From the sequence record OQ873415.1: a stretch of 64,000 nucleotides of DNA; one strand, given 5' to 3'. Of the stretch, positions 1 through 64,000 are shown in pieces. The translations under genes were made by a program, and so were the position numbers. This DNA is from Escherichia phage PECP20. The notes under the pieces are model-generated. The model was not told the origin of the DNA. It ran no database searches and saw nothing but the letters and a program-made list of their open reading frames with translations. Each line of letters opens with the position of its first letter. Within the stretch, counting starts at the first letter, position 1.

Positions 1-133
1 AAACCACTTCAGTGTAGCATAAAAATTCAGTCCAGTTTTTCTGTACAACAACTAAATCAGGATTAAACAGAACATCTTCAAACTCATCGATGTTTGAATC
101 AGTAGTTACGTTTTTAATGATTTGACGTTTCAT
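1..133 (-). CDS. hypothetical protein, partial (N-terminal 44 codons; rest lies beyond window start)
   Basis: ATG at 133-131 preceded by GAGGAG; frame open to position 2; not in ORF track because truncated. Confidence 0.4.
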   Translation of the reverse strand, partial: MKRQIIKNVTTDSNIDEFEDVLFNPDLVVVQKNWTEFLCYTEVV

Positions 134-190
134 AATATTCTCCTCTTGTTTTGATAGGTCTATAGTATCATAGACCATAGTTGTTGTACA

Positions 191-715
191 TCATTTTAGC
201 AAAATAAAATCAACTTGTTCTGCCAATGAACGTCTAAACATTAATTGACAACTTCCGAGGATGAAATCAGGTGCTTCATAGACCGCGATGTAGTATCCTT
301 TAGCTTTCAAGAGTTCAACATCCACCTGGTCATCAAACCATGCATAAACCGCGTCAACGCTTTCAAATCCAAAATAGAACCCTTGAGCCCAATCTTCACT
401 CAATTCAAATGTGTACTCAATTCTATGGTATCTTAAGATATTTTGTTCAAGAAGTTTGTCTTCATTTACTGTAGGACGATTAGGGACATTATAGTTGTCG
501 CCGTGATGGTAGAAGTTACCTGAGATTATTCCATGTTTATCAAGGAACTCCCATGTTTCTTCAGAGTTGTCAGTGCCAGACCAACCGTAAGGTGAGCGTG
601 GTTCTTTATTCCAAGAGGTTTCCCAAATTCTGACGGCTTTACCGTCTTCGATAGCAATTCCTGGTAATGATTCACGTTGAGTACAAAAACTACGTTCTAC
701 GCGGTAAACTAACAT
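191..715 (-). CDS. hypothetical protein (174 aa)
   Basis: Long minus-strand ORF in gene-dense early region; no recognisable motif. Confidence 0.6.
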   Translation of the reverse strand: MLVYRVERSFCTQRESLPGIAIEDGKAVRIWETSWNKEPRSPYGWSGTDNSEETWEFLDKHGIISGNFYHHGDNYNVPNRPTVNEDKLLEQNILRYHRIEYTFELSEDWAQGFYFGFESVDAVYAWFDDQVDVELLKAKGYYIAVYEAPDFILGSCQLMFRRSLAEQVDFILLK

Positions 716-774
716 ATTATTCTCCTCTGGTTAATATGGTTATAATATCAAAACCAGAGGAGAAGTAAACAACT

Positions 775-1194
775 TTATGCGAAAGCAGCTGGGCTATATT
801 TTTTAATTTGGAATTCAGGAACTACCATGAACTGTCCAGCGAAAACGATGTTATAAAGCTTAACACCATCTTCTACCCAACGGTCGCTAATAAAACCAGC
901 AATTTGCTTAGTTTTCCATGGCGTTCCATCAGTTGCCGCAGCAATAGTGAATTCATGGTCTTTTTCAACAGAAACTGATCTGCATAGTCCCCATTTGAAC
1001 GCTTTTTCTTCCGGTTCAATGAATTGGCCTGAGACATAGCCAATGTTACCATCGGCGTCACGAACTTTAACTTCATTACGTCCAAAAACCGGATCGCTCA
1101 CAGAAAGAACTTCAACCAACTTCCCGGCAACTTTAGAGCGAGAAGCAACAGATACATATACGTAATCACCTGTAGAGAGATTTACAATATTCAT
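775..1194 (-). CDS. hypothetical protein, tandem paralog family member (139 aa)
   Basis: Shares C-terminal W-[VI]-EDG-x-x-L-[YL]-N-[IV]-V block with the two ORFs upstream; dexA.1/dexA.2 position. Confidence 0.65.
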   Translation of the reverse strand: MNIVNLSTGDYVYVSVASRSKVAGKLVEVLSVSDPVFGRNEVKVRDADGNIGYVSGQFIEPEEKAFKWGLCRSVSVEKDHEFTIAAATDGTPWKTKQIAGFISDRWVEDGVKLYNIVFAGQFMVVPEFQIKKYSPAAFA

Positions 1195-1203
1195 AATAAT
1201 TCC

Positions 1204-1689
1204 TTAAGCTTTACGAGGAGACACATAGCGAGTGATTTCAGATTCTTTAACAACTCGGAAGTCACCTAAGAATACGATATTGTATAACTTTTCACCATCT
1301 TCTACCCATTGGTCACTAATGAAGCCACACATAGTATCAGTTTTGCTTGGATAACCGTATTCATCGATGAAGTCAAATTCTTTATCAGTCTGGAATTCAA
1401 CACCTTTACACAAGGCCCATTTGAACTGTGCATTAGGCTCTGTGGATTCAACTTTTTCTCTTGAAGCAAAAGCACCACTCACAGGAGTTTCCAAGAACTT
1501 TGCACGAACATAAGCAAATTGGGTTTCCATTGACCCAAGACTAGGAATAATACGAACTTTTACCTCAGAATCTTCATCTTTAACACCTTCTTTAAGTTGA
1601 ATACTTACAACTTCGACCAATTTTCCTGCTGCTTTAGAACGAGATTTGTTAGATACGCGAACGATTTCACCAATAATACCAAGATTCAT
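1204..1689 (-). CDS. hypothetical protein, tandem paralog family member (161 aa)
   Basis: Same conserved C-terminal block (ISDQWVEDGEKLYNIVFLGDF). Confidence 0.65.
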   Translation of the reverse strand: MNLGIIGEIVRVSNKSRSKAAGKLVEVVSIQLKEGVKDEDSEVKVRIIPSLGSMETQFAYVRAKFLETPVSGAFASREKVESTEPNAQFKWALCKGVEFQTDKEFDFIDEYGYPSKTDTMCGFISDQWVEDGEKLYNIVFLGDFRVVKESEITRYVSPRKA

Positions 1690-1718
1690 AATTTTCTCTC
1701 TTTGTTTAAGTTGAATTC

Positions 1719-1748
1719 ATTATACTCCATCCGTCCTTGGATGTACAA
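1719..1748 (-). promoter_or_regulatory. early-type promoter (minus strand GTACAA-N-TATAAT) upstream of 1204..1689
   Basis: Plus-strand cattatactccatccgtccttggatgtacaa; same cassette as at 2277, 43855, 44875. Confidence 0.4.
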
Positions 1749-1750
1749 CA

Positions 1751-2245
1751 TTAATTAAGGATATTAACCACAGCACTACGTGGAACTACACTAAAATCAC
1801 CTGCATGAACAACGTTCAGAAGTTCAACACCGTCTTCAATCCACTGATCAGTCACCCATCCATTTACTGGACCAGCGAATGGGCGTCGAATTGAAACATA
1901 TTTACACAACAAATCGGTAGGCTCAATAGGCTTAATCAGAGTACCGTACATACAAGCGATATCCATATCAATACAGATATCTTTAACGGGTTCTACTTCT
2001 TCAATCAACAGTTCAAAGTCGGTGCTTGGAAGGGCGGTGGTAGAAATTGTACCATATGAATTTTTAATTTCTAAGAATAACCAAGGGCCTTCAACTTGTT
2101 TGATGAAGTTAACAATAGTGAAACTATTACCTTGAGTGGCACCTAAAATTTCGCAAAACTTTTCATAAGCTCGCACTGAAGCACTGTACCAGTTGATTTG
2201 TTTTTCGTCTTTCAGGATATAAGTAGCCGTAGTATTGATATTCAT
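1751..2245 (-). CDS. hypothetical protein, tandem paralog family member (164 aa)
   Basis: C-terminal VTDQWIEDGVELLNVVHAGDF matches paralog block. Confidence 0.65.
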   Translation of the reverse strand: MNINTTATYILKDEKQINWYSASVRAYEKFCEILGATQGNSFTIVNFIKQVEGPWLFLEIKNSYGTISTTALPSTDFELLIEEVEPVKDICIDMDIACMYGTLIKPIEPTDLLCKYVSIRRPFAGPVNGWVTDQWIEDGVELLNVVHAGDFSVVPRSAVVNILN

Positions 2246-2276
2246 AATGTTTTTCCTGTTTGGTTAAGATAGAAAG

Positions 2277-2306
2277 ATTATACTCCAACCATCCTTGGTT
2301 GTAAAC
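2277..2306 (-). promoter_or_regulatory. T4-type early promoter (GTTTAC-N18-TATAAT on minus strand)
   Basis: Plus-strand attatactccaaccatccttggttgtaaac between dexA stop and next gene start. Confidence 0.45.
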
Positions 2307-2311
2307 TGATT

Positions 2312-2989
2312 TTATCGCTGTTTTACACTTAACGGGTCAGGATTCTCAGGGACATCTTCAAGGCCAAGCGCATAACGCTGAGCATATTTTAACATCAAAA
2401 TATCTTTAGCACAATCATGAACACTATCATGGGCAACGAATCCTTTTAGCGTACCCATTGGTAACGGACACATACTTAATCCTCGCGTCAACGAGTAAGC
2501 TTCGATTGCCGTACGAATATCGCGTTGAGCCCAGAATTTAACCGGTTCTAATTTATCAGTATCAATATCTGGTTCAAGAACACCTTCATCACGATAGAGG
2601 TCACGAATCAAATCGACCAAGATTGGGAAGTCAAAACTCATACCACGGCACCACATTTGTGATTTCCATTGGTCAACTTTATTAGCTCGACAATAATCTA
2701 AAAAGATTTTAATGCCATCAAGCGTAGTGACATCGTCTTCAGATGGGGCCAAGTTTTTACGTGCTTCAGCCGATTGTTCTTTCCACCATTTCATGGTGGA
2801 TTTAGCGAAAACTCGCTTCCCTTTTTGAGAAGCTAAATTAAATTTAATTCGCTTACCTCGTTGAACAAGTTCTTCGAATGATTCAACAACTTCAGGGTCT
2901 GAATTATATGCAATAACCGCAAGGTCAATAACAGCCGCTTTTGATGTATTGCCGAATGTTTCAAAGTCTATAATAACATCAGTGCTCAT
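2312..2989 (-). CDS. dexA: exonuclease A (DnaQ-like DEDD 3'-5' exonuclease)
   Basis: 225 aa; N-terminal IIDFETFG exo I motif; immediately downstream of dda as in T4. Confidence 0.8.
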   Translation of the reverse strand: MSTDVIIDFETFGNTSKAAVIDLAVIAYNSDPEVVESFEELVQRGKRIKFNLASQKGKRVFAKSTMKWWKEQSAEARKNLAPSEDDVTTLDGIKIFLDYCRANKVDQWKSQMWCRGMSFDFPILVDLIRDLYRDEGVLEPDIDTDKLEPVKFWAQRDIRTAIEAYSLTRGLSMCPLPMGTLKGFVAHDSVHDCAKDILMLKYAQRYALGLEDVPENPDPLSVKQR

Positions 2990-2998
2990 AATTTTCTC

Positions 2999-4312
2999 TC
3001 AAATAAAATGGACGTCAAAACGACCACGAGTTGTGCCGACATACAATAGCTGTTTAGCTAATTCTGAATCGGCATAATGGATACACGGTGTATAAACAAA
3101 GGCCGTGTCAACAGACATACCCTGAGCCTTATGGAAGGTTGATACAGGTAGCGCCTTCACCTTAGTGAACATGCGTTTAGCATCCCAGAATTTACTCCAT
3201 GGAGCTTTACCACCTTTATTCCAGAATTTGTATGTTTCTGCGGTCTTAGCCAAAAACAAATTGAATTTATAAAGCTCTTCTTCGGAAGAAATAACCTTTA
3301 TATCCTCGCGGACGTATTCTTCATCATCCCCATATGTTTCTACTGTAAGATTCCAGTATCGTATCATATATTCGCCTGAAACACCACGTGCTTTAACGAA
3401 TGTAGACGTTTCTACAGCATCTCGAATACGAACGAATTGCCCGTTATTGAAAAGCATTTCGGTCATATTTTTGCCATCTAGCTTATACGTCTTGGTAAAC
3501 GGCTCTTGTAGAACAATGACTTCGTCTTTAATAAATGGCTTTTCTGTTTCAAGAAGTTTTCGGCGAATAATTGAATTTAACTTGTCCACCGACTTATTTG
3601 TGAATGCCATCATTCGATTTTCGAAAAGGTCTTCAGGAGTTTTAACGACATTAAAATAGTTCATCATATACGATTTAAGGTCTGTATATCCATGAACACC
3701 GTGCCCATCAACTACTTTATCATAAATCCATTTGCCATTACGAATATCAGTCGCAACATCAATAATTGGTGCATTGCTACGTTTAACTTCTGTAAGGTTG
3801 CATTGCACGAAGTCTTTGTGAGTGAAGAAAGGACTTAGATACGCAGTGGATTCGCCTGGGTCTACCGGACGAATCTGGCATCGGTCACCAATTCCAATTA
3901 CTGTGCACCATTTAGGGATACTAGCTAACATTATTTTAAACAGAGAACGGTCACACATTGATGCTTCATCAAATAACAGTACACGACACAAGGCTAAGTC
4001 GGGAACCTTTTTCTGTTCAAATAATACGTTTTCTTCGTATGTAGTTGGGTTGATTTTAAGAATGCTATGAATAGTCGATGCTTCTTGACCCGCAAGTTTG
4101 CTTAGAACCTTTTTAGCAGCATGTGTAGGGGCTGCTAAAATAATACCTGATTCTCCGGCAGAAATAAGGGCTTCAACGATGAATCTAGTAAGGGTTGTTT
4201 TACCTGTACCAGCAGGCCCGTTAATAGTTACGTGATGTTTCTTTTCTTTAATAGCTTTCATAACAACGTTGAAGGCGTTTTTCTGGCCTTCGGTCAAATC
4301 ATCAAATGTCAT
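2999..4312 (-). CDS. dda: Dda DNA helicase (SF1B)
   Basis: 437 aa; near-colinear with T4 Dda as recalled (MTFDDLTEGQKNAFN..., Walker A GPAGTGKTT). Confidence 0.95.
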   Translation of the reverse strand: MTFDDLTEGQKNAFNVVMKAIKEKKHHVTINGPAGTGKTTLTRFIVEALISAGESGIILAAPTHAAKKVLSKLAGQEASTIHSILKINPTTYEENVLFEQKKVPDLALCRVLLFDEASMCDRSLFKIMLASIPKWCTVIGIGDRCQIRPVDPGESTAYLSPFFTHKDFVQCNLTEVKRSNAPIIDVATDIRNGKWIYDKVVDGHGVHGYTDLKSYMMNYFNVVKTPEDLFENRMMAFTNKSVDKLNSIIRRKLLETEKPFIKDEVIVLQEPFTKTYKLDGKNMTEMLFNNGQFVRIRDAVETSTFVKARGVSGEYMIRYWNLTVETYGDDEEYVREDIKVISSEEELYKFNLFLAKTAETYKFWNKGGKAPWSKFWDAKRMFTKVKALPVSTFHKAQGMSVDTAFVYTPCIHYADSELAKQLLYVGTTRGRFDVHFI

Positions 4313-4620
4313 CGTAAAGTCCCTGCAATTGGAATACTAACAATACGGCCAGTATCTAGAATTCGTTGATACAATCTTTGCGTCTCCGCATCTAGTTTAA
4401 TGTGTTTCATTTCAAGCTTATTAAACCAGAACTTACGCGGAGTTTCGACCATTCTTAGAACTCCCATTTTTAAATCTGTTTTATACTGTGTTTTCAAAGT
4501 ATCGAAAACTTTATCTGCAATATCCTTTCTAAAAAATACTGCAGGACGATGTTCATCAAGTGGAACTGGGACAGTAAATCCTTCCATATCTCGATAAACT
4601 ATTGCATATACATAAACCAT
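4309..4620 (-). CDS. hypothetical protein (dda.1 position, 103 aa)
   Basis: ORF overlapping dda start by 4 nt. Confidence 0.6.
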   Translation of the reverse strand: MVYVYAIVYRDMEGFTVPVPLDEHRPAVFFRKDIADKVFDTLKTQYKTDLKMGVLRMVETPRKFWFNKLEMKHIKLDAETQRLYQRILDTGRIVSIPIAGTLR

Positions 4621-4622
4621 AA

Positions 4623-5369
4623 TTAACCTTTAATCAGTTGGAATAATGATGCGCTAAGTGGTAGGCCACGTTTCAATTTTAATTTACCAATGAAACCAAT
4701 CTTTTCAAAACGTTGCAGACCTTGGATAACTTTATCATATGTATCGAAAAGCGATTCAGCGTCAGTTAATTTAGTTTTAGTTTTCCAGTCAGAGCCTTTA
4801 AGAAGAACGTTGAGTTTAGTAAGTTCATGGCCTTCTGCTTGATGCGAGCCATTAATGCGTGCTTTCAAAGCAACAATTCTAAGTTTAGATTCGTTAGATA
4901 AAGGTTGATTTTTCATCATGTTCGTCATATGCTTAACACGATTTTCACGTTTTGCTCGGATTTTTAAAATAGTATCATAAACCTTTTTGATTTGGGCCCA
5001 TTTCTTCTCGTCGAGATTAAGTTTCTCTACTTTACGGGCAGAAGGATTAGCGATACGCCTTGCAATGGCATCACGTTTCTCGATAAGTTCTTCTAATGTT
5101 AAATCGGAACGAGCCGTGTTATATTTTTTCTTAACTGGGATAACATTACCTTTAATGTAGCCGATATCGTTATCAAAACGTTCTAAGGATAATTTCTCAC
5201 CTTCAACAGAGTTATTGAAAGATTCACCTGAGTAAGCGCAGACCTTTTGATCAAGAATGTTTTTAAGGTAATTAAAGTCTAAGTTAAAATCCTTAGAGCG
5301 TCTCTTCGCAGAAGCTCTGGTGTGGTCAAGACGACGATTGATTTTGTTAATTTTATTATTTGATAACAT
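4623..5369 (-). CDS. hypothetical basic protein in the srd position; N-terminal HNH-like motif
   Basis: 248 aa; between dda.1 and the mod genes as T4 srd is; contains CAYSG...ERFDNDIGYIKGNV resembling HNH endonuclease motifs. Confidence 0.5.
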   Translation of the reverse strand: MLSNNKINKINRRLDHTRASAKRRSKDFNLDFNYLKNILDQKVCAYSGESFNNSVEGEKLSLERFDNDIGYIKGNVIPVKKKYNTARSDLTLEELIEKRDAIARRIANPSARKVEKLNLDEKKWAQIKKVYDTILKIRAKRENRVKHMTNMMKNQPLSNESKLRIVALKARINGSHQAEGHELTKLNVLLKGSDWKTKTKLTDAESLFDTYDKVIQGLQRFEKIGFIGKLKLKRGLPLSASLFQLIKG

Positions 5370-5522
5370 AATATTTTCCTCTGTCTTACGGACGTTAAGG
5401 TCATTTAGCTGATAAGCTTATAATATCATGCCCTCAGGTAGTGTACACTCTTTTTTCGTAAAATGCTTTAATTTTTTATGTGTTATAATGGTTCTGAGTT
5501 CCATCCGGTTATTCCAATCCAG

Positions 5523-6131
5523 TCAGTAACCGACAATAGACAGATTCCAGATTGTATAATTTCCATCTTGAATAATAGAATCTACACGCAGTGTAGTCCC
5601 TATAGGGAGCATAAATTCACATTCGTCAGATATAAGTCTAGCATTAGACCGTCTTGTCGCTTCAGGGAAAGCTCCATTGAACTCACAAGATGGCGCAGCC
5701 AGAATCATGTTAAGCATATGTTCACGGAAGTTGAAAGCAAATGGTGCATCTTTGATGCAGAACATATTAAATGTTCCGTAAAAATTATACGAAGCAAAGT
5801 TACGTGCTACACCGAACACTGGACTAAAGCTCATTACTCTGTCAAATTTAATAATACTACCAATGCCTTTATCATCGAGTGTGGCCATAGTTTTCTTAGA
5901 GATTCCACGATACATTGTCTCAGGAACAGAAGACGTCCAATTTCTACGAACAATTGCACTTAAATCTTGTTGGATGCTATCAGGCTTGTTTTCCATACAC
6001 TGCCATAGTACACTTTGTTCAATGTCGCTGAATTGACTATCAATTTCGTACTGCAATTCATCTTGATATTCAGGGCATTGAGCACGACGAACCATTTCTT
6101 CAATTTCACACTCGTTATACGGCATAAACAT
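5523..6131 (-). CDS. modA: ADP-ribosyltransferase, ModA/ModB family
   Basis: 202 aa; R-S-E type motifs (YRG, SFS, ECEF); synteny; modA versus modB assignment is by position only. Confidence 0.6.
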   Translation of the reverse strand: MFMPYNECEIEEMVRRAQCPEYQDELQYEIDSQFSDIEQSVLWQCMENKPDSIQQDLSAIVRRNWTSSVPETMYRGISKKTMATLDDKGIGSIIKFDRVMSFSPVFGVARNFASYNFYGTFNMFCIKDAPFAFNFREHMLNMILAAPSCEFNGAFPEATRRSNARLISDECEFMLPIGTTLRVDSIIQDGNYTIWNLSIVGY

Positions 6132-6188
6132 TTAGGTTTCTCCTGTGGTTGATAAAGGTATAGTATCATCATCGGAAGAGTTTGTACA

Positions 6189-6770
6189 CTAAAAATTCAA
6201 CATTTTCAAATGAATGATTTTGTATAACCGAGATAAAGGGTCATATTCTAAGTCTTCAATTTCTACAATCTCAAATCTAGAGATACCTGAGACCATGTAT
6301 TCTTGTTCAGATTCAATCATATCTAGGACGTCAACACGTTTTTCTTCCATAACATGCTTAGGGTTCTTTCCGGCGAGTACAATGTTAACCATGTTTTGGT
6401 AGTAATCGAAAATGAACGGAGCATTCCTGAGACTAAGAATAGTGTACGTTTGATATTCCCAACTCCCAGAGAACTGTCTGGCCGTACCAAAGTCTGTTGT
6501 AAACGATGTTACTCGTCCAGGAGACCAATGGCATCCTACAGATAACAATGAAAGATGTTCTACTTCTTCTGGAGTTACACCACGGTAGAGTTCTACTGGT
6601 ACTGTAGAAGTCATATGCTTACGAACAAGACGGTCTAATTCATAGTGGAAATCTGGGTCTTCCTTATAATCAGTGCAAGCCCAGAGAATGTTTTGTTCTT
6701 GTTTAGTGAATTTATCATCAATTAGTGCTGCGAGATATTCGCGTTCTTGAAGTTCAGATTGACATGTCAT
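6189..6770 (-). CDS. modB: ADP-ribosyltransferase, ModA/ModB family
   Basis: 193 aa paralog of the previous ORF (YRG, TSFT, EQEY). Confidence 0.6.
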   Translation of the reverse strand: MTCQSELQEREYLAALIDDKFTKQEQNILWACTDYKEDPDFHYELDRLVRKHMTSTVPVELYRGVTPEEVEHLSLLSVGCHWSPGRVTSFTTDFGTARQFSGSWEYQTYTILSLRNAPFIFDYYQNMVNIVLAGKNPKHVMEEKRVDVLDMIESEQEYMVSGISRFEIVEIEDLEYDPLSRLYKIIHLKMLNF

Positions 6771-6986
6771 GATAGACCTCCATTTAAAGATAAGCCTATC
6801 ATAACACGAGAGGAGGGAATGTAAACTACTTTTTAAGCTTTCCTACTAAAGGTCCATCAGGGCCAGGTTGTTCTAACATGAATAACGATGCTTTAAAAAG
6901 CAATGTTAACCCTTTCACCATTCGATACCATGTCTCAAAGTCTTTTTCCTTGATTTCTAGTAAGAATTTCTCTTTAAATTTCTCTT

Positions 6987-7175
6987 TCATTTCCAAGGAC
7001 TCCATGGTGGAGGGTCGTCATAATAAGAGGCAAGGTCTTTCAGGGCTTCAACAGGTAAACTAAAGCCGTGTCGTTGTATAATACTATCTAGTTCATCAAC
7101 AAGTTCACTACGATGCACTTTAGGAGCCTTGACTTCAGGCTCATCAAACATACTCATAAGGTCCATCTTATTCAC
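6987..7175 (-). CDS. hypothetical protein (62 aa)
   Basis: Small acidic ORF overlapping next gene start by 8 nt. Confidence 0.4.
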   Translation of the reverse strand: MNKMDLMSMFDEPEVKAPKVHRSELVDELDSIIQRHGFSLPVEALKDLASYYDDPPPWSPWK

Positions 7176-7632
7176 CTAAATAAAAACTAGCAGGTTCAGA
7201 GAATGTTTCTAGTGCTACACCTTTTGTCTTAAAAAATTTCCAAATAGCTCGTTGCAAATGGATTAAATCTGCTAATGATGTAATAAAGTATTTTTTGGCA
7301 AAATACGTATGGTCTCGCTTTTCAAACAGGTCTAAACGCTTTTCAGGATTCACATAAACAGCATTTTCTGTAGATTCATAACCTAAGTCCTTTATGCCTT
7401 CTTCAAGACTAAACGGAGAATTTTTAGAATGAGTAATAGCTCCAACTCGCTCTACACGAATTTTGTAACCTTTAGGAATCTGCAATTTGCAGAATTCTTC
7501 TACGATATATTGCGGATTATTTAGACTTTTGTTAATGAGAATAGCTATTTCTAGTGGAGTCTTATCTTCTACTGGTATATGTTTAAATGACTTGGCTTCA
7601 AGCAAATACATTTTAAATAACATAGCATCCAT
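7168..7632 (-). CDS. hypothetical protein (154 aa)
   Basis: ORF in mrh region by synteny. Confidence 0.6.
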   Translation of the reverse strand: MDAMLFKMYLLEAKSFKHIPVEDKTPLEIAILINKSLNNPQYIVEEFCKLQIPKGYKIRVERVGAITHSKNSPFSLEEGIKDLGYESTENAVYVNPEKRLDLFEKRDHTYFAKKYFITSLADLIHLQRAIWKFFKTKGVALETFSEPASFYLGE

Positions 7633-7810
7633 TATAATTTCCTCGATGGTTCACCCATATAAAGTTTTACAATACGTTCGCCTTCATCTTCGACGAGCTT
7701 TTCTTCATGTTTCTGGAATTCTTTAGCCATATTCTCTTCAAGAACATCTAACCAATCTTCTGGTCCGACTCCATCATTCCAGCTTTTAAACCATTTTACT
7801 ATTCTGTTCA

Positions 7811-7999
7811 CTAATCACAACTCCCAGAGTCCGAACTACAATCGGAATAACTTGAACCAGAATCTCCAGACCAGGATGATACGTAAGAATGATTATAACT
7901 TGAAGAGTTTGAAGCAGACTTAGGACGAATAACTTCTTCCATCACGCCGTCACCAATATATTCCCAACTTTTTTCATGTGTATCAGGAATAGGCATCAT
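7811..7999 (-). CDS. hypothetical Ser-rich small protein (internal start of track ORF 7811..8122)
   Basis: Internal Met choice avoids overlap with 8013..8240; start not verified. Confidence 0.3.
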   Translation of the reverse strand: MMPIPDTHEKSWEYIGDGVMEEVIRPKSASNSSSYNHSYVSSWSGDSGSSYSDCSSDSGSCD

Positions 8000-8012
8000 A
8001 CCTTCGCCTGGT

Positions 8013-8240
8013 TTAACAACAAATAACTTCTTCAGCATCGTAAGCATTAATTGTTCCTCGAACAAAACGAACACCACCATCATCCCAACGGATTTCGGCA
8101 TTAAATTTGACGTCTTCACCATCCATCATGAATGAGTGTACGACTACGTCATCATAATATCCAAGACCGTATTTCAGCGAAACTTCTTGTGCAATCAAAG
8201 CGCCTAATGTGTTATTAGGTTTAATCCAACGATTTAACAT
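8013..8240 (-). CDS. hypothetical protein (75 aa)
   Basis: ORF; overlaps the 5' part of ORF-track entry 7811..8122 in another frame. Confidence 0.45.
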   Translation of the reverse strand: MLNRWIKPNNTLGALIAQEVSLKYGLGYYDDVVVHSFMMDGEDVKFNAEIRWDDGGVRFVRGTINAYDAEEVICC

Positions 8241-8312
8241 ATTGTTCTCCTCTTGAGTAAGTAAGAATATCTTAACATAGTTTTTAGTGGATGTAAACTC
8301 TAGAAACGAAAA

Positions 8313-8334
8313 AAGGAATCCCGAAGGATTCCTT
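8313..8334 (-). terminator. intrinsic terminator-like UUCG hairpin after soc
   Basis: Minus RNA AAGGAAUCC-UUCG-GGAUUCCUU followed by UUUUCGUUUC; 8 nt after soc stop. Confidence 0.5.
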
Positions 8335-8341
8335 AAATTAT

Positions 8342-8578
8342 TTAACCACTTACTGGTGTAGGGGTAAACATTGCAGCGTTCTTAGTACGCCAATCTGCTG
8401 CGTCAGTCACCACAGTAGTGTAAGCAGCTTTTTCAGACGGGAAAGTCTGATAATGAGAATCTGCAATCCGATGTTCGTTTGAATAAATCTCAAACGGAAC
8501 AGAAACTTCCATACCTTTAACTTCTTTGCCTTCACCAGCAGGATGCGTAAAGGTTTTGATGTTTACATAACCACCCAT
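8342..8578 (-). CDS. soc: small outer capsid protein Soc
   Basis: 78 aa; YVNIKTF...HYQTFPSEKAAY matches T4 Soc as recalled. Confidence 0.85.
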   Translation of the reverse strand: MGGYVNIKTFTHPAGEGKEVKGMEVSVPFEIYSNEHRIADSHYQTFPSEKAAYTTVVTDAADWRTKNAAMFTPTPVSG

Positions 8579-8609
8579 AATTAACTCCTTTGTTGTTTAA
8601 TTACAGGTG

Positions 8610-8617
8610 TATTTATA
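8610..8617 (-). promoter_or_regulatory. T4 late promoter core TATAAATA upstream of soc
   Basis: Plus-strand tatttata about 35 nt upstream of soc ATG. Confidence 0.5.
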
Positions 8618-8623
8618 ACTTAA

Positions 8624-9145
8624 TTAGTAACCATTATCCTGACGTTCAAAGTTGTGTTGGTTTTTCAAGTAGTAAAGTTTAAAGATTTCTTCAGCAGAAA
8701 GACCAAGACCTTGGAACATATTTAGAACGAAATGCAGAATATCAATCATTTCAAATTTAATTTCAAGCTGGTCTTCAGGAGACAGTTCATCGATACGACG
8801 ATTTCGATATTCAGCATGTTGTGCTTTCCATGGCTTCCATACACTGCTAGCGGCTTTTTCACCATTGCTCATACCACCAAGTGAAGTCAGCAGTTCACGG
8901 AATTCATCATCAATATAATCTTTCTGATTACGCAGCCAATCAACAACATCACCAGCAGTAGCCAATTCATCAGGATGTTTGTTATGTTCAGGCTTGTCAT
9001 TTGCCAGACGAACCTGTAAAGATTTCTGCATATCAAGCATTACCTGCAGTGGGTCTTTATCTTCGTGAATCAGAGCATTAAAATAAGCTTCTTCTGCTTT
9101 ATCAACACCAGAAATAAGTTGTGAACATTCATTAAAGTGCGCCAT
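8624..9145 (-). CDS. 56: dCTPase/dUTPase (gp56)
   Basis: Strong similarity to T4 gp56 as recalled; start set at MAHFNEC ATG (9145) rather than track start 9160. Confidence 0.9.
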   Translation of the reverse strand: MAHFNECSQLISGVDKAEEAYFNALIHEDKDPLQVMLDMQKSLQVRLANDKPEHNKHPDELATAGDVVDWLRNQKDYIDDEFRELLTSLGGMSNGEKAASSVWKPWKAQHAEYRNRRIDELSPEDQLEIKFEMIDILHFVLNMFQGLGLSAEEIFKLYYLKNQHNFERQDNGY

Positions 9146-9233
9146 TATTTTTCCTTTCAATTCAGTATAAGAGAGTTAATTCTAACATTAATTTTATAAA
9201 GCGTAATAAATAATAGGTAACTAAGGAGATATT

Positions 9234-9431
9234 ATGTTTAAACTTCCATCGTTAATCAACGCTATTAAAGGCAATAAAAAGAAAACTGCTATCGCCGCAA
9301 TAGTTGTAGGTGGCATTATTTCATGGAACTTCGGGATTGCACCATTGTTAGTTGCCCATGGTATTATAGTTCCTTCTGTTCCATTGGATACTGTAGTTGA
9401 TTTGGCCTTTGCTATTATAGGGCTTGTTTAA
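9234..9431 (+). CDS. small hydrophobic membrane protein (65 aa)
   Basis: Only convincing plus-strand ORF; AAGGAG 7 nt before ATG; Gly/Ile-rich predicted helices. Confidence 0.5.
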   Translation: MFKLPSLINAIKGNKKKTAIAAIVVGGIISWNFGIAPLLVAHGIIVPSVPLDTVVDLAFAIIGLV

Positions 9432-10450
9432 ATCTTCGAATAACGAGATAATCTCATTTTAGCATGCAACCCACTTGAAATATTCTGTTTCATATATTCT
9501 AAAATTTCTTGTGGTGTTGCATTTTCTTTCATTACCATATCATTCACATCCTTTGAACTCCATGGAGCTCGGTCCCAGAACATAACACGTTCGCCTGCAT
9601 CTACTAATCGCTTCATACGAGCTATAGTATCCGGATGCCTAGGTTCATTATCCATCACCCATACCCGACGTTCTTTAAATGGTACCACATCTAAATCTAT
9701 TGAACCGCCTGTAATAGCGATTGCATTGGGTATGAATAAACTATCAATAGGGCCTTCCATTACCCAGACGTCTCCTTCCTTAACACGTTCAACACCATAA
9801 ATTTTTGTTGCAGACTCAAACGCTTTAATAGTTATATATTTCTGAGGAGCATCTTTGCGAAGTGCACGTCCTTGAAATGACTCAGCCTTCCCGTCTTTAT
9901 TAAAAATAGGAATCACTAAACGCGGTTCTGGAATCTCTTTCTTATACGTGCCTGGTTGAATCTTGTTGACCAATTTAGGCCATTCTAATGTGAACCATAA
10001 TCTGTTCCACGATTCTTTAGGAATACACCGAGACTTAACATATTTCACAATAGGATGCTCTTCAGGCAACTTGTCCAGACGAGAACAAGACGGCAAAGAA
10101 TTTATAGTCTTTTTCTCCGGTTCTGGTTTATGTTCAGGAACCTTTTCAATCTTTGGTTCCATTCTAGCTTTTTCTTTACGAACTTCCATTAGATATTCAC
10201 GATAAAGCTCTTCGTCATACTCTTTTAAGTATCCGGAAATCGTATTATGATATTGACAGTTATAGCAATGCACATTACCTGGAGTACCGCCATAATACCA
10301 TCCGCGGGCTTTCATTGCATCTGTCTGAGAGTCGCCACAAACTGGACAACGAAACGTTAATTTAAATGTGCTTGAATTATTGATTTGTCTAAAACGAGGT
10401 AGGTGAGAAAACGCACGATAAGCAAATTCATTATCTATCCATTCAGCCAT
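9428..10450 (-). CDS. 61: DNA primase (gp61)
   Basis: 340 aa; zinc ribbon CPVCGDS...CYNC and TOPRIM region near-identical to T4 gp61 as recalled. Confidence 0.95.
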   Translation of the reverse strand: MAEWIDNEFAYRAFSHLPRFRQINNSSTFKLTFRCPVCGDSQTDAMKARGWYYGGTPGNVHCYNCQYHNTISGYLKEYDEELYREYLMEVRKEKARMEPKIEKVPEHKPEPEKKTINSLPSCSRLDKLPEEHPIVKYVKSRCIPKESWNRLWFTLEWPKLVNKIQPGTYKKEIPEPRLVIPIFNKDGKAESFQGRALRKDAPQKYITIKAFESATKIYGVERVKEGDVWVMEGPIDSLFIPNAIAITGGSIDLDVVPFKERRVWVMDNEPRHPDTIARMKRLVDAGERVMFWDRAPWSSKDVNDMVMKENATPQEILEYMKQNISSGLHAKMRLSRYSKI

Positions 10451-10489
10451 AGTATTCTCCAGAGGCCTTAAATTAATAAGGCCATCATA

Positions 10490-10984
10490 TCACAACTTAT
10501 TGATATTTACTTTAATTCGCTTTCTTTTCTTGGAAGGAATTTGTTCTGGACCTTTATTTACGACTGCACCTGTAGTTGTTCCTGATGCAATAGCTTGAGG
10601 GCTGCCACCTGAATCACCGGCCACCATATCCTCAAATAAAGGGAGTTCTTTAAATATTTCTTTCTGCTGTTCTTCCGTAATGTTATAGCGTGAAGCTACA
10701 GCACTCCAGGCAGACATCATTGAGGCCATTCCATTAAGACCTGGAACAGTACTCATCATTCGCTTCATTGAACGAACTGAAGCGTGAAAAGGTGTATAAG
10801 CCGCTTTCTCTTCGGGAGTAGAAGGACGTTTAAGAACACTTCCACGTTCGTCGATTATTTTGGCTTCGTACGCTTTCCATTCGGTAAAAGGTTTTTGCAT
10901 TAGTCGAATAAACTTATATGCGTAAACAGAATCTATTGCAGTGTTAATAATACCCATAGGTACCTCCTGAGTATATTTAATCAA
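10490..10984 (-). CDS. hypothetical protein (164 aa)
   Basis: ORF in the 61-to-41 accessory block. Confidence 0.6.
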   Translation of the reverse strand: MIKYTQEVPMGIINTAIDSVYAYKFIRLMQKPFTEWKAYEAKIIDERGSVLKRPSTPEEKAAYTPFHASVRSMKRMMSTVPGLNGMASMMSAWSAVASRYNITEEQQKEIFKELPLFEDMVAGDSGGSPQAIASGTTTGAVVNKGPEQIPSKKRKRIKVNINKL

Positions 10985-11174
10985 TCACAAAGATCGCTTT
11001 ATCACCGTTCGCATCTGTGACTTCATATGTAGTGTCTTCATAGTGTGGAATATTCCAAATTACACCATCATTAGCTTTTACGCTAATATGGTATTGGTGT
11101 TTTGAAACAACTTCATAATCTTCAAAACTTGTAAAAACACTAATTTTAGAACCAGTGCAAATTGCAGTAGTCAT
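10977..11174 (-). CDS. hypothetical protein (65 aa)
   Basis: ORF with 8-nt overlap to downstream gene. Confidence 0.5.
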   Translation of the reverse strand: MTTAICTGSKISVFTSFEDYEVVSKHQYHISVKANDGVIWNIPHYEDTTYEVTDANGDKAIFVID

Positions 11175-11175
11175 T

Positions 11176-11835
11176 TTAACCTCGATTCATAAATGCATTA
11201 AATATTTGGTCATCAACAGAAATTTCTAATTCGGCTTCAATTGCTTCAGCCTTTTCTTCAGGTGGTAATTCGTATCCACACACTACAATTTTTTCATCGA
11301 TATCAAAATATACAGAAGCAATACGATTAATGTTACTTTCAGTTAAGTCTAAATCAACATCAACATCTTTTTGACCTACACTTAAAGGATAACTAATACG
11401 GGTTATTTTATTATCTTTAACAAAGAGTCCACCAACATACTCTGTACTACGTTTGAAGTTTACACGTTTCCGAATTGAAAGATATGATACATCTTTACCG
11501 TGAGCTCGGCTCATAGGACATAATGAATAGCTAGAATAAGAGATGTCAAATCCTACACCTTCAATATGAGCCAACGTGTCATGAGTAAACCAATTATAAT
11601 CATATGCCAAATCCATTAAATTATAATATGTGAAAGGCACTGGATTAACATCATATGTTGTACCTTTAAAATCAGCCCAGGCAACGATTTCGTTATCTTT
11701 AACAATTACAAAAATTACACCAATATGGTATCCGTTATTATTTTCATTCGGCGTTATATTATAACATTGTGCATTAGGAAATTTACCATATTTAAATGGT
11801 GCGTTTTTGTGCATGTAATAAATCATATTATTCAC
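11176..11835 (-). CDS. hypothetical protein (219 aa)
   Basis: ORF; no motif recognised. Confidence 0.6.
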   Translation of the reverse strand: MNNMIYYMHKNAPFKYGKFPNAQCYNITPNENNNGYHIGVIFVIVKDNEIVAWADFKGTTYDVNPVPFTYYNLMDLAYDYNWFTHDTLAHIEGVGFDISYSSYSLCPMSRAHGKDVSYLSIRKRVNFKRSTEYVGGLFVKDNKITRISYPLSVGQKDVDVDLDLTESNINRIASVYFDIDEKIVVCGYELPPEEKAEAIEAELEISVDDQIFNAFMNRG

Positions 11836-12121
11836 CTGTGATTTCGGTTACGATATCTTTGTTATCGAAATTAGGGTCACAATACAAAACATAGTTGTAC
11901 TGCATGATACCGCCAGACTTAAGTTGTTCAACAACTTTATTAACCATATTAGGACGGTCTCGTTTAGTGATGTTCATGATATCAGAGAAGATTTGTTGTT
12001 CAACATCTTCTTGATTTGCAGTCATTGACCACTCACAGAGGTCTTTATCATAACCTGCTGTAACTGGAGCTGGTGCACATGATACTGCGAGTAAGATTGC
12101 TGCCAATGATAACTTTTTCAT
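11828..12121 (-). CDS. putative lipoprotein (97 aa)
   Basis: Signal peptide with lipobox LAVSC (MKKLSLAAILLAVSC). Confidence 0.6.
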   Translation of the reverse strand: MKKLSLAAILLAVSCAPAPVTAGYDKDLCEWSMTANQEDVEQQIFSDIMNITKRDRPNMVNKVVEQLKSGGIMQYNYVLYCDPNFDNKDIVTEITGE

Positions 12122-12150
12122 TTTAACTCCTTAGTTGATTTGATAGGACT

Positions 12151-12180
12151 ACTATACTATAGACCATCTATAATGTAAAC
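12151..12180 (-). promoter_or_regulatory. early-type promoter (GTTTAC-N18-TATAGT) upstream of lipoprotein gene
   Basis: Plus-strand actata...gtaaac; contains gataggact half-palindrome. Confidence 0.4.
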
Positions 12181-12184
12181 AAAT

Positions 12185-12433
12185 TTATTCTTTTTCGCGA
12201 ATAATAATTACTTGTTGAGGCTGCTGAGCAGATTTCTTTTCGGCAACGATAGACCAAATTAAAGTTCCAATCCAACCAATCATCGTCCAGTTAAAGAGTA
12301 AAGATACAAAGAAGATTGCTGTTGTGCTTTTTGTGCCACGAATAAGTGCGATTACCCAAGGCAACATGTAAATGATGATTGAACCAATACCTGCGATTAA
12401 AACTGCCACTGAACTAGCTACGAATAATTCCAT
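12185..12433 (-). CDS. small integral membrane protein (82 aa)
   Basis: Two to three hydrophobic helices. Confidence 0.6.
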   Translation of the reverse strand: MELFVASSVAVLIAGIGSIIIYMLPWVIALIRGTKSTTAIFFVSLLFNWTMIGWIGTLIWSIVAEKKSAQQPQQVIIIREKE

Positions 12434-12494
12434 GTTAATTTCCTCTTGATTTGTTATGTTTATAATATCTCGTTTTAACTTTGGCGTAAACCAA

Positions 12495-12863
12495 TTAATT
12501 AAATTTGTTTAAACGTTCAATACACTGGACGTAGTTATTCGCGATTTGTTTCTGGGAAGGCTCTTTGCCAGTTGTTTCAACATAGCGAATGAATGCGATT
12601 TCAGTAGCCTGTAAGCAATGTTCTTTAACGCGTTGTTCTTTTGACAATGCTACAGTATCAGAGTCACGATAACGTTGAGCATGGGCATCAGCTTGAATCA
12701 TTCGATTACCTACAGTAACCGGGTCTTCCACTTCGACTTTAGGTTGGTTGTACTGTTTAACATTCGGGTTATAAATCAATTGGCCAACATTATTAGGGAT
12801 AAAGCCATGAGCACCACATCCAGTTAATCCGAATACCATTGCTAAAGCTATTAATTTTTTCAT
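12495..12863 (-). CDS. putative lipoprotein (122 aa)
   Basis: Signal peptide with lipobox LTGC (MKKLIALAMVFGLTGC). Confidence 0.6.
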   Translation of the reverse strand: MKKLIALAMVFGLTGCGAHGFIPNNVGQLIYNPNVKQYNQPKVEVEDPVTVGNRMIQADAHAQRYRDSDTVALSKEQRVKEHCLQATEIAFIRYVETTGKEPSQKQIANNYVQCIERLNKFN

Positions 12864-12923
12864 TTCAATTTCCTCTGTAGTTGATAGAAAGATAGTAACA
12901 CAGTATGTGGTGCTTGTAAACAG

Positions 12924-13175
12924 CTATTTTAAACTTTTGCGAAATTTGCGTTTTTCTTGACGAATCTGTCGTTTAGTCGGACGTACAGCAAATTTAACGA
13001 AGTCCACTTTGCCGTGTGGAAACTTTTCAGATGCTTCACAGTCCATCATTAGTTCCCATCCTTCTAGAATAAGAGCTTTCCATTGTGTAGTTGATGCAAA
13101 TTCGTATGTTGATGGTTTAAACACAGTTGAATACATATTATCCTCTGAAATCAGCTTCAAAAACTTTCTCGTCAT
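12924..13175 (-). CDS. hypothetical basic protein with C-terminal VRPTKRQ motif (83 aa)
   Basis: ORF; C-terminus resembles the small ORF at 40935..41105. Confidence 0.45.
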   Translation of the reverse strand: MTRKFLKLISEDNMYSTVFKPSTYEFASTTQWKALILEGWELMMDCEASEKFPHGKVDFVKFAVRPTKRQIRQEKRKFRKSLK

Positions 13176-13350
13176 TAATAAATGCTTTAACTAATGCATT
13201 GTTCACTTCAGCAAGTTGTACCGTAACCCACTCGATTTCTTCGCGATCACCTGATAATATGATATCTTTAGTGAACATCTCGCCGCTTTTAAACCAGCCA
13301 ATAAAAGTAACTTTAGTTAATTTGCTCATATTTCCTCGCAAAATGCCCAT
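13138..13350 (-). CDS. hypothetical protein (70 aa)
   Basis: ORF; partial overlaps with both neighbours. Confidence 0.45.
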   Translation of the reverse strand: MGILRGNMSKLTKVTFIGWFKSGEMFTKDIILSGDREEIEWVTVQLAEVNNALVKAFINDEKVFEADFRG

Positions 13351-13643
13351 TCAGCATGATAAACTGTAGCACCTTTAGTATCATTCATTTGAACTACATC
13401 TACCGGAGAAATTACTCGATAGAGACGTGGTTCACCTCCATAAGAGCGTGCTGCTCGTCCTGCGTAAATCTTTGCTAAACCGATATCTTCAGTAAAGAAT
13501 ACACGATTCAAGTTTTTCTTACGTCCGGTTTCAGACAGAACTCCTGTTTCTTCAGGAGGACAAAGCATGTTTTCGATTTTAGCTGAACTACTTGAACCGT
13601 GATAAAAAATCTTAAATTCTGCTTTACAATCGATGGTTTTCAT
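13326..13643 (-). CDS. hypothetical protein with HGS motif (105 aa)
   Basis: ORF preceded by promoter cassette; FYHGSSSS motif. Confidence 0.55.
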   Translation of the reverse strand: MKTIDCKAEFKIFYHGSSSSAKIENMLCPPEETGVLSETGRKKNLNRVFFTEDIGLAKIYAGRAARSYGGEPRLYRVISPVDVVQMNDTKGATVYHAEWAFCEEI

Positions 13644-13669
13644 TTTGTTCTCCAGTAGTTGATAGGTCT

Positions 13670-13698
13670 ATAATAACACAACTACTGGAGAAGTAAAC
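13670..13698 (-). promoter_or_regulatory. T4-type early promoter (GTTTAC-N17-TATTAT)
   Basis: Plus-strand ataata (13670-13675) and gtaaac (13693-13698); spacer carries 5' arm of an SD-sequestering inverted repeat. Confidence 0.45.
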
Positions 13699-14073
13699 TT
13701 AAAAACGTAATTTAGATATATCTGCGTTGATTTCGTTTTGGTTTGCGTCGTATGCAATTAAACGAACCGCTTTAGATGGGTCATTCAATGCATAGAAATG
13801 ATGGAACATTGCTCGAACGATATCACCATTTACGAGTTCTACCTGGATAGGAGAACCTTTTTCGAGTTGGAAATGTTCATAAGCTTTGATGGTTCGCAGA
13901 TAATCAAGTTTTTGATTTCCAGCTCCAACTATTTGTACGATACGTTTGCCCATGTTTTCCATACGAGATACAATAGTTTTAGGAGCAAGAATAACGTAGG
14001 TTGCCAGTGGAGAAACTACTTCAACAGTTGTGTTTTCGGTGATTGCAGTAAAAATTGCTTGAGACATATTCAT
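13699..14073 (-). CDS. hypothetical protein (124 aa)
   Basis: ORF immediately downstream of gene 41. Confidence 0.6.
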   Translation of the reverse strand: MNMSQAIFTAITENTTVEVVSPLATYVILAPKTIVSRMENMGKRIVQIVGAGNQKLDYLRTIKAYEHFQLEKGSPIQVELVNGDIVRAMFHHFYALNDPSKAVRLIAYDANQNEINADISKLRF

Positions 14074-14139
14074 AATGTTTTCCTCTTGGTTGGTGTAAGT
14101 TCATCATATCATGCCTAGAGGAAGATGTAAACCCCGAAA

Positions 14140-14155
14140 GGAGACCGAAGTCTCC
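14140..14155 (-). terminator. UUCG-tetraloop hairpin just after gene 41
   Basis: Minus RNA GGAGAC-UUCG-GUCUCC then UUUCGGGG; followed by GTTTAC promoter-like hexamer. Confidence 0.4.
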
Positions 14156-14161
14156 TTTTTA

Positions 14162-15604
14162 TTAAAATTTTAACTCATTGGCTAAGCTATCTAGGTCAGC
14201 ACGTGTTGCTTTGGCTTTACCTACGCGTTCCGTACGATTCACCTCTGCCTGACGCATCTGAGCACCTGCGTTTTCATTTACCGTGTTAGGTGTGTTCATG
14301 CCTTCTTGCTCAATCTCAACCCATTTCTGATTGCCTTTACGTACACCCATCAAGAACTTGTTCCACTTATTCTTATCACCGTATCGTGATTTGATTTGTT
14401 TGATAAGTTGTTGTTCAGCTTGTGCAAGTTCTTCGGTTTCAATTACAGCCAACATGAAATCTGCCGTTGCTGGTAAACCTGCTGATTCTGCGATATCACT
14501 CATGTTCATGTCTGAAGCATCCCATGCTGCACGTCCTACTTGAGCTGCAGTCCATAGAACTGTTTCAGATTCTACTGCTAATGCACGAAGTTCTTCTGCG
14601 ATAGCTTTAACTAATGTGTAGCTATTTTCAGTGTAAACTCTGATACGACAAGACCCACAAATACCTAAGTAATCGACTATGATTACAGACGGCACAAAGT
14701 TCTTCTTGAGTTTCAATTCATTAAGCAATGCACGGAATGTATTAGCATTAGCTCCACCAGTAGGATACTGTTTGACTACTAAACGTCCTAATGTTGATTT
14801 TGAACGCCATTTTTCCATCTTGGCTTTATATTCAGCATAAGATACATTACCATCATCGATATCATCGAGTGATACGTCAAGCATGTTTGCATCTATACGC
14901 TTAGCACAAACTTCTTCAGCCATTTCCATGGAAATATAAAGAACATTATGTCCTGTTTGAAGATAATCTGCAGCAAGTGAACAAAGGCCTAAAGATTTAC
15001 CAACGTTAACACCAGCCATTAAAACGTTCAGTGTACCTGTTTCTGCACCGCCTTTGGTGATTTTATTCAAAATGTTTAATTTGAACGGGACCTTACGTGC
15101 TTTATTTAGATAAGAAAGCCAGCGTGCTTCATAGTCTTCCATCCAGTCATGACCAACATAACTATCAAACGAAATTGAAAGTGCTTGACGCATAATATCA
15201 GGAATAGCTCCTACGTCAGGCATTTTCTTGTTACGTTGTTCTGGAGGTAGTTCAGCATTAGACTGAATCTCAATGATTTTGGATGTAGCATTATACATCG
15301 CTTTTTGCTGGACATATTTCTCAGTTTCTTTAACCAACCATTCGTGGTCTTCAGGAGTATCAGCCAATTTTTCAATTAGGTCCGAAGTTCCTTTATATTC
15401 GGCTTCAGTTAAAGAACTGTTATCTAAAGCCACCTTTAATGCATTGATAGATGGCATTGCATTATATTCGTTAACGTGGCTCTTTATAATTTTAAAGACA
15501 TTTTTTGCCGGTCCACGCTCAAAATACTCAGAATCCATATAAGGCCAGACCTTAGAAAAATAAGCCTGGTCATATACTAGATGAGACAAAATAATTTCTA
15601 CCAC
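14162..15604 (-). CDS. 41: replicative DNA helicase (gp41, DnaB-like)
   Basis: 480 aa; MVEIILSHLVYDQAYFSKV and Walker motifs match T4 gp41 as recalled. Confidence 0.95.
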   Translation of the reverse strand: MVEIILSHLVYDQAYFSKVWPYMDSEYFERGPAKNVFKIIKSHVNEYNAMPSINALKVALDNSSLTEAEYKGTSDLIEKLADTPEDHEWLVKETEKYVQQKAMYNATSKIIEIQSNAELPPEQRNKKMPDVGAIPDIMRQALSISFDSYVGHDWMEDYEARWLSYLNKARKVPFKLNILNKITKGGAETGTLNVLMAGVNVGKSLGLCSLAADYLQTGHNVLYISMEMAEEVCAKRIDANMLDVSLDDIDDGNVSYAEYKAKMEKWRSKSTLGRLVVKQYPTGGANANTFRALLNELKLKKNFVPSVIIVDYLGICGSCRIRVYTENSYTLVKAIAEELRALAVESETVLWTAAQVGRAAWDASDMNMSDIAESAGLPATADFMLAVIETEELAQAEQQLIKQIKSRYGDKNKWNKFLMGVRKGNQKWVEIEQEGMNTPNTVNENAGAQMRQAEVNRTERVGKAKATRADLDSLANELKF

Positions 15605-15613
15605 GATAACTCC

Positions 15614-15955
15614 TTAAAAGAATTTAAATTTTTTCTTGGTCCGTTCATTAAAAGCTTGTTGTACTTGCATTGTAACACATTTTTCAACATGTGGTGCAAG
15701 TTCTGCTTTTCTGTCCTGGTCAAGAACTGCAAAGTCCATTACGATTTTACCATCAACCCAGTCTAGTTTTGTAATATAGACTATATGATGAGAACCATCT
15801 TCAAGTGTAATCAGAATCTCTTGAATGACATTTTCCATTGCTGAACGGATAATTTTAAGAGATTCATTAAACACTCGTTCTTTGCGAATGTCTTCCCCTT
15901 CCGAAGAAGGGGATTCATCAACGATTTCTAGATTTAAATCATCGAGATTATTCAT
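15614..15955 (-). CDS. hypothetical protein in the gene 40 position
   Basis: In-frame ATG (MNNLDD) at 15955 overlaps uvsX stop by 8 nt; track start 16075 would sit inside uvsX. Confidence 0.5.
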   Translation of the reverse strand: MNNLDDLNLEIVDESPSSEGEDIRKERVFNESLKIIRSAMENVIQEILITLEDGSHHIVYITKLDWVDGKIVMDFAVLDQDRKAELAPHVEKCVTMQVQQAFNERTKKKFKFF

Positions 15956-17120
15956 CGAAATCTTCCATTTCGTCAAGGTCGTTTTCAATATCTGCTGCAG
16001 ACGGAGCATCAGAAGCTTTAACCGGAACTTTAGTTGTTGCTTTGCAATTAATAAGGTCGTTAACAGCGTCATCAACTTCTTTAATAGAAGAGATAGCGCC
16101 TAGTTTATATTTAGTTTCAATTGCATCTCGGAAAGGTTTGTGTTTAAACAACGGTCCCCAGAATTCTACACAATCAGTAGCTTTAGCACGCCACGATTTC
16201 TCTTCACGAATCATTTCACCTGTTTCTTCGTCAAGGAATTCACGAGCATACCAACCAGCTTTAGGCTTAACAACAAATCCAATTTCAGTTGCCATTTCTA
16301 ACAAGCCACTGAATGGATCGATACCGCCGTCAAAATTAACCGTGATTGGGAAAGTAGATTTCTCTTTAACTGTACGAGATTTTTCTGCTTTCAACGTGAA
16401 GTCATAACCGGTCAATTCTGTACCTTCTTTAACCTGACGTTTAGAGATAAAGAATACAGTGTTAGCAGAGTAAAGAATACCTGTACCACCACCCATAATC
16501 TCTTTAGGATATAGTCCGCCGATTTCCATTGCTGTATGGTTGATTGCAACACACGGAATATCTTTAATAGTCAGATAAGGAGTCACAATACGGAACAGAG
16601 ATTTAAGTGCCTTAGCACGAGACATATCACCTACGACTTTCTCGTTCAATGCATCTTCGGTTTCTTTCTTAGATGCAGTATTACCGATTGAATCGATAAA
16701 GATAATAACTTTATCACCGCGTTCAATAGCGTCAAGCTGATTAGTCATATCAACTTTAAGTTGTTCTACAGATTGAATCGGAGTATGAACTACACGGTCT
16801 AAATCAACACCCATTGAACGAAAATAAGATTCTGAAGCACCGAATTCCGAGTCATAAAACAAACAGATTGCATCTTTATATTTCTTCATATACGCTGCAA
16901 CCATAGTCAGCCCAAACAATGTTTTAAAGTGTTTAGAAGGAGCAGCAAAAATAGTTAAGCCTGATTGCAATCCTGCATTCAGAGCACCACCTAGTGCGAT
17001 ATTCAACATCGGAATACGAGTAGGGACTTCATCACGATTATTAAACAGCTTAGACTTAGTCAAGTCTGCAGTCATTTTAGAAGTAGAAGCTTTAATCAGA
17101 CGAGATTTTAAATCAGACAT
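15948..17120 (-). CDS. uvsX: UvsX recombinase (RecA/Rad51 family)
   Basis: 390 aa; near-colinear with T4 UvsX as recalled. Confidence 0.95.
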   Translation of the reverse strand: MSDLKSRLIKASTSKMTADLTKSKLFNNRDEVPTRIPMLNIALGGALNAGLQSGLTIFAAPSKHFKTLFGLTMVAAYMKKYKDAICLFYDSEFGASESYFRSMGVDLDRVVHTPIQSVEQLKVDMTNQLDAIERGDKVIIFIDSIGNTASKKETEDALNEKVVGDMSRAKALKSLFRIVTPYLTIKDIPCVAINHTAMEIGGLYPKEIMGGGTGILYSANTVFFISKRQVKEGTELTGYDFTLKAEKSRTVKEKSTFPITVNFDGGIDPFSGLLEMATEIGFVVKPKAGWYAREFLDEETGEMIREEKSWRAKATDCVEFWGPLFKHKPFRDAIETKYKLGAISSIKEVDDAVNDLINCKATTKVPVKASDAPSAADIENDLDEMEDFDE

Positions 17121-17218
17121 TGTATTTTTCCATAGGCATCATTATATTTTACTCATGTTTAAAAGATAAGACGATTATATACTAAGGGTTATACAGCATT
17201 TAAAACTTTAAATGGCTC

Positions 17219-17767
17219 TTAACGAGCCCATTTGATGATTTCTGTAATCAAACCATTACGTTCGCTTGCATTAAATCCTATAATTTTGTTAGCACCATCA
17301 TGATTAAGTAATTGATACGTTTGGATTTTGTTATGAATTGCAAACTCTTCAAAATGTGAAATGACTGTATTAAAACCGAATGAAGACAAAGTAATAAGGT
17401 CGTCTTCAAAACTTTCAGTCATTTCATTACGTGTTAAAATAATTGTGAACACATCATGGTTTTGGCAAAGACGAACATAGTCCTGTTCATAAACATCAAG
17501 AACAGAGTCCGCATCTTGCCGAATACGTCCATAAACCCAGTTACTAATATATCCACGGTCTAACAGATAAATCTTAGTAGGGTCTAAATAATTCAACATC
17601 GTTTCGAAACAGCCAACTTCATTTCGAGACTTAACATCGAAACGTCCATCAACTGTTCGTTTAGGAAAATCAATCTTTACATATCTTTCACTAATTTCCA
17701 TTATGTCATTAATGAAAGTTGTTTTACCAGCATTATCTGGGCCGTCTACTAAAATAATTTTAGCCAT
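17219..17767 (-). CDS. thymidylate-kinase-like P-loop nucleotide kinase
   Basis: 182 aa; P-loop GPDNAGKTT; DRGY...Y lid-like motif; occupies part of the T4 beta-gt slot. Confidence 0.7.
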   Translation of the reverse strand: MAKIILVDGPDNAGKTTFINDIMEISERYVKIDFPKRTVDGRFDVKSRNEVGCFETMLNYLDPTKIYLLDRGYISNWVYGRIRQDADSVLDVYEQDYVRLCQNHDVFTIILTRNEMTESFEDDLITLSSFGFNTVISHFEEFAIHNKIQTYQLLNHDGANKIIGFNASERNGLITEIIKWAR

Positions 17768-17768
17768 T

Positions 17769-18668
17769 TTATTCCTCGATTACGACATCTTCGTATTTAG
17801 GTATATTATATGGTGAAGAAATTAAAGCATTAAAGTAGATGAACTCACCAAGACCTGGATGGAATACTTCTTCAGGATTTTCGAAATATTGAATCTTCGG
17901 GCGTCCTTTAAGAATTTGATAGTACTCAGTTTTAGTTGGTTTAAAAATTCGAATCAGCGCTTCTTCAGGATACTTATTTCTGTCGAAGCTATTATTTGGA
18001 TCGGTTATATAAAGCGGTTGACCTAATTGAATTGCACATTCAACCACTTGTTCAAAACGATAACATGGGTCACTAATTCGAAATGGATGAAAAATACCAT
18101 CTAGATGAATAGGAGCCAAATCACCTACAAGACGCTGCATGATGGAAGGACGTATAACTTTCTGAGTTACGATAATCTTATTACCATCTGCACCTGCGTT
18201 AACCAGCACTTCTTTTTGACGTTCATTCAACACGGTAGTTTGAAGTGAACGATTAACTGACAACATATCGGTTTTTAAGAATTCGTCAATATAAAAACGT
18301 TGTTTATTAGGGTCTGCAGTGATATTGAAATTGAATTCTACATCAAAAGCGCCGCCATAACCAGTGATATCTGTGATTAGAAAATCACAATCATAATAAT
18401 CAATTAATGAATCAACCACAAATTCATTTTCAGTCCAGAAATATTTACGAGTGTTATACGCGTTATCTTTATACCATAATGGAACAAACTTAAATTCTGG
18501 GAAAAGACGTTCGCATTCTTTAATATCAGATGCATTACGTGGATATGTAATCACATCACCCGGATTAGCACGGTGCAAATGAAGTTGGAAGTTGCCATCC
18601 TTAAGGATAGCATACTGTCCAGTTTCATAAGACCGCATACTCAAGATTGGTACGCGGAAAATAGCCAT
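17769..18668 (-). CDS. hypothetical protein (299 aa) in the beta-glucosyltransferase slot
   Basis: ORF between kinase and gene 42 homolog; no similarity to T4 beta-gt recognised. Confidence 0.6.
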   Translation of the reverse strand: MAIFRVPILSMRSYETGQYAILKDGNFQLHLHRANPGDVITYPRNASDIKECERLFPEFKFVPLWYKDNAYNTRKYFWTENEFVVDSLIDYYDCDFLITDITGYGGAFDVEFNFNITADPNKQRFYIDEFLKTDMLSVNRSLQTTVLNERQKEVLVNAGADGNKIIVTQKVIRPSIMQRLVGDLAPIHLDGIFHPFRISDPCYRFEQVVECAIQLGQPLYITDPNNSFDRNKYPEEALIRIFKPTKTEYYQILKGRPKIQYFENPEEVFHPGLGEFIYFNALISSPYNIPKYEDVVIEE

Positions 18669-19384
18669 TAGTCAAGGAATCCTTTAACATAATCAAAATC
18701 ACGTTCAAACACATGGGCGCTTACCATGGTATGAGTATAATCACCAACTTCTACACCGCATTCGTTAGCGATATAATGAAGTAATTTTCCTTGGAGATAA
18801 AAATCCAACTGCATAACAACAGCACAGTTCTGAGAACGCATATGACAGTGGGTATAAAGCTTACCATCACGAATATAATAAGTTACTGAGTCAGTACATG
18901 GATATTCAAGTGTTTCGTCCGAATCAAGCAAAGCCTGATCAGAACTTTCTAGAATTTGGAACACAACTCTTCGAGAGTTAGGTTTTTCTTTAAGTTCTTT
19001 TAGAAGAGTTGGTAATTGGGCCGCAATGCGAGGGCCATAGAAAGTGTTGAAGTTCGCCGGCAAAACATCTGATTTTGGTTTAGAAATAAATTTAGCGACA
19101 TTAGGATATGCCTTAAACGCTTCTTCTGCGTTGGTACCACCAGAAATCATAAACTTCCAGAAGTCTTCGGCATATTCATAAGAGATGCGGTTAATACGTG
19201 GGTCGGTCATTTTGAATGATGATGGAGTGTCAACAACTACTGTCATAGACCCAATTTCATTACAACGTCCAATACGAGAATCAGTTACGAATTCGGGGTT
19301 TTCTAAAATTTCACGATTGACTGCTTTAAATGCGGTTTGAAAATCTGCGGCTTTGATATATTTCATTGTGTTATGTTTTCCCAT
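18668..19384 (-). CDS. 42: dCMP hydroxymethylase-like (thymidylate synthase fold)
   Basis: 238 aa; thymidylate synthase-like core (PCTDSV...MRSQNCAVV); syntenic with T4 gene 42 but diverged. Confidence 0.7.
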   Translation of the reverse strand: MGKHNTMKYIKAADFQTAFKAVNREILENPEFVTDSRIGRCNEIGSMTVVVDTPSSFKMTDPRINRISYEYAEDFWKFMISGGTNAEEAFKAYPNVAKFISKPKSDVLPANFNTFYGPRIAAQLPTLLKELKEKPNSRRVVFQILESSDQALLDSDETLEYPCTDSVTYYIRDGKLYTHCHMRSQNCAVVMQLDFYLQGKLLHYIANECGVEVGDYTHTMVSAHVFERDFDYVKGFLD

Positions 19385-19426
19385 GTTTACCTCAATACAA
19401 TTTATTATATACTCAATTCATAAAGC

Positions 19427-19666
19427 TTATTTGAATTTCTTGACAATGTTGATATAACGTAAAGCTTCAGAATCTATACTTCCAAGAACACTATGAAGGA
19501 ATGCATCAGTGTAGTATTCCAATTGAACAGGTTCTTTAATCACTTTAGCCGCTTTGGTTTCAAACAGGCCCATAAGGGCCTTTTTAAGAATTTGTTCGTT
19601 AGTGTTCAGTTTCATAGTCAAAATCTCTTCGTTAAGTTTATAATTAAAACTTTTTCTAGAAATCAT
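19427..19666 (-). CDS. hypothetical protein (79 aa)
   Basis: ORF; 4-nt overlap with upstream gene. Confidence 0.5.
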   Translation of the reverse strand: MISRKSFNYKLNEEILTMKLNTNEQILKKALMGLFETKAAKVIKEPVQLEYYTDAFLHSVLGSIDSEALRYINIVKKFK

Positions 19667-20823
19667 TCCGGGTACCTCAAAGCGTCATCAGAGTTAGTTA
19701 TATCAATAATAGATATGGAGTTTTCTGCTAACCCGTTTTTAGATAATTGACGTTTATAATACCTTTCACAATATGTACACGTTGACCCACAGATTTCATT
19801 AGCACAATCAAAATCTGGATGTCTGAACCACCTTTTTTCTAAAAAGCCATCTAACAAAGAGGTTTCAATATTTACTGTATGTGAAAACTCAGTCTCATTT
19901 TCAAGAGTGAAAATAGTCTCTAAAGGCTTCCACAGTTCTAACAAATTACCTTCAAACTTTTCAGAAGCGTATGCTTCAAGAACTTTCAAAATGTAGTCTG
20001 TGCTACCTGTACGTCCTGAAACTTTGAATTGAGTGATACCAATATCATTATAAAGTTTCAAATCTTGAGGACGAACAAAACGAGTTCTCAACCAGTTAAA
20101 TGGGTCTGTATCACGAGCTTTAATACAGTGCTGCATAGGATATCCATTTAAGGATTTAGCATCATCAGCGGTAACATCAGTACTATGGAAAATATAGCAA
20201 GAGTCACGATAACTACAATGTGTTGTATACCCTTTACCAGCATTAGAACAGAACTCATTTACAAGAACTTCAAATATTATATTGTTCTTATTGCAAAACT
20301 CTGCTGCACGCTTCAGGAAAGAAACTGAACGGTTCTTATGAATTCCGCAACAGACCTTTTTGATGTTATATTGGTCATGTAAGTATTTGATTTGAGTTAC
20401 CGCATCGACATGTAGAATTGTTGAAACTTCAATCTCAATATCTTTATTGACTTCACGAACAATTTCCATAACAACAGGGTTAGCGATAGTAATACGCCAT
20501 ACGCCTATTGACCAAAGATACTGAACATAATCCTGAATAGCTTTCTTCTTCCACTCAACTAGTTCTCTTTTTGAACCAGGATTTATCGTGTTGAGTGTAT
20601 AGTTAAAGCAAATACCTAATTCGTTACAACGTTTAACGTAGTCTTCTAACATCTTTTTGTCAACGTCAGGAAGCCTAAAATCAGGTCTGGCTGCTACAAA
20701 AGCCATTTCTCTTGTAGAGCCATATACTTCGTTTATCAAGCTATTAGGATAGGTTTTATTGAGCTCTACGATTTTATCAAGAAGAGCTAAATCAAAATTC
20801 GTTCCGATTTTAAAAGTATTCAT
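19663..20823 (-). CDS. hypothetical Cys-rich protein, possible Fe-S enzyme
   Basis: 386 aa; C-terminal C-x4-C-x3-C-x-Y-C cluster plus scattered Cys; family not assigned. Confidence 0.7.
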   Translation of the reverse strand: MNTFKIGTNFDLALLDKIVELNKTYPNSLINEVYGSTREMAFVAARPDFRLPDVDKKMLEDYVKRCNELGICFNYTLNTINPGSKRELVEWKKKAIQDYVQYLWSIGVWRITIANPVVMEIVREVNKDIEIEVSTILHVDAVTQIKYLHDQYNIKKVCCGIHKNRSVSFLKRAAEFCNKNNIIFEVLVNEFCSNAGKGYTTHCSYRDSCYIFHSTDVTADDAKSLNGYPMQHCIKARDTDPFNWLRTRFVRPQDLKLYNDIGITQFKVSGRTGSTDYILKVLEAYASEKFEGNLLELWKPLETIFTLENETEFSHTVNIETSLLDGFLEKRWFRHPDFDCANEICGSTCTYCERYYKRQLSKNGLAENSISIIDITNSDDALRYPE

Positions 20824-20879
20824 TTTTTTGCATCTCGCGTTAATTGATGCGATGGTTTTTGCAGGTCTTACTTAAATTA

Positions 20880-21281
20880 TTATAGATTTGGTTTATATGA
20901 TTTAAATGTTTCGAATTCGCCTTTATTCATAAGAGCTTTGAATTCGTCAGGACGCATAGCTTTGTCGTCGATAATCCAATCATATACTGGTTTATGTGTT
21001 AGCAAATTATGGTACTTCAAACCAATGTTTTCCAAGTTCTGAATCAGACTTGGGAGAATGTCAATTGCTATACGACCAGGACCTACCGACTTCATACCAC
21101 GGGCAGTGTAAAGCGTTATGGTATGCCCTGCATCATACAGGGCATTAATGGCAGACACCATTTCGACGTCTGGTTTGAAGTTCACGTAATCACGATTGTT
21201 ATTCCACTCTGTTATACAATCATCGACATCAAAACAAAGATTAAGCATGTTTTCTACACGGTGCATTAGATTCGTTCCCAT
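20880..21281 (-). CDS. HAD-superfamily phosphatase (sugar-phosphate phosphatase-like)
   Basis: 133 aa; N-terminal FDVDDCIT (DxD nucleophile motif). Confidence 0.65.
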   Translation of the reverse strand: MGTNLMHRVENMLNLCFDVDDCITEWNNNRDYVNFKPDVEMVSAINALYDAGHTITLYTARGMKSVGPGRIAIDILPSLIQNLENIGLKYHNLLTHKPVYDWIIDDKAMRPDEFKALMNKGEFETFKSYKPNL

Positions 21282-22951
21282 TGATGAGTGATATCGCCGC
21301 CGATTGGACGATAGGAAACACCAGTTTCTTTATCAGTTAGTACCCATTTACCAGGATTTTTTGTAATCAGAGTAGCCGTTACAGGTTCTGCTACGTCATA
21401 ACTAATAGAGCCGTCTTGAAGTACACGGCCCATGTTACGTAATTGCTTAGTCAGAAGTTCCATACCTTTATAATATGCGGCAACCGCTTTAAGTGGATTA
21501 TTCTTGAAATAACCACCTAATGCAATCCAGATAATTGCTACTGCCAAATGATGATACTCGTTAAACGAACTCATCTTTCCATATTTGTAAACTAATGGAT
21601 TGATGTTAATAGTCAAATTACAAGTTGTTTCATCAATAGTAAACTGACCCCAGGTCGGATTAGCATTGAATTCATCATAACCTGAAACAGCATAAAGCAC
21701 TTTAGCTTCATCATACAATTTTGGCCCGTAAATCTTGGTTTCACCAAAATATCCACGAGGGTCGATAAACTTGACTTCGCCGTTATCGGTAATCATAGTA
21801 TTACTGAAGTTCGGGTCACCATGAATAACAGAGTACTGTCCCTGAGAACGGTTATGATAACGAATAAGATGTTCTAAAGCTTGTTTCAACATTGGCTTCA
21901 GACGTCCAATCTTAGTGTAGTTCACATGTGTGATTTTACCAAATGAATCAATCAATGGCTGAATGCTTTCACAACGATCAATAACTTTCGTATAGAACTC
22001 TTTAGTGAAATCACGGCGAACAGTTTCAGGACTTACAAAATAAGTGTCCGTGCTGAATTTCAGTGCATCTAAAATTGCATCAACAATTTGTGGACGAGCA
22101 AGACTTGATTTGGATTTAATATATTCAAATGCCGGCTTACCTTTAATACGTTCCATTTCAAAATTATTTTCATTTACCGAAACTAACTGAGGAACTGAAT
22201 CTGATTTCACTTTCAAATACCATGAAATCTCATCTTTTTGAAGAGCTCGACCTTGTTCGGTTAACGCGAATTTAGTTACAGTTTCTTCGCCAATTTCAAC
22301 TGCATTAAAACTACGATTCAGTTCACGAACTTCATGAGCCTTTTCAAGTTTAGGCATATCACCTAAATCAATTAGATTCATAAGCTCTGATTTATTGAAT
22401 GCACTGCCGTAAAGGAATTCTACGAAATCACGACCTTTGCAGTATTCGTGAATTTCCTCATCAGTAGAACCCATGTAGAATTCCCAGTCTTTGAACTGAT
22501 AAATTCCTACAACATTACCACCTGTTGAACCTACGTTAGTGATATTTTCACCATCGAAATTATATCGACATTCATCACCCTTAACATAGATTGCGTTAAC
22601 ATTCCAAGACCATGAACCAAAGTCAGGAATAATATCACACCAGTTAACAATTACGTTATGGCCATCTAAATCTTTGTATAATTTAGCAAGAGCATAAGCA
22701 GAACCATACGCTTCATCAACTGTACGAATAGTCACATTGAACCCTTCTTGCTCGCAATAAGCTCGAACAGTTTCAGCAAATTTTGAATGAACTACTACAA
22801 TAATTTCATCTGCGCCAAGGTCAGAATAAATTGTATACAAATTGCTCAGAATAGTGTCTTGTTTATAGTTAACAAGCACCTTAGGAATATGGTGAGTAAT
22901 TGGATATAAACGAGTTGCTAATCCAGCACCAAGAATAACAGCTTTTTTCAT
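21266..22951 (-). CDS. bifunctional sugar-1-phosphate nucleotidyltransferase / APH-type sugar kinase
   Basis: 561 aa; N-terminal MKKAVILGAGLATRLYP (RmlA-like); C-terminal HGDPNFSN...IDPRG (aminoglycoside/choline-kinase-like). Confidence 0.8.
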   Translation of the reverse strand: MKKAVILGAGLATRLYPITHHIPKVLVNYKQDTILSNLYTIYSDLGADEIIVVVHSKFAETVRAYCEQEGFNVTIRTVDEAYGSAYALAKLYKDLDGHNVIVNWCDIIPDFGSWSWNVNAIYVKGDECRYNFDGENITNVGSTGGNVVGIYQFKDWEFYMGSTDEEIHEYCKGRDFVEFLYGSAFNKSELMNLIDLGDMPKLEKAHEVRELNRSFNAVEIGEETVTKFALTEQGRALQKDEISWYLKVKSDSVPQLVSVNENNFEMERIKGKPAFEYIKSKSSLARPQIVDAILDALKFSTDTYFVSPETVRRDFTKEFYTKVIDRCESIQPLIDSFGKITHVNYTKIGRLKPMLKQALEHLIRYHNRSQGQYSVIHGDPNFSNTMITDNGEVKFIDPRGYFGETKIYGPKLYDEAKVLYAVSGYDEFNANPTWGQFTIDETTCNLTININPLVYKYGKMSSFNEYHHLAVAIIWIALGGYFKNNPLKAVAAYYKGMELLTKQLRNMGRVLQDGSISYDVAEPVTATLITKNPGKWVLTDKETGVSYRPIGGDITHQWERI

Positions 22952-22993
22952 GTTGAAGTCCTCATTGGTAAGTAGGTGTATTGTACACTATTC

Positions 22994-23136
22994 TAGTTAA
23001 AGCATTCATACTTTGCCTGTAGACCAATCATAATCCATCCAATTACAAGTGTTGGAATCATTACTGGAGCCGTTAAGCCCCAGTAGATAGTCATGGCAAG
23101 CATCAATAGTAAAAGTCCTATTGTTATTGCTTTCAT
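22994..23136 (-). CDS. small hydrophobic peptide (47 aa)
   Basis: ATGA overlap with stop of upstream SIS gene; hydrophobic; below ORF-track size cutoff. Confidence 0.35.
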
Positions 23137-23768
23137 TGTTCGCCTCGTAACATGGCACCTAGTGCACCACCAGGGTGGAACTTAAGGAAGTCATTAGAGG
23201 TAAATCCACGTTCAGACGAAAGGTTGATAGCAAACGTATCGATAAGCGCTAACAACAATGTAGTGGACATGGTCGGAGCCAGAGAATTCTCATCAACCTC
23301 TACCGCGATGCCTGTACAGAACGTATAATCAAAAAGAGCTTCGTATTCTTGCGGAATGTCAGGGTTACAATGTAACAGAATCTGTTTAACCTGAGGACGA
23401 ATCATACGAAGATGTTTAGCAACACCTATCATTTCTTCAGTCTTACCAGAACGACTGATGTGAACTAATACATCATTAGGTGCAATAAATCCTGCGTCGC
23501 CATGAGAATAATGCCCGGTGTTCAAATACATGCTAGGAATACCTAGTGAAGCAAAAGTCTCGGAAGCTTTAGTTGCGATATTAGCGTTCTTACCAACACC
23601 TGTAATAATTACTCGGCTTTCATAATTACTCAGTCCAGGGCGACGAAGAGTTTCAAGAATAGCATTATATCGGGCAGAGTTTTGACTAATTACTTTAGCC
23701 ATAGTGGCAAGAGATGAAGCTTGTTTTACGATTGCGTCAATAGCGATAGTGATTGGTGTAGTTTTCAT
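23133..23768 (-). CDS. SIS-domain sugar-phosphate isomerase (arabinose-5-phosphate isomerase-like, no CBS domains)
   Basis: 211 aa; ITGVGKNANIATK...HGDAG...ISRSGKT...HPGGALG closely resembles KdsD/GutQ SIS domain. Confidence 0.8.
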   Translation of the reverse strand: MKTTPITIAIDAIVKQASSLATMAKVISQNSARYNAILETLRRPGLSNYESRVIITGVGKNANIATKASETFASLGIPSMYLNTGHYSHGDAGFIAPNDVLVHISRSGKTEEMIGVAKHLRMIRPQVKQILLHCNPDIPQEYEALFDYTFCTGIAVEVDENSLAPTMSTTLLLALIDTFAINLSSERGFTSNDFLKFHPGGALGAMLRGEQ

Positions 23769-23808
23769 ATTTCTCTCATTTAATTAGTTTACCGTCCATG
23801 GCATTATA

Positions 23809-26520
23809 TCAAAAATCGAACATATCGAACAGAGATGCTTTCTTCTCGTAATCGAGTTTCGCTGCTGATGTGAATCCTTCAAGTGGTTTAATAAATGTCT
23901 TCTCAAGGAGAACAGTGTAGTCCATCCAATGAAGTACGTCGTCTTTAATTAAATCTGTGATTTCAGTACCAGAAGGCCATGCGATACATTTATCACCGAA
24001 CGGGTTTCCATCACGTAAAGGCAGAACGTATACCTTTTCGCCTTCTACAACTTGTGGAGCATCAATATTACCTTTGATAGCTCTGTTATATGTCAGAATT
24101 CCACGAATATGGAACGGGCATTTAGGACCAGGGAATCCACCAACGTCATATTTAGCAATGTTATTCGCAGAAGATACTGACGCGATGCTAATATAATTCA
24201 ATTGACGGAATTCTTTTTCAAACTCTTTAAAATATTCTTGTAATGATTCTTCACCTTCTTGAAGCATACGACGAATACATTCTTTAAGAGCTTTCTGTAC
24301 TGCTTTAGGGGTCGAAGATTTCTGTGTTTCGAGACCCATGATTTTGAGTTTAGGCTCAGCGTATCTGGTTCCTTCCATATCCCACACGTTTAATGCATAA
24401 CGTTTCTTACCAGTCCAGAATCCACCAATACCTTTAGAACCGAGTGGAGGACCAGCAATAGCTTCTCGGTCCATGAACATCAAATGTTGCTTATTATTCA
24501 TGTATTCACACATTTCACGGAAACCTCTATCAATAGCCGGTTCCATACGTTCACGAGCGAACTTATCTAAGAAGTCTACCCAATGGTTGGTATCACGGAA
24601 TTTAGATTCACCAACCTTATCAATAATTTTATCTGCAGATACGTAAATAGAGTCTGTATCACCATAAAGAACGAAAGCTTCACCTTCTGTACCACAAACT
24701 TCGTTCAGATATTCATTAACTTTACGTTCAATCCACTGTAAAGCCATTTGACCAAATGTTGTGATTGCAGTTGCATTACGCAAATCGTAATAACGGAACC
24801 AAACGTTACCAAGTGCACCATAAAGCGAGTTGATGAGCAATTTACGGTTAATTTGTGCAGTCATACCTGCAACTTCAGTACGTTGAGCTCTAAACAACAT
24901 TTCATTAAGAGATTTAGCAGACAACTTTTTAATCTTTTCTTTAATCTCATCGCTGAAGTCGAAACGATAATCAACATCTAATGGTTCGTCAACAGAAAGA
25001 TTAGGATTATGCAACGCCTCTTTAATTATTTCACCATTACGTTGAGCCGCAAGCATGTAACCTTTATGTTCTTTACGTTGATTAAAGACCTTAGTGATTT
25101 CAGTTGGAACTACACCATCACGGTCTTTATAATACATCATGCCATTAGGAGAACAACTGTACACATCTGAAGGACGTTCAGCGATTGCGTTAATATAATC
25201 ATGCAGTGGAGCTACTTTAAACGTTCCTGCTATTGTTTCCGGGCTAATATTCACTTGGCGAATAATACTTGGATACAGGGATGTAAGGTCGAAACTCATT
25301 ACATATTTGTATCGATTTGGAATAGGTTCCTTAACAAAAGCGCCAGGATAAGGTTGAACCGGGTGAGAACGACCTTGTGGAATCACCTTGTTCTGCTCTT
25401 TAAGGCTATTAAAAATAATAGCATCCCATGTTTTAATTGGGCTAAACACAGATTGAATCTGTATCTTAGCATAATAACCCATGTCCAAACTCAAGTTGAT
25501 GAACTGACGCTTAGCATCAATTTGCAATACACGATACACGTCGATAATGTTATAAGAAATATATCGTTGGTGATTGCTTTCACGAAGCTTAGAAATAGGG
25601 CCGTCATATTTCAGTTTACCAACGTTCAATTCAAATTCTGAAATGTAATCCAGAGAATACGACGGTTGATTGGTAAAAGAGAATTTTTTGTAAAGGTCAA
25701 TGTAATCAAGAACAGAGATACCGAACAATGTAATGATTTCACGAGAACCATACATGTTTTCGATAACTTTAACACGAGTTTTACGATGTGGTGATAAACG
25801 TTTTGCTGTGGATTCACCAAAAATATTCTTGATTCTGTTATACACATATGGAATATCAAATGACTCAACGTTCCATCCAGTCAAAATGACAGGAGTTTTC
25901 TGTTGCCAGAAGTTGAGATATTCCATCAACAATTCTTTTTCGTTATCGAACGGCATATAAATGATTTTATCGATAATTTCGGATGGAACTTCATCACCAC
26001 CTTGTTCTTGAAGCTTAGCAGCGATTTCAATAGACCATTCTTCTACATTACCATATGGAGAATTCAATAGATCAAATACGTAGAACCTGTCGTCAATTGA
26101 GTCATAATGAGTGATAGCATCAATCGGATGTTTTGCTTGTGACGGCTCAGGGAACCCATCCGGAGATGTTACTTCGATGTCGAAGTTAGCCACACGAATT
26201 TTTGTATGGTCGTATTTGATTTCATAGTTATAAGTGTCAGACAAATACGCCAATTTGAAATCGTCCATGCCAAGTGCTTCAAGTCCGATATCTTCCATGC
26301 GTTTAATCCATTGGGAGGCATCACGCATATTAGCGAACAACTTACGAGTACACGGCTTACCGTAGATATCGAAATATTTCGTAGCCTGACTTTCTGGACA
26401 ATGTGCAAACAACGATGGCTTATACTCTACTTCACGAGTACGTTCACGGCCATTAGAATCGATGTAACGTTCAAAAATTGAATCACCAATCTGTTCAACC
26501 GTTAAGTAAAATTCTTTCAT
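23809..26520 (-). CDS. 43: DNA polymerase (family B, gp43)
   Basis: 903 aa; exo motifs (FDIEV), polymerase motifs (DxxSLYPSII, YGDTDS); N-terminus matches RB69 gp43 as recalled. Confidence 0.98.
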   Translation of the reverse strand: MKEFYLTVEQIGDSIFERYIDSNGRERTREVEYKPSLFAHCPESQATKYFDIYGKPCTRKLFANMRDASQWIKRMEDIGLEALGMDDFKLAYLSDTYNYEIKYDHTKIRVANFDIEVTSPDGFPEPSQAKHPIDAITHYDSIDDRFYVFDLLNSPYGNVEEWSIEIAAKLQEQGGDEVPSEIIDKIIYMPFDNEKELLMEYLNFWQQKTPVILTGWNVESFDIPYVYNRIKNIFGESTAKRLSPHRKTRVKVIENMYGSREIITLFGISVLDYIDLYKKFSFTNQPSYSLDYISEFELNVGKLKYDGPISKLRESNHQRYISYNIIDVYRVLQIDAKRQFINLSLDMGYYAKIQIQSVFSPIKTWDAIIFNSLKEQNKVIPQGRSHPVQPYPGAFVKEPIPNRYKYVMSFDLTSLYPSIIRQVNISPETIAGTFKVAPLHDYINAIAERPSDVYSCSPNGMMYYKDRDGVVPTEITKVFNQRKEHKGYMLAAQRNGEIIKEALHNPNLSVDEPLDVDYRFDFSDEIKEKIKKLSAKSLNEMLFRAQRTEVAGMTAQINRKLLINSLYGALGNVWFRYYDLRNATAITTFGQMALQWIERKVNEYLNEVCGTEGEAFVLYGDTDSIYVSADKIIDKVGESKFRDTNHWVDFLDKFARERMEPAIDRGFREMCEYMNNKQHLMFMDREAIAGPPLGSKGIGGFWTGKKRYALNVWDMEGTRYAEPKLKIMGLETQKSSTPKAVQKALKECIRRMLQEGEESLQEYFKEFEKEFRQLNYISIASVSSANNIAKYDVGGFPGPKCPFHIRGILTYNRAIKGNIDAPQVVEGEKVYVLPLRDGNPFGDKCIAWPSGTEITDLIKDDVLHWMDYTVLLEKTFIKPLEGFTSAAKLDYEKKASLFDMFDF

Positions 26521-26548
26521 TTAATTTCCTTTAGACGAGTTATTGTCT
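26521..26548 (-). promoter_or_regulatory. gene 43 translational operator (hairpin with AAUAACUC loop plus SD)
   Basis: Minus RNA AGAC-AAUAACUC-GUCU-AAAGGAAAUUAA-AUG; loop matches the T4 gp43 operator loop as recalled. Confidence 0.55.
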
Positions 26549-26580
26549 TTTGTTTGTTGATGAACTTATTATACTCCAAA

Positions 26581-26600
26581 TGGGACCGAAGTCCCATTGC
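26581..26600 (-). other. stable UUCG-tetraloop RNA hairpin between regA and gene 43
   Basis: Minus RNA AAUGGGAC-UUCG-GUCCCAUU directly after regA stop; followed by TATAAT hexamer. Confidence 0.5.
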
Positions 26601-26601
26601 T

Positions 26602-26970
26602 TTAATTACCAATTGTATATTTTGCTTTCAAAGTCCAGTCATCTTTCTGTTTAAAAGAGATAACACGGAAGTTATTAGTCAGGCTAAATAGATCTTCACG
26701 AGCAGAGTCTTCAATAACAATTAACCCCCAGTCTTCAAGCAACTGGGCAATCGAATCACGTCGCTGATAGTCTTCACCGTCGATATCAACTTGTCGTCCG
26801 TCCATACGCAGCATTTCTTTAAAGTGGACGATGTAGTATTTACCTTGCTTTTGGAGGATATGACAGGACTGATAAAGAACTTTATCCTTGTTATTAGCGA
26901 TGCCCATACGGGTCAGAGTCTCTTTGACTTTCAGAAAATCTTCGGGGTTCTTCAATTTAATTTCGATCAT
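26602..26970 (-). CDS. regA: translational repressor RegA
   Basis: Near-identical to T4 RegA as recalled; start set at MIEIKL ATG (26970), 122 aa; track start 26979. Confidence 0.9.
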   Translation of the reverse strand: MIEIKLKNPEDFLKVKETLTRMGIANNKDKVLYQSCHILQKQGKYYIVHFKEMLRMDGRQVDIDGEDYQRRDSIAQLLEDWGLIVIEDSAREDLFSLTNNFRVISFKQKDDWTLKAKYTIGN

Positions 26971-26972
26971 TT

Positions 26973-27536
26973 TTACCATTCCAATGCTAATTTTTTAAAT
27001 TGTTTTTGTTCTTTCACATTTTTTGTAACTTCTTTGAGAAACTCATCAGTGACCATGGCCTTCAGTTCTTTAAGGACTATTGGCAGCTTGTTATTTTTTT
27101 CAAGGAGCCGTTTATACTCGGTGGCATCATTCATGTTGATTGTGTAATGTTTCATCAACAATTTGATAACTAGTAACTCTGAAGTGTCTTCGACTAGTTT
27201 AGCCCATTTAGAGAATCGACGACCACGCGGAATTGCCGCCATCATATAGTTGAAGTGCGCTTCATCACTTAATTCAGAACCGACTAAGTTCATCATGTAA
27301 ACAGCTGGCATACATTCCGGGAACTGGGATAATGAGTTCTCAACCATAAATTTTGAGTAGTCGACCTGAGCAATTGACATAGATTTCTTTTCATTAATAG
27401 CATTAACGATTTTAAAGAATTCATTCTCAGGTTTTTCTTTAAACATATCAGCACATTTTTGAATCGCATCAGCGTCATTAGACTTCCATGCAATTTGGTG
27501 CTCGTTAAGCTGGACGTCATCATCGAATAAGTTCAT
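26973..27536 (-). CDS. 62: clamp loader subunit gp62
   Basis: 187 aa; position and length as T4 gp62. Confidence 0.9.
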
Positions 27537-27537
27537 A

Positions 27538-28500
27538 TTATTTCCAAGTCAGTTCGCAGGTCAGTTGAAGAAGCATATACATAACATGTAATTCAATATT
27601 ACTTGCTAGTCCATGAAACTTATTATTTTCGCCTGCAATTTCGTAAAGCGAAATAATACTTTTACCAGGTGCAACTTGGTCATAACATTCTGAAACTAAT
27701 TTATCGATGAACCATGAATAATCTGCAGCATATTTTGGAGCTAATGCACGAAGTTGTTTGATATCTTTGTTCTTCATTGCTTCGATAACATCAGAGACTG
27801 TGCCACGATCATTGGTTACAATCGACAAAATACCCGCATCAAGAACACCTTTAGACGAGTACTGGTCTAATTGACCAATTGTACGACGAAAGTCTGGGAA
27901 GTTCTTTTTAACCAGAGCTGCAACAACTTTCATATCAGCGATTTCGATATTTTCGTTCTTACAGATTTCAACCATGCGATGAATCATTTTCTTCATCATT
28001 GAGATTTTATCTTCTTCAGTCGGACGACCGAATTCGATAACTCGACAACGGCTACGTAATGGTTCAATAATTCCATCAATATTGTTAGCAGTGATAATAA
28101 TAGAGCAGTTACTAGAGAATTCTTCCATAAACGTACGAAGGTGACGTTGTGATTCGGCAAGGCCACTACGGTCAAATTCATCAATAACAATAACTTTCGG
28201 CTTGCCTTCCATTGAGACTGAACGAGCGAATGCAGTTAACGGACCACGCACAAAATCAATTTTACAATCAGAACCGTTGACGAACATCATTTCAGCGTTG
28301 ATATCGTTACATAATGCTTTTGCTACGGTTGTTTTACCGGTACCAGGAGATGGAGAGTGTAAAATAATATGAGGAAGTTTTCCTTTAGTAACCAAAGACT
28401 TGAATGTTTCATGGTCGTAGGCAGGCAGAATACATTCGTCAATGGATGAAGGACGATATTTCTGTTCTAGAATGTGTTCTTTGGAATTGATAGTAATCAT
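27538..28500 (-). CDS. 44: clamp loader ATPase gp44 (AAA+)
   Basis: 320 aa; Walker [11 protein letters not shown]; near-colinear with T4 gp44. Confidence 0.95.
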
Positions 28501-28575
28501 GTAATTTTCCTCATTATCATTAATCTGGAGGATTTCTCCTCCATAATCGTACTACATTAAACGTAAAGCTTTGTC

Positions 28576-29262
28576 TTAGAAGTCGTGAGTAGAATCGGCT
28601 TCCATTGCAATAACATAACTTACTTGAGAGCTTTCAAACTTGGCTGCAACTTTATCACCAGCTCCCCACAACATTACTTTATAGTTACCTGGCTGGATTT
28701 TCATATTAGCCATATTGATTACGAAGTTAAAGTTGTTAGAACCGTCATAATCGGTAAGAGTCAAAGAATACTTAGGACGAGTTAGTCCAGAATCTTCAAC
28801 TTTATTGTAACCATTGATAACAATTTTACCATCTTTATTTGTAATAGCAATTGTATCAATCTGGAGACCACGTGAAACTCGAAGCAATTGTTGAAGGTCT
28901 TCAGCTTTAATTTCAGTAATCACAGAAGCCACCGGGAATTGAATTGGCTTATTAGGAAAAACAATAGTGCTCTTGTCGGCAGCAGGCCAATAAACTGTGG
29001 AACGTGTATCTGCAATTTTAATATTGCCATCGGTGTGCATTGAAATTTCAGCATCATCAGACACTAGACTCAAAATGCTTAAGAAGCTATTCAAATCATA
29101 AAGTGCTACGTCAAAATCAATTTCATCAGAGATATTTGCTTCCGCATAAGTGGTGCCATTAACTGCACGGGTCATAATAAATTTACCTTGACTCAGCAGA
29201 ATACCGGAGTTAATAGAGGCAAAGTTTTTCAGAATAGCGATAGTATCTTTAGACAGTTTCAT
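28576..29262 (-). CDS. 45: sliding clamp gp45
   Basis: Start set at MKLSKD ATG (29262), 228 aa, matching T4 gp45; track start 29277. Confidence 0.95.
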   Translation of the reverse strand: MKLSKDTIAILKNFASINSGILLSQGKFIMTRAVNGTTYAEANISDEIDFDVALYDLNSFLSILSLVSDDAEISMHTDGNIKIADTRSTVYWPAADKSTIVFPNKPIQFPVASVITEIKAEDLQQLLRVSRGLQIDTIAITNKDGKIVINGYNKVEDSGLTRPKYSLTLTDYDGSNNFNFVINMANMKIQPGNYKVMLWGAGDKVAAKFESSQVSYVIAMEADSTHDF

Positions 29263-29304
29263 TTTATTTCCTTTCAAGACAATTCAAAGTTTATAACAAA
29301 TTTA

Positions 29305-29721
29305 TTATGCAGCAACCATCTGCTTTTTAATAGCTTCAGGCAGTGATTCAATATATTCTGGAATTTTAGAAGCAACAATTTCGCCGGCTGCAATTAATTG
29401 TTCGTCGGCATCAACACAGTAGAAATCTTCCAGACGCTCAGAACCGTCTTTATCAAGAACGATTTTTCCACCTGCTTCAATAGAATCTTTATAGTGCTTA
29501 CGCATCAGATGAATCCACATATCAGATACATCGTTATCAATAAAACCATAAATCATAAAACGAGTTTCTTGTGGCAAAGATTGAAGCTTTTTAGCACTTG
29601 CGTCATCACAATGCAGGACCCATGCTTTACGAACACGATTATGGTTATGCGGGTTAGCGTCAGTACGGATAGAAGTAACTTTCAGATCAGCAGCAGTGAA
29701 ACCTTTAGCAGTAGTAAACAT
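29305..29721 (-). CDS. rpbA: RNA polymerase-binding protein RpbA-like
   Basis: 138 aa ORF between 45 and 46 as T4 rpbA; assignment by synteny. Confidence 0.5.
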   Translation of the reverse strand: MFTTAKGFTAADLKVTSIRTDANPHNHNRVRKAWVLHCDDASAKKLQSLPQETRFMIYGFIDNDVSDMWIHLMRKHYKDSIEAGGKIVLDKDGSERLEDFYCVDADEQLIAAGEIVASKIPEYIESLPEAIKKQMVAA

Positions 29722-29733
29722 ATTATTTCTCTC

Positions 29734-29922
29734 TTATTCGTAGAAGTCAGTAACTGTCCATGCGGAATTGCGATTAGACATTATTTTATTATACTCATCT
29801 TTAAAAGCAGATTTGAGCATTTGTTCAGTAACAATATGTTCTTCACCTGAAAACGTATTGGTCAAAACATATTTTTTAATTTCAGGGACAACGAGAAGAT
29901 GTTGTCCGGTTGAATACTCCAT
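29734..29922 (-). CDS. hypothetical protein (45.2 position)
   Basis: Start set at second in-frame ATG (29922), which has GGAG 8 nt upstream; track start 29934. Confidence 0.45.
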   Translation of the reverse strand: MEYSTGQHLLVVPEIKKYVLTNTFSGEEHIVTEQMLKSAFKDEYNKIMSNRNSAWTVTDFYE

Positions 29923-29949
29923 GTTGTTCTCCATTTAATTTGATGTGGT

Positions 29950-29974
29950 CATTATAACCACATCGTGTTAAAGC
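29950..29974 (-). promoter_or_regulatory. candidate MotA-dependent middle promoter (CGCTTTA box, 12-nt spacer, TATAAT)
   Basis: TATAAT lies inside an 8-bp-arm palindrome gatgtggt...accacatc. Confidence 0.35.
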
Positions 29975-29976
29975 GT

Positions 29977-31665
29977 TTATGAAACAGTCATCACAGTAAA
30001 TCGTCCAACTTTGCTCATTTGAAGATGTTGTCCATAAGCTTGTGGGTCATGGTCTCTGTGACTAATTATAAACACGTTTGCATCGGTTAGAGAGTTAAGA
30101 ATTGTTGAAATAGCTTTAATACCTTCAGAATCAGTCGCGGAATCCATGACTTCGTCCATAATTAATGTATTGATTCTAACACCAGAGACTTTTTCAGCAA
30201 TATCTCGCCATGTAAACAACAATGCGATATCGATACGTGCCTTTTCACCTTGACTAAATGAAGCATAACTGAACTCTTCACGGCCACGTGATTTTATAGA
30301 TTCATTGAATTCTTCATCAATAGAAAACACGTAATCGGCTTCCATGATTTTAAGATAATGGTTAATCTGCTTGTTGAACAGAGGCACATATTTTTTAATG
30401 ATAGCACCTTTAATACCAGAATCTTTTAACATATCTGTGATAATACCACGATGGTATTTTTCAAGAACGATATCTGATTTTGTTTTAATGATTTTATCAA
30501 GTTCTTTTTGAAGCAAAGCTATCTCATCGGCATGGTCGATAAATTCTGCCGAGGCTTGCTCTATTGCAGCTTTAACTTTCTTAGCTTTATCAATAGTGGC
30601 AATCATTGCTTGTTTCTTGGTACGAATATCAGATGCAAGGTCCTGCTTAGTCTTAACATTAGCTCTATATTCGTCCACTAGGACACTCAGATTATCTCTG
30701 TGACAGGTAAGTTGCTCGAATGAGTGATTACATTCATGAAGCTTATCGGTAATCTTAGAGACAATAGGATCACCCTGGTGCAACTGTGATGCACAAGTAG
30801 GACATGTACCGCCATCATGATACATCTTAATAACTTTGTTATATGAGTCAATTTTAGATTTAATCAAGAATGCTTCTTGTCCTATCTTGTTGAATGCCTC
30901 AGTAGGGTCTTCGTCAAGAACGATATTAAGTAGACGCTCATTGGCTTCTTCAATTTCTGCTTTTAATGAACGAGCTTCTTTGGCTAGGTCGTCATACATA
31001 TTCTGTAGACGTGCTACATTATCGCCAGATAATTTCTTTTGGCGTTCGATATTCTCGTTATAAATCTTAATTTGTTGGATAACACCATCTTTCTTGGCAT
31101 CGAGAACTTGTCCCTGGGAATTAAGTTCTCGAACTTGAGACTTATTGATTTTATCCATTTCAGCGAGTGTTCCAACTTCTAATAAGTCTTCAACAAGCTT
31201 TCTGCGAGCAGGGGTGCTAAGAGCCATGAAAGGGGTATACCCTGCCGTCCCAAGCACAACGATCTGTTTAAAAGACGCGTATGACATTCCGATGCTACGT
31301 TCAAATTCTTCTTGGAAGTCACGACTGCTGGCAGATTCATCAAGACGAACACCGCCAACGGAGATTTCGAAAATATTGGGCTTTTGGCCACGTTTAATGA
31401 AGTATTTTTTATCATCAAATTCCATCCAAAGCTCAACTAAGAGCTCTTTCTTGTTCGTGCTATTAATGATTTGTCCTTTCTTAACATCACGAAATGGTTT
31501 ACCGAAAAGTCCGAAAGTAATGGCTTCTAACATCGTAGATTTACCACCGCCATTTTTACCAGTGATTAATGTCTTTTGGACTTTATCTAATTGGATATCA
31601 ATAGGATTCCCACCTACCGACATGATGTTTTGATAACGAACACGATTTAATTTAAATGATTTCAT
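29977..31665 (-). CDS. 46: recombination nuclease subunit gp46 (SbcC/Rad50-like ATPase)
   Basis: 562 aa; N-terminal Walker A GKNGGGKST; near-colinear with T4 gp46. Confidence 0.9.
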   Translation of the reverse strand: MKSFKLNRVRYQNIMSVGGNPIDIQLDKVQKTLITGKNGGGKSTMLEAITFGLFGKPFRDVKKGQIINSTNKKELLVELWMEFDDKKYFIKRGQKPNIFEISVGGVRLDESASSRDFQEEFERSIGMSYASFKQIVVLGTAGYTPFMALSTPARRKLVEDLLEVGTLAEMDKINKSQVRELNSQGQVLDAKKDGVIQQIKIYNENIERQKKLSGDNVARLQNMYDDLAKEARSLKAEIEEANERLLNIVLDEDPTEAFNKIGQEAFLIKSKIDSYNKVIKMYHDGGTCPTCASQLHQGDPIVSKITDKLHECNHSFEQLTCHRDNLSVLVDEYRANVKTKQDLASDIRTKKQAMIATIDKAKKVKAAIEQASAEFIDHADEIALLQKELDKIIKTKSDIVLEKYHRGIITDMLKDSGIKGAIIKKYVPLFNKQINHYLKIMEADYVFSIDEEFNESIKSRGREEFSYASFSQGEKARIDIALLFTWRDIAEKVSGVRINTLIMDEVMDSATDSEGIKAISTILNSLTDANVFIISHRDHDPQAYGQHLQMSKVGRFTVMTVS

Positions 31666-31916
31666 ATGTATTCTCTTCGAATGAAGTCCTCTACATATTT
31701 TAACATGTCATTTCTATCAGCAAAATATTCATCTAGTTCTGCATACATAACAACACCTGGTGCGTACTCACAGGTAACATACATTGTTCCAAAGAAACGA
31801 GGAGTTGATTCCTCGTAATTCTCAGTCCATTCAACGATACCAATATAACCGTCGCCAATACTAAATTCGTGACGATGGATTTCATAGTCAGTCTTCGTCA
31901 TTATACGCATCCTCAA
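31662..31916 (-). CDS. hypothetical protein (46.1 position)
   Basis: 84 aa ORF, 4-nt overlap with gene 46. Confidence 0.55.
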   Translation of the reverse strand: MRMRIMTKTDYEIHRHEFSIGDGYIGIVEWTENYEESTPRFFGTMYVTCEYAPGVVMYAELDEYFADRNDMLKYVEDFIRREYI

Positions 31917-32145
31917 TACACGCTTCAGCCATTTTAAGAATAGAGCCAGGAGTATCGTTGTCCATTATATTAAAGCTAAATTCAATAGCCCAGTCGGTGC
32001 AGACATGAACTGCTTTAACTTCATTGCCTTCAACGCGTAATGGCTCAATCCAATACTTGATAGTGTTCTCGAATCCATCATCATCTTTAACGTCTATTTC
32101 AACTTCAAGCCCGAGCCCAGCATTATTAAATTCATCTAAAGTCAT
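31888..32145 (-). CDS. hypothetical protein (46.2 position)
   Basis: 85 aa acidic ORF. Confidence 0.55.
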   Translation of the reverse strand: MTLDEFNNAGLGLEVEIDVKDDDGFENTIKYWIEPLRVEGNEVKAVHVCTDWAIEFSFNIMDNDTPGSILKMAEACIEDAYNDED

Positions 32146-33161
32146 TGTGTTGCCTCAATATAAAGTTCGTTGGAATATTTGACCAGCGCTTCTCTGTCTT
32201 CGTCTGAGATATCTGGAATCGCGTCAATATATTCTTTAATGATATCTTGAAGTGATTTAATCTCGATTTCCTGGTCGTCATCAGATTCAACACTGTTATC
32301 AACTTTAGAAACCATACGAAGAGAGTGAACTACTTTTTCAAGTTCAGATTCAAACTTAGTCAACTCTGAATCAATTTCTGATACTATAACACGTACGGCT
32401 AGATTAGTATAATCAGAATAATTGATTTTGCCTTTAAATGGATAAGTGATTCGTCGATGCCATGTTGTTTCATTAGGAATAAATTCCATACGTTCAACAT
32501 CAGTGTCAAATACCCAGAATCCACGTGGGTCGTTCTCGTCACCTGCAGTAAGGGTCCATGGTGTCCCAATATATTTGACGTTAGCAGCTTCAGAGATTGT
32601 GTGGAAGTGGCCGGACCAGACTTGTTTATAGGTCTTTAAGAAATCAGGTTCAAGCCCATGGGACTTCATTCCTTTATAGAAATAAAAGCCGTTCAGTTCC
32701 CAGTGACCAACACAATACGCAGCAGAAGAAGTCTTGATGTGCTCTAAGATTTCACCTGTATTTTCTTCACACATCCATGGAACGATATCAATCAGACATC
32801 CGTCAAAATCTACAGTAGTTGGATGCTCGTAAATAGTAAAGTTTTCAAATTGAGTTAACAATTCAGAAACAGTGTTAGGTGTTATTGTATTCTTAAACGC
32901 CATGTCATGGTTTCCTATCGTGACATGAACGTGAATGCCTGCTTTAGAAATCATATCAACGATTTCACGATTGAATTCCATTGTACGATGTGTTATTGCT
33001 TTACGGACGTCAAACCAATCACCGTACTGAATCCAAGTTTTAATCCCGTGTTTCTTAGAGTATTCAATTGCTTGTCGAATACCATCACGTTGAATATCTT
33101 GAACCCATGGGTCGTCTTGTTTGACTCCGATATGGAAGTCGCCTAAGTGCAAAATTTTCAT
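32142..33161 (-). CDS. 47: recombination nuclease subunit gp47 (SbcD/Mre11-like phosphoesterase)
   Basis: 339 aa; MKILHLGDFHIG calcineurin-like motifs. Confidence 0.9.
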   Translation of the reverse strand: MKILHLGDFHIGVKQDDPWVQDIQRDGIRQAIEYSKKHGIKTWIQYGDWFDVRKAITHRTMEFNREIVDMISKAGIHVHVTIGNHDMAFKNTITPNTVSELLTQFENFTIYEHPTTVDFDGCLIDIVPWMCEENTGEILEHIKTSSAAYCVGHWELNGFYFYKGMKSHGLEPDFLKTYKQVWSGHFHTISEAANVKYIGTPWTLTAGDENDPRGFWVFDTDVERMEFIPNETTWHRRITYPFKGKINYSDYTNLAVRVIVSEIDSELTKFESELEKVVHSLRMVSKVDNSVESDDDQEIEIKSLQDIIKEYIDAIPDISDEDREALVKYSNELYIEATQ

Positions 33162-33212
33162 ATTATTTCCTCATTAGTTAATTCATTCTATCATCCGTTT
33201 ATAAAGCAAAAA

Positions 33213-33232
33213 AGGAACTCCGAAGAGTTCCT
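33213..33232 (-). terminator. intrinsic terminator-like UUCG hairpin upstream of gene 47
   Basis: Minus RNA AGGAACUC-UUCG-GAGUUCCU followed by UUUUUUGCUUUAU. Confidence 0.5.
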
Positions 33233-33401
33233 ATCCACATAGTACACCGTACAGAGGCTCATTTGAACTTTTAAATCGAATGGGCTTGTACGTAATAGTT
33301 CCTTCGGCTTTAGCTTTATCATAAGACTCTTTAAAACGTCTCATTCTTTCTGCTTTGCCTTTACGGATTTTATCGAAATTTTCAGAAGTCGGGATGTTCG
33401 T
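33231..33401 (-). CDS. small hypothetical protein (about 57 aa)
   Basis: Hand-translated ORF (MTNIPTSENFDKIRKG...) ending at the hairpin; below track cutoff; coordinates approximate. Confidence 0.3.
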   Translation of the reverse strand, partial: TNIPTSENFDKIRKGKAERMRRFKESYDKAKAEGTITYKPIRFKSSNEPLYGVLCG

Positions 33402-33443
33402 CATGCATAAGCACCTCTCAGAAAATACCTAAATCGATTTCTC

Positions 33444-33665
33444 TCATCGTTTCCACCATTTCTTAACTTGAAATGAATCGACCCACACGAGTTGTTTTGG
33501 GTCTGCCTTTACAATAGGCGGACAAATTTCTGTAATAGAACCGTCGTGATATTCCTTTTCAGAAATTTTAACGCAAAGAGGACCACCCAATTTAACGGTG
33601 AACCCTGCGTTCAGCTTCAGACGTTTAAACTTTGTTTGAACTAGCGCCATTAATGATGTCCTCAA
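33444..33665 (-). CDS. hypothetical protein (73 aa)
   Basis: ORF; start uncertain. Confidence 0.45.
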   Translation of the reverse strand: MRTSLMALVQTKFKRLKLNAGFTVKLGGPLCVKISEKEYHDGSITEICPPIVKADPKQLVWVDSFQVKKWWKR

Positions 33666-33948
33666 TAGCCTGACGAGTAGTAACCCACTGGATTTTAATT
33701 AACTTGTCATTATACGGTTGTCGTAGAATATCCCGAGATTTCTTAATAGCATATTCGTAAGCTTCGAAGTTGTTTTGAATTGCTGCTTCTTGAGCATGTG
33801 CATAAAGACGGTTTAGTTCAAAACGATTCTTTTTAAGAATCTTTTCGGATTTTTTACGTGCTTCAGCTTCATTTTTCTTTTGGATTTCTTGTAGCATTTT
33901 AGCTACTGCATCTTCTGCTTCTTTATTTTCAATAATCTCGGTAGTCAT
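33625..33948 (-). CDS. hypothetical protein (107 aa)
   Basis: ORF; charged, helical-looking. Confidence 0.55.
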   Translation of the reverse strand: MTTEIIENKEAEDAVAKMLQEIQKKNEAEARKKSEKILKKNRFELNRLYAHAQEAAIQNNFEAYEYAIKKSRDILRQPYNDKLIKIQWVTTRQAIEDIINGASSNKV

Positions 33949-33949
33949 A

Positions 33950-34165
33950 TTATCTCATTAAATTAAAATAAAAACGTCCATCCTCTTCAATACAGAACTC
34001 GTACTCAACTGGAGTCCCATTTATCGAAAATGACACGTCATGTGGGTTCAAAGGGTCGATGTCAAAATTAATTTTAAATTCACGACCCAACAGTTTTACC
34101 AAATAAGGGATTGCTTCGTCAAAAGGTTCTTCTAAGTAGTTAGAGATGTCAATTGTCATCCTCAT
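33950..34165 (-). CDS. hypothetical protein
   Basis: Internal ATG start chosen to limit overlap with gene 55 3' end. Confidence 0.45.
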
Positions 34166-34706
34166 ATAAAAAATCCAAACTAGGCGAATCGCTAACAACT
34201 TCCTTCTTTTCAGCCCCAGGAGCTTTATAAGCGGATTCTTCATAATGCGTCATTTTATCGTAGATGTCTTGAATAAACGTTTCATCTACCAACGCTACCA
34301 TATCATCGTCATGACTGTCGTAGACATTATGAACGAAGTAACTATATTTCTTTGCAACTTCCTTACGTTCTTTTTTGATACGTTGGACAAAAGCATTAAA
34401 ACAAGCTCGAGTTATGTATGCATGTGGGTTATTGTACTTAGTTTCGTCGAAATTATGAAGTCCCTTAATAGAGGCTTCAATCCCATCTGCAATCATCTCC
34501 TGCTTCCAAGACTGGGTATATCCTGAAAAGTTGAAACGTTTGGACAGGCCTTCGGCGATAAGCATAATTGCTAAACCGATGGTATCATTCTGACGAATAA
34601 TTTTGTTTGGGTCTTTATTATTTAAGAGCTCCTTTTTCCACTCGATTATAGCAGCGAGAAGCTCTTTATTATTCACATAGTTATTTTTAGGTTTTTGTTC
34701 AGTCAT
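34149..34706 (-). CDS. 55: late-transcription sigma factor gp55
   Basis: Near-identical to T4 gp55 as recalled ([11 protein letters not shown]...); ATG at 34706 gives 185 aa; track start 34724 is a TTG. Confidence 0.95.
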
Positions 34707-34778
34707 AAGTACCTCTTGGCTCAATTCATAGGTCTATTATATCATAATATTTAGAGACCTATCTTAAAGCACGAGATA

Positions 34779-35048
34779 CTATCGGAGCAAACAATAAGCC
34801 TGAAACACTTTTTCCATTAAACGTTTGAACTCATGGATATCGATATAAAGCTCAGTAAGACCGGCATTATAAAGAAAATCTAAAAAGTTCTCATGTGTTT
34901 CGTTATAGTCGCCTTCGTTTAATTGAGATACATGAGTTTCCCAAAAACCGACACCTTTAACAAATGGAAAATACGTAACTTTCATAAAGTTGTCGACGTA
35001 AAATTCGCCCAGCTTTTCTTCAGTTATACTGATTCGAGTTAATTTCAT
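34779..35048 (-). CDS. hypothetical protein (89 aa)
   Basis: ORF in small-gene chain. Confidence 0.5.
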   Translation of the reverse strand: MKLTRISITEEKLGEFYVDNFMKVTYFPFVKGVGFWETHVSQLNEGDYNETHENFLDFLYNAGLTELYIDIHEFKRLMEKVFQAYCLLR

Positions 35049-35272
35049 TCTAGTTCCTTTGCTGCAAATAAGGCAGCATCCAATGAATCAAATTGGTCAA
35101 CGAAATCAATATTCAACGCATCGTCAACCGTAGCATATAGCCACCATTGTTTGAATTCGTATTCTAGAATAAATCCAGGACCTTCGATCTGAGGAAGACC
35201 TAGACTATTTGTACCAACTTCGTAACCAGCTAGACGCAGGTCATTAATCAAAGTTTCTGTTAATACGCTCAT
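35045..35272 (-). CDS. hypothetical protein (75 aa)
   Basis: ORF; 4-nt overlap coupling. Confidence 0.5.
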   Translation of the reverse strand: MSVLTETLINDLRLAGYEVGTNSLGLPQIEGPGFILEYEFKQWWLYATVDDALNIDFVDQFDSLDAALFAAKELE

Positions 35273-35649
35273 TTTACCGCCTTAACAATTTTAAGGTCAA
35301 CGAATTTTTTCTTACGTTGATTTTTCATACGACGGATAGTCTTTTCAGAGATTTCATGTTTCTGATAAGCTTTAGATTCAACACCAAATGCAGCAACGTC
35401 AAATTCAGAAAGAATATATTGTACTAGAATTTCACGAATAGAATTACGTCCAATTTTCTGGTCGTGTTTTTGCATGATTTCATAAAGACGGAATTCCCAC
35501 GCGTCAAGAACTTGAGGAGTAACAATATTGCCGGATTCCAGAAGAGCAACAACTTTATCGAAAGCGAAAGAATTAACTACGTTTTTGATTTTAGTAGACA
35601 TATTATTTTCCTCGGTTATTTTATTATCCAACGAGAGAATTATACTCAT
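35269..35649 (-). CDS. hypothetical protein (126 aa)
   Basis: ORF; 4-nt overlap coupling. Confidence 0.55.
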   Translation of the reverse strand: MSIILSLDNKITEENNMSTKIKNVVNSFAFDKVVALLESGNIVTPQVLDAWEFRLYEIMQKHDQKIGRNSIREILVQYILSEFDVAAFGVESKAYQKHEISEKTIRRMKNQRKKKFVDLKIVKAVK

Positions 35650-35667
35650 CTCTCAAGAGTTTGTATA

Positions 35668-35907
35668 TTATTTTTTAAGCATGAAAAGTAAGTAATTTGT
35701 ATCACGTGGAGTAATATCAACACCCATATCAAAGATGCCTTTATAGATTGGGTATTTGTTTTCGGTTGTATCGAAGCTGAAACTATTTCCATCACAACTA
35801 ACAGTAATAGCATCTGTTAAAATGTCATACTCAATCCTAACAATTGAATTCCCAATTTTAACGTCGAGGTGTTTTTTGAATTTGATAAAATCTAATTCTT
35901 GGGCCAT
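35668..35907 (-). CDS. hypothetical protein (79 aa)
   Basis: ORF. Confidence 0.5.
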   Translation of the reverse strand: MAQELDFIKFKKHLDVKIGNSIVRIEYDILTDAITVSCDGNSFSFDTTENKYPIYKGIFDMGVDITPRDTNYLLFMLKK

Positions 35908-35970
35908 GATATTTTCCTCATTTTAAGACGATAGAAAGATAATAACATGTCTTCCTATCGTTGTACATTA

Positions 35971-36171
35971 TTAACCGAACTTTTTAGCGCCTTTCCAGCC
36001 TTCGTACATAGCTGCACAAGTCAATAGTACAGCGTGCTGGCATTCTTTGTATTTGTAAATCCAGAACCAGCGTAAGAAGTCTTCATCCTCAACGCCGTTG
36101 AGTTTCATATTGGCAAAGAATTCGGCACGTTCTTCACGAAGCTTTTGCGATAACATAGATTCAGGATTCAT
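35971..36171 (-). CDS. hypothetical protein
   Basis: ATG at 36171 forms ATGA overlap with upstream stop. Confidence 0.45.
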   Translation of the reverse strand: MNPESMLSQKLREERAEFFANMKLNGVEDEDFLRWFWIYKYKECQHAVLLTCAAMYEGWKGAKKFG

Positions 36172-36302
36172 TTTGTATTCCACGCCCCATTTTCATCGAT
36201 GAACTTAATCCAGTCATTTACAGACCATTTAGTTGTATCACCCTTTGGATTAACATTTAAAGTATATAATCCTTGCTTAAAAAGCATTCGTTTAATATTC
36301 AT
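36168..36302 (-). CDS. small hypothetical protein (44 aa)
   Basis: ATG at 36302 with GAGG upstream, directly after upstream stop; track ORF 36168..36395 would overlap upstream gene. Confidence 0.35.
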   Translation of the reverse strand: MNIKRMLFKQGLYTLNVNPKGDTTKWSVNDWIKFIDENGAWNTK

Positions 36303-36309
36303 AATTTCC

Positions 36310-36603
36310 TCAACTGTAACGATAACATTCGTTAGCTTTACGTTTGGCTTCAGTATGAGAAGTATTATAATCATACTCTTCTTTACTGTAAACATCTTTT
36401 TTCAACTTACGAACCTCTTTGCGGAGTTGTCGATTCATTTCATTCTTGACTTCAGAATCAACACCTTTCATACGTTTCCATTTATCTGAGCGGAAGATGT
36501 TTTCAACCATGTCTTTGTGGCTAACACCGTCAGGAGCTTTACGCTTACCAAAATAGTCGTAATCGCGAACTTTCAAATCTTTACGACGATATGTTTTACC
36601 CAT
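36310..36603 (-). CDS. hypothetical basic protein (97 aa)
   Basis: ATG at 36603 avoids overlap with 36611..36859; Lys/Arg-rich. Confidence 0.5.
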   Translation of the reverse strand: MGKTYRRKDLKVRDYDYFGKRKAPDGVSHKDMVENIFRSDKWKRMKGVDSEVKNEMNRQLRKEVRKLKKDVYSKEEYDYNTSHTEAKRKANECYRYS

Positions 36604-36610
36604 AAGTACC

Positions 36611-36859
36611 TCAGAGGTTGATTGATACAATGCGTTTGATAAAATTCACTTCACTTACTGAAAGGTCTTTAAGACCGATTGATTCTAAACGCTGAGTAAG
36701 CGTCAACATTGGGATATAGTCCCATTGAGTTTTAGACATTTGATAAGTACGAACGCCATTAGCAATTTCAACATGCAAATCTGAAATGGTAACGAATACC
36801 GGTCGCTCATCATTAACTTTAAGGGTTAGAACAACTTTCTTTGAATCTAAACTAATCAT
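36611..36859 (-). CDS. hypothetical protein (82 aa)
   Basis: ORF. Confidence 0.5.
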   Translation of the reverse strand: MISLDSKKVVLTLKVNDERPVFVTISDLHVEIANGVRTYQMSKTQWDYIPMLTLTQRLESIGLKDLSVSEVNFIKRIVSINL

Positions 36860-37134
36860 AGTTTAATTTCCTTCGCAATTGAACAGAAGATACTACGGTC
36901 ACAAAGCATTTCACCAATTTCTGGATATTTGATTGAACGGTACCAAACATCCAGGCTTGAAACTCTGGTTATCTGTACTGCATTACCGTTGACAGAATAG
37001 TACTGGTCAACCTTAATTTCTTTATCTTCAATTGTCATTTTGTTTTCCTCTATAGCAGATGGTTTAATCTTAACACATCTATCGAGGATGTAAACTGTTT
37101 TATGAAAAATATTTTTGATTTGAGAGGGGCGCAA
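36856..37134 (-). CDS. hypothetical protein (92 aa)
   Basis: ORF; 4-nt overlap. Confidence 0.5.
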   Translation of the reverse strand: MRPSQIKNIFHKTVYILDRCVKIKPSAIEENKMTIEDKEIKVDQYYSVNGNAVQITRVSSLDVWYRSIKYPEIGEMLCDRSIFCSIAKEIKL

Positions 37135-37187
37135 GGAGATAGTGAAGTGAAGATTCCAATGGATTATATTAGAAATAGGATAAAGAA

Positions 37188-37206
37188 GACCAGGCGCCGC
37201 CTGGTC
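37188..37206 (-). terminator. GC-rich hairpin terminator after glutaredoxin-like gene
   Basis: gaccagg-cgccg-cctggtc stem-loop overlapping the stop codon, followed on minus RNA by UUCUUUAUCC. Confidence 0.5.
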
Positions 37207-37528
37207 AATCTTCTATGATATCAGAGTCATATCCTAATGAAATCAAGGACTTTTTAAACTCTGCAATATTCTTTTGTTTCTTATCATTTAAAAATATGAC
37301 AGGATAACGAATATTAAGTGAAGTGAATCCTGCACGTTTAGCAAGAGATACGATTAAAGGACGGTCGTATTCAATCTTACCATTATTAGTGAGGACTTTA
37401 TAAAATGTATAAGGAACATTGAGCTCCTTTAAAAGTTTTGTAACAGTATAACATCCTGGACAACGTCCAACTTCTTCAGGGATGCCATAAATTTCAATCT
37501 TGTTCTTTAAGTTCGAGTTTTGTTCCAC
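37205..37528 (-). CDS. nrdH: glutaredoxin/thioredoxin-fold redoxin (CPGC active site)
   Basis: IYGIPEEVGRCPGC redoxin motif; no in-frame ATG after upstream stop, so start proposed at GTG 37528 with AAGGAA upstream; start uncertain. Confidence 0.55.
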   Translation of the reverse strand: MEQNSNLKNKIEIYGIPEEVGRCPGCYTVTKLLKELNVPYTFYKVLTNNGKIEYDRPLIVSLAKRAGFTSLNIRYPVIFLNDKKQKNIAEFKKSLISLGYDSDIIED

Positions 37529-37811
37529 GAGAAATAATTCCTTGATAAGCCCAATAAGGAGGATTAACAGAATCATCACCAGAGTTTTCTTCAGGAAAAT
37601 AAACCTGGATAACAAATCCAGATGCATCAAATGTAAAATAAACTGTAGGCAGTTCACCTAACAATTCGACACGAGCATTAATTTCTTCGAGATCTCGTTC
37701 GCGTCCAGCCCAAAAACTAGGATTTAGATTACATTCGTAAAAATAATAGTCATTACCGAACATATCAAACCCATTCCAACTCTCTACCACGTACCGCTCA
37801 AAACTAATCAT
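37494..37811 (-). CDS. hypothetical protein (105 aa)
   Basis: ORF with ATG start. Confidence 0.6.
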   Translation of the reverse strand: MISFERYVVESWNGFDMFGNDYYFYECNLNPSFWAGRERDLEEINARVELLGELPTVYFTFDASGFVIQVYFPEENSGDDSVNPPYWAYQGIISRGTKLELKEQD

Positions 37812-37813
37812 AA

Positions 37814-38029
37814 TTAAGCCTTTTTATCAAGAACAGCATTCAGCTTGTTAGTAATTTTATCCAGACGCTCATTGAACTCACTAGAAGATAAGCCCTTTTC
37901 TGGAGAAATTAAACTAATCACGAAAAATACACCAGTAAAAGGAATAAGAAAAATAGCTCCAACTGCCATAAACAAAAAGAACGTTACAGTTGTAAGAAAA
38001 TCAGCTAAACCTTTACGAAATTTATACAT
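37814..38029 (-). CDS. small membrane protein (71 aa)
   Basis: Two hydrophobic helices. Confidence 0.55.
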   Translation of the reverse strand: MYKFRKGLADFLTTVTFFLFMAVGAIFLIPFTGVFFVISLISPEKGLSSSEFNERLDKITNKLNAVLDKKA

Positions 38030-38140
38030 ATTTACCCCTAATTAATTAACCAAGCATTGATAAGCAAACCATATTGCGAATAAAATTCTGGACCAAAATG
38101 AAAAATCATATCATTTATAGTATCCATAATGTAATTCAAT

Positions 38141-38611
38141 TTAATCATGTTTCCACACCCCATCGGTATTTGACCAAAGTCGCTGATTATCTGATCCTCG
38201 CCACAGCTTTTTGGTCGGAAGATTTTTCTCATACTTCCCATCAATAATAACATCAACATATTTAAGCATTTCTAGCTGTTTAATATCTTCAAACTTATAT
38301 CCTGTCCACAACCAAATGCTTTTATTGGGATAAAGATTTTTAATAGTTTGAACTACAGAGTGAATAACATCTCGGTTATCAGGATAGAGAGGGTCTCCTC
38401 CGGTTATAGTCAATCCTTCTATATAATCATTATTCAAACATTCAATTAATTGTTCTAGTGTTTCACCAGTGAATGGAATACCATTTCTAGCATTCCATGT
38501 TGATTTATTATAACACCCTTCGCATTTATGCAAACAACCTGTAACGAAAAGAACGACCCTGCAACCAGGGCCATTAACAAAATCGCAAGGATAAAATCTA
38601 TCATAATTCAT
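38141..38611 (-). CDS. nrdG: anaerobic ribonucleotide reductase activating protein (radical SAM)
   Basis: 156 aa; CLHKCEGC radical SAM motif; directly downstream of nrdD. Confidence 0.9.
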   Translation of the reverse strand: MNYDRFYPCDFVNGPGCRVVLFVTGCLHKCEGCYNKSTWNARNGIPFTGETLEQLIECLNNDYIEGLTITGGDPLYPDNRDVIHSVVQTIKNLYPNKSIWLWTGYKFEDIKQLEMLKYVDVIIDGKYEKNLPTKKLWRGSDNQRLWSNTDGVWKHD

Positions 38612-40425
38612 TGGTGTTTAACCCTATGCATGATTTCTTTATTTTTACCGAGATTAAATCCGCGTTCGTTCGGATTTCCCAAATAACCGCATGTCCTTCT
38701 TATAGTGTTCATCTTTTTAGGATCAGTTTCTCCACAAACTGAACAAACAAATCCGTTTTCAGTAGGAGTCATTTCATGAGTACTTCCACACGTAAAACAT
38801 TTATCTACTGGCATATTAACACCAAAATAATCTAAATGTTGTGCAGCATAATCCCACACGGCCTCAAGACCTTTTAGGTTATTTTTCATATCAGGAAGTT
38901 CAACATAAGAAATGTGACCACCTGTCGCAATGAAATGATATGGCGCTTCACGAGAAATCTTTTCAAACGGAGTAATATTTTCTTCTACTGAAACGTGGAA
39001 ACTATTAGTGTACCAGCCTTTATCGGTAACATCTTTTACGCTTCCATATTTTTCTGTATCAAGTTTACAGAAACGATAACACAAGTTTTCAGCAGGAGTA
39101 GAATATAAACTAAAAGCAAATCCAGTTCTTTCGGTCCACTGTTTAAGATGAGCATTCATTTTAGTTAAAATTTCTTGCCCAATATCACGACCGACAAGAA
39201 TATTCAATTCGTGAATACCAATGTATCCCAAAGACACTGAACTTCTACCGTTTTTAAATAACTCAATTATATCGTCGTCAGGTTTAAGACGAACCCCAAA
39301 TGCACCTTCTTGGTAAAGAATAGGAGCAACAGTCGCTTTAACTCCTTTTAAGGAACTAATTCTACACATCAAGGCTTCAAAGCACAGATCCATTCGTTCA
39401 TTAAATAACTCAACAAATTTCTGTTCATTGAACTGTGTTCCAATATAAGAATCTAACGCGATGCGAGGAAGATTCAGTGTTACAACACCGAGATTATTAC
39501 GTCCATCAAGAATTTCATTACCAGTCGAATCTTTCCATACACTCAAGAAACTACGGCAACCCATTGGAGAAACTGGAACTGAAGAACCAGTAATAGCTTT
39601 ATTATTCTTAACCGAAATAATGTCAGGATACATTCTTTTGCTTGCACATTCTAACGCAAGTTGTTTAATATCATAGTTCGGATCATCTTTATAAAGATTA
39701 ACACCTTCTTCAACAAACATAACAAGTTTAGGAAAAATAGGAGTTATTCCATCACGACCAAGACCTTTAATCCGATTTTTCAGAATTGCTTTCTGAATCA
39801 TTCGTTCGGTCCAATCAGTTCCAGTACCAAATGTAATTGTTACAAAAGGCGTTTGCCCGTTTGAACTAAAAAGAGTATTTACCTCATACTCATAAGCTTG
39901 AAATGCGTCATATACATCTTTTTCTGTTTTAGATTGAGCATAATTCAGAATGTCTGGTATTTGCCATTTTTCTGCATCTTCAACATGTTTAGCGTATGTA
40001 CGTTTAACATAAGGAGAAAGAACTTTATCGACATTCGCAAATGTAGTTCCGCCGTACTGATGTGAAGCAACTTGTGCAGTAATTTGTGCCATAATTGCAG
40101 TAGCAACACCAATCGATTTAGGCGTTTCAATTTGAGCATTGCCCAATTTAAATCCGTTCTCAAGCATCCCCTTTAAATCGACTAAACAGCAATTGGTAAA
40201 CGGAAGAGCAGGAGAATAATCAATATCATGCATGTGGATAATTCCACTTTCATGCGCATTCATAATAAAAGACGGGACCATATTTTTGGCAATGTGCTTA
40301 GACACAATACCAGCCATAAGGTCCCGTTGAGTTGGAAAAACACGAGAATCTTTATTAGCATTCTCGTTCAAAAGATCTTTATTAGTTTTATAAATTAATC
40401 CTTCAATTTCTTTTTCAATTTTCAT
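38608..40425 (-). CDS. nrdD: anaerobic ribonucleoside-triphosphate reductase (glycyl radical enzyme)
   Basis: 605 aa; C-terminal glycyl radical motif RRTCGYLG and Zn-ribbon cysteines. Confidence 0.95.
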   Translation of the reverse strand: MKIEKEIEGLIYKTNKDLLNENANKDSRVFPTQRDLMAGIVSKHIAKNMVPSFIMNAHESGIIHMHDIDYSPALPFTNCCLVDLKGMLENGFKLGNAQIETPKSIGVATAIMAQITAQVASHQYGGTTFANVDKVLSPYVKRTYAKHVEDAEKWQIPDILNYAQSKTEKDVYDAFQAYEYEVNTLFSSNGQTPFVTITFGTGTDWTERMIQKAILKNRIKGLGRDGITPIFPKLVMFVEEGVNLYKDDPNYDIKQLALECASKRMYPDIISVKNNKAITGSSVPVSPMGCRSFLSVWKDSTGNEILDGRNNLGVVTLNLPRIALDSYIGTQFNEQKFVELFNERMDLCFEALMCRISSLKGVKATVAPILYQEGAFGVRLKPDDDIIELFKNGRSSVSLGYIGIHELNILVGRDIGQEILTKMNAHLKQWTERTGFAFSLYSTPAENLCYRFCKLDTEKYGSVKDVTDKGWYTNSFHVSVEENITPFEKISREAPYHFIATGGHISYVELPDMKNNLKGLEAVWDYAAQHLDYFGVNMPVDKCFTCGSTHEMTPTENGFVCSVCGETDPKKMNTIRRTCGYLGNPNERGFNLGKNKEIMHRVKHQ

Positions 40426-40895
40426 TTTAAACTCTTTCTAAGCTGCTTTTTGAATGAAGCTATTAATTGTGTTTTAGTATCAGATTCATTATATTCAAAT
40501 CCTCTTTGAAGCATCTCAGTCATCATTTCCTCTTTACCTAGTCTTGAGAACTCTTTAGTTTTGTCTGGAACAAAATTAGGATGGATATTATTATCAGAAT
40601 AATCTTGTTTCAAATAAGCAAGAAGAGCTTCAAGCCATTCGAGGTAGTCGACATCACGACCTTTAAGACCAGAACGGTTGAACTTATGCTTCATTTGGCC
40701 TTCTGCTGCGTTGCACAGATTACAGAGTAATCCACGAACTCTACCGGCTTTTGGCCCGTTTAACTCGTGGTCGTGGTCAAGATGGTTACCTTGAACATCA
40801 GGGTCTAATTCACGGTGGCAAATAGGACACTTACCGTTCTGTGCATCATAAAATTTTTGTTTTTCTTCTTTATATTTTGCGCCTGATAATAACAT
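40422..40895 (-). CDS. 49: endonuclease VII (Holliday junction resolvase, gp49)
   Basis: 157 aa; near-identical to T4 gp49 as recalled (GKCPICHREL...HELNGPKAG). Confidence 0.95.
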   Translation of the reverse strand: MLLSGAKYKEEKQKFYDAQNGKCPICHRELDPDVQGNHLDHDHELNGPKAGRVRGLLCNLCNAAEGQMKHKFNRSGLKGRDVDYLEWLEALLAYLKQDYSDNNIHPNFVPDKTKEFSRLGKEEMMTEMLQRGFEYNESDTKTQLIASFKKQLRKSLK

Positions 40896-40934
40896 GATAA
40901 ACCCTTACCTTAAATAGATAAGGGTATTTATAAT

Positions 40935-41105
40935 TTAGTAAATGTTATAAAAGTTACGATGAGAACGTTTAGCTTTGCGAAGCTGACGTTTAGTAGGACG
41001 AACTGTAAATGGTTGTCCAGAGAAAAAATTCGGATCGGTTTTAATAAGCAAATACCAATCACGCTTGCCATTTTTTAATAAACGGTACAATAATTTAACT
41101 TGCAT
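40935..41105 (-). CDS. small basic protein with C-terminal VRPTKRQ motif (56 aa)
   Basis: Hand-translated ORF MQVKLLYRLLKNGKRDWY...FTVRPTKRQLRKAKR; paralogous C-terminus to 12924..13175. Confidence 0.35.
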   Translation of the reverse strand: MQVKLLYRLLKNGKRDWYLLIKTDPNFFSGQPFTVRPTKRQLRKAKRSHRNFYNIY

Positions 41106-41233
41106 AATAATCTCTTCCCATTTCCATATCGATTAATTCATTTATTGAAGGTTCATCATAACATGGTTCTTCGTCGTTGTAAACTGTTTCGACGTCTGGC
41201 TCGACAGTCTCCCATCGAGCAGAATACCACGGT

Positions 41234-41590
41234 TTAACCCCGGAGTTTATTGAGCTCTTCATAATCAATCCAGGATTCTAGCCCTGACGGCAGGTCACAT
41301 TCAATGTTCCACAGAAGCTCTTCAATGGCTTGCAGGCGATTATATTCTTCAACGGTAATGGTAACCATTGGTGCAACCGGTTCTGCCTTTTTAACCATCA
41401 TGTCATTCATCAGGACATACAAGTCATCACGAACGACGGTGTCGTTCCAACCCCATGATTTGGCTTCATACGCTAATGATGAAGGGAGCACATTTAAAAC
41501 TTCAATAATAGATGGAGATTCAGGACCAAGCTCTGATACACAAACTTCGTATGCATCTTGGAAATCTTTAAGATTTAATGAATATGTCAT
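41234..41590 (-). CDS. hypothetical protein (118 aa)
   Basis: ORF. Confidence 0.6.
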   Translation of the reverse strand: MTYSLNLKDFQDAYEVCVSELGPESPSIIEVLNVLPSSLAYEAKSWGWNDTVVRDDLYVLMNDMMVKKAEPVAPMVTITVEEYNRLQAIEELLWNIECDLPSGLESWIDYEELNKLRG

Positions 41591-41608
41591 TTAAAATATT
41601 CTCGCAGT

Positions 41609-41905
41609 TTATTGTTCTACCCAGGCATAGGAAACTTCGAAATCAGGACCACCGTATTCCCAGTGATATTCACCAACAGGAATCCAGTCACCGTGCTCGT
41701 TTTCTTCATAGTCCTCAGCCTCAAGGCCAACGAATCGCCATTGGACACCGATGATTCGATTACCCATCATTACTCTAAATTCACCCCATGGATTATCGAT
41801 AGCATATTGGATATCGTTCTTAGCACGAGAACACATTTCTTGATATAACAAAGCTTCTAATTTACCCTGGTCATAAGAGCCCGGGAAAGTTAAATCAATA
41901 CTCAT
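41609..41905 (-). CDS. hypothetical protein (98 aa)
   Basis: ORF; Trp/Tyr-rich. Confidence 0.6.
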   Translation of the reverse strand: MSIDLTFPGSYDQGKLEALLYQEMCSRAKNDIQYAIDNPWGEFRVMMGNRIIGVQWRFVGLEAEDYEENEHGDWIPVGEYHWEYGGPDFEVSYAWVEQ

Positions 41906-42165
41906 TTAAAATATTCTCGCAGTTGGTCAAATCCACCAATATGACTTCCATCAGGAGCAAACACTTGAGGCATAGTCAATCCGACTTGTGATTCACGTCC
42001 AAGCTTAACCAGAAGCTCAGCAATTTTCTCATCATCAAAAACACCTTTTTCTGGCATAACATTAATGAATTCGAATGGCTGTTTCTTAACAGTCAGCAAT
42101 CGTTTCGCATTATCACAATAAATGCATTTATGAATAGTAGAGTCATACCCGTACACTTTAAACAT
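41902..42165 (-). CDS. nrdC: thioredoxin/glutaredoxin NrdC
   Basis: MFKVYGYDS...HKCIYCDNAK near-identical to T4 NrdC as recalled; start at ATG 42165. Confidence 0.9.
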   Translation of the reverse strand: MFKVYGYDSTIHKCIYCDNAKRLLTVKKQPFEFINVMPEKGVFDDEKIAELLVKLGRESQVGLTMPQVFAPDGSHIGGFDQLREYFK

Positions 42166-42571
42166 TATTTTTCCTTTCATCGATTAAATATGCAATGCCA
42201 AATACAATACATGTAATAAAACCTGTGATACAGATAGAAACCAACAACACTGTACCAAAGAACCAAATCAAGTTATCTTTAGTAGTTTGTTTGATATCCA
42301 TCTCACGAATTTCTATAGCTATCGTATCACCTTTATTCAGAAGCGTATAAAACGACGGTGATACACGCCTGTCAAAAACTCGTCCTTGCTCATCTTTATA
42401 GACTGCAATAAATTCTAATTTAGAATATTTTCCTGTAGATTGGCCTGAGATTAATTCCACTACCTCCACAGGAATTACTTTAGTTTCCATGTAAGTATTC
42501 TGGCTGTTCCAAATGAATGGAATAATGGCAAAAACTAAAGCTGCGATAAAACAACGAAGGCTATATCTCAT
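42158..42571 (-). CDS. membrane protein (137 aa)
   Basis: N- and C-terminal hydrophobic helices. Confidence 0.6.
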   Translation of the reverse strand: MRYSLRCFIAALVFAIIPFIWNSQNTYMETKVIPVEVVELISGQSTGKYSKLEFIAVYKDEQGRVFDRRVSPSFYTLLNKGDTIAIEIREMDIKQTTKDNLIWFFGTVLLVSICITGFITCIVFGIAYLIDERKNNV

Positions 42572-42876
42572 TATAATGTTCTCTCAAATTTGTGGAAGCA
42601 TTTACGGCATTTCAATTTCAAGTTATCAGTGGTCCAGTTAACCAGTTGGACTTGGATAGTTCCACATTCCGGGCATGGATGTTTTGCTGCTGATTTGGCA
42701 GCATTTTCACGTCGTTCAACCATTTTCATTATTTCGTTCCATGCTGGAGGAACGAACTCTTCTTCACCGTGGATTTTATCTCGCTGAACAAATTCAATCT
42801 TTGAACTATCGTCAATAAACTTAACCAAGCCATGATTAGTGCTCATATCAATATCCTCTAAAAGACGTAGTTTCAT
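42571..42876 (-). CDS. zinc-ribbon protein (101 aa)
   Basis: CPECG...CRKC pair. Confidence 0.6.
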   Translation of the reverse strand: MKLRLLEDIDMSTNHGLVKFIDDSSKIEFVQRDKIHGEEEFVPPAWNEIMKMVERRENAAKSAAKHPCPECGTIQVQLVNWTTDNLKLKCRKCFHKFERTL

Positions 42877-43826
42877 TATAACACCTCAATGGCATTTCGT
42901 AAACCGTCCGCTTTCGCATTCAGAGTTTTTAACGATTTAGTCTGTTCTTTAATCTGGGCTTCGACTTCTTTCAGACGAGATTTGAGATATTCACGTTCTT
43001 CGCTCAAGTTGTCAACTTTTTCTACTTTAGGTTCTTTAATAGTCTTAAGTTTATACTCGTTAGGGTTCTTCAGCTTAATTCGGGTGCGAGAACTGTATAA
43101 CATTGAACCGTTATCTTCGGATTCGTCGAACGTTTCAACAACATCCATAGTCTCTAACAATGTAATAAGTTTATAAGACAATGAACGAACGGTTTTATTA
43201 TGCTTATTAATTTCTTCAGCTTTCATGGTACCGAGATTACGTGAGTAGTAATAAGGAACCTGGATATCAATTGATAATGATGCGTTACCATTACCGGTCG
43301 GTTTGAATACTGCAGTAACCCAATCTTTAACATGAACTTTATTTGTACGACAATCACCGCCCGTGAATAATTTACGAGAATGTTTAAAAAGCATATTCAC
43401 TTGGTTATTGAATTCACAAGCAAATTTATCAGCGAATTTAGTTTCAGGAATGGTAGATAACCAATCAGCCAAATGAGTCTTTTTAACATCATTAACAATA
43501 GTGAATTCAACCAAATCAGTTTTAGATGTCACAGATTTAATAAAGCTCGGTTTCATAAAGTTTTTAATGTTATCGCGAGCTACAGTAGAAGATAATAAAC
43601 GAGAACGTTTGAACCATTGAAGCAGTGTCCCTAATGAATGAGAATACGCATTCTGAGTATCTTTACAGATATGATTTTCTTGACCTGTGTATGTACCAAA
43701 ATCGCGAAGAATACCACTTACTACATCTCGGTGTGGAACATCAAATCCTAGTGCACCAACAGCGCGCTGGGCACGAACGTTAGCGATAAGACCGGCAAAG
43801 TATTCAATGTAATGTGAACGTGTCAT
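42876..43826 (-). CDS. hypothetical protein with C-terminal coiled coil (316 aa)
   Basis: ORF with own promoter cassette; C-terminal heptad-like region. Confidence 0.7.
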   Translation of the reverse strand: MTRSHYIEYFAGLIANVRAQRAVGALGFDVPHRDVVSGILRDFGTYTGQENHICKDTQNAYSHSLGTLLQWFKRSRLLSSTVARDNIKNFMKPSFIKSVTSKTDLVEFTIVNDVKKTHLADWLSTIPETKFADKFACEFNNQVNMLFKHSRKLFTGGDCRTNKVHVKDWVTAVFKPTGNGNASLSIDIQVPYYYSRNLGTMKAEEINKHNKTVRSLSYKLITLLETMDVVETFDESEDNGSMLYSSRTRIKLKNPNEYKLKTIKEPKVEKVDNLSEEREYLKSRLKEVEAQIKEQTKSLKTLNAKADGLRNAIEVL

Positions 43827-43854
43827 AATATTTTCCTCTCGTTAAGATAGATTT

Positions 43855-43884
43855 ATTATACTCCAACCATCCTTGGTTGTAAAC
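43855..43884 (-). promoter_or_regulatory. T4-type early promoter (GTTTAC-N18-TATAAT)
   Basis: Plus-strand attatactccaaccatccttggttgtaaac, identical to the cassette at 2277..2306. Confidence 0.45.
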
Positions 43885-43888
43885 CGTT

Positions 43889-44848
43889 TTATGATTTTAA
43901 TGCATTCATTGCATTAAAAAGTTTAGAGTACTGCAACTGGAGATTCGTTACAACACTTTGAGCATCACGAAGCTTAGCTTGTGCTTTGTCAAGTTCAACG
44001 GACAGTTGGTCTGCAGTAGCCTTGATTTGGTTGTAATGATAATCTTCGGCCGGAAGAAGGTCATTAGAAACATTTAGTTTTACTGCCGACAGTTTGCACA
44101 CATTTGGCAAACCTTTAAACATACCGGGTTGTGTCGGAGAATATGCGCTTAGAACCTCTGCATTACCGACTGGTGTTGCTGTGATATTGCCTTCGAACGT
44201 TGCATTTTCCTTTTTAAGATTTTGATAGTATTCAGAGTCTTTGTGCCACCATGGCGCAGGAACCTTTTTACCAATAGATACACGAGCCTGGATAGCGATA
44301 TGGCCCTTATTCTTGATAGGGTCGATAATATTAAGCTCACGAGAATAAATTGCTTTAATCTGGTGGATATTATCACCTAAAACTTCTAACGCTTGGTGGA
44401 ATACACGAGCAACGTTATCGTTCTTAGGTTTATACGTGAGAGTGAACTCGTTCTCGCTGATAACCATGATTTCCAACTTATCGTAAGTATATTTCAAATG
44501 TTTCATGTTAATTGCTTGAGGACGAATACGAGAAGCAATGGCCATCAGATTGTTAAGGTTATTCCGGAACTGCTTAGCGAAATATTGTCCTTCACCGCCA
44601 ATACAAAAATTACGAAGTTTCTGTTTGGCTAATAAACGGCTGAACTCACCATTTTTAATGAACTCTTTAACGGGCGTGTTAGTAACACATTCAAATTGAG
44701 TAAACATACGAGAAGTAATCCCATAATACGAACAGACTTCCTCAATCTCTTCAGGAGTTTTTACAGGCATACGGATAGGATTAGGTCCTGGAGTATATGC
44801 GTTCGAGGTAAATTCTTTGATAAGTTCTCTACGTGTAATAAAAGCCAT
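43889..44848 (-). CDS. hypothetical protein with C-terminal coiled coil (319 aa)
   Basis: ORF with own promoter cassette. Confidence 0.7.
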   Translation of the reverse strand: MAFITRRELIKEFTSNAYTPGPNPIRMPVKTPEEIEEVCSYYGITSRMFTQFECVTNTPVKEFIKNGEFSRLLAKQKLRNFCIGGEGQYFAKQFRNNLNNLMAIASRIRPQAINMKHLKYTYDKLEIMVISENEFTLTYKPKNDNVARVFHQALEVLGDNIHQIKAIYSRELNIIDPIKNKGHIAIQARVSIGKKVPAPWWHKDSEYYQNLKKENATFEGNITATPVGNAEVLSAYSPTQPGMFKGLPNVCKLSAVKLNVSNDLLPAEDYHYNQIKATADQLSVELDKAQAKLRDAQSVVTNLQLQYSKLFNAMNALKS

Positions 44849-44874
44849 TTTATATTCCTCATGTTGAAAAATTT

Positions 44875-44904
44875 ATTATACTCCAACCATCCTTGGTTGT
44901 ACAT
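44875..44904 (-). promoter_or_regulatory. early-type promoter (GTACAA variant of the same cassette)
   Basis: Plus-strand attatactccaaccatccttggttgtacat. Confidence 0.4.
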
Positions 44905-45899
44905 CATTCCTTAAGAAGTTTTACTACTTGAATAAGATTAGCTCGTTCTGTTTTATTTTTACCATTTAAGCCTGCTAATCGTGAGATTTCATCGTCAGTC
45001 TGTTGAATAGTTACATTAAGTTCGTTAATCAAAGCTTCAAAGTATTTGATTTGCTCAGCATGTTTTGATTCAAATTTCTGAACCGGAATAACGTCTTGGT
45101 TCAGTTCATCAATAAGGTCTTTAAGAGCATCTTCTTGGTTGATATCGTATTCAACTTCTTTTATTTCTTCAACGAACTCGTTTTTATATCTAACATCTTT
45201 TAGTCCTGGTGCCGGTCCTGAAATCTCTTCTTTAAGAGTACAAACATACCCAATACGGTATTGGATACCGTCTCGCTTGATATCAACTTCGTCGATAAAT
45301 CCGCAATGTTTAAGACCAGAGCCGATTAGGTCAAAATATCCTTGACGTCGTCCTTCAAACGTTACACGAACTACTAAGACAGTTTTGCCAGCGACCTTTT
45401 GAAGCTCACATTTATAAAAGTTCGTTGAACCTGAATAACGTGGATGAGTTTTAAAGTTCATCTGACGATCTAGGCCCATTTGTAAACGTGCTGTTACGGC
45501 CATAAAACGTGTTTGGTTCTCGTTAAGATGAGCAACAATCCATTTCAAAGGCATTTTACCCTGTTCACGACCGAACAAATCAGTACATCCTAGATTACGC
45601 AGGATGTTGTTAGAGTTAATCATCGACAGAACGTTAAGTTTATTCAGCGCGCTGAAGATTCCATCAGCCATTGATTTTCCATAACCTTTACACGCTTTAA
45701 TAAGTGCTCGCGGCAGATTAGTATAGATTTCAGACGGCATATGAAAATCAAATTTACTAGTCAGTAATTGATGAACTTGGATAGCAATTTGCTCGTAATT
45801 AAGTGCTCTGCGATCATTATGGTCTTTAAACCACACTTTAATCTGTGAAGCACATAAACCGTTAATTTCATGTTTTACCGCATCAGATGTAATGCTCAT
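44904..45899 (-). CDS. hypothetical protein with C-terminal coiled coil (331 aa)
   Basis: ORF. Confidence 0.7.
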   Translation of the reverse strand: MSITSDAVKHEINGLCASQIKVWFKDHNDRRALNYEQIAIQVHQLLTSKFDFHMPSEIYTNLPRALIKACKGYGKSMADGIFSALNKLNVLSMINSNNILRNLGCTDLFGREQGKMPLKWIVAHLNENQTRFMAVTARLQMGLDRQMNFKTHPRYSGSTNFYKCELQKVAGKTVLVVRVTFEGRRQGYFDLIGSGLKHCGFIDEVDIKRDGIQYRIGYVCTLKEEISGPAPGLKDVRYKNEFVEEIKEVEYDINQEDALKDLIDELNQDVIPVQKFESKHAEQIKYFEALINELNVTIQQTDDEISRLAGLNGKNKTERANLIQVVKLLKE

Positions 45900-45961
45900 A
45901 ACTATTTCCTCAGATTGAATTGGAACTCAAAACCATTATAACCCGTCCTTGGGTAAAGCGT

Positions 45962-46489
45962 TTATGCGTGAACCGTCTTTAAACGTTCTTCAAATTTCCG
46001 AAGAGTACTAATACGTTCTGCTTTCTGTTTTGTATAGTTTGCAATACGTTCTGAAGTGAGAGCGTATCGTTCGTTTACTGTTTCTTTCATGAAGTCAGGG
46101 ATTTCACGAGAAGCTTTAATTTCATCAAACTTGTCGAGTACTGCCTGGTCTTCAGCGATTAAATTTTCATACATCTCGATATCTTTCTTGATAAACTCGA
46201 TATCTTCCTGGGTTACTTTGGATAAACGAGACGCTTTATCCTTTTTGTACTGCTCGTTAGTTTCACGAGACCAGAATAATGTACGTTTTTTGTTAGTGTT
46301 TTTGTAGACTTCCACAATTCCAACTGAATCGATGATAACAATCCAATTCCAGCGAGATTTGAAAATCTGACCTCCGTCCACGGTAATCTCGTTATCATAA
46401 GCAACGTCATTAAAGAACTTGCTTTGTGCTTCAGATTTAAATTTACCGTCGTTATAATTTACCAGGTTGAAAATATCTTTAGCGTTCAT
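45962..46489 (-). CDS. hypothetical protein (175 aa)
   Basis: ORF preceded by promoter cassette. Confidence 0.65.
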   Translation of the reverse strand: MNAKDIFNLVNYNDGKFKSEAQSKFFNDVAYDNEITVDGGQIFKSRWNWIVIIDSVGIVEVYKNTNKKRTLFWSRETNEQYKKDKASRLSKVTQEDIEFIKKDIEMYENLIAEDQAVLDKFDEIKASREIPDFMKETVNERYALTSERIANYTKQKAERISTLRKFEERLKTVHA

Positions 46490-46516
46490 GTTTTACCTCC
46501 AGTAGTTGATAGGTCT

Positions 46517-46545
46517 ATAATAACATAACCATAGACCTTGTAAAC
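46517..46545 (-). promoter_or_regulatory. T4-type early promoter (GTTTAC-N17-TATTAT)
   Basis: Plus-strand ataata (46517-46522) and gtaaac (46540-46545); followed by GGAGG. Confidence 0.45.
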
Positions 46546-46547
46546 AA

Positions 46548-46835
46548 CTAAAAGAAACTTTTTTCAGTATTTTTTCCACTGAACCAAACAGACTTCGGGA
46601 TTTTTTGTAATTTTTCAGACTTAAGTTTCTCTTCCTGTTCTTTCTTATATACTCCCTTGTCGTACTGGAGCATCTCTAGGGCATTCTTTTGCAAACGATC
46701 TAAGGTAATTAAGGCTTTAGTTTTTCCTTTCAAGGAAGAGTCCTGGCGAACTTCCTCGCTATATTGCATCGTAGAACTAACCATACGATGTGCATACAGT
46801 TCGACTGCGGCTTTGATTTTTTGCATAAAATCCAT
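46548..46835 (-). CDS. hypothetical protein (95 aa)
   Basis: ORF. Confidence 0.55.
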   Translation of the reverse strand: MDFMQKIKAAVELYAHRMVSSTMQYSEEVRQDSSLKGKTKALITLDRLQKNALEMLQYDKGVYKKEQEEKLKSEKLQKIPKSVWFSGKNTEKSFF

Positions 46836-46973
46836 AACATATCCTCTTTGATTTGTACATCATTATTTTTAAATATTTCTATGCCCTCAGTAGGTTCCTG
46901 GTGTCCTTCTTTGAGGTAAGCCATATGGTTATTAATCTTTGTGGCTTTTGTTACCTCAGGACTTCCTGTAAGC

Positions 46974-47975
46974 TTATTTCAGTAAAGTTACTTCAGAGAT
47001 TTCCTCCCAACCATCTTTATCGGTTGAAATAAAATCTGCTACATAAAGAGCCGTACGTAATGATACATTGCGAAGACGAGATACATTAGCCTTCATCCAG
47101 GACAATGCTTTATACGTTTCAGCATCAGTCAAGCCACGTTTCTGCATCATATCAGTAGATAATATTACATCTTCAACTCGAACCATAATCTCTTCATTAG
47201 AGTGTACTCCAAGGTCGAGATACACTGAACGAGATACTAAAGCTTGAAGGTGTGGAGCAAGTTTCGAACCCCGTTCTAACTCTTTATCGATATCAACGTT
47301 TGTAATGAAAACGATAGTACCTTCAAACTCAAATTCTTTATCAATACCCTTATCCTCGAGATAAGATGACGCAGTGCTCCAACAAACTTTGCGTTTATCT
47401 CCGGTATCTAATGCTGCTTTAAGAAGGTTCAGGATGTCCATATCTGAGAATACGTCAACGTCATCGATTAAGAGAACGCTGTCTTCATCACGGTTGAGCC
47501 AAAGTTGTTCGTAAAGGCCAATACCGGAGATTTTACCATTAATGCTTTTGTATTTGATGAAACCATTATCATTAGCATTATTAAGTGCTTTATCCAGAGA
47601 ATACGTCTTACCAATACCAGCTGCACCTGAAATAATGAGTGAACGAATTTTGCCATCAATAATGCCATTCGTCATCATGTTCATTACTTTAAAGCGTTTG
47701 TTGATACGAGTTTTCATATCTTCAGTGCTTTCAACAACTGCAACTGGTGACGTCTCAACTCCTTCCATTACGATGTCTGATTTGAAGACCCATACTCCAC
47801 GTTCAGAACCATCAATCATAACGAAAATTTTACCATCACCTAAGTGGGAACATTCAGGATTAAGCTTTGCCGGGAACCATGTCTTTGTGGCAACATAAGA
47901 ACCAGAGATTTCGTTATTACGATAGATACCTTTTTTGATTTGAACGTTGAACATTTTATTCTCCAATTTACTCAT
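46974..47975 (-). CDS. P-loop ATPase (AAA-like) with N-terminal domain
   Basis: 333 aa; Walker A GAAGIGKTY and Walker B LLIDDVD. Confidence 0.75.
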   Translation of the reverse strand: MSKLENKMFNVQIKKGIYRNNEISGSYVATKTWFPAKLNPECSHLGDGKIFVMIDGSERGVWVFKSDIVMEGVETSPVAVVESTEDMKTRINKRFKVMNMMTNGIIDGKIRSLIISGAAGIGKTYSLDKALNNANDNGFIKYKSINGKISGIGLYEQLWLNRDEDSVLLIDDVDVFSDMDILNLLKAALDTGDKRKVCWSTASSYLEDKGIDKEFEFEGTIVFITNVDIDKELERGSKLAPHLQALVSRSVYLDLGVHSNEEIMVRVEDVILSTDMMQKRGLTDAETYKALSWMKANVSRLRNVSLRTALYVADFISTDKDGWEEISEVTLLK

Positions 47976-48051
47976 TTCGTTTCGATAGGTCTATAGTATC
48001 ATATCCTAAAAGCATGTACACTACTTTTTAAAAATATTTTGACCCCCTAAA

Positions 48052-48067
48052 GGGACCCGAAGGTCCC
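48052..48067 (-). terminator. UUCG-tetraloop hairpin downstream of 48145..48333
   Basis: Minus RNA GGGACC-UUCG-GGUCCC with flanking G/C and U tracts. Confidence 0.45.
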
Positions 48068-48144
48068 CACATTTACTTATCGCACTTAGCAACATAATTA
48101 GGCATATCACAGAATACGGAGCGTGTAACTACTCGACCCTTTGA

Positions 48145-48333
48145 CTATGCTTCAGTTGCTTGTCCGGCAGTGCTATTAATATAGCTCGATTTGATATTCT
48201 CAATACCCTGAGAATGTGATGCATTTACCGAACCGTTGGAAGGCCCAGAAGACTGGTTACCACCAGCTCCTGTGGTAGCACCAACAGAGAATGCCATCAT
48301 TACTGCGAATAAACCAATTGCTAATTTTTTCAT
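48145..48333 (-). CDS. small secreted protein (62 aa)
   Basis: Signal-peptide-like N-terminus followed by Gly/Ser/Asn-rich region. Confidence 0.55.
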   Translation of the reverse strand: MKKLAIGLFAVMMAFSVGATTGAGGNQSSGPSNGSVNASHSQGIENIKSSYINSTAGQATEA

Positions 48334-48364
48334 ATTTACCTCAAGTTAAGGGTTATTTATCTAC

Positions 48365-49354
48365 TTATTTATAGTAAGAATTATGATTTTCGAGATAGAC
48401 TTGCTCAAGGAAATCATCCCAGAAACTCATATCTACTTTTTGTTGCATACCATTCTTGGCAGCTTGTTCTGACGCATGTTCAACTTGGTCAACGATATCT
48501 TCTAGGAATTCTTGTACAGTTTTAAACGTATGTTTACCAAGCTTAACATCGAGAATAAATGGAGCATCCTGAAGTGGGTAAACCAGGTCGCCGGTTTTGT
48601 AAATTTCCAATAATTGAAGTCCACCACGACATGCATGACTCAATGCTTTCCAGTCAATACCTTCGTTAGCTTCTGCTTTACGAGCACGTTCACCATAGTT
48701 CTCTTCCAGTTTAACCAGGATAGCATTGAACTCTTTATTGGTTAACGTGTCTTGGAATTTACGGTCTAACAGACTATAGAATGTTTGCTTACCTGTTTTC
48801 TCGTTTTCGGTTTCAACCCATGAAGCAAATTCACCTACAGGTAGAACATTCTTCATATGTGATAAACGAATTACTGCACCATTATCAAAGTATTGTCCCC
48901 ATTCATTAGAACGTTTAAGGGCTTGACGAAGAACAGCCAGTCGAGAACCCTTGACACCGTATTTAGAAGCTTGCTTACGGACGTACCCTAAATAAGATTT
49001 CATGTTAGTGGTATAGAAACGAGACCTGTTATCTTGAATATACTTCCATACATCAGGCAAATCAGATTTAACTACTAGACTTGGTGGAGTATGAAGCATA
49101 TCTAATGCGACGGTTTCACCATCTGCAGCTAGTTTAAAGAAATATTTGAGACTATATAACTCATGGTCTACGTCGTCTTTTGTGTTCTTAGAAGATGTGT
49201 TATTCGTGTTCTTGCTCATATGTTCTTTAACGTTACCGGTCAAAATATCACGAGCATGAGGGACATAAATTTCTTTAAAATCGACGTCAGATTCAGGAGT
49301 AGACGTTCCATAAAGGTGGCTACCAAAGTAGCTTTTCATAATTGTTTTCATCAT
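48365..49354 (-). CDS. nucleotidyltransferase-fold protein (Pol-beta superfamily signature)
   Basis: 329 aa; N-terminal FGSHLYGTSTPESDVDF fits the G[GS]-x9-13-D-x-[DE] minimal NTase motif. Confidence 0.7.
   Translation of the reverse strand: MMKTIMKSYFGSHLYGTSTPESDVDFKEIYVPHARDILTGNVKEHMSKNTNNTSSKNTKDDVDHELYSLKYFFKLAADGETVALDMLHTPPSLVVKSDLPDVWKYIQDNRSRFYTTNMKSYLGYVRKQASKYGVKGSRLAVLRQALKRSNEWGQYFDNGAVIRLSHMKNVLPVGEFASWVETENEKTGKQTFYSLLDRKFQDTLTNKEFNAILVKLEENYGERARKAEANEGIDWKALSHACRGGLQLLEIYKTGDLVYPLQDAPFILDVKLGKHTFKTVQEFLEDIVDQVEHASEQAAKNGMQQKVDMSFWDDFLEQVYLENHNSYYK
48366..48373 (-). promoter_or_regulatory. T4 late promoter core TATAAATA upstream of 48145..48333
   Basis: Plus-strand tatttata about 35 nt upstream of the ATG. 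Confidence 0.45.
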
Positions 49355-49824
49355 TTAGCCTTATATTCAAGAGTAGGACAGACTTTTTCTTTACGAGCTT
49401 TAAGGTATTCACCTATTAATGATTTCTTACGTTCAATAGGCTCAAGTCCATTTTTAATTCGTTCTTGGTTTTGCGCAATGAGCTCAATTTCTTTATAATA
49501 TTTTCTGTCGTTATATTTGTCTAACAACCAAGACGGACCAATTACCAACCCGGTAGCAATAAAAGCCATGACTGCTACAATTAAAATGCCTACACCAATT
49601 GAGGCTGGAACTAATGTCCATAGACTGCTAAAAACAAAGAATTTAGTTAAAATTTCCTGGCCAATGATTGTGACTGCTGCTAAAATCGCAAATCCAATAA
49701 TTGAAACAGCCAATACCGGGATTAACGTTTTCCAAAAATAAGCACACAACGTTTTCGGACGATTCCATGTACTATTGAACGCGGCATAAATTTTAAAGTG
49801 CCAAGAGTTTTCATTGATAATCAT
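49351..49824 (-). CDS. integral membrane protein (157 aa)
   Basis: Three to four predicted TM helices. Confidence 0.65.
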   Translation of the reverse strand: MIINENSWHFKIYAAFNSTWNRPKTLCAYFWKTLIPVLAVSIIGFAILAAVTIIGQEILTKFFVFSSLWTLVPASIGVGILIVAVMAFIATGLVIGPSWLLDKYNDRKYYKEIELIAQNQERIKNGLEPIERKKSLIGEYLKARKEKVCPTLEYKAK

Positions 49825-49833
49825 AATAATTCC

Positions 49834-50364
49834 TTATTTCAAAGTTGGGATAATAGAATCGAGATAAGCTTTAAGAGCAACTGCTTCATCTTTGTCTAAT
49901 GTAACGATATGTTGACGAAGGTCATCAATTTGACGAATAACTACAACATCGCCATCTTCATAAGAAGGATTAACGCCTAGGACCGTTGTATAGTCAGGGC
50001 GGTCCTGATTTGTAATAAAAGCATTACGGCATTTAGCCCATTGAAGTTTGGCCTTTTTGGCTATTTCAGATTCCATTAATTCTTTCACCTTAGTGACGAA
50101 TGTTTTCCAATTATTGATAGAAAGGCATTCATCTTCTGTTTCGATATTAACCCCACTATAAAGACCGTGATAAAAACGAACTTGAAGGTCTTCATCGATG
50201 TTAATTACAGATGCATGGCCCGGCGGATTGAGTTTCAAAATCTTGTCCAGTTCCATAGGAAGAATAGTAACAGAATCATCTTCTTGTGTCAGAACGTAAG
50301 CATAACCACGTTTTTCGATACATAAATCACCAAACAACTCGGTTGTTTCAATTACAATTTTCAT
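49834..50364 (-). CDS. hypothetical protein (176 aa)
   Basis: ATG at 50364 (MKIVIET) with GGTGAATAAT upstream; track start 50376 is non-ATG. Confidence 0.65.
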   Translation of the reverse strand: MKIVIETTELFGDLCIEKRGYAYVLTQEDDSVTILPMELDKILKLNPPGHASVINIDEDLQVRFYHGLYSGVNIETEDECLSINNWKTFVTKVKELMESEIAKKAKLQWAKCRNAFITNQDRPDYTTVLGVNPSYEDGDVVVIRQIDDLRQHIVTLDKDEAVALKAYLDSIIPTLK

Positions 50365-50365
50365 A

Positions 50366-50545
50366 TTATTCACCAATTAAAGTTTCAACAAAATTCACCA
50401 AAGCATTCTGGCACGCATCAACCTGATTTTCATAAAAGTCTCCGTTATCATTTACCGCGTGATAAGCTACATCATTCAAATCTGAATCGGCTTCACGTAG
50501 GTCACGGATAAGGTCCATCAATTTATTAGCTTGTTCACGGGTCAT
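50366..50545 (-). CDS. small acidic protein (59 aa)
   Basis: Hand-translated ORF MTREQANKLMDLIRDL...; below track cutoff. Confidence 0.4.
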   Translation of the reverse strand: MTREQANKLMDLIRDLREADSDLNDVAYHAVNDNGDFYENQVDACQNALVNFVETLIGE

Positions 50546-50681
50546 TTTACCATACTCGTTTCAATAAGATTCACTATGCCGTTTACCATGTTATAAGTAA
50601 ACATCGGATAATTGTATTGTACTACAACATAAGCGATAAGCAAAAGTTTCATTTTGTTCTCCGTTCGTTTTGGTAGGACTA

Positions 50682-50710
50682 CTATAACATAGTCCTACCA
50701 AGATGTAAAC
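50682..50710 (-). promoter_or_regulatory. early-type promoter with -10 inside a 9-bp-arm palindrome
   Basis: GTTTAC-N17-TTATAG; plus-strand ggtaggact-N10-agtcctacc. Confidence 0.35.
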
Positions 50711-50943
50711 TACCGATTGTGTTTTAAATGTTGATAAAGTTCTTCAACTTGTTTAGGGTCCAAAACAATTAGGTCATTTTCTTGACGAAGATAAATCCAT
50801 CCCTTATCCCCAGGGCCATTTTTACAAAACATCACCACCATATCATCATCTTCAGCGCTTTCAGGCAAAAGTTCAAGTACACCGTCTTCAGATTTTCCAG
50901 TATAATCGTAAAGCATAATGTCCTCACATAATCTCGTTAACAT
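50710..50943 (-). CDS. hypothetical protein (77 aa)
   Basis: ORF. Confidence 0.5.
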   Translation of the reverse strand: MLTRLCEDIMLYDYTGKSEDGVLELLPESAEDDDMVVMFCKNGPGDKGWIYLRQENDLIVLDPKQVEELYQHLKHNR

Positions 50944-51103
50944 ACATTTGCAATTCGGTGTGGGCGTCGGCCATCTTTTTCATAGCTCTGTTAATGTCGA
51001 TGTCTCCATCTTCGCAACCATGAGCATTTTCCCAATCAGATACCGCATTAGCGTACTCTTCAATCAAAAACATCAACTTAGAAATCTTTTCTTTACGTGT
51101 CAT
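50924..51103 (-). CDS. hypothetical protein (59 aa)
   Basis: ATG at 51103 with GAGGAG upstream and promoter cassette at 51130-51159; track ORF extends to 51172. Confidence 0.45.
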   Translation of the reverse strand: MTRKEKISKLMFLIEEYANAVSDWENAHGCEDGDIDINRAMKKMADAHTELQMYVNEIM

Positions 51104-51129
51104 AACGTTCTCCTCTAGTAAGTAAGGAC

Positions 51130-51159
51130 TACTATAACACATCTCAAGGAGAAGTAAAC
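51130..51159 (-). promoter_or_regulatory. early-type promoter (GTTTAC cassette variant)
   Basis: Plus-strand aaggactactataacac...gtaaac. Confidence 0.35.
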
Positions 51160-51204
51160 TGTTAAATACCAAAAAGCCCCAACCATAAGGAAGGGGCTAG
51201 TAAA

Positions 51205-51507
51205 TTAGATAGATGTAGGCTCTAATTTTATTTTCATGAACTCAGCAAATTGTCTGGCAGTTTTTATGCCTTGTTCATGACATTCAAATGCATCATCACA
51301 GGGGCTATTTTTGTAATGCTTTGCCATATACTTATAGAATTTTTCAGAATTCTCGACATTTTGAATTTCAAACAAAGTATATACGTTTTTAATCCCTGAT
51401 TCCATAAAGTTATCAAAATATGGGTCAATATGTGCAGTACCAACGATAGGAGTTGTTGCTGCAAAAAACCCCAGCATCGCCATGACAGCTATCGCTCTTA
51501 AGGCCAT
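51205..51507 (-). CDS. secreted/periplasmic protein (100 aa)
   Basis: N-terminal signal-peptide-like segment MALRAIAVMAMLGFFAATTPIVGTA. Confidence 0.55.
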   Translation of the reverse strand: MALRAIAVMAMLGFFAATTPIVGTAHIDPYFDNFMESGIKNVYTLFEIQNVENSEKFYKYMAKHYKNSPCDDAFECHEQGIKTARQFAEFMKIKLEPTSI

Positions 51508-51519
51508 ATAGGCCTCCTG

Positions 51520-51732
51520 TTAATTTTGGCCAGTATTTATTTTTCGCCTTTGGACGGCCTTAACATCTGTGAGGTATTTTTCCAGCTTGCGCTTGCGTGT
51601 ATAATCAGCTTTAGAACCAGTTTGACGGATATCCTCGTTTAAATGAGAAATAGAATGTCCTAATTCTCTTCGGATTTCATCCAATTGGGTTACAGTAAGA
51701 TTACGAAGTTGTCTTTCGTTTAATTGCTGCAT
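51520..51732 (-). CDS. hypothetical protein (70 aa)
   Basis: ORF; charged. Confidence 0.5.
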
Positions 51733-51759
51733 ATATACCTCTTGGTTAGATATTAGTAT

Positions 51760-52341
51760 TTATAACAACCCTGTCAAATCATTCCAATGCTTCCGGCATA
51801 ATGACACATATCTATCGGTATCACCAATTTCAATTTGACTGCCATCTGTAATTGGAAGTCCGTCTTCCGTGACTCTAGCTACCATTGTGGCCTTTTTACC
51901 ACAATGACAGACACCTTTAAGTTCAACAAGCTTATCGGCAATAGCCATTAATGCTTGAGAACCTTCAAATAGATTACCTTTAAAATCTGTTCGTAGTCCA
52001 TATGCCATTACCGGCACATTGTATACGTCAACAATACGACTAAGTTGATACACCTTTTCAGTAGTTAAGAACTGAGCTTCGTCAACAAATACGCAGTGAA
52101 TATCCTTTTGTGCTGCAGCCCATTTATAGAATTCAAAGATATCCATGTCTTTTGTAATTATATTGGCATCCTGACGAATACCAATACGAGAGACTATTTC
52201 ACCTTTTGAATCACGAGTATCAATAGCCGGTTTAAGAACTAATACACCCATGCCACGTTCTTTATAGTTATGTGCGGCAGTAAGTAATGAAGCAGACTTA
52301 CCAGCGTTCATAGCGGCATAGGTAAAAATTAAACTAGCCAT
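51760..52341 (-). CDS. tk: thymidine kinase
   Basis: 193 aa; P-loop AAMNAGKS and Zn-ribbon CHCGKKA...C; matches T4 tk length. Confidence 0.92.
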   Translation of the reverse strand: MASLIFTYAAMNAGKSASLLTAAHNYKERGMGVLVLKPAIDTRDSKGEIVSRIGIRQDANIITKDMDIFEFYKWAAAQKDIHCVFVDEAQFLTTEKVYQLSRIVDVYNVPVMAYGLRTDFKGNLFEGSQALMAIADKLVELKGVCHCGKKATMVARVTEDGLPITDGSQIEIGDTDRYVSLCRKHWNDLTGLL

Positions 52342-52350
52342 AAGAGTCCC

Positions 52351-52533
52351 TTATAGTGAATTCACGTAGTCAATGAGTTCTTGTTCTTTCCTGTCAAATG
52401 ATTCCATCAATGCTTGATATTCTTCGTCTGTTAAAGGAGCATATTCATCGTACGCATTAGTGGCTGCTTGCTCATCCAATAGGTCATGGATAAGTTCGAA
52501 CAGTTTAGTTTTCTCTTCTTTAGTCAATTTCAT
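52351..52533 (-). CDS. hypothetical acidic protein (60 aa)
   Basis: ORF. Confidence 0.5.
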   Translation of the reverse strand: MKLTKEEKTKLFELIHDLLDEQAATNAYDEYAPLTDEEYQALMESFDRKEQELIDYVNSL

Positions 52534-52757
52534 TTAGGTTCACCTTCTTTAACGAAATCTGGGTAAGGGTAAAATCCTGAGTAAAACCCTTCACCTTTAT
52601 GATTGCTACAACCTTTGTTCGAACAGTAACACCAATAATCAAAATCACAAGCCATTTCGTCATTGCATAAAGCAAAAACTACAGGCCATTCGCATTTTTC
52701 GCATTTAGCACCTGTAAGAATTTTTGTTTGACTCATAACCATTTGACCTGCATGCAA
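52530..52757 (-). CDS. Cys-rich small protein (75 aa)
   Basis: Multiple Cys (CEKCEWP...CYCSNKGC), possible zinc binding. Confidence 0.5.
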   Translation of the reverse strand: MHAGQMVMSQTKILTGAKCEKCEWPVVFALCNDEMACDFDYWCYCSNKGCSNHKGEGFYSGFYPYPDFVKEGEPK

Positions 52758-52960
52758 TATTCTTCGACATGCTTTTTACGACATTTCTTATCAATAAAGG
52801 TATATTCCATAAAGCGTCCATGATAACGACGTTCAACATCGTGAGGGGTGTTAATAGGACACTTAGTCTGGCGAATTTCTTCCCATTCACGAATAATAAC
52901 TGCTTTATTCTTTGGGTCATACGGGTGAGGATAATGCACATTCATAACAATGGTTCCCAA
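52733..52960 (-). CDS. hypothetical protein (75 aa)
   Basis: Preferred over overlapping 52705..52941 frame on composition and coupling with neighbours. Confidence 0.45.
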   Translation of the reverse strand: MGTIVMNVHYPHPYDPKNKAVIIREWEEIRQTKCPINTPHDVERRYHGRFMEYTFIDKKCRKKHVEEYCMQVKWL

Positions 52961-53409
52961 TCAACAATCACAATTTCTAGTTTAGTGGAATACGTATCTA
53001 AAATCTCTTCGATGACATCCCAGTTTCCACCACCAATACCTGCACCAATTCTTGGCATATAAATTACAGGCTTTGTTATCTTATTTTTTCCGAATTCATT
53101 TAATTCTATTATACAATTCATTAAAGCAGAGTACTCAAAATTAGGTCCCGGCTCAAACTGTGTATAAAGATTAAAGCAATAAGCTTTATGGGTCTTAAAA
53201 TATTTTTCATAAACCGAATAAGTCCCGAGTTTAGACTCGTCTCCGAATTCGGTTTGAAGTTTATCGGCTTCTAAAATTTTTGGATAAGCCTTTGCCAATT
53301 GACCTGCTACACCGGCACCCATTGTATGAAAACAATTGCACCCATGAGCAATATTATTACCTTTAGAAAACAGGGCGACAATATCGCCCTTGATATAGTT
53401 TTTAATCAC
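52942..53409 (-). CDS. macro-domain-like protein (ADP-ribose binding/processing fold)
   Basis: 155 aa; N-terminal GDIVALFSKGNNIAHGCNCFHTMGAGVAGQL and C-terminal PRIGAGIGGG resemble macro-domain Gly-rich loops. Confidence 0.6.
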   Translation of the reverse strand: MIKNYIKGDIVALFSKGNNIAHGCNCFHTMGAGVAGQLAKAYPKILEADKLQTEFGDESKLGTYSVYEKYFKTHKAYCFNLYTQFEPGPNFEYSALMNCIIELNEFGKNKITKPVIYMPRIGAGIGGGNWDVIEEILDTYSTKLEIVIVDWEPLL

Positions 53410-53749
53410 TTGCTACAAGTCCTCTAGTATAAGAGTCAACTAGACGGTCCACCATAGAATTGCATGCTGCCTTATCTTTAGGTTCCGCCACCGAGCATTC
53501 TAATATTTGCCATTTTTTATAGTATCTTTTAATTAAGGTAGACGCCTTGAACCTACTAGACGCCCCATCTTTTTCTCCGTCTTTATACGCATATAACAAT
53601 TTTTGTGAAAAATCTACTTTACACTCTTGACTTTTACCACAATAATCAGACGCCGTTCTGTTTGTATACTCCGTTACATCAGTATATGTAGTATTAGCAA
53701 GAGCGTTAAATGAAACCAAGCCAACTATTAAAGCTAACATTTTGGTCAT
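53402..53749 (-). CDS. secreted protein (115 aa)
   Basis: Signal peptide MTKMLALIVGLVSFNALA. Confidence 0.6.
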   Translation of the reverse strand: MTKMLALIVGLVSFNALANTTYTDVTEYTNRTASDYCGKSQECKVDFSQKLLYAYKDGEKDGASSRFKASTLIKRYYKKWQILECSVAEPKDKAACNSMVDRLVDSYTRGLVASD

Positions 53750-54288
53750 TCTTTTATTTCCAGTAGTTTATTTGATTTAAGGTAATTAGCCTTTTCTAGG
53801 ACTTCAGAAGCATATTTACTTCCAGCACTTGTCTTCCACCCCGCATTATATGAGGATATAGCTTTTCTTATATCCCCGTTATGTATATTTAACCAATAAG
53901 AAAATTCGATATAAGCCCATCTGGCCGAATTAGACCGCTTAGATAGCATTTTCTTAATTTGGGCATCAGACATATTATAACCAAGCTGGTTAATTCTTGC
54001 CCTCATTGTTGGTAGATAGTTTTGGAACATTCCATACGCATGGTGACCTTTCTTATCTTTAAGATTAATACCGGCAGATGATTCTTGCCATAGTATTGCG
54101 GCCATTATGTATCCAAGTCCTTTCTTATGCATATTTTCATGCGTTTTAAATTTTCCGTCCTTAGAAAACTGTTCCCCAAACTGATAAGCATAATTCAAGT
54201 TATCGAGTTGGACATTACTAAAAGTATGCTCGGAGCTATGTGCTGATAACGAAAGAGCAAATAGACCAGCGAGTAGTGCTTTTCTCAT
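53746..54288 (-). CDS. secreted lysozyme-like / lytic transglycosylase-like protein
   Basis: Signal peptide; AAILWQESS motif typical of the lytic transglycosylase catalytic region. Confidence 0.6.
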   Translation of the reverse strand: MRKALLAGLFALSLSAHSSEHTFSNVQLDNLNYAYQFGEQFSKDGKFKTHENMHKKGLGYIMAAILWQESSAGINLKDKKGHHAYGMFQNYLPTMRARINQLGYNMSDAQIKKMLSKRSNSARWAYIEFSYWLNIHNGDIRKAISSYNAGWKTSAGSKYASEVLEKANYLKSNKLLEIKE

Positions 54289-54296
54289 GTTTACCT

Positions 54297-54755
54297 CTAG
54301 ATTTTAATCACTGCTTTAGAAGCTTTTCCTGGTAGTCGTTTACTGTTAATAATAGCCATTCTACATTGAAGAGTCTTCATTTTGAATGTTGGATTTTCGC
54401 GACAGACTGTAAGTCCTAACCAAAGATTTCCATCAGTTATTTCTAAACGGCCTGGGCGATATTCGACACCTTCGACAAAATCTTCATCAACATCTGGACG
54501 TGCCGGCATTGATAAAAATTCTGCAACTTCTTTAACATGATTTTTTACTTTATGAAATAATTCAAAAACGTAATTCTCATCTATTTCTCTCTGGATGGCG
54601 CGATCTAAGAGATGTTGAGAATACTTGATATGAAAGCCTGGTAGTCCAAAAGACTTTGCAGCATCTTTTATACCGGCATTTATTTTGCGGAACTCCGTTT
54701 CAAAGATTCGACGGAGTTTATTACGGCGGATAAAAACTTCCGAATTGATAGTCAT
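54297..54755 (-). CDS. regB: endoribonuclease RegB
   Basis: 152 aa; near-identical to T4 RegB as recalled (MTINSEVFIRRNKLRR...). Confidence 0.92.
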   Translation of the reverse strand: MTINSEVFIRRNKLRRIFETEFRKINAGIKDAAKSFGLPGFHIKYSQHLLDRAIQREIDENYVFELFHKVKNHVKEVAEFLSMPARPDVDEDFVEGVEYRPGRLEITDGNLWLGLTVCRENPTFKMKTLQCRMAIINSKRLPGKASKAVIKI

Positions 54756-54766
54756 TTTGATTTCTC

Positions 54767-54812
54767 CTCTAGTTGACAGGTCTATAGTAACACAACTAGA
54801 GGAGAAGTAAAC
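54767..54812 (-). promoter_or_regulatory. regB upstream region: early-type promoter plus SD-sequestering inverted repeat
   Basis: GTTTAC-N17-TACTAT; arms CCUCUAGUUG / CAACUAGAGG pair the GAGG of the SD; 5' arm lies in the promoter spacer. Confidence 0.45.
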
Positions 54813-55111
54813 TACTCTTTGAAAGGAATTAACTTTTTAACTGCTTTAGATACTTCGTCACGAACCTGATGGAAGTTCTTGAGCTGTTCAAGGCGTTGTT
54901 CGTAATACGCAATCTCATCTTCTTCAAGACAATCGTCAGCGTCTTCTTTCAGATATGCCTTGTACTCATTAAAGAGGGCCCATAGGCGGTTCTCAAAGTC
55001 ATCAAGGCTTTGAATTTTCTTGTGCTTCGGAACAAGGCCAAAAGGATTGCTTTCAGTTATGCGTCTAGATGCTTCATAATGAGTTCCAAAGCCTGATAGG
55101 ATTTGAGCCAT
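54812..55111 (-). CDS. hypothetical protein (99 aa)
   Basis: ORF. Confidence 0.55.
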
Positions 55112-55377
55112 TAGTATTTTTCCTCAGGTCGAAATACTGCACGACAGGCCCACATGCTGGCTTCTTTTAGATGTTGCTTAGCATACTTAAGAGCCTGTAC
55201 TGCATCCATATCTTCTTTGGTTTGTTGCTCTGTTTCATTTTCTTTCAAGATATATGCTTCTTCAATCAGAGCATCAAACAACAATCCAAGACGGACTTCT
55301 GCATCTTTAATAGCGTTCACTTTACCGATTTTATCGTCGGTATGTGGCTTGTAGCCTTTAATATCTTCAATCGACAT
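55111..55377 (-). CDS. hypothetical protein (88 aa)
   Basis: ATG at 55377 (MSIEDIKG) forms ATGA overlap with upstream stop; track ORF extends to 55545. Confidence 0.5.
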
Positions 55378-55591
55378 AAGGAATTTCCTCATCGGTGGCA
55401 AGGTCATATTCGACCAATTGGATAGGCTCATTAATACCATATCCACGTACAGTGATATCAGTTGCCGGATAGTTTCCAGTAATATCACCCATTCTAAATG
55501 CTTCAATGAATGATTGCTCGCCTGAGCAACTAAACCAGGCGGCAAAACATTTTAAAACATCTTCAGACCCTTCTATAATCAATTTAGCCAT
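55367..55591 (-). CDS. hypothetical acidic protein (74 aa)
   Basis: ORF. Confidence 0.5.
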   Translation of the reverse strand: MAKLIIEGSEDVLKCFAAWFSCSGEQSFIEAFRMGDITGNYPATDITVRGYGINEPIQLVEYDLATDEEIPYVD

Positions 55592-55953
55592 TATAGACTC
55601 TCAGTAAAGGTACGAGCGATAACGTCACGCTGCTGTTCCGGAGTCAGAGAGTTAAAGCGAACTGCATAACCGGATACACGGATGGTCAGCTGCGGATATT
55701 TTTCCGGATGCTTAACTGCATCTTCCAGAGTTTCACGACGCAGAACATTAACGTTCAGGTGTTGACCACCTTCAATTTTAACTTTAGGTTGATGTTCAAT
55801 TTCAATTTCGCGGGCATGTAAACCGTAGAAAATTTCCGGGTCTACAATAGCGTCTTCTTTAAAAGTCTTAGAGACAATAATCCGGGCTTGAGTACCGTCT
55901 TCAAAATAAATAGTGCCTTTGTGTGTGCCTTCAAGAATTTGATATGCTTTCAT
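55591..55953 (-). CDS. autonomous glycyl radical cofactor (GrcA/YfiD-like)
   Basis: 120 aa; C-terminal ~60 aa ([60 protein letters not shown]) match E. coli GrcA as recalled, including the RVSGY glycyl radical loop. Confidence 0.9.
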
Positions 55954-55959
55954 ATAACC

Positions 55960-56268
55960 TCAATTAGAAAATAAATTTATCCAAGTTTTTTCTTTAATCA
56001 AAAATGGGTCGGAATTAAACGCCATTAAACTTTGAGTGATTAATCCCTTAAATGGCCCATCAATAAATTCCATTTTGAAATGCGGAATACTAGTCATCAA
56101 CCGTGCATTAGGAGCAGTACAAAGAACCTGCTGCCCTGCGAACGGACCTTTAGTCAAACGGTATCGTTTAGGTTTAAAATGGTAAATCTCGTAATTTTCT
56201 ACAAGAGCCCTTTTATTGCATACTGGGCTGTTATAACAATACTCAAAAACTTCAATAGTGGTCATCAT
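55960..56268 (-). CDS. hypothetical protein (102 aa)
   Basis: ORF. Confidence 0.55.
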   Translation of the reverse strand: MMTTIEVFEYCYNSPVCNKRALVENYEIYHFKPKRYRLTKGPFAGQQVLCTAPNARLMTSIPHFKMEFIDGPFKGLITQSLMAFNSDPFLIKEKTWINLFSN

Positions 56269-56804
56269 TGCATTCCAATCACAAAAAATTGAGGACGAGC
56301 ATTACCGCCGATGCAATATTTGCTTTTGCAACAGTGTTGGACTGTTTTAATATGTACATTGTAAATCTTATCCATATCAGGAGCTTTAATAGGCTCGTCA
56401 ATTATATACAGAATACGAGAAAGCGTTAATCCACGGAATTTAGAACCTTCATTGCCAATAAAACTACGAACAGAATCAGTAAATAAACGGAATCGAATAT
56501 CGTCGCTAGAATAACGAGAAAATTCTTTTTTAATGTTGCCAGCAGAAATTTTAGAATAAGCTGAAGTATTAGAAAGAACAATAACTGTTCCACCATCATA
56601 CAGCCAATTAACAGCAAAATTAGTTACTGCGGTCGATTTACCTGATTGTCGGCCGCCGTCTAAACGAAGTGTACAGTACTGCTTGAGTACGTCTTCAAAC
56701 GGTGGGATATAACCGTTCTTACAAATTTCTTCTACTCTAGCATCAGAATGGTGTGTAAAAGCATTCATCAGGGATAGATAAGGTCCAGTTAAAAATGTTC
56801 TCAT
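56265..56804 (-). CDS. P-loop NTPase (179 aa)
   Basis: Walker A GGRQSGKST and Walker B YIIDEP. Confidence 0.65.
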   Translation of the reverse strand: MRTFLTGPYLSLMNAFTHHSDARVEEICKNGYIPPFEDVLKQYCTLRLDGGRQSGKSTAVTNFAVNWLYDGGTVIVLSNTSAYSKISAGNIKKEFSRYSSDDIRFRLFTDSVRSFIGNEGSKFRGLTLSRILYIIDEPIKAPDMDKIYNVHIKTVQHCCKSKYCIGGNARPQFFVIGMQ

Positions 56805-56976
56805 TTAGTTTCTCTTAAGGTTGGGGCCATTCCATGGCACATGTTAGGTCCTTCGACTCGCTATGTAAACCCATTACCGCATTGCGCTCGACCTTATTAC
56901 AGGTTGGAAAAGGTACATCACTCAGAGGACTCGACGTTCATGAGGAGAGGTTGCGTTTCCCTTTATTAGGCAAGAA

Positions 56977-57306
56977 TTATACTCTAGGCTTTTGAGCTTG
57001 TTTGGTATTGGATTCCCATGTGGCTTTGGTAATTTTGTTAGCGGCATAACCAAAGGCATTAGATAGAACACCTTTAGAGTTGAATACATCCAATCCAATA
57101 AGTACACCGGCTGTGTTAAATTTAGGAGCAAAGTACGCATTAGTTTTAGAAAGAGCTTTTTTCAATTCAGGGTCTTGAACCAAGTCATCAAAAACGCCTT
57201 TACTATTTACTTTATATGTTACTTTGGGATTTTTACTTTCTTCGATAGCAGCTTTCTGTTCCGCAGATAATGTAACTTCAGTGATAAACTCTTGATATGT
57301 TTTCAT
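56977..57306 (-). CDS. capsid internal protein with capsid targeting sequence
   Basis: ATG at 57306 gives N-terminus MKTYQEFITE, the T4 internal-protein targeting consensus; Lys/Ala-rich body. Confidence 0.7.
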   Translation of the reverse strand: MKTYQEFITEVTLSAEQKAAIEESKNPKVTYKVNSKGVFDDLVQDPELKKALSKTNAYFAPKFNTAGVLIGLDVFNSKGVLSNAFGYAANKITKATWESNTKQAQKPRV

Positions 57307-57313
57307 TTTTTCC

Positions 57314-57727
57314 TTAGTAAATTGATTTACCATAGTATTTGTACCAAGTCGGACGTTGAGCAATTTTTTCATCTAAGCGTGCTTGACTTATCGCAATGGA
57401 CACTTCGGACGGGACATAATTATTACGAAATTCGGCAGGAATGTCGGAAATATCCTGGACTGTCGTGTCCTTGATTTTGAAACCACGTTTCAAACATTCA
57501 GCGATTAGCTCGATTTGTCGTAAACGTAAAAATTCAAGTTTGTCGTAAAAGAATGTTACGTGACCTGTGCCTAAGATAAATGTTGGAGAGATTTTAAAAT
57601 CCTTTACACGTTTACCGTTTTGAACATGTTTACGGACTGCACCAAATACGCGTGGTAATTCACGATACTCAGCCATAAGATGTTGGTCGGACAGTTCAGA
57701 AACAAGTGTTAAATTGATACGAGTCAT
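57314..57727 (-). CDS. denV: endonuclease V (pyrimidine dimer DNA glycosylase)
   Basis: Near-identical to T4 DenV as recalled ([12 protein letters not shown]...); start at ATG 57727. Confidence 0.95.
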
Positions 57728-57785
57728 AATTTCCTCCAAGTAGTTGATGAATGTATAGTATCAAAACCCTTGGAGGAAGTAAACA

Positions 57786-58067
57786 CTATTTTTCTGAAGC
57801 GCCTGAAATATATTTTTCAAGACGTTGTTTCATCAGCGAGCCGTTCTTAGCGATTTCTTCTGGTTTATCGCACATACGCAACAAGGCTTCAAGCTTAGCG
57901 ATATCGCTGGTACGTTCAAATTTGCGAGTATCTATCTTACTAGCAAGTTCAGAAATACGTGCTAATAGACTTTCAGCTTCAACCAAAGCTGCACCTAGCT
58001 TAGTTGCAAATGTGTCAGTAGCTTCGTTAAGAATAGATTCTGATAAAAATTCACTATATGTTTTCAT
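57786..58067 (-). CDS. capsid internal protein with capsid targeting sequence
   Basis: ATG at 58067 gives [10 protein letters not shown]; ATGA overlap with lysozyme stop. Confidence 0.7.
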
Positions 58068-58552
58068 ATATACGCTTTCCAAGTTCCTGTTTTAAATGTT
58101 GAGATTACGCGTTTCGCGCGATTAGGTGTCTGACGATACCATTTAGATTGAGCTAGATTTACTGCCGCTTCATCCCAACGTTTCTGTTTAAGCATACGAA
58201 GAGAATTAGTAAAACCGGCGACTCCTGCTACACCCATTTGGAAGACCATATTGACCAATGCACACCGACGAACTGCATCTAAAGAATCATATACCGGTTT
58301 AAGTTTAGCATTACCCAAGATTCCGCGAACGGCTTTATCGACGTCTTCATTAAATAGCTTTTCAGCCTCATCAAGGGTAATTGTACCGTTGCATTTACGA
58401 CCGATCATTCTGTCAAGTTCAGCTTTAGCTACGGCTAAAGACTGGTTCTTTGTTACCAAGTGGCCTATGCCAATCGTCCAAAAGCCTTCAGTGTCTTTGT
58501 ATAAAGTCAGTCTAAGACCTTCGTCATTACGAAGCATTTCAAATATATTCAT
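58064..58552 (-). CDS. e: lysozyme (endolysin, T4 e type)
   Basis: [32 protein letters not shown] matches T4 lysozyme as recalled; start at ATG 58552. Confidence 0.95.
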
Positions 58553-58556
58553 AATA

Positions 58557-58576
58557 CCTCCCACGTTTATAGGAGG
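58557..58576 (-). promoter_or_regulatory. SD-sequestering hairpin upstream of lysozyme gene
   Basis: Minus RNA CCUCC-UAUAAACGU-GGGAGG, where GGGAGG is the SD 5 nt before ATG; TAATAAATA just upstream. Confidence 0.5.
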
Positions 58577-58586
58577 TATTTATTAC

Positions 58587-59045
58587 TTATAGGATGGTAG
58601 TGAGCACCTTATATAATGATTTGCCCATTACATATTCCCATTGAGAAGGTTTAATTAAAGCGAATGCATCAAATTCAGGAATCTGTCGTCCGTCTGGGAA
58701 TGTATGATAGGAATTACAAACACTGTTTCTGAATTGCTCGTGCTCTACAGGGATGGTATATAGGAACAGATGAATATTCTTATTATCTGAGTAATGATGT
58801 TCACCTAGGTCTTTCAGGAAGACAGGGTCATATTGTGTAAACCCAGTTTCTTCTTCGCATTCACGAATAGCGGCTTCAATAGGAGATTCGCCAGGTTCGA
58901 CATGGTCTTTAGGAATATCCCACCGATGAGCTAAAGAACCTTTAGGACGAGAACCAGTTACACGACCCATGAATAACTCTTTATCTTTTGTCATGAAGAT
59001 AATACCGGCTGATAGTTCTTTCACTTTATTTTTCTTACTCATCAT
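58587..59045 (-). CDS. nudE: Nudix hydrolase
   Basis: 152 aa; Nudix box GESPIEAAIRECEEETGF; position downstream of e as T4 nudE. Confidence 0.8.
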   Translation of the reverse strand: MMSKKNKVKELSAGIIFMTKDKELFMGRVTGSRPKGSLAHRWDIPKDHVEPGESPIEAAIRECEEETGFTQYDPVFLKDLGEHHYSDNKNIHLFLYTIPVEHEQFRNSVCNSYHTFPDGRQIPEFDAFALIKPSQWEYVMGKSLYKVLTTIL

Positions 59046-59286
59046 ATCGGTCCCATGATTTGGCCATCAATTCGGACATAAATTCTTCAATGCGCGTTTC
59101 TTTAGATGGACTTTCACTATTAGAGACCGCAAGTTTGTAATCTGCAATAGGACAGAACATATCAAGGTCCATATTAAGATCGTCTTTGATTTTTTCTTCT
59201 GACACATCTTTATCATACGTGTACAGATAACTATCGCATGATTCTGATTTAATGTAAATTGCTATACTCATCTCAAATTCCTGCAT
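59035..59286 (-). CDS. hypothetical acidic protein (83 aa)
   Basis: ORF. Confidence 0.5.
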   Translation of the reverse strand: MQEFEMSIAIYIKSESCDSYLYTYDKDVSEEKIKDDLNMDLDMFCPIADYKLAVSNSESPSKETRIEEFMSELMAKSWDRYDE

Positions 59287-59759
59287 TCGGTAATAAAACG
59301 TTCAACTTCGTTATTCTTGGCCTTTATCTTGTCTTTACGTTCCTGTAAACTACTTTTAACAAGATTAATAATGATGGCGGCGGTACCGCCGCCAATGATG
59401 CCACCAACAACACTTACGATACTAGATGCTAATAAGATAGCAATAATATCAACAAAACCGAAAGAACTCACCTTAGTACTGAAAAACCATACCGACGGTA
59501 CAAATATAATCCATCCTGTTATCCATTGGCACTTATTGAAAAACTTTTCAAGCTCAGCTTGAGTTGTTCGTATTACTTCATCGATAGGTTGATATCCATT
59601 AATGTATCTGTTCACGATAATACCTGCTGGCTGGTCGATTTTAAATTCTTGGCAAATACGTTTCACTAAGTAGGATGGACATCCTGTCCAATCCACTGAA
59701 TAGTACGAAATACCTTCGTTGCCATCGTCTATATTAGACCAATATGTTTTGTTAATCAT
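59268..59759 (-). CDS. membrane protein with C-terminal ERFITECR motif (163 aa)
   Basis: Central TM helices; C-terminal motif shared with 60447..60752 and 63113..63472. Confidence 0.6.
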   Translation of the reverse strand: MINKTYWSNIDDGNEGISYYSVDWTGCPSYLVKRICQEFKIDQPAGIIVNRYINGYQPIDEVIRTTQAELEKFFNKCQWITGWIIFVPSVWFFSTKVSSFGFVDIIAILLASSIVSVVGGIIGGGTAAIIINLVKSSLQERKDKIKAKNNEVERFITECRNLR

Positions 59760-60445
59760 TACCAGCCTTCCATAGGGAATTCCAGATAAACTTGAGCATT
59801 GACACGAATTTCATTGGTAATCTTTTTAACTCGGTCTGTATTACGAGATACACGTCCGAACCAACGCCATCCATTACTAATTGCACGAGAACCAGTGTGC
59901 CATGTTTGCCAATCAAACTGAAGAAGAGTACGGTCCGGAGCTTCCCATTTCTCTAGTTCACCTTTTTCAATTTTTTCGAGGACTTCTTTGTGCCACTGGC
60001 GATAGATAAGTTCGCCATCAGGAATCTGACTGAACTCTGCAGTTCCTGTTGCAAAATGAGTAGGACACACATCAGCGTTAACAAGACCAAGAATATGTTC
60101 AGACAAATAGCGAGGATTGTCATAGTCAGGTTGTCCTGCAGTAATAAAATGTTGACCAACCGGAATATCCGGGCGTGGTACGTCATCATGGTGATAACCA
60201 GGAATAGCAGGATACCAACCAGGCATCAGCATATGGACTCGTGAATCAAATACTACATCTGAGTCTTTCCAATCGTCAGGGAGATTTTGGATAAAGCTAC
60301 GAGTAATTGGACCGCCGTTATCAAAAGCAAAATTCAAATCGCAATTAAAGAACATAGGCTCGTTTTTAATCTGGTCATTTTTAATCGCATGAGCAAAACC
60401 ACCTACTGCACGAGCTTGACTATTAAACACTTTAGAACTATTCAT
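59759..60445 (-). CDS. hypothetical protein (228 aa)
   Basis: ORF; His/Asp/Trp-rich; no family assigned. Confidence 0.65.
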   Translation of the reverse strand: MNSSKVFNSQARAVGGFAHAIKNDQIKNEPMFFNCDLNFAFDNGGPITRSFIQNLPDDWKDSDVVFDSRVHMLMPGWYPAIPGYHHDDVPRPDIPVGQHFITAGQPDYDNPRYLSEHILGLVNADVCPTHFATGTAEFSQIPDGELIYRQWHKEVLEKIEKGELEKWEAPDRTLLQFDWQTWHTGSRAISNGWRWFGRVSRNTDRVKKITNEIRVNAQVYLEFPMEGW

Positions 60446-60446
60446 A

Positions 60447-60752
60447 TTATTTTCCTCGACATTCTTTAATGAAATTTTCTAGATTGGTAGATTCAATAGC
60501 TTTTTTACGAGCTTCTGCGTGTTCTTCTTCAGACAATTTACATTTATAATTGACCCAGACGTTATGGTCGAAACTAGTCGTGGCATATAATAACAATGCT
60601 CCAACGAATAGCAAAAACGGCGATAAGAATACAAAACCAGGAACACCATCCATACTGTAAGCCTTTTGTAATACTGCAACAGAAAGAGCTGCGTAAAAAA
60701 GTGATACAAATATTGTTAAAAGACCAATTCGGTTGGTTTCGCCTAATTTCAT
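60447..60752 (-). CDS. membrane protein with C-terminal ENFIKECR motif (101 aa)
   Basis: Two TM helices; C-terminus LENFIKECRGK. Confidence 0.6.
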   Translation of the reverse strand: MKLGETNRIGLLTIFVSLFYAALSVAVLQKAYSMDGVPGFVFLSPFLLFVGALLLYATTSFDHNVWVNYKCKLSEEEHAEARKKAIESTNLENFIKECRGK

Positions 60753-60810
60753 AATATTCTCCTCATGTTTTAATAGGACTACTATAACATAGTCCTATCA
60801 GTTTGTACAC

Positions 60811-61029
60811 TTATTTTGACATTTCTTCGATGTCACGACGATACCCATCACGAACTTCACGAAGAGCTTCAAGGCCACACATAGGCTCGATACCAGTAAT
60901 GTGAACTTGATTAATCTGATACTCTACATCTTCTAACTGAGCGAAAACATAACGACGTTCTGCTGCACAACCAGGTTTAGCTTTACCGAAACGTTTATTC
61001 AAAGTAGTCATTTTTATATCTCCATTCAC
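60811..61029 (-). CDS. hypothetical protein (72 aa)
   Basis: ORF. Confidence 0.5.
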   Translation of the reverse strand: MNGDIKMTTLNKRFGKAKPGCAAERRYVFAQLEDVEYQINQVHITGIEPMCGLEALREVRDGYRRDIEEMSK

Positions 61030-61091
61030 TCATTTGTTTTGATAGGTCTATAGTATCAACAACTACAGACCTTGTAAACTGTTTTGTGAAA

Positions 61092-62048
61092 TTATTTGAA
61101 AGGTTTTACCATATGAAAGTTTTGTTTGAAACGCTTGACGTAATCGTCGTGTCCTAAGCTTTGGTACATACTTACTACTTTGTTATAATTTTCCCAAGCG
61201 AACTCACGGAACCATCCTGATGTGATTGATGTACAGACCTTTTCAAGGGCCATCATAAAACTATCACGTGGATGGATTTCAAAGTTATTAGGAATCTGAG
61301 AACGTTCTAACGCTAGTACACATGATTCTTCGTATACGCCGGCCAATTTGACCATTTCTGGTAATGATTCGAACTTCTCGCGTGAGGTCATGACTTCAGA
61401 ACCATCTTTCATATAAAATGTATACGCTGGACGGTCTGTTAGTGCAATGGCTTCATGAATAGTATCATGGTCATATGTATAGATGTCATCTTTAAAGAAC
61501 GCACTTTTAGAAGTGTCAAGAACTGGGTGAGCATAATTCAAGGTTTCTTTCTGGCGTTTCAGCATAATTTCAGTAAGTTCATCGTTCAGTGTAACACCTT
61601 TACCACGAAGATACTGAATATGGTTCATAGTCTTTAAAAAGAATGGATTATTTTTCTTGAAACGATGAGACATCTTAATTGCAAGACATATCTCAGGAGT
61701 TGCCCAGTAAAACCCGTTCAAACGGTCTTTAGTCAAATTTTTCTTGGCGTATTTTAAAAGGTCATAAGAAGACGTGAAATCTTCAGGAGTGAGTTCACCG
61801 ACTAGTTCGCGAACGTTAGTGATAGCCGGAACGATGTATGCTTCAAAATGAGTTTCGCGTCCATTATGGAAGCATTTGAAAACTTGGACATCAGGGTTAT
61901 CTTGGTGAACATATACACCCATCATTTGATTTTTGAATGCATTCCAAGAACCTTGGTCCGCAATAAAGTCCCAATCACTATTTTTAATAGCGCTAGAATC
62001 AATAAGACCGTGATAGTGAAGTGCACGAGAACCAATAACTAACATCAT
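61092..62048 (-). CDS. hypothetical protein, possible nucleotidyltransferase-like N-terminus (318 aa)
   Basis: N-terminal VIGSRALHYHG...SDWDF loosely resembles GS...D-x-D nucleotidyltransferase signature; weak. Confidence 0.65.
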   Translation of the reverse strand: MMLVIGSRALHYHGLIDSSAIKNSDWDFIADQGSWNAFKNQMMGVYVHQDNPDVQVFKCFHNGRETHFEAYIVPAITNVRELVGELTPEDFTSSYDLLKYAKKNLTKDRLNGFYWATPEICLAIKMSHRFKKNNPFFLKTMNHIQYLRGKGVTLNDELTEIMLKRQKETLNYAHPVLDTSKSAFFKDDIYTYDHDTIHEAIALTDRPAYTFYMKDGSEVMTSREKFESLPEMVKLAGVYEESCVLALERSQIPNNFEIHPRDSFMMALEKVCTSITSGWFREFAWENYNKVVSMYQSLGHDDYVKRFKQNFHMVKPFK

Positions 62049-62076
62049 AATATTTTCCTCGGATTAATTCATTAAC

Positions 62077-62328
62077 TTAAATTTCACGACATGCGATATT
62101 ATATTCATCCCAGAGGTCATCATGTGAAGCCTCTACCAATGGAACGATTGTACCGTTTATGTCTTCATTATAAGGGCAAATTGTACAGTGCGCATCTTCG
62201 AATCGGATGCCTTTGTGTTCAGATTTTTTATAACGCATATCGAATATCTTTGCAAACTTTTCACGAGTAATGGTTTTACCAACCACTTTGGTTCCGATAC
62301 TTTCGTAATAAATCATTGTGGACTCCAT
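62077..62328 (-). CDS. Cys/His-containing small protein (83 aa)
   Basis: ORF preceded by promoter cassette at 62334-62374. Confidence 0.55.
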   Translation of the reverse strand: MESTMIYYESIGTKVVGKTITREKFAKIFDMRYKKSEHKGIRFEDAHCTICPYNEDINGTIVPLVEASHDDLWDEYNIACREI

Positions 62329-62378
62329 TTGTTTTGATAGGACTACTATAACATAGCCCTATCTTGTTGTAAACTGTT

Positions 62379-62576
62379 TTAGCAAGAATAACTAGATGAT
62401 ACCCAGCCTTGAACAGTGATACTATTGTGGGATAATGAGATCGCGTCCTGGAGATTCAGACCTGCGTTATCTTCAATCCATAATGTAACTTCTTCGCGTT
62501 CTTCTGCTGCAATTTGGAACAGGTTTTCCAGAGCAGCTACTGCCGTACGTACAGCACAATCTAATTCACGAGACAT
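62379..62576 (-). CDS. small protein ending W-x-SSS-x-x-C (65 aa)
   Basis: C-terminus GWVSSSYSC; tandem paralog family. Confidence 0.5.
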   Translation of the reverse strand: MSRELDCAVRTAVAALENLFQIAAEEREEVTLWIEDNAGLNLQDAISLSHNSITVQGWVSSSYSC

Positions 62577-62585
62577 ATTGTTTCC

Positions 62586-62813
62586 TTAGCAAGACATAGA
62601 GGAAGAGAACCAGAAACCTTTGCCTTCCGGAATTCCATAATCGTTACGGATCCAGCCATATTCATCATATTCTGAACTGGTCGCCGGAATATATCGGTTA
62701 AGTCCTTCAGCATACACATGAAAATACTCGCCGGTTTTATCAGCTAATTGTTGGCCTTCACAGATTAGTGCTCGAATTTGGTCTTCAATTTCTTTAACGG
62801 TTTTAGTGGTCAT
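62586..62813 (-). CDS. small protein ending W-x-SSS-x-x-C (75 aa)
   Basis: C-terminus FWFSSSMSC. Confidence 0.5.
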   Translation of the reverse strand: MTTKTVKEIEDQIRALICEGQQLADKTGEYFHVYAEGLNRYIPATSSEYDEYGWIRNDYGIPEGKGFWFSSSMSC

Positions 62814-62822
62814 TTTATTTCC

Positions 62823-63116
62823 TTAACATATTTGAGAAGAGGAGATCCATACACCGGAAGTAACGATACCATTTTCGTCAACTTCACCGCCATAGTTTTC
62901 AATTTCATCGCGCATCCAGCGACTACATTCATAACCAACAGGATAGTAAGTACGACCTGAACCATATTCACCTACATCAAATGAAACACCATACTTATCT
63001 GCGATAATAGTAGCTTCATTCTCGATATGGTCTTGAGCACGAAGAAGTTTGCTGATTGCTTCTTCTGCAGATTTAGCGTCATTGTATTCAGGGATTACGA
63101 TTTCAATTTTACTCAT
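62823..63116 (-). CDS. small protein ending W-x-SSS-x-x-C (97 aa)
   Basis: C-terminus VWISSSQIC. Confidence 0.5.
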   Translation of the reverse strand: MSKIEIVIPEYNDAKSAEEAISKLLRAQDHIENEATIIADKYGVSFDVGEYGSGRTYYPVGYECSRWMRDEIENYGGEVDENGIVTSGVWISSSQIC

Positions 63117-63472
63117 TTTCTACATTCCTTAATAAAGTTTTCGATTGTTTCATTTTCACGTTTAGCTAGGAGTTCATTATAACTAATCATTTGAGAAGCG
63201 TAAACCTTTTTATTTTTCTTGTTGTGGTTTATAAAATCGTAGTAAAAATAGACTACAGTACAAAATGATGCGATGGATGCAAAGGCTTGGGTATACCGTA
63301 AGTCCTGCCATTGGTCTGTGAATCCACCAGTGTTCCCTATAAATCCTAACACAACGCCGTCAATAAGAAATCCAACTAATCCAAAGGCAAATCCCATGCC
63401 AATACTCATAATAAAAATTAGAATGTTCTCACCAAGAGAAGGCCATACGGTTAAGAGTTGAGGCTTTTGCAT
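63113..63472 (-). CDS. membrane protein with C-terminal ENFIKECR motif (119 aa)
   Basis: TM helices; C-terminus IENFIKECRK. Confidence 0.6.
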   Translation of the reverse strand: MQKPQLLTVWPSLGENILIFIMSIGMGFAFGLVGFLIDGVVLGFIGNTGGFTDQWQDLRYTQAFASIASFCTVVYFYYDFINHNKKNKKVYASQMISYNELLAKRENETIENFIKECRK

Positions 63473-63825
63473 CTTATTTCCTTAACGAATTCCATAGCTT
63501 CTTCATATTCATACTTTTTAACAGCTTCATCATACTGAGCTTGGGCTTTTGCGCACTGAACTTTCCATTCTCTTAATCGGGCTCTGTGATGACGGCCTTG
63601 GTGCCAATATCCTACCCAATTAATAGGCATTAATAAAAACGGTACAATAAGTGGTGCGACGAACATTAATGAAAATGCTGCATCAGACGATATAACTTCA
63701 CTAGAATCTAAAACAGCTCCTATAATCATAAAGATTAAAAATGCTAAAGCTAAAATAGGACCAAATAATACTTCATACGGGATTAATTTACGTTTGTATT
63801 CGTAGGCCCAGGGCTTACTTGGCAT
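63451..63825 (-). CDS. membrane protein (124 aa)
   Basis: ATG at 63825 (MPSKPWAY) chosen; overlaps the stop of the partial gene upstream; track start 63876. Confidence 0.5.
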   Translation of the reverse strand: MPSKPWAYEYKRKLIPYEVLFGPILALAFLIFMIIGAVLDSSEVISSDAAFSLMFVAPLIVPFLLMPINWVGYWHQGRHHRARLREWKVQCAKAQAQYDEAVKKYEYEEAMEFVKEIRCKSLNS

Positions 63826-64000
63826 GTATAGGGTTGGCTTTGACATATTCTCTACATTCCATAATAAATTGCTCAAGGATTAAATTGTTAGTGAAATTAG
63901 GACTAACAACCATAGTTTCATAAAGCGCATCAATAGCACTTAAAGCATCAACTCTTTTAAGCAAAGGCTTGCCTTCATACATAGTTTCAGAATCGATGAT
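63815..64000 (-). CDS. hypothetical protein, partial (C-terminal 61 codons; N-terminus beyond window end), FIMECR motif
   Basis: Open frame from window edge to TAA at 63817-63815; C-terminus ...EQFIMECREYVKANPIHAK resembles the ENFIKECR family. Confidence 0.4.
   Translation of the reverse strand: MIDSETMYEGKPLLKRVDALSAIDALYETMVVSPNFTNNLILEQFIMECREYVKANPIHAK

Follow-up and report, generated by a model that had tools for sequence, protein, structure and literature searches.

A conserved plus-strand gene next to gene 61 of T-even phages, with a late-type promoter motif and a probable small membrane protein as its product

Our comparative sequence data indicate that the open reading frame (ORF) at positions 9234-9431 of the window, by which we mean the whole 64-kb stretch of DNA analysed here, is a genuine conserved protein-coding gene of the T-even lineage. 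The window belongs to an RB69-like T-even phage (Mosigvirus). The ORF is read from its plus strand behind a Shine-Dalgarno (SD) sequence and a late-promoter-like motif, and it converges on gene 61, a position that its homologues hold in other T-even genera under purifying selection. From these features we infer, with moderate confidence, that the ORF is a late gene transcribed by gp55-RNA polymerase and that its product is a 65-residue bitopic membrane protein that would bind a partner and modulate a late event at the envelope. The gene is of interest because it appears to be a near-universal late gene of T-even phages that is absent from the T4 reference annotation. In itself, the ORF is an unremarkable member of a family already catalogued, whose function is unknown.

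The ORF, its surroundings and its annotation

The 1.9 kb of the window around the ORF matches Escherichia phage CAU_ECP01 at 100% identity and many other phages at 97-99%. The ORF and its immediate neighbours are:

9234-9431, plus strand: the ORF (CDS), ATG start, 65 aa, MFKLPSLINAIKGNKKKTAIAAIVVGGIISWNFGIAPLLVAHGIIVPSVPLDTVVDLAFAIIGLV, phrog_2024
9223-9228, plus strand: SD sequence AAGGAG, 5 nt before the ATG
9428-10450, minus strand: gene 61 (DNA primase), convergent neighbour; the ORF is always attached to it
8624-9145, minus strand: gene 56, dCTPase, the divergent neighbour
9428-9431, both strands: TTAA, in which the stops of the ORF (plus) and of gene 61 (minus) overlap

An earlier note on this DNA had described a hydrophobic 65-aa ORF with a strong SD on the plus strand between genes 56 and 61, and both the sequence and the flanking genes confirm that description. 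The automatic ORF call for gene 56 reaches a TTG at 9160, while the start at MAHFNE agrees with that of T4 and gives the coordinates listed. In T4, dam is inserted between gene 56 and the small ORF. It had also been claimed that this is the only plus-strand gene in a minus-strand region. The 64 kb contain 67 plus-strand ORFs of 60 aa or more, and ORF 9234-9431 alone among them both has an SD and lies clear of long minus-strand ORFs, which bears the claim out. One other plus-strand ORF, 37845-38045, is located outside long minus-strand ORFs; it was considered as a second plus-strand gene and rejected, since it lacks an SD and a 71-aa minus-strand gene overlaps it.

The ORF as such is already known since GenBank records list it. 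Many of these, among hundreds of phage records, give it as hypothetical (e.g., RB32ORF030w), as do many Mosigvirus records for identical or near-identical proteins. Other labels include "putative membrane protein" (HMD-9) and "putative transmembrane protein" (phage 107). The two T4 records NC_000866.4 and KJ477686 leave the ORF unannotated. In NC_000866.4, dam and gene 61 are separated by a 310-bp gap that contains the ORF, and GATAAATA stands 21 nt from its ATG, the same distance as that of the window's motif described below. T4 is the reference organism for this phage group, yet this "intergenic" gap in its record holds a conserved, selected gene with a late-type promoter signal. Work built on the reference annotation would skip the gene, be it the design of knock-down or knock-out libraries or the databases used in proteome searches. 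CRISPRi-ART, for instance, uses libraries against "all annotated CDSs" (PMC11879866). Because annotation-based screens target annotated CDSs only, the gene would have escaped them if the T4 reference annotation was used. A clean T4 mutant could bring to light a new small membrane protein with a part in late infection; if such a mutant had no phenotype, the gene would be one more dispensable accessory gene.

Conservation, selection and family membership

A tblastn search with the window protein matched 692 phage records, and searches with more divergent members as queries matched 914-945. The hosts in this wider set include Escherichia, Shigella, Klebsiella, Salmonella, Yersinia, Citrobacter, Enterobacter, Edwardsiella, and others. 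About 950 records, drawn from at least six Tevenvirinae genera (Mosigvirus, Tequatrovirus including T4, Gaprivervirus, Jiaodavirus, Kanagawavirus, and Dhakavirus), have a homologue in this place, pointing towards the 3' end of gene 61. This count is near the 966 records that carry a gp61 at least 60% identical to that of the window. In the loci fetched from the six genera, an ORF of 62-73 codons on the strand opposite gene 61 converges on its 3' end. Convergence on gene 61 is constant while the other flank varies, being dam in T4, gene 56 in the window, and a second paralogue in TH41. Among distant T4-like phages, no convergent ORF was found after gene 61 in Slopekvirus KP15, Krischvirus ELT3, Aeromonas SW69-9, or Acinetobacter Melin; in these four phages a co-directional gene comes straight after gene 61.

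Pairwise dN/dS of the small ORF ranges from 0.09 to 0.36, and differences between close pairs fall mostly in third positions (e.g., 5/0/11 and 3/1/9 at codon positions 1/2/3). Frame +1 is the only frame free of stops in all 15 sequences. Antisense frame -2 is open in the window and in T4 and contains stops in other genera. Compared with T4-type phages, the window's gp61 has about 74% identity and its small protein 54%. By these comparisons, the small protein evolves faster than the primase yet is clearly constrained. An ORF this short, and one left unannotated in both T4 records, might be taken for a chance ORF with no function, but that reading is hardly credible and is already contradicted by the comparative data: the frame is intact across six genera at 20-55% protein identity, dN/dS is well below 1, and the SD and the motif are conserved.

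Shortened or frameshifted copies occur in a few genomes (T4_ev240, ERS-1, and clusters of 41-56 aa), which suggests, unless sequencing errors are to blame, that the phages can do without the gene in the laboratory. In T4_ev240, a 1-nt deletion in an A-run (AATAAAAA-CGT, at about 2030 of the fetched locus) causes a frameshift after codon ~16. Either this evolved T4-like phage has truly lost the gene or the deletion is a sequencing error in a homopolymer, so we did not count it towards dispensability.

The protein matches phrog_2024 of PHROGs v4 over its full length (residues 1-65 against profile positions 1-65 of 65, E = 1.9e-27, 95.8 bits), a family listed as function unknown. Sequence searches of Pfam, NCBIfam, and PDB with the small protein returned nothing significant, and a Foldseek search of BFVD returned matches only to members of its own family. 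The first protein search missed the T4-type relatives; an exhaustive HMMER search with a Mosigvirus-only profile gave only 2 representative clusters, and an IMG/VR scan gave 7 loci. The wider family emerged from tblastn against the phage collection and from a mixed-genus profile. Against 5.8 billion proteins, the latter profile found 121 clusters, all of 41-74 aa. Where these clusters come with long contigs, the contigs are about 165-175 kb, and the named sources are T4-like phages or bacterial assemblies.

The family comprises two subfamilies. Type A is characterised by AIKGNKK…WNF…P..A.HG…P…LD..VD.AFA..GL and type B by FYQIWKL…WN.L.VP.AA.QG..LP.VT.EH. Gapriverviruses carry type A and type B in tandem, as in TH41, where the two copies occupy 2501-2698 and 2707-2907 of the fetched locus. 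The copies in CJ20 lie at 2501-2698 and about 2708-2810 of its locus. The second of them is decayed, with a nonsense mutation at codon 2 and an internal deletion that has left a hairpin.

Late-promoter motif and the expected transcript

The elements that bear on transcription of the ORF, together with the other sites of the same motif in the window, are:

9205-9212, plus strand: AATAAATA, gp55-type late-promoter motif (consensus TATAAATA at -13 to -6)
8610-8617, 40925-40932, 48354-48373, 51534-51541, 51757-51764, and 58577-58584, minus strand: other motif sites, plausible late promoters
55905-55912, plus strand: motif site inside a minus-strand gene, the only orphan of nine
9179-9203, minus strand: CGCTTTA-12 nt-TAGAAT, by sequence comparison a probable positional homologue of the T4 MotA-box middle promoter

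It had been suggested previously that a sequence one mismatch away from the late-promoter core stands 25 nt upstream of the ORF. The motif, AATAAATA, is present, but it reaches from 29 nt (5' end) to 21 nt (3' end) before the ATG, and 25 nt corresponds roughly to its centre. From the position of the motif, transcription is predicted to start at about 9218-9219. The single mismatch is an A for T at -13. The T at -13 of T4-type late promoters is poorly conserved, and A or T is common there (Nolan et al. 2006, PMC1524935). In our set, each of the six genera carries NATAAATA at 12-33 nt upstream of the start codon, with A, G, C, or T as the first base of the motif, and this base differs from TATAAATA in most genera. 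Two Kanagawaviruses, Q7622 and CIP9, have a perfect TATAAATA upstream of the small ORF. In 11 of 11 loci examined, GGAG(G) stands 4-6 nt before the start.

We found that NATAAATA is depleted approximately 3-fold in the window, with 9 sites seen and about 29 expected. The full consensus TATAAATA was seen 4 times (7.4 expected) and VATAAATA 5 times (21.6 +/- 4.5 expected). Eight of the nine motif sites are located 12-32 nt upstream of an SD and ORF start, and two of the nine are on the plus strand. The promoter-like motif at the ORF is more than chance. The reading of AATAAATA as a late-promoter core with one mismatch has in this way been strengthened, through a position kept in six genera, the depletion of the motif, and the commonness of A at -13.

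The genes that follow the six other minus-strand locations, identified from PHROG matches, are soc, gene 49 (endonuclease VII), a phrog_2243 ORF, rI, a phrog_1826 ORF, and endolysin e. The phrog_2243 ORF encodes 62 aa, looks secreted, and is preceded by two tandem motifs; the phrog_1826 ORF encodes 70 aa. The same AATAAATA variant as at the ORF also precedes e and rI in the window. The T4 counterparts of soc, gene 49, rI, and e are expressed late or have a late promoter. ORF 9234-9431 likewise has a TATAAATA-like element placed to start transcription just before its SD, and a sequence scan found no sigma-70-type promoter upstream of it on the plus strand. Judged by these sequence features, late expression of the ORF, with a start near 9218, appears well supported, though not proven.

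The element on the opposite strand resembles TTGCTTA-13 nt-TATAAT of T4, its counterpart upstream of gene 56/oriA. It is 1 nt from AATAAATA, and the two would form an 88-bp divergent control region. In dam-less Tequatroviruses, the late motif lies inside the spacer of the middle promoter, and the two promoters might interfere there.

The timing implied by the motif bears on the earlier analogy of the ORF to the immunity and exclusion functions of T-even phages. The window carries two genes of this kind about 2.4-3 kb from the ORF:

11828-12121, minus strand: spackle (sp)
12185-12433, minus strand: Imm-family gene (phrog_1039, E = 1e-30), 82 aa, two-helix, adjoining spackle

T4 Imm and Sp are, like the product predicted here, small T-even envelope proteins from the same genome region, and proximity to their genes would suit a superinfection immunity or exclusion protein. 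However, sp and the Imm-family gene are on the minus strand, the early-gene strand, and Imm and Sp have a different predicted topology and no sequence relation to the small protein, which gave no match to phrog_1039 or to Pfam Imm_superinfect. T4 exclusion functions act within minutes of infection. At the sequence level, only a late-type motif and no early-type promoter was found upstream of the ORF, and a late promoter is a poor fit with early-acting exclusion. We consider such a role highly unlikely, and the analogy is left unsupported.

The 3' end of the expected transcript is of interest because, with the stops of the ORF and gene 61 overlapping in TTAA, no terminator fits between them. 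No terminator-like site was found on the plus strand downstream of the ORF before about 15046 in a scan of the window, and the late transcript would therefore run on antisense into gene 61. The same overlap of convergent stops is present in T4, a20, KIT01, CIP9, and T6, whereas in Mineola and CJ20 a hairpin lies between the small ORF and gene 61 instead. Just downstream of soc, 8313-8334 forms a perfect 9-bp stem-loop (AAGGAATCC-CGAA-GGATTCCTT) with a terminator score on both strands.

This arrangement raises the question of whether the functional product could be the late plus-strand RNA itself, pairing as an antisense transcript with the 3' part of the gene 61/early polycistronic mRNA, with help in its late shut-down as the role and the ORF as secondary. 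The overlapping stops, their retention in the five phages named, and the long terminator-free stretch all agree with such an RNA. Against it, selection has acted on the amino acids (the dN/dS values given above), the SD is conserved, some residues are invariant, and the hairpin of Mineola and CJ20 would stop read-through although the ORF is retained in both. An RNA as the main product is accordingly judged improbable, though antisense-RNA and protein roles could coexist.

Predicted protein and its candidate role

Hydropathy and an AlphaFold2 model divide the product as follows:

residues 1-17: N-terminus, basic and amphipathic, with a basic cluster at K12-K17
residues 18-41 (9285-9356, plus strand): predicted transmembrane (TM) helix with invariant W31, N32, and P37
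residues 42-50: loop containing G43 and P47
residues 51-62: predicted short C-terminal helix (AlphaFold2)

The AlphaFold2 model, built from a 53-sequence alignment, has helices at 4-11, 15-41, and 51-62 with a mean pLDDT of 81.6. The most hydrophobic stretch, residues 18-41, directly follows the basic cluster at 12-17, and the later C-terminal segment is too weakly hydrophobic to cross the membrane. All basic residues fall at positions 3-17; the C-terminus is hydrophobic (…DLAFAIIGLV), and its only charges are D52 and D56. Topology prediction, which the earlier note had named as a check, gave one helix long enough to span the membrane, and by the positive-inside rule an N-in/C-out orientation is likely. 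Hydrophobicity is nevertheless marginal in most members: the Hessa-scale sum for the best 19-mer is +0.8 to +3.6 kcal/mol, with CJ20 alone negative at -2.4, and for this reason membrane insertion is not certain. Taken with the model, these features indicate that the product is very probably a small membrane protein.

Three residues, W31, N32, and P37, are invariant in the 53 sequences, and M1, A39, G43, P47, and G63 are conserved in at least 90%, so that the conserved positions cluster in the membrane helix and the turn that follows. Judging from where the invariant Asn sits, the protein would act by binding another membrane protein. Small single-helix membrane modulators (<70 aa) offer a parallel in size, in their one TM helix, and in helix-centred conservation with a polar Asn, a likeness that is architectural only.

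We hypothesize that late in infection gp55-RNA polymerase would start from AATAAATA near 9218, that the resulting transcript would continue antisense into gene 61, and that the strong SD would direct translation into a bitopic inner-membrane protein. The basic amphipathic N-terminus would remain cytoplasmic, and the tail of ~24 residues with its short helix would be periplasmic. Since W31, N32, and P37 together with G43 and P47 are all found within the membrane helix or immediately behind it, the protein would most likely act through helix-helix association inside the membrane, its partner being a membrane protein of the phage or the host. Partner binding, rather than any enzymatic activity, would then modulate an event at the envelope late in infection, for example the timing or the inhibition of lysis. 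The link to lysis is more tentative than the rest of this scheme, and we regard it as doubtful: nothing ties the small protein specifically to lysis, and T4 lysis and lysis inhibition are already accounted for by t, e, rI, rIII, and the spanins. In the literature searched, we found no transcript, ribosome-footprint, proteomic, or mutant data and no functional report on the ORF.

Among known lysis proteins, the closest in outline is the T4 antiholin RI (phrog_1246). RI is a late N-in/C-out protein with a weakly hydrophobic signal-anchor-release domain, and its periplasmic domain binds holin T. The small protein is like RI in its size class, in its late-type promoter (the same AATAAATA variant in the window), and in having a single N-proximal, Gly/Ala-rich, marginally hydrophobic membrane segment. 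Unlike RI, it shows no sequence similarity, and ~24 residues follow its helix compared with a periplasmic domain of ~70 residues in RI. It gave no match to phrog_1246. Some members, such as CJ20, have a strongly hydrophobic segment, so membrane release is not a trait of the family. An i-spanin would have an N-terminal TM domain with a long periplasmic coiled-coil and be paired with the gene of an o-spanin lipoprotein; the tail of the small protein is too short for this, and no adjacent or embedded lipoprotein ORF was found.

A holin or pinholin-like lysis effector would also be small, hydrophobic, and apparently late-expressed, and the motif variant common to e and rI would suit it. Furthermore, the OE5505 homologue carries the name "Holin" in UniProt (UniRef/BFVD); this label is an automatic annotation, and we rejected it on architecture. 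Holins typically have a charged hydrophilic C-terminal tail, whereas the small protein ends in AFAIIGLV. Only one of its helices (15-41) is long enough to span the membrane, with the marginal hydrophobicity described above, and no holin family in Pfam, NCBIfam, or PHROGs matched it. Losing only holin T is enough to abolish lysis in T4, and thus the small protein cannot be an independent holin. We consider a lysis effector of this type very improbable.

A bolder version of the partner-binding scheme is that the protein is an unrecognised component of a classic envelope phenomenon, missed by four decades of T4 genetics and by the reference annotation. We think this unlikely. It could, for example, be a modulator of holin T or RI in lysis inhibition, or take part in a membrane step of DNA entry or exit.

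The late-type timing of the ORF is shared with structural genes such as soc. Together with conservation throughout the lineage, this would be consistent with a membrane-associated morphogenesis or virion factor, involved either in prohead initiation at the membrane or as a hydrophobic ejection or channel component. Trypsin would yield one short soluble peptide (LPSLINAIK) and a hydrophobic peptide of 48 residues, and virion proteomics could therefore easily miss the protein. The truncated copies in viable phages argue against such a factor, and on balance we see little likelihood of it. The T6 record AP018814.1 names the homologue "putative head morphogenesis protein", a label that we rejected as annotation noise; other names in the same region of that record are wrong, with soc given as "terminase small subunit" and gp56 as "ferredoxin".

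Follow-up and report, generated by a model that had tools for sequence, protein, structure and literature searches.

The closest described relatives of the locus are early genes of phage T4, in which genes 41 and 61 enclose dmd, 61.4, sp, 61.2 and 61.1, in that order, while the imm.1-imm pair is located between genes 43 and 42. T4 Spackle (Sp), for which crystal structures exist (PDB 6X6O, 7CN6), binds and inhibits the lysozyme domain of gp5 (PMC7650644, PMC7677548). N-terminal Edman sequencing of Sp from the periplasm, where it is soluble and abundant, placed its first residue at position 23 (PMC7650644), and a mature 75-aa form was also described by a second laboratory (PMC7677548). Kanamaru et al. 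found no effect of Sp overexpression on T4 titre and suggested that its main role is the neutralisation of free gp5 (PMC7650644). A 2026 preprint describes the binding of T4 Imm to the tape measure protein of the incoming phage, the weaker exclusion displayed by the R33A and W50A variants and the exclusion of T4 by plasmid-expressed Imm alone (bioRxiv 10.64898/2026.03.06.709160). In RB69, AdfA with Arg at position 164 does not neutralise E. coli DarT1 (PMC11257639). In the Dhakavirus QL01 the gene order is 41-ORF105-dmd-x-61.4-sp-x-x-61.1-61.

The window, a 64,000-nucleotide stretch of Escherichia phage PECP20 (OQ873415.1), belongs to an RB69-like (Mosigvirus) T-even phage. Ten ORFs, all on the minus strand, occupy positions 10490-14073 and are flanked by gene 61 (9428-10450) and gene 41 (14162-15604). 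Read from gene 41 towards gene 61, the order is ORF124, ORF105, dmd, 61.4, imm.1, imm, sp, adfA (61.2), ORF65 and long 61.1. The features are listed below, with identities to the T4 counterparts.

10490..10957, minus strand: long 61.1 homologue, 155 aa (phrog_2086, E 1e-73; phrog_1823)
10977..11174, minus strand: ORF65 (phrog_3249 full length, E 1e-33)
11176..11826, minus strand: adfA (61.2), anti-DarT factor A (AdfA, PF23813, E 7.6e-119; 65% to T4 gp61.2)
11828..12121, minus strand: sp (61.3), Spackle (T4_Spackle, PF25676, E 1.1e-42; 66% to T4 Sp; PDB 6x6o, 7cn6)
12151..12180, minus strand: early-type promoter-like site, GTTTACA-N17-TATAGT, upstream of sp
12185..12433, minus strand: imm, inner-membrane superinfection immunity protein (Imm_superinfect, PF14373, E 1.5e-15; 65% to T4 Imm)
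12462..12491, minus strand: early-type promoter-like site, GTTTACG-N17-TATTAT, upstream of imm
12495..12863, minus strand: imm.1, predicted lipoprotein (DUF5481, PF17578, E 3.7e-9, 37.4 bits against a cutoff of 27; 32% to T4 Imm.1)
12892..12921, minus strand: early-type promoter-like site, GTTTACA-N17-TACTAT with TG, upstream of imm.1
12924..13136, minus strand: 61.4 homologue (DUF7279, PF23945, E 4.7e-20; 57% to T4 gp61.4)
13138..13329, minus strand: dmd (61.5), antitoxin-like 'discriminator of mRNA degradation' (Dmd, PF17587, E 1.7e-21; 57% to T4 Dmd)
13326..13643, minus strand: ORF105 (RB69ORF040c homologue), putative minimal ADP-ribosyltransferase-fold protein, 105 aa
13670..13698, minus strand: early-type promoter-like site, GTTTACT-N16-TATTAT, upstream of ORF105
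13699..14073, minus strand: ORF124 (RB69ORF041c homologue; phrog_10668 full length, E 3e-86)
14103..14132, minus strand: early-type promoter-like site, GTTTACA-N17-TATGAT with TG, upstream of ORF124
14140..14155, minus strand: hairpin GGAGAC-UUCG-GUCUCC, right after the gene 41 stop codon

Each of the ten ORFs has a full-length match to a phage protein family in PHROGs (E 1e-29 to 1e-131), and seven also pass the Pfam gathering scores. The full 6.3 kb region, with identical gene order, is present at 95-99.7% identity in about 150 GenBank phage genomes (records in which an identity of at least 95% extends over 80% or more of the 6.3 kb), including Escherichia phage CAU_ECP01, which is 99.7% identical to the PECP20 region. 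Such conservation of sequence and order in so many genomes implies that the ten ORFs are not chance reading frames. Annotations in near-identical genomes include spackle, imm, dmd and Imm.1. The finding is thus an ordinary one, since the genes are those of an already known early cluster (spackle, imm, imm.1, dmd and adfA). The 41-61 interval is very probably the RB69-like (Mosigvirus) form of an early-gene cluster common to T-even phages, in which small non-essential host-interaction genes are transcribed with the replication genes. While gene identities and synteny are established, the mechanisms proposed below for Sp, Imm, Dmd and AdfA are borrowed from published T4 and RB69 work, and every mechanism assigned to a PECP20 protein is transferred from a T4 or RB69 orthologue of 57-66% identity.

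Comparison across phages revealed a dmd-61.4-sp-61.1 backbone common to T4, Dhakavirus and PECP20, around which gene content varies by genus. PECP20 differs from T4 in that the imm.1-imm pair adjoins sp within the 41-61 slot, imm being placed between imm.1 and sp, in contrast to its T4 location between genes 43 and 42. In every record imm is present just once (1040 places in 1040 records), and the position of imm in PECP20 is thus a relocation and not a duplication. The 41-61 slot is a variable early-gene region shared among T-even phages and is not a novel insertion. The accessory island of the initial annotation is thus half right, but the description as inserted is too strong because five of the genes occupy this slot in T4 as well.

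The five GTTTAC-type sites of the interval all fall in its five intergenic gaps of at least 55 nt. In the window, the coding strand has 24 instances of the pattern GTTTAC-N16-19-TAnnnT and the opposite strand has 3. Sigma-70-like sites are not enriched in the region (25 versus 22.4 in shuffled sequence), and it is only the placement of the sites and their GTTTAC signature that are distinctive. Several genes of the cluster would possess their own early-type promoter. The hairpin located in the gap read between gene 41 and ORF124 was missed by the terminator scan because just 3 T come after it.

Three of the interval proteins are envelope proteins, and the ORFs and motifs noted initially are real: LAVSC lies in the 97-aa ORF, LTGC in the 122-aa ORF, and the 82-aa ORF is hydrophobic. 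The designation of two of them as lipoproteins is likely to be right for the LTGC protein, Imm.1, but is too strong for the LAVSC protein, which is Spackle, because the T4 orthologue of Spackle is a signal peptidase I substrate. The sp ORF reads MKKLSLAAILLAVSC, with Cys15 as the lipobox-type Cys. The Spackle profile (PF25676) is matched over residues 1-96 of 96 with 145 bits against a cutoff of 27, and PDB entry 6x6o is matched with E 1.4e-39. PECP20 and T4 Sp share a length of 97 aa, the N-terminal MKK, a hydrophobic core, Ser-Cys, Pro19, Ala22/Gly23, Cys29 and Cys81 and a C-terminal Gly-Glu. The signal peptide comprises residues 1-22, its end VTA/GYDK aligning with AMA/GYDK of T4, and Pro19, Ala22, Cys29 and Cys81 are invariant. 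In both phages sp is located in the 41-61 slot immediately upstream of 61.2, although its upstream neighbour is imm in PECP20 and 61.4 in T4. By analogy with T4, PECP20 Spackle would act in the periplasm to inhibit gp5, the tail-spike lysozyme. Following Sec export, Sp would be cleaved after Ala22 and would fold with a Cys29-Cys81 disulfide, and its binding to the gp5 lysozyme domain of incoming tail spikes would block peptidoglycan digestion.

Sp may be considered at least partly a lipoprotein, Lgt and LspA using the [LVA][AVS]S-C15 motif so that the protein is anchored where tail spikes emerge (Ala at +2 directing it to the outer membrane), with the soluble residue-23 form as a second processing product or an overexpression effect. 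This is unlikely, although several observations give it some weight. When the PROSITE PS51257-type rule was applied to Sp and Imm.1, the Sp motif A-V-S-C15, with its Ala at -3, passed this permissive rule. Ser14 and Cys15 are found in all 18 homologues, the most distant of which has 46% identity, while the hydrophobic core around them varies. The Ser14 codon is TCT in T4 and TCA in PECP20, with many synonymous changes close by, and conservation therefore acts at the protein level. In addition, a profile comparison aligned the signal peptides of Sp and of the predicted lipoprotein Imm.1, their Cys included, and the words 'lipoprotein' and 'lipid' are absent from both Sp structural papers (PMC7650644, PMC7677548). 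Against this, periplasmic T4 Sp, which with LASC in place of AVSC has an even better lipobox, is soluble and abundant with residue 23 at its N-terminus (PMC7650644), which rules against a lipidated Cys as the mature N-terminus, and a 75-aa mature protein was described independently (PMC7677548). The signal peptidase I site residues Pro19 and Ala22 are just as invariant, conservation of the signal peptide is unremarkable (8/22 invariant positions, versus 23/75 in the mature part), and the Ala found at position -3 in PECP20 is weak at that lipobox position. Processing by signal peptidase I remains the preferred reading for Sp.

The 82-aa membrane protein is Imm, as identified from its sequence. 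The PF14373 profile is matched with 57.2 bits against a cutoff of 27.9, and hydrophobic stretches span residues 1-34 and 40-59. T4 Imm, of 83 aa, has a matching hydrophobic layout, and the residues important for exclusion are kept: Arg-32 and Trp-49 of PECP20 Imm, equivalent to Arg-33 and Trp-50 of T4, are invariant in the Imm alignment. Imm located in the inner membrane would bind the tape measure protein of the superinfecting phage, such that the DNA channel is not formed. The superinfection exclusion role initially suggested for the envelope proteins is appropriate for two of the three, Sp and Imm, which are classical T4 exclusion genes already characterised; the guess was correct, but for known genes.

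The imm.1 ORF, of 122 aa, reads MKKLIALAMVFGLTGC. Its lipobox, LTG/C16 with Gly at +2, conforms to the PS51257-type rule and closes a short hydrophobic signal peptide in keeping with the pattern [LVI][ASTVI][GAS]C. Among 11 divergent members, 10 retain the lipobox Cys, while Cys83 and Cys114 are invariant. BLASTP aligned PECP20 Imm.1 to T4 Imm.1 (ORF 42.2; DUF5481) with E 1.4e-17, and both proteins present a lipobox signal peptide, a 'YNPNVK' motif and two conserved Cys in the helical C-terminal part. In contrast, their identity is only 32% and the 'VVNQSDVGK' segment that follows the lipobox is missing in PECP20. The T4 RefSeq product name for Imm.1, 'iduronate sulfatase', looks like an annotation error. 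On this sequence evidence the LTGC protein is Imm.1 and is likely to be a genuine lipoprotein. In E. coli, lipoproteins with a residue other than Asp at +2 are sorted to the outer membrane, where Imm.1 is therefore predicted to be located. A structure model of low confidence (pLDDT 62) gave no informative fold match. The imm.1 gene lies immediately upstream of imm in both T4 and PECP20, with a gap of 61 nt in the latter, and adjoins imm in 25/25 T4-like loci examined, from seven genera (Tequatro-, Mosig-, Gelderland-, Dhaka-, Moon-, Jiaoda- and Muldoonvirus). As the conserved neighbour of imm, this small predicted lipoprotein may assist or extend exclusion at the envelope. Since Imm alone excludes T4 when expressed from a plasmid, Imm.1 is dispensable for the core activity of Imm.

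The nearest functional analogy for Imm.1 is provided by T5 Llp and Cor-type proteins, small phage lipoproteins that are likewise exported to the envelope. It is quite improbable, however, that Imm.1 is a receptor-masking outer-membrane lipoprotein of this type, acting on adsorption or an outer-membrane receptor independently of Imm. A non-Asp residue follows the lipobox Cys in every member, and Imm.1 diverges much faster than its neighbours (32% T4-PECP20 identity versus around 65% for Imm and Sp), a rate of evolution that fits an arms-race target. Nevertheless, no sequence or family link from Imm.1 to Llp or Cor was found in Pfam or PHROGs, its matches being only DUF5481 in Pfam and one PHROGs family that lacks an assigned function, and one family member (P0002) lacks the Cys entirely. 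Moreover, imm.1 is tied to imm and not to a receptor-binding protein gene, and the strict linkage in seven genera with different hosts argues for a connection to Imm rather than to one particular receptor.

Recent acquisition of the interval as a foreign mobile island is very improbable. The slight dip in G+C around 11000-12000 (0.32-0.33, versus 0.37-0.40 in the flanks) and the different gene content of the slot among genera would agree with it, but the backbone is shared with T4 and Dhakavirus, the arrangement is fixed across the approximately 150 genomes, strand and promoter style are those of the flanking genes, and Pfam and PHROGs assigned none of the ten proteins to integrases, transposases or homing endonucleases. 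Rz/Rz1-type spanins consist of an outer-membrane lipoprotein and an inner-membrane protein with a periplasmic coiled coil, encoded in a late lysis cassette. Spanin components were among the roles initially named for phage lipoproteins. A reading of the lipobox proteins as lysis parts, in which they would supply the outer-membrane spanin and the 82-aa protein its inner-membrane partner, is barely credible, as the resemblance is limited to the bare pattern of a small lipoprotein gene adjoining a small membrane-protein gene, whereas 0/10 proteins matched a spanin family (Pfam, PHROGs) and the envelope proteins fall in the Spackle, Imm and DUF5481 families, Imm is mostly hydrophobic over its 82 aa and lacks a periplasmic coiled-coil domain, each envelope gene lies behind an early-type promoter inside the replication gene block, and non-lysis roles are experimentally defined for T4 Sp (PMC7650644) and T4 Imm (bioRxiv 10.64898/2026.03.06.709160).

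Besides the envelope genes, the interval is partly devoted to counter-defence, through Dmd and AdfA. Both display full-length matches and the same cluster positions as T4 Dmd and the AdfA (gp61.2) of RB69 and T4. With the start annotated in relatives, which label the gene dmd, Dmd has 63 aa; it matches its profile over the full length with 76.7 bits against a cutoff of 27, and the gene is located upstream of 61.4. AdfA matches PF23813 over its full length with 395 bits. PECP20 AdfA reads NINRIAS where T4 has IINHIAS, and thus carries the RB69-type Arg at RB69 position 164. In the cytoplasm, Dmd would neutralise RnlA/LsoA-type toxins, while AdfA would target DarT toxins.

The products of ORF124, 61.4, ORF65 and 61.1 are also predicted to be cytoplasmic. 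ORF124 and ORF65 are both missing from the T4 slot; searches of Pfam, NCBIfam and PDB sequences gave nothing significant for ORF124, and ORF65 has no match in Pfam. Long 61.1, for which no PDB sequence match was found, resembles T4 gp61.1 (54 aa) only through its C-terminal approximately 40 aa (75% identity over 40 aa). The stop of ORF105 and the start of dmd overlap by 4 nt. The similarity of ORF105 to Arr-ms (PF12120) is below the gathering score (13.9 bits against a cutoff of 25, E 0.06), and a precomputed PF12120 match exists in just one distant homologue (P0128). ORF105 displays an ADP-ribosyltransferase fold with conserved His and Tyr and, compared with the small H-Y-E-type ADP-ribosyltransferases Arr, Tpt1/KptA and AcrF11, is merely 105 aa long. 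ORF105 is probably a small NAD-using ADP-ribosyltransferase acting in the cytoplasm.

The ten small ORFs between genes 61 and 41 (10490-14073) lie in a region where uvsX, 40, 41, the ten ORFs, 61 and 56 are all carried on the minus strand. In the direction from gene 41 to gene 61 their order is ORF124, ORF105, dmd, 61.4, imm.1, imm, sp (Spackle), adfA (61.2), ORF65 and a long 61.1. The main features are:

15948-17120, minus strand, uvsX
14162-15604, minus strand, gene 41
13326-13643, minus strand, ORF105
12495-12863, minus strand, imm.1 (122 aa, DUF5481, 'LTGC' motif)
12185-12433, minus strand, imm (82 aa, membrane protein)
11828-12121, minus strand, sp (97 aa, 'LAVSC' motif)
11176-11826, minus strand, adfA
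9428-10450, minus strand, gene 61

The initial annotation described this interval as an accessory island encoding two lipoproteins and a membrane protein, and at the sequence level the ORFs and motifs are confirmed. All ten ORFs display full-length matches to PHROG families and are genuine, seven of them pass Pfam gathering scores (including Dmd, DUF7279 for 61.4, DUF5481 for Imm.1, Imm_superinfect, T4_Spackle and AdfA), the starts of the 97-aa ORF (MKKLSLAAILLAVSC) and the 122-aa ORF (MKKLIALAMVFGLTGC) both fit the PS51257-type lipobox rule, and the 82-aa ORF contains two long hydrophobic stretches. 61.1 is recognised through PHROGs only, and the sole NCBIfam match among the ten proteins is to ORF124, at 17 bits against a cutoff of 329 (E 0.003). 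The finding is nevertheless already known, as it comes down to the established genes spackle, imm, imm.1, dmd and adfA. The region 9400-15700 is matched by about 150 GenBank phage records (coverage of at least 80%, identity of at least 95%; Escherichia phage CAU_ECP01 reaches 99.7%), which belong to RB69-like T-even phages labelled Mosigvirus or sometimes Tequatrovirus, and in near-identical records spackle, imm, dmd, Imm.1, gp61.1, gp61.2 and gp61.4 are already annotated. The interval is conserved gene-for-gene in these approximately 150 genomes, although the functions conserved are exclusion and counter-defence rather than housekeeping. A foreign origin of the island was considered and rejected. 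As submitted, the finding adds nothing new on mutual exclusion among T-even phages, and what it still offers are three side leads: the pairing of Imm.1 with Imm, the invariant Ser-Cys in Sp and the probable mini ADP-ribosyltransferase ORF105.

Identity to the T4 proteins is 66% for Sp, 65% for both Imm and gp61.2 (AdfA), 57% for both Dmd and gp61.4 and 32% for Imm.1, while gp61.1 reaches 75% over its last 40 residues only. The T4 slot reads 41-dmd-61.4-sp-61.2-61.1-61, therefore five of the ten genes occupy the same slot in T4. The order in Dhakavirus QL01 is 41-ORF105-dmd-x-61.4-sp-x-x-61.1-61, and its match with the T4 order indicates that the backbone of the interval is common to these phages and only the fillings vary. 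In contrast to T4, the lineage of the window adds ORF124 and ORF105 between 41 and dmd, inserts the imm.1-imm pair between 61.4 and sp, and displays an extra ORF65 and an N-terminal extension on 61.1. In T4 imm.1-imm lies between genes 43 and 42. Each phage record contains exactly one imm match, and thus the pair was relocated and not duplicated. The 43-42 slot of the window (19427-23768, minus strand) holds in its place SIS-domain, nucleotidyltransferase (561 aa) and peptidase-U32-like genes, which probably represent the RB69 arabinosyl-hydroxymethylcytosine modification cluster. A 47-aa hydrophobic membrane ORF (22993-23136, minus strand; MKAITIGLLLLML...YECFN) stayed in the 43-42 region while imm.1-imm moved off. 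Its homologue in T4 (around 11221-11373 of the NC_000866 locus, L003) and in Dhakavirus is an unannotated ORF of 49 aa located just downstream of imm, and the 47-aa ORF is a remnant of the former imm neighbourhood.

The five intergenic gaps of at least 55 nt, located upstream of ORF124, ORF105, imm.1, imm and sp, each contain GTTTAC-N16-17-TAnnnT, and the five occurrences of this signature in the interval coincide exactly with the five gaps. Across the window the signature is found 24 times on the coding strand versus 3 times on the other. It corresponds to the T4 early-promoter form, which fits genes that must act minutes after infection. Because a generic promoter scan gave a site total no higher than in shuffled sequence, the promoter assignment draws on gap position and the strand-biased GTTTAC signature only. 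A hairpin (GGAGAC-UUCG-GUCUCC, 14140-14155, minus strand), which may stabilise RNA or serve as a weak terminator, is positioned just past the gene 41 stop codon and before the promoter-like site of ORF124.

Superinfection exclusion, receptor masking or a spanin role had been proposed for the envelope genes. Exclusion holds for two of the three proteins, Imm and Sp, which are classical T4 exclusion proteins by textbook knowledge; the third is Imm.1, and the spanin reading is dropped. The membrane protein of 82 aa is Imm. According to a 2026 preprint (10.64898/2026.03.06.709160), the helical-bundle domain of gp29, the tape measure protein, co-purifies with T4 Imm, the exclusion activity of T4 Imm is weakened by R33A and W50A, and plasmid-borne Imm alone excludes T4. 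Both residues are conserved in the Imm of the window, as R32 and W49. The text of this preprint does not contain imm.1 and a literature search found no paper on Imm.1 function; the reported Imm-tape measure mechanism makes the question of Imm.1 as a partner protein timely.

The 'LTGC' protein is Imm.1, which by its lipobox is a likely lipoprotein. A word-indexed search retrieved 3 homologues and an exhaustive profile search against 1.84 billion representative sequences retrieved 9, thus Imm.1 forms a small family limited to T4-like phages. Of 11 divergent members 10 carry the lipobox Cys, C83 and C114 are invariant and the +2 residue is never Asp. In E. coli the Lol system sorts lipoproteins with a +2 residue other than Asp to the outer membrane, and Imm.1 is therefore predicted to reside there. 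The AF2 model is confident for the three C-terminal helices only; a fold search with it was uninformative, and the Imm.1 profile gave no significant match against PDB sequences. An Imm.1 pattern scan recovered only 7 related loci, and an Imm scan, which recovered 80, was used instead. In all 25 T4-like loci examined, spanning seven genera, imm.1 adjoins imm, upstream in Tequatro-, Mosig-, Gelderland-, Moon- (Merlin), Jiaoda- and Muldoonvirus and downstream in Dhakavirus, and in Mosigvirus it moved together with imm. An iterated profile search run on every ORF in the retrieved loci picks up precisely those imm-adjacent genes, and no Imm.1 beside the imm-like genes of non-T4-like phages. We tentatively suggest that Imm.1 acts with Imm in exclusion at the envelope. 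It might be a third, overlooked factor in superinfection exclusion at the envelope by T-even phages, an outer-membrane lipoprotein with a disulfide bond that operates alongside Imm and in Mosigvirus would form one three-gene early module with Imm and Sp. The main alternative is a receptor-masking role similar to that of T5 Llp. In a metagenomic homologue (P0002, 1550-nt contig) LAGF replaces LAGC and is followed by an AHA|S site; barring sequencing error, this protein would be soluble in the periplasm. The RefSeq product name of Imm.1 in T4 (NC_000866, 11637-12014 of the locus) and in phage HX01 (NC_018855) is 'iduronate sulfatase', which for a 125-aa DUF5481-family lipoprotein looks like an annotation error.

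The second proposed lipoprotein, the 'LAVSC' protein, is Spackle and on published evidence a signal peptidase I substrate rather than a lipoprotein. T4 Sp, which displays the more canonical LASC at this position, was recovered in soluble form from the periplasm and lacks its first 22 residues by N-terminal sequencing (Kanamaru et al., PMC7650644), the mature form comprising 75 aa with a disulfide bond (Shi et al., PMC7677548). The Sp of the window retains the cleavage context VTA|GYDK, Cys29, Cys81 and the C-terminal Gly-Glu, and is thus assigned to the same peptidase. Among 18 homologues with identities as low as 46%, Ser14, Cys15, Pro19 and Ala22 never vary, Ser14-Cys15 forming a lipobox-like motif not discussed in either structural paper (PMC7650644, PMC7677548). 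T4 and the window use different codons for this Ser, and in a profile comparison the signal peptide of Sp, together with its Cys, aligns with the lipoprotein signal peptide of Imm.1. These features, and the fact that the soluble fraction came from an overexpressing strain, leave room for a lipidated subpopulation of Sp, which is unlikely in view of the solubility and processing of T4 Sp and is a weaker reading than Imm.1 as an exclusion component. Distant homology between Sp and Imm.1 was rejected, the hhalign alignment being restricted to the 19-residue signal peptides.

Among the remaining genes, Dmd is a known antitoxin-like protein. AdfA is an anti-DarT factor discovered in RB69, where the protein with Arg164 neither binds nor neutralises E. 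coli DarT1, whereas the protein with His at this position does both, and neutralisation is regained when this one Arg is changed to His (PMC11257639). The AdfA of the window carries Arg at the RB69 position 164 (NINRIAS). ORF105 (105 aa), just upstream of dmd, sits among these counter-defence genes. It is very conserved and found in 609 phage records spread over many host genera, but T4 lacks it. It is confidently assigned to the ADP-ribosyltransferase fold, its closest counterparts being KptA/Tpt1, Arr and AcrF11; literature searches found neither a functional study of ORF105 nor any work on Arr-like enzymes of T-even phages. PDB sequence searches with ORF124 and the long 61.1 gave no significant match, and a match of ORF124 to phosphoheptose isomerase (E 0.079) was taken as chance. 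On the opposite strand between 56 and 61, a 65-aa hydrophobic ORF (9234-9431, plus strand) shares 4 nt with the end of 61 and is annotated as a hypothetical protein in relatives, including Dhakavirus QL01.

Follow-up and report, generated by a model that had tools for sequence, protein, structure and literature searches.

A hairpin directly upstream of ORF040c, on the minus strand of Escherichia phage PECP20, probably acts as a translation device that is specific for the promoter from which an RNA originates. The hairpin spans positions 13648..13692 of the 64,000-nucleotide stretch of record OQ873415.1 that was analysed (hereafter the window), and would form only in transcripts begun upstream of the ORF040c promoter. 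Its 3' arm contains the SD of the gene, and its 5' arm is part of the promoter spacer. The same arrangement precedes regB, where the pairing has been conserved across genera while the paired sequences have changed.

Genomic context of the ORF040c hairpin

The window derives from an RB69-like Mosigvirus (Straboviridae) of the T4 type, with early genes on the minus strand; besides ORF040c it holds numerous small early genes together with regB, denV, e, soc, gene 49 and modB. Over 1.2 kb around the ORF040c hairpin, the sequence matches Escherichia phage CAU_ECP01 at 100% and RB69 at 98% identity. Downstream of gene 41, ORF040c is flanked by ORF041c and dmd, and its stop codon overlaps the dmd start. 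It encodes a small conserved protein with a homologue in 609 phage records; comparison with the Pfam family Arr-ms gave E = 0.06, and the product may, judging from its sequence, be ADP-ribosyltransferase-like.

The upstream neighbour, ORF041c, has its own early promoter 430 nt upstream, which is the nearest source of readthrough RNA, and carries a weaker SD mask itself. Its TAA stop codon lies immediately next to the ORF040c -35 hexamer GTTTAC, and the terminator scan detected no terminator between ORF041c and the ORF040c hairpin. Among the orthologous loci examined, ORF041c is found between gene 41 and ORF040c only in Mosigvirus. Since a promoter-bearing ORF041c sits between the gene 41 terminator and ORF040c, readthrough into ORF040c appears unavoidable in this genus. 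The positions of these and related features are collected in Table 1.

Table 1 Positions of the ORF040c hairpin and related features in the window.
Feature	Position	Strand	Details
ORF040c homologue	13326..13643	-	105 aa; AUG at 13643; ORF list, RB69 annotation
3' arm of ORF040c hairpin, CAACUACUGGAGAA	13648..13661	-	contains SD GGAG (13650..13653); A-rich up to AUG; from the fold
Predicted transcription start of ORF040c (A)	13663	-	7 nt after the -10, 2 nt upstream of the 3' arm
TGn extended -10 with hexamer TATTAT	13670..13678	-	forms the hairpin loop; sequence, promoter scan
5' arm of ORF040c hairpin, UUCUCCAGUAGUUG	13679..13692	-	anti-SD UUCUCC plus 8 nt; inside the 17-nt promoter spacer; 13692..13679 pairs with 13661..13648; from the fold
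-35 hexamer GTTTAC, predicted early promoter of ORF040c	13693..13698	-	sequence, promoter scan, RB69 Pe:20537 (Nolan 2006)
ORF041c with its own early promoter	13699..14132	-	CDS 13699..14073; -35 at 14127..14132; RB69 Pe:20971
regB CDS (RegB endoribonuclease)	54297..54755	-	annotation mapping; aligns with RegB of T4, JS10 and a Proteus phage
regB cassette	54762..54812	-	-35 GTTTAC 54807..54812; 17-nt spacer; -10 TACTAT 54784..54789
regB hairpin arms, UUCUCCUCUAGUUG and CAACUAGAGGAGAA	54806..54793 with 54775..54762	-	CAACUAGAGGAGAA holds the SD; from the fold
e hairpin, arms AAUACCUCCUAU and GUGGGAGGUAUU	58553..58580	-	masks SD of lysozyme gene e (CDS 58064..58552)
motB.2-region gene cassette (CDS 191..715)	720..770	-	GTTTAC, then UUCUCCUCUGGUU pairing with AACCAGAGGAGAA
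denV cassette (CDS 57314..57727)	57731..57784	-	GTTTAC, then UUCCUCCAAG pairing with CUUGGAGGAA; RB69 Pe:64934
modB variant (CDS 6189..6770)	6764..6826	-	TGn, -10 and discriminator pair with the SD-to-AUG stretch

Structure and promoter geometry

The ORF040c helix consists of 14 uninterrupted base pairs and encloses the whole SD, which in the fold is paired with upstream nucleotides with a probability of 1.00. The minimum free energy is -22.1 kcal/mol, as compared with -9.3 +/- 2.7 kcal/mol for shuffled sequences (z = -4.73). The initial annotation had proposed SD-pairing hairpins before ORF040c, regB and e, and all three were recovered on the minus strand where it had placed them, those of regB and e with energies of -21.6 kcal/mol (z = -4.45) and -16.3 kcal/mol (z = -4.37); at each of the three sites, none of 200 shuffles folded as well. 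The arms given for ORF040c, CCAGUAGUUG and CAACUACUGG, were correct and comprise 10 of the 14 pairs, the helix being longer than proposed.

The further proposal that the upstream arm lies within the promoter spacer at ORF040c and regB agrees with a 17-nt spacer in both cases and with promoters predicted independently in RB69. An HMM study of that phage (Nolan 2006) placed Pe:20537 before ORF040c and Pe:20971 before ORF041c, and also Pe:61376 before regB and Pe:64934 before denV. The ORF040c and regB promoters consist of GTTTAC, 17 nt and TATTAT or TACTAT, and the late-promoter motif TATAAATA is absent from both sites. The start of ORF040c transcription is predicted from this geometry and from the C-rich region at -3 to -1 of RB69 early promoters. 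RNAs starting after the -10 would lack the 5' arm, as had been proposed, and are predicted to be essentially unstructured, with folding energies of 0 and -1.6 kcal/mol for ORF040c and regB.

The 3' arm is not followed by a U-run (GGAGAACAAAAUG); the sequence downstream is CAAAAUG or AUCAAAAUG at ORF040c and regB. An intrinsic (Rho-independent) terminator was rejected on this ground and because terminator scans did not flag the site. A search against Rfam gave no match at the gathering score anywhere in the window, and at the ORF040c site only sub-threshold matches to generic hairpins (miRNA precursors).

The ORF040c and regB cassettes are paralogues

The two cassettes are identical at 46 of 51 positions and share a common geometry, in which UUCUCC and eight further nucleotides directly after the -35 pair with the SD GGAGAA and the eight nucleotides preceding it. 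The 51-nt pattern GTTTACTTCTCC-NN-TAGTTGTGTTAYTATAGACCTRTCAACTA-NN-GGAGAA has only these two matches in the window, where none is expected by chance. The stems differ solely by AG/CU versus UC/GA, that is, by two compensatory double changes that keep the pairing. At regB the TAG stop codon of the upstream gene overlaps the G of GTTTAC.

Covariation of the regB stem across genera

The regB hairpin is present in Mosigvirus, Tequatrovirus (T4), Dhakavirus (JS10), Gelderlandvirus (Proteus phage), Kanagawavirus (Enterobacter phage) and others, at least five genera in all, and in most of 31 distinct regB leaders from IMG/VR. The stem sequences differ among genera while the pairing persists, which excludes both chance and sequence-specific protein binding. 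A protein-binding palindrome was ruled out by the unconserved stem sequence, and a chance hairpin by the shuffles and the covariation.

Covariation was evaluated in a register-anchored alignment of the two arms, plain MAFFT having misaligned the SD columns; in the test of the inner stem only the SD and anti-SD cores served as anchors, and the inner stem was not fitted to the structure. Inner positions 1-5 were paired in 73-93% of 15 distinct arm pairs, and the contiguous inner helix averaged 4.9 bp, as compared with 1.8 bp in chimeras. Paired cells amounted to 81.4%, as opposed to 66.9 +/- 1.9% in shuffles and 45% in a wrong register, which serves as an unplanned negative control. Double-sided changes occurred at 11 of the 14 pairs, and the covariation score was 0.364 versus 0.121 in shuffles; none of 500 shuffles scored as high, and slid registers all remained at or below 0.11.

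Conservation of the ORF040c leader

The 14-bp ORF040c stem occurs in Mosigvirus only and is invariant there, so that orthologues provide no covariation for ORF040c; it was looked for and not found. Covariation of the arms across relatives, the lack of which the initial annotation had named as a refutation, is borne out at regB and not among ORF040c orthologues, and compensatory changes at ORF040c were seen only in the comparison with its regB paralogue. ORF040c leaders of JS98-like/Dhakavirus and Kanagawavirus-like phages have the form GTTTAC(A/T)TCTCC...GGAGA(A/T) with 5-7 bp, an anti-SD pairing that may not suffice for masking. In one lineage the pair has become CCTC/GAGG, and SP18-like phages have kept the 3' arm but have a terminator and a different promoter that comes without a 5' arm. 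Nothing comparable was found in the ORF040c leaders of distant phages, and a metagenome scan for leader variants returned identical Mosigvirus copies and one SP18-like copy, with no intermediate stems. The co-occurrence in Mosigvirus of the long mask and a promoter-bearing ORF041c, absent in the other lineages examined, is suggestive but a single case.

Other masked genes in the window

Three further early genes of the window have an SD that pairs with sequence of their own promoter. The motB.2-region gene and denV follow the ORF040c design, with hairpins of -21.7 kcal/mol (z = -4.96) and z = -3.45, respectively, whereas the modB hairpin (-20.2 kcal/mol) has a shifted geometry. In T4, regB, denV and motB.2 are preceded by the mask design and modB by its shifted form, so the masks are conserved at orthologous genes across genera. 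Masks with a GAGG SD and no GGAG precede the gene starts at 14073 and 37038. The loop of the e hairpin holds a late-promoter-like TATAAACG; the late-promoter boxes at e, TATAAGTA, AATAAATA and TATAAACG, are all imperfect.

The cost of freeing the ribosome site (SD-2 to AUG+3) was calculated for the long RNA and for the RNA from the own promoter. The opening energies were 18.7 versus 3.0 kcal/mol for ORF040c, 17.5 versus 3.1 kcal/mol for regB, 18.7 versus 5.1 kcal/mol for the motB.2-region gene starting at 715, 16.3 versus 4.8 kcal/mol for modB and 13.8 versus 3.9 kcal/mol for denV. Among 32 cassettes, ORF040c and regB show the two largest differentials.

Window-wide statistics

From the window, 33 cassettes consisting of an early promoter, SD, ATG and ORF were extracted. 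Duplexes between spacer and leader averaged -9.2 kcal/mol for cognate and -6.7 kcal/mol for chimeric combinations (permutation p = 2e-5), and the cognate pair ranked first in six cassettes, against an expectation of about one. Nine of the 33 cassettes carry an anti-SD (CTCC or CCTC) within their first 11 spacer nucleotides, as compared with 2.2% of random same-strand 11-mers (p = 3e-8). The anti-SD follows the type of its cognate SD, with GGAG accompanied by CUCC and GAGG by CCUC.

Promoter-spanning hairpins occur in many of the 33 cassettes. Those of class B, in which the spacer pairs with the -10 end and the +1 region, are equally significant (z from -3.6 to -4.9) and leave the SD free, and hairpins of this promoter-spanning kind must therefore have another role as well. 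Where at least 8 bp enclosed the -10 (91 cassettes), folding favoured the sense over the antisense strand in 60 cases and the antisense strand in 29 (p = 9e-5, an optimistic value as many of the 91 cassettes are related to one another). Helices contain G-U pairs, for example two in T4 regB. Together, the strand preference and the G-U pairs favour a role in the sense RNA. Masks were predicted to avoid promoters preceded by a terminator; the pooled odds ratio of 2.5 pointed in the opposite direction, in a set biased by the way loci were fetched, and the counts in the window alone (0 of 8 versus 2 of 25) carry no statistical power.

Comparison with known systems

The placement of a promoter within a hairpin has been textbook T4 biology since the work on lysozyme. 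Hairpins at ribosome binding sites with an internal promoter have been reviewed for T4 e, soc, 49 and I-TevI, including the e leaders of related phages (PMC3014915), and the mechanism has been proven for T4 e, with a 100-fold effect, and for I-TevI. The e hairpin of the window is the direct homologue of the T4 e hairpin, which was folded as well, and represents this published mechanism. The hairpins described here resemble that class in that long transcripts contain an upstream arm that pairs with the SD and/or AUG, and in that the promoter is placed so that its own transcripts, whose starts are predicted in the present case, lack the 5' arm. The initial annotation had equated the arrangement with that of T4 e and soc. 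As a mechanistic analogy this stands; the promoters differ. In the T4 genes the inner promoter is a late gp55 promoter (TATAAATA) and expression is silent early and on late, whereas ORF040c, regB, denV and the motB.2-region gene have an early sigma-70-type inner promoter (GTTTAC, 17 nt, TAnnnT), with the 5' arm in the spacer and the -10 in the loop. The masks of these four genes are thus additions to the known class of hairpins with a promoter inside, the inner promoter being early and not late.

A 2010 review of post-transcriptional control in T4 lists e, soc, 49 and I-TevI as the only cases of an inhibitory structure at a translation initiation region, and SD masking at an early promoter is mentioned in neither of the two T4 reviews from 2010 that were searched. 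No description of early-promoter SD masks was found in the RB69 genome paper, in T4 reviews or in the PeSL papers; the hairpins of T4 regB and denV may have been described earlier. For the T4 58-65 kb region, Valerie et al. (1986) reportedly noted possible stem-loops ahead of several ORFs.

The cassettes also resemble PeSLs (Arbiol 2010; Comeau 2014), which are repeated intergenic cassettes, often beside lineage-specific ORFs, that combine an AT-rich region and a sigma-70-like early promoter with a stem-loop, an SD and a start codon; the 51-nt cassette, with promoter, stem-loop, SD and start codon, occurs twice in the window. PeSL stem-loops, in contrast, have been interpreted as terminators and recombination substrates, and those of the T4/PST set are drawn upstream of the promoter, whereas in the window the SD itself forms the 3' arm, with no U-tract behind it. 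The words 'sequester' and 'translation' do not occur in the 2010 PeSL paper, and SD masking is unmentioned there.

The regB hairpin concerns the same gene and the same GGAG SD as RegB autoregulation. The known control is cleavage by RegB of the exposed SD of its own gene, in T4 and relatives, whereas the hairpin between spacer and SD would add a layer that acts on readthrough RNA. This hairpin, present in T4 and at least four other genera, is not described in the RegB literature examined. The literature places regB under an early promoter that is switched off after 2-3 minutes, with output tightly limited by strict post-transcriptional control, and T4 proteomics places RegB synthesis early. 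The regB mask fits this early and tightly limited production.

Proposed mechanism and alternative explanations

The proposed mechanism would operate as follows. RNA from the ORF040c promoter would have a 20-nt leader that carries the 3' arm only, leaving the SD single-stranded and the gene translated. RNA from upstream, made at the ORF041c promoter or by leakage through the gene 41 terminator, would contain both arms and form the 14-bp helix, and the SD would be hidden. Translation would thus be set by which promoter made the RNA. The same device would act before regB, denV and the motB.2-region gene and, with shifted geometry, before modB. Presumably, synthesis would thereby be confined to the brief firing of the gene's own early promoter, and at least RegB is toxic and tightly controlled. 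At ORF040c a simple temporal rationale is missing, as its own promoter and the nearest upstream promoter are both early.

It is less probable that the hairpin mainly serves mRNA stability, by keeping the intergenic GGAG of polycistronic RNAs double-stranded and so preserving the downstream cistrons (dmd; vs.1, vs and tk), with silencing being secondary. The substrate of RegB is GGAG in single-stranded form with A-rich sequence behind it, and secondary structure readily inhibits cleavage; 16 RegB-resistant GGAG sites of T4 lie in stable structures, and the SD of regB is itself cut by RegB. All strong masks in the window have a GGAG- or GAGG-type SD followed by A-rich sequence. However, masks also cover GAGG SDs that contain no GGAG, at 14073 and 37038, and protection would not require a position inside the promoter, which leaves the proximal transcript unprotected. 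Shielding is fully compatible with promoter-of-origin control as an additional consequence: RegB needs single-stranded GGAG, and hence the paired GGAG of long RNAs should resist it.

A PeSL-type insulator appears improbable. Here the stem-loop would mainly be an attenuator or terminator, halting RNA synthesis from upstream where it enters each promoter cassette, and a homology block for modular recombination, and its pairing with the SD would be incidental. The PeSL papers describe cassettes of a sigma-70-like promoter, stem-loop and SD and report terminator action of such stem-loops in RB49, where they mostly lie between -35 and -10 or over the -10; one PeSL stem-loop lowered lacZ expression as strongly as the rrnB T1 terminator. 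The paralogy of the ORF040c and regB cassettes, the standing of ORF040c and ORF041c as 'novel ORFs' relative to T4, and the class B hairpins, which do not touch the SD, would also suit such an element. Against it, the 3' arm lacks a U-run and the terminator scan was silent, while in many genera the helix is anchored on the SD and on an anti-SD whose position relative to the -35 is constant. The enrichment of anti-SDs in spacers argues in the same direction, as does their co-variation with the SD type, a property for which a mere terminator would have no use. The roles of terminator and mask are not mutually exclusive.

Translational coupling, by which ribosomes finishing the upstream ORF would open the helix and translation of the masked gene would scale with that of its neighbour, is very improbable. 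Only 6-7 nt do separate the upstream stop codon from the 5' arm, both at ORF040c (TAA of ORF041c) and at regB (TAG of the preceding gene), and the vs.3-regB arrangement of T4 is similar. A ribosome at the stop codon, however, reaches about 9-10 nt downstream and would be expected to open the outer 3-4 of the 14 bp with the GG of the SD still paired, and the proven T4 cases of such geometry are instances of silencing and not of coupling. Ribosomes terminating at the upstream stop could nevertheless partly open the helix.

Finally, a DNA-level element (a cruciform or recombination signal) or a by-product of cassette duplication without RNA function is hardly credible: the cassettes are repeated, recombination between PeSL cassettes is documented and the ORF040c stem is invariant within Mosigvirus, but stem sequences vary between genera with pairing kept, G-U pairs are present, the better folding of the sense strand points to RNA, and the ORF040c and regB paralogues differ by compensatory changes.

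Implications for T4-type phages

The promoter-of-origin device may, more tentatively, reflect a general grammar of T4-type phages. About one quarter of the sigma-70-type early promoters would then carry an anti-SD arm directly after the -35; regB, denV, modB, the motB.2-region genes and lineage-specific ORFs would be translated only from own-promoter RNA, and part of the PeSL 'terminator' stem-loops would be translational masks. Such a grammar, which we consider possible but somewhat short of probable, would tie protein synthesis to early-promoter activity and be one cause of the abrupt drop in early protein synthesis, which is so far only partly explained, and long RNAs would also be shielded from RegB. 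Stem-loops so far filed as terminators would thereby gain a testable alternative function.

If the masks work as proposed, the amounts of RegB, DenV, ModB and the ORF040c product would be set by initiation at one promoter and not by total mRNA. This would bear on the reading of discrepancies between phage RNA-seq and proteome data and on the annotation of 'operons' in T4-like genomes. In the engineering of therapeutic T4-like phages, the insertion of a cargo or of an upstream promoter would fail to express these genes.

Conservation of ORF040c and of the region upstream

ORF040c (13326..13643, minus strand), the focal gene, whose SD is predicted to be masked, encodes a protein of 105 amino acids that is conserved across 609 phage records, ranging from phages of Escherichia to those of Klebsiella, Acinetobacter, Aeromonas and Vibrio, whereas no homologue was found in T4. 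In Pfam it weakly resembles Arr-ms (rifampin ADP-ribosyltransferase), at an E value of 0.06 that falls under the cut-off, and a few GenBank records name the homologue 'ADP-ribosyl transferase'. ORF040c and the antitoxin gene dmd overlap, the stop codon of the first and the start of the second sharing the sequence ATGA.

A UUCG-tetraloop terminator (Table) lies immediately 3' of gene 41, adjoining the promoter of ORF041c, the upstream neighbour of ORF040c. Dhakavirus and Kanagawavirus-like phages do not carry ORF041c, and in them the ORF040c promoter is preceded by the same terminator module. Upstream of the orthologue in SP18-like phages (L061, L115, L119, L130), the 3' arm of the masking hairpin, CAACUACUGGAGAA, is identical, and the 5' arm is missing; a terminator and another -35 region stand in its place. 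Retention of one arm without the other shows that the two are separable in evolution.

Colinearity does not hold between the whole window and PQ572755 (L003, L004), the best match to it in GenBank: gene starts on the e-to-regB side are shifted by various amounts, among them +224, -45 and -13, and five annotated genes could not be placed. This disagreement indicates mosaic indels in the hyperplastic regions.

Hairpins and terminator in the window
Feature	Position	Strand
soc: perfect TATAAATA, then hairpin over AUG	about 8571..8617, start 8578	minus
Gene 49: perfect TATAAATA, then hairpin over SD region	about 40900..40932, start 40895	minus
Terminator GGAGAC-UUCG-GUCUCC-UUUC	14136..14155	minus
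modB hairpin, shifted geometry	6764..6826, upstream of modB (6189..6770)	minus
Promoter-spanning hairpins, free SD	gene starts 62316, 60752, 50652, 46489, 35907, 133	minus
Example of these	within 60746..60810	minus

Hairpins at late promoters and across early promoters

The soc and gene 49 hairpins correspond, in RB69-type form, to the controls known for soc and 49 in T4. Upstream of e (58553..58640, minus strand) the perfect late promoter TATAAATA is absent; this region has only TATAAGTA, AATAAATA and, within the hairpin loop, TATAAACG. T4 has two perfect late-promoter boxes at the equivalent place.

A second class of hairpin also extends across promoters; here the pairing partner of the spacer is the 3' portion of the -10 hexamer together with the +1 region (GAUAGGACUA with UAGUCCUAUC in the example tabulated). 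The stems comprise 10-13 bp (z -3.6 to -4.9), the SD is unpaired, and folding is better on the sense than on the antisense strand (p=4e-4). Formation would be restricted to readthrough RNA, begun upstream of the gene's own promoter. These hairpins resemble the RB49 PeSL (promoter-early stem-loop) structures 'overlapping the -10 box'.

The modB variant and counterparts in T4

At modB, the TGn, -10 hexamer and discriminator (GUGUUAUGAUAGGCU) pair with the SD-to-AUG stretch (-20.2 kcal/mol), and the 5' arm, as in the other masks, is upstream of the inferred transcription start. The arrangement is the same in T4 modB. Spacer anti-SD hairpins are found in T4 (58000-68000, L059; 1-50000, L133) at regB, denV, motB.2 and modB, and the predicted cost of opening the regB ribosome site is 17.4 kcal/mol in the long RNA versus 5.2 kcal/mol in the own-promoter RNA. 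The masking device is thus not confined to RB69-like phages.
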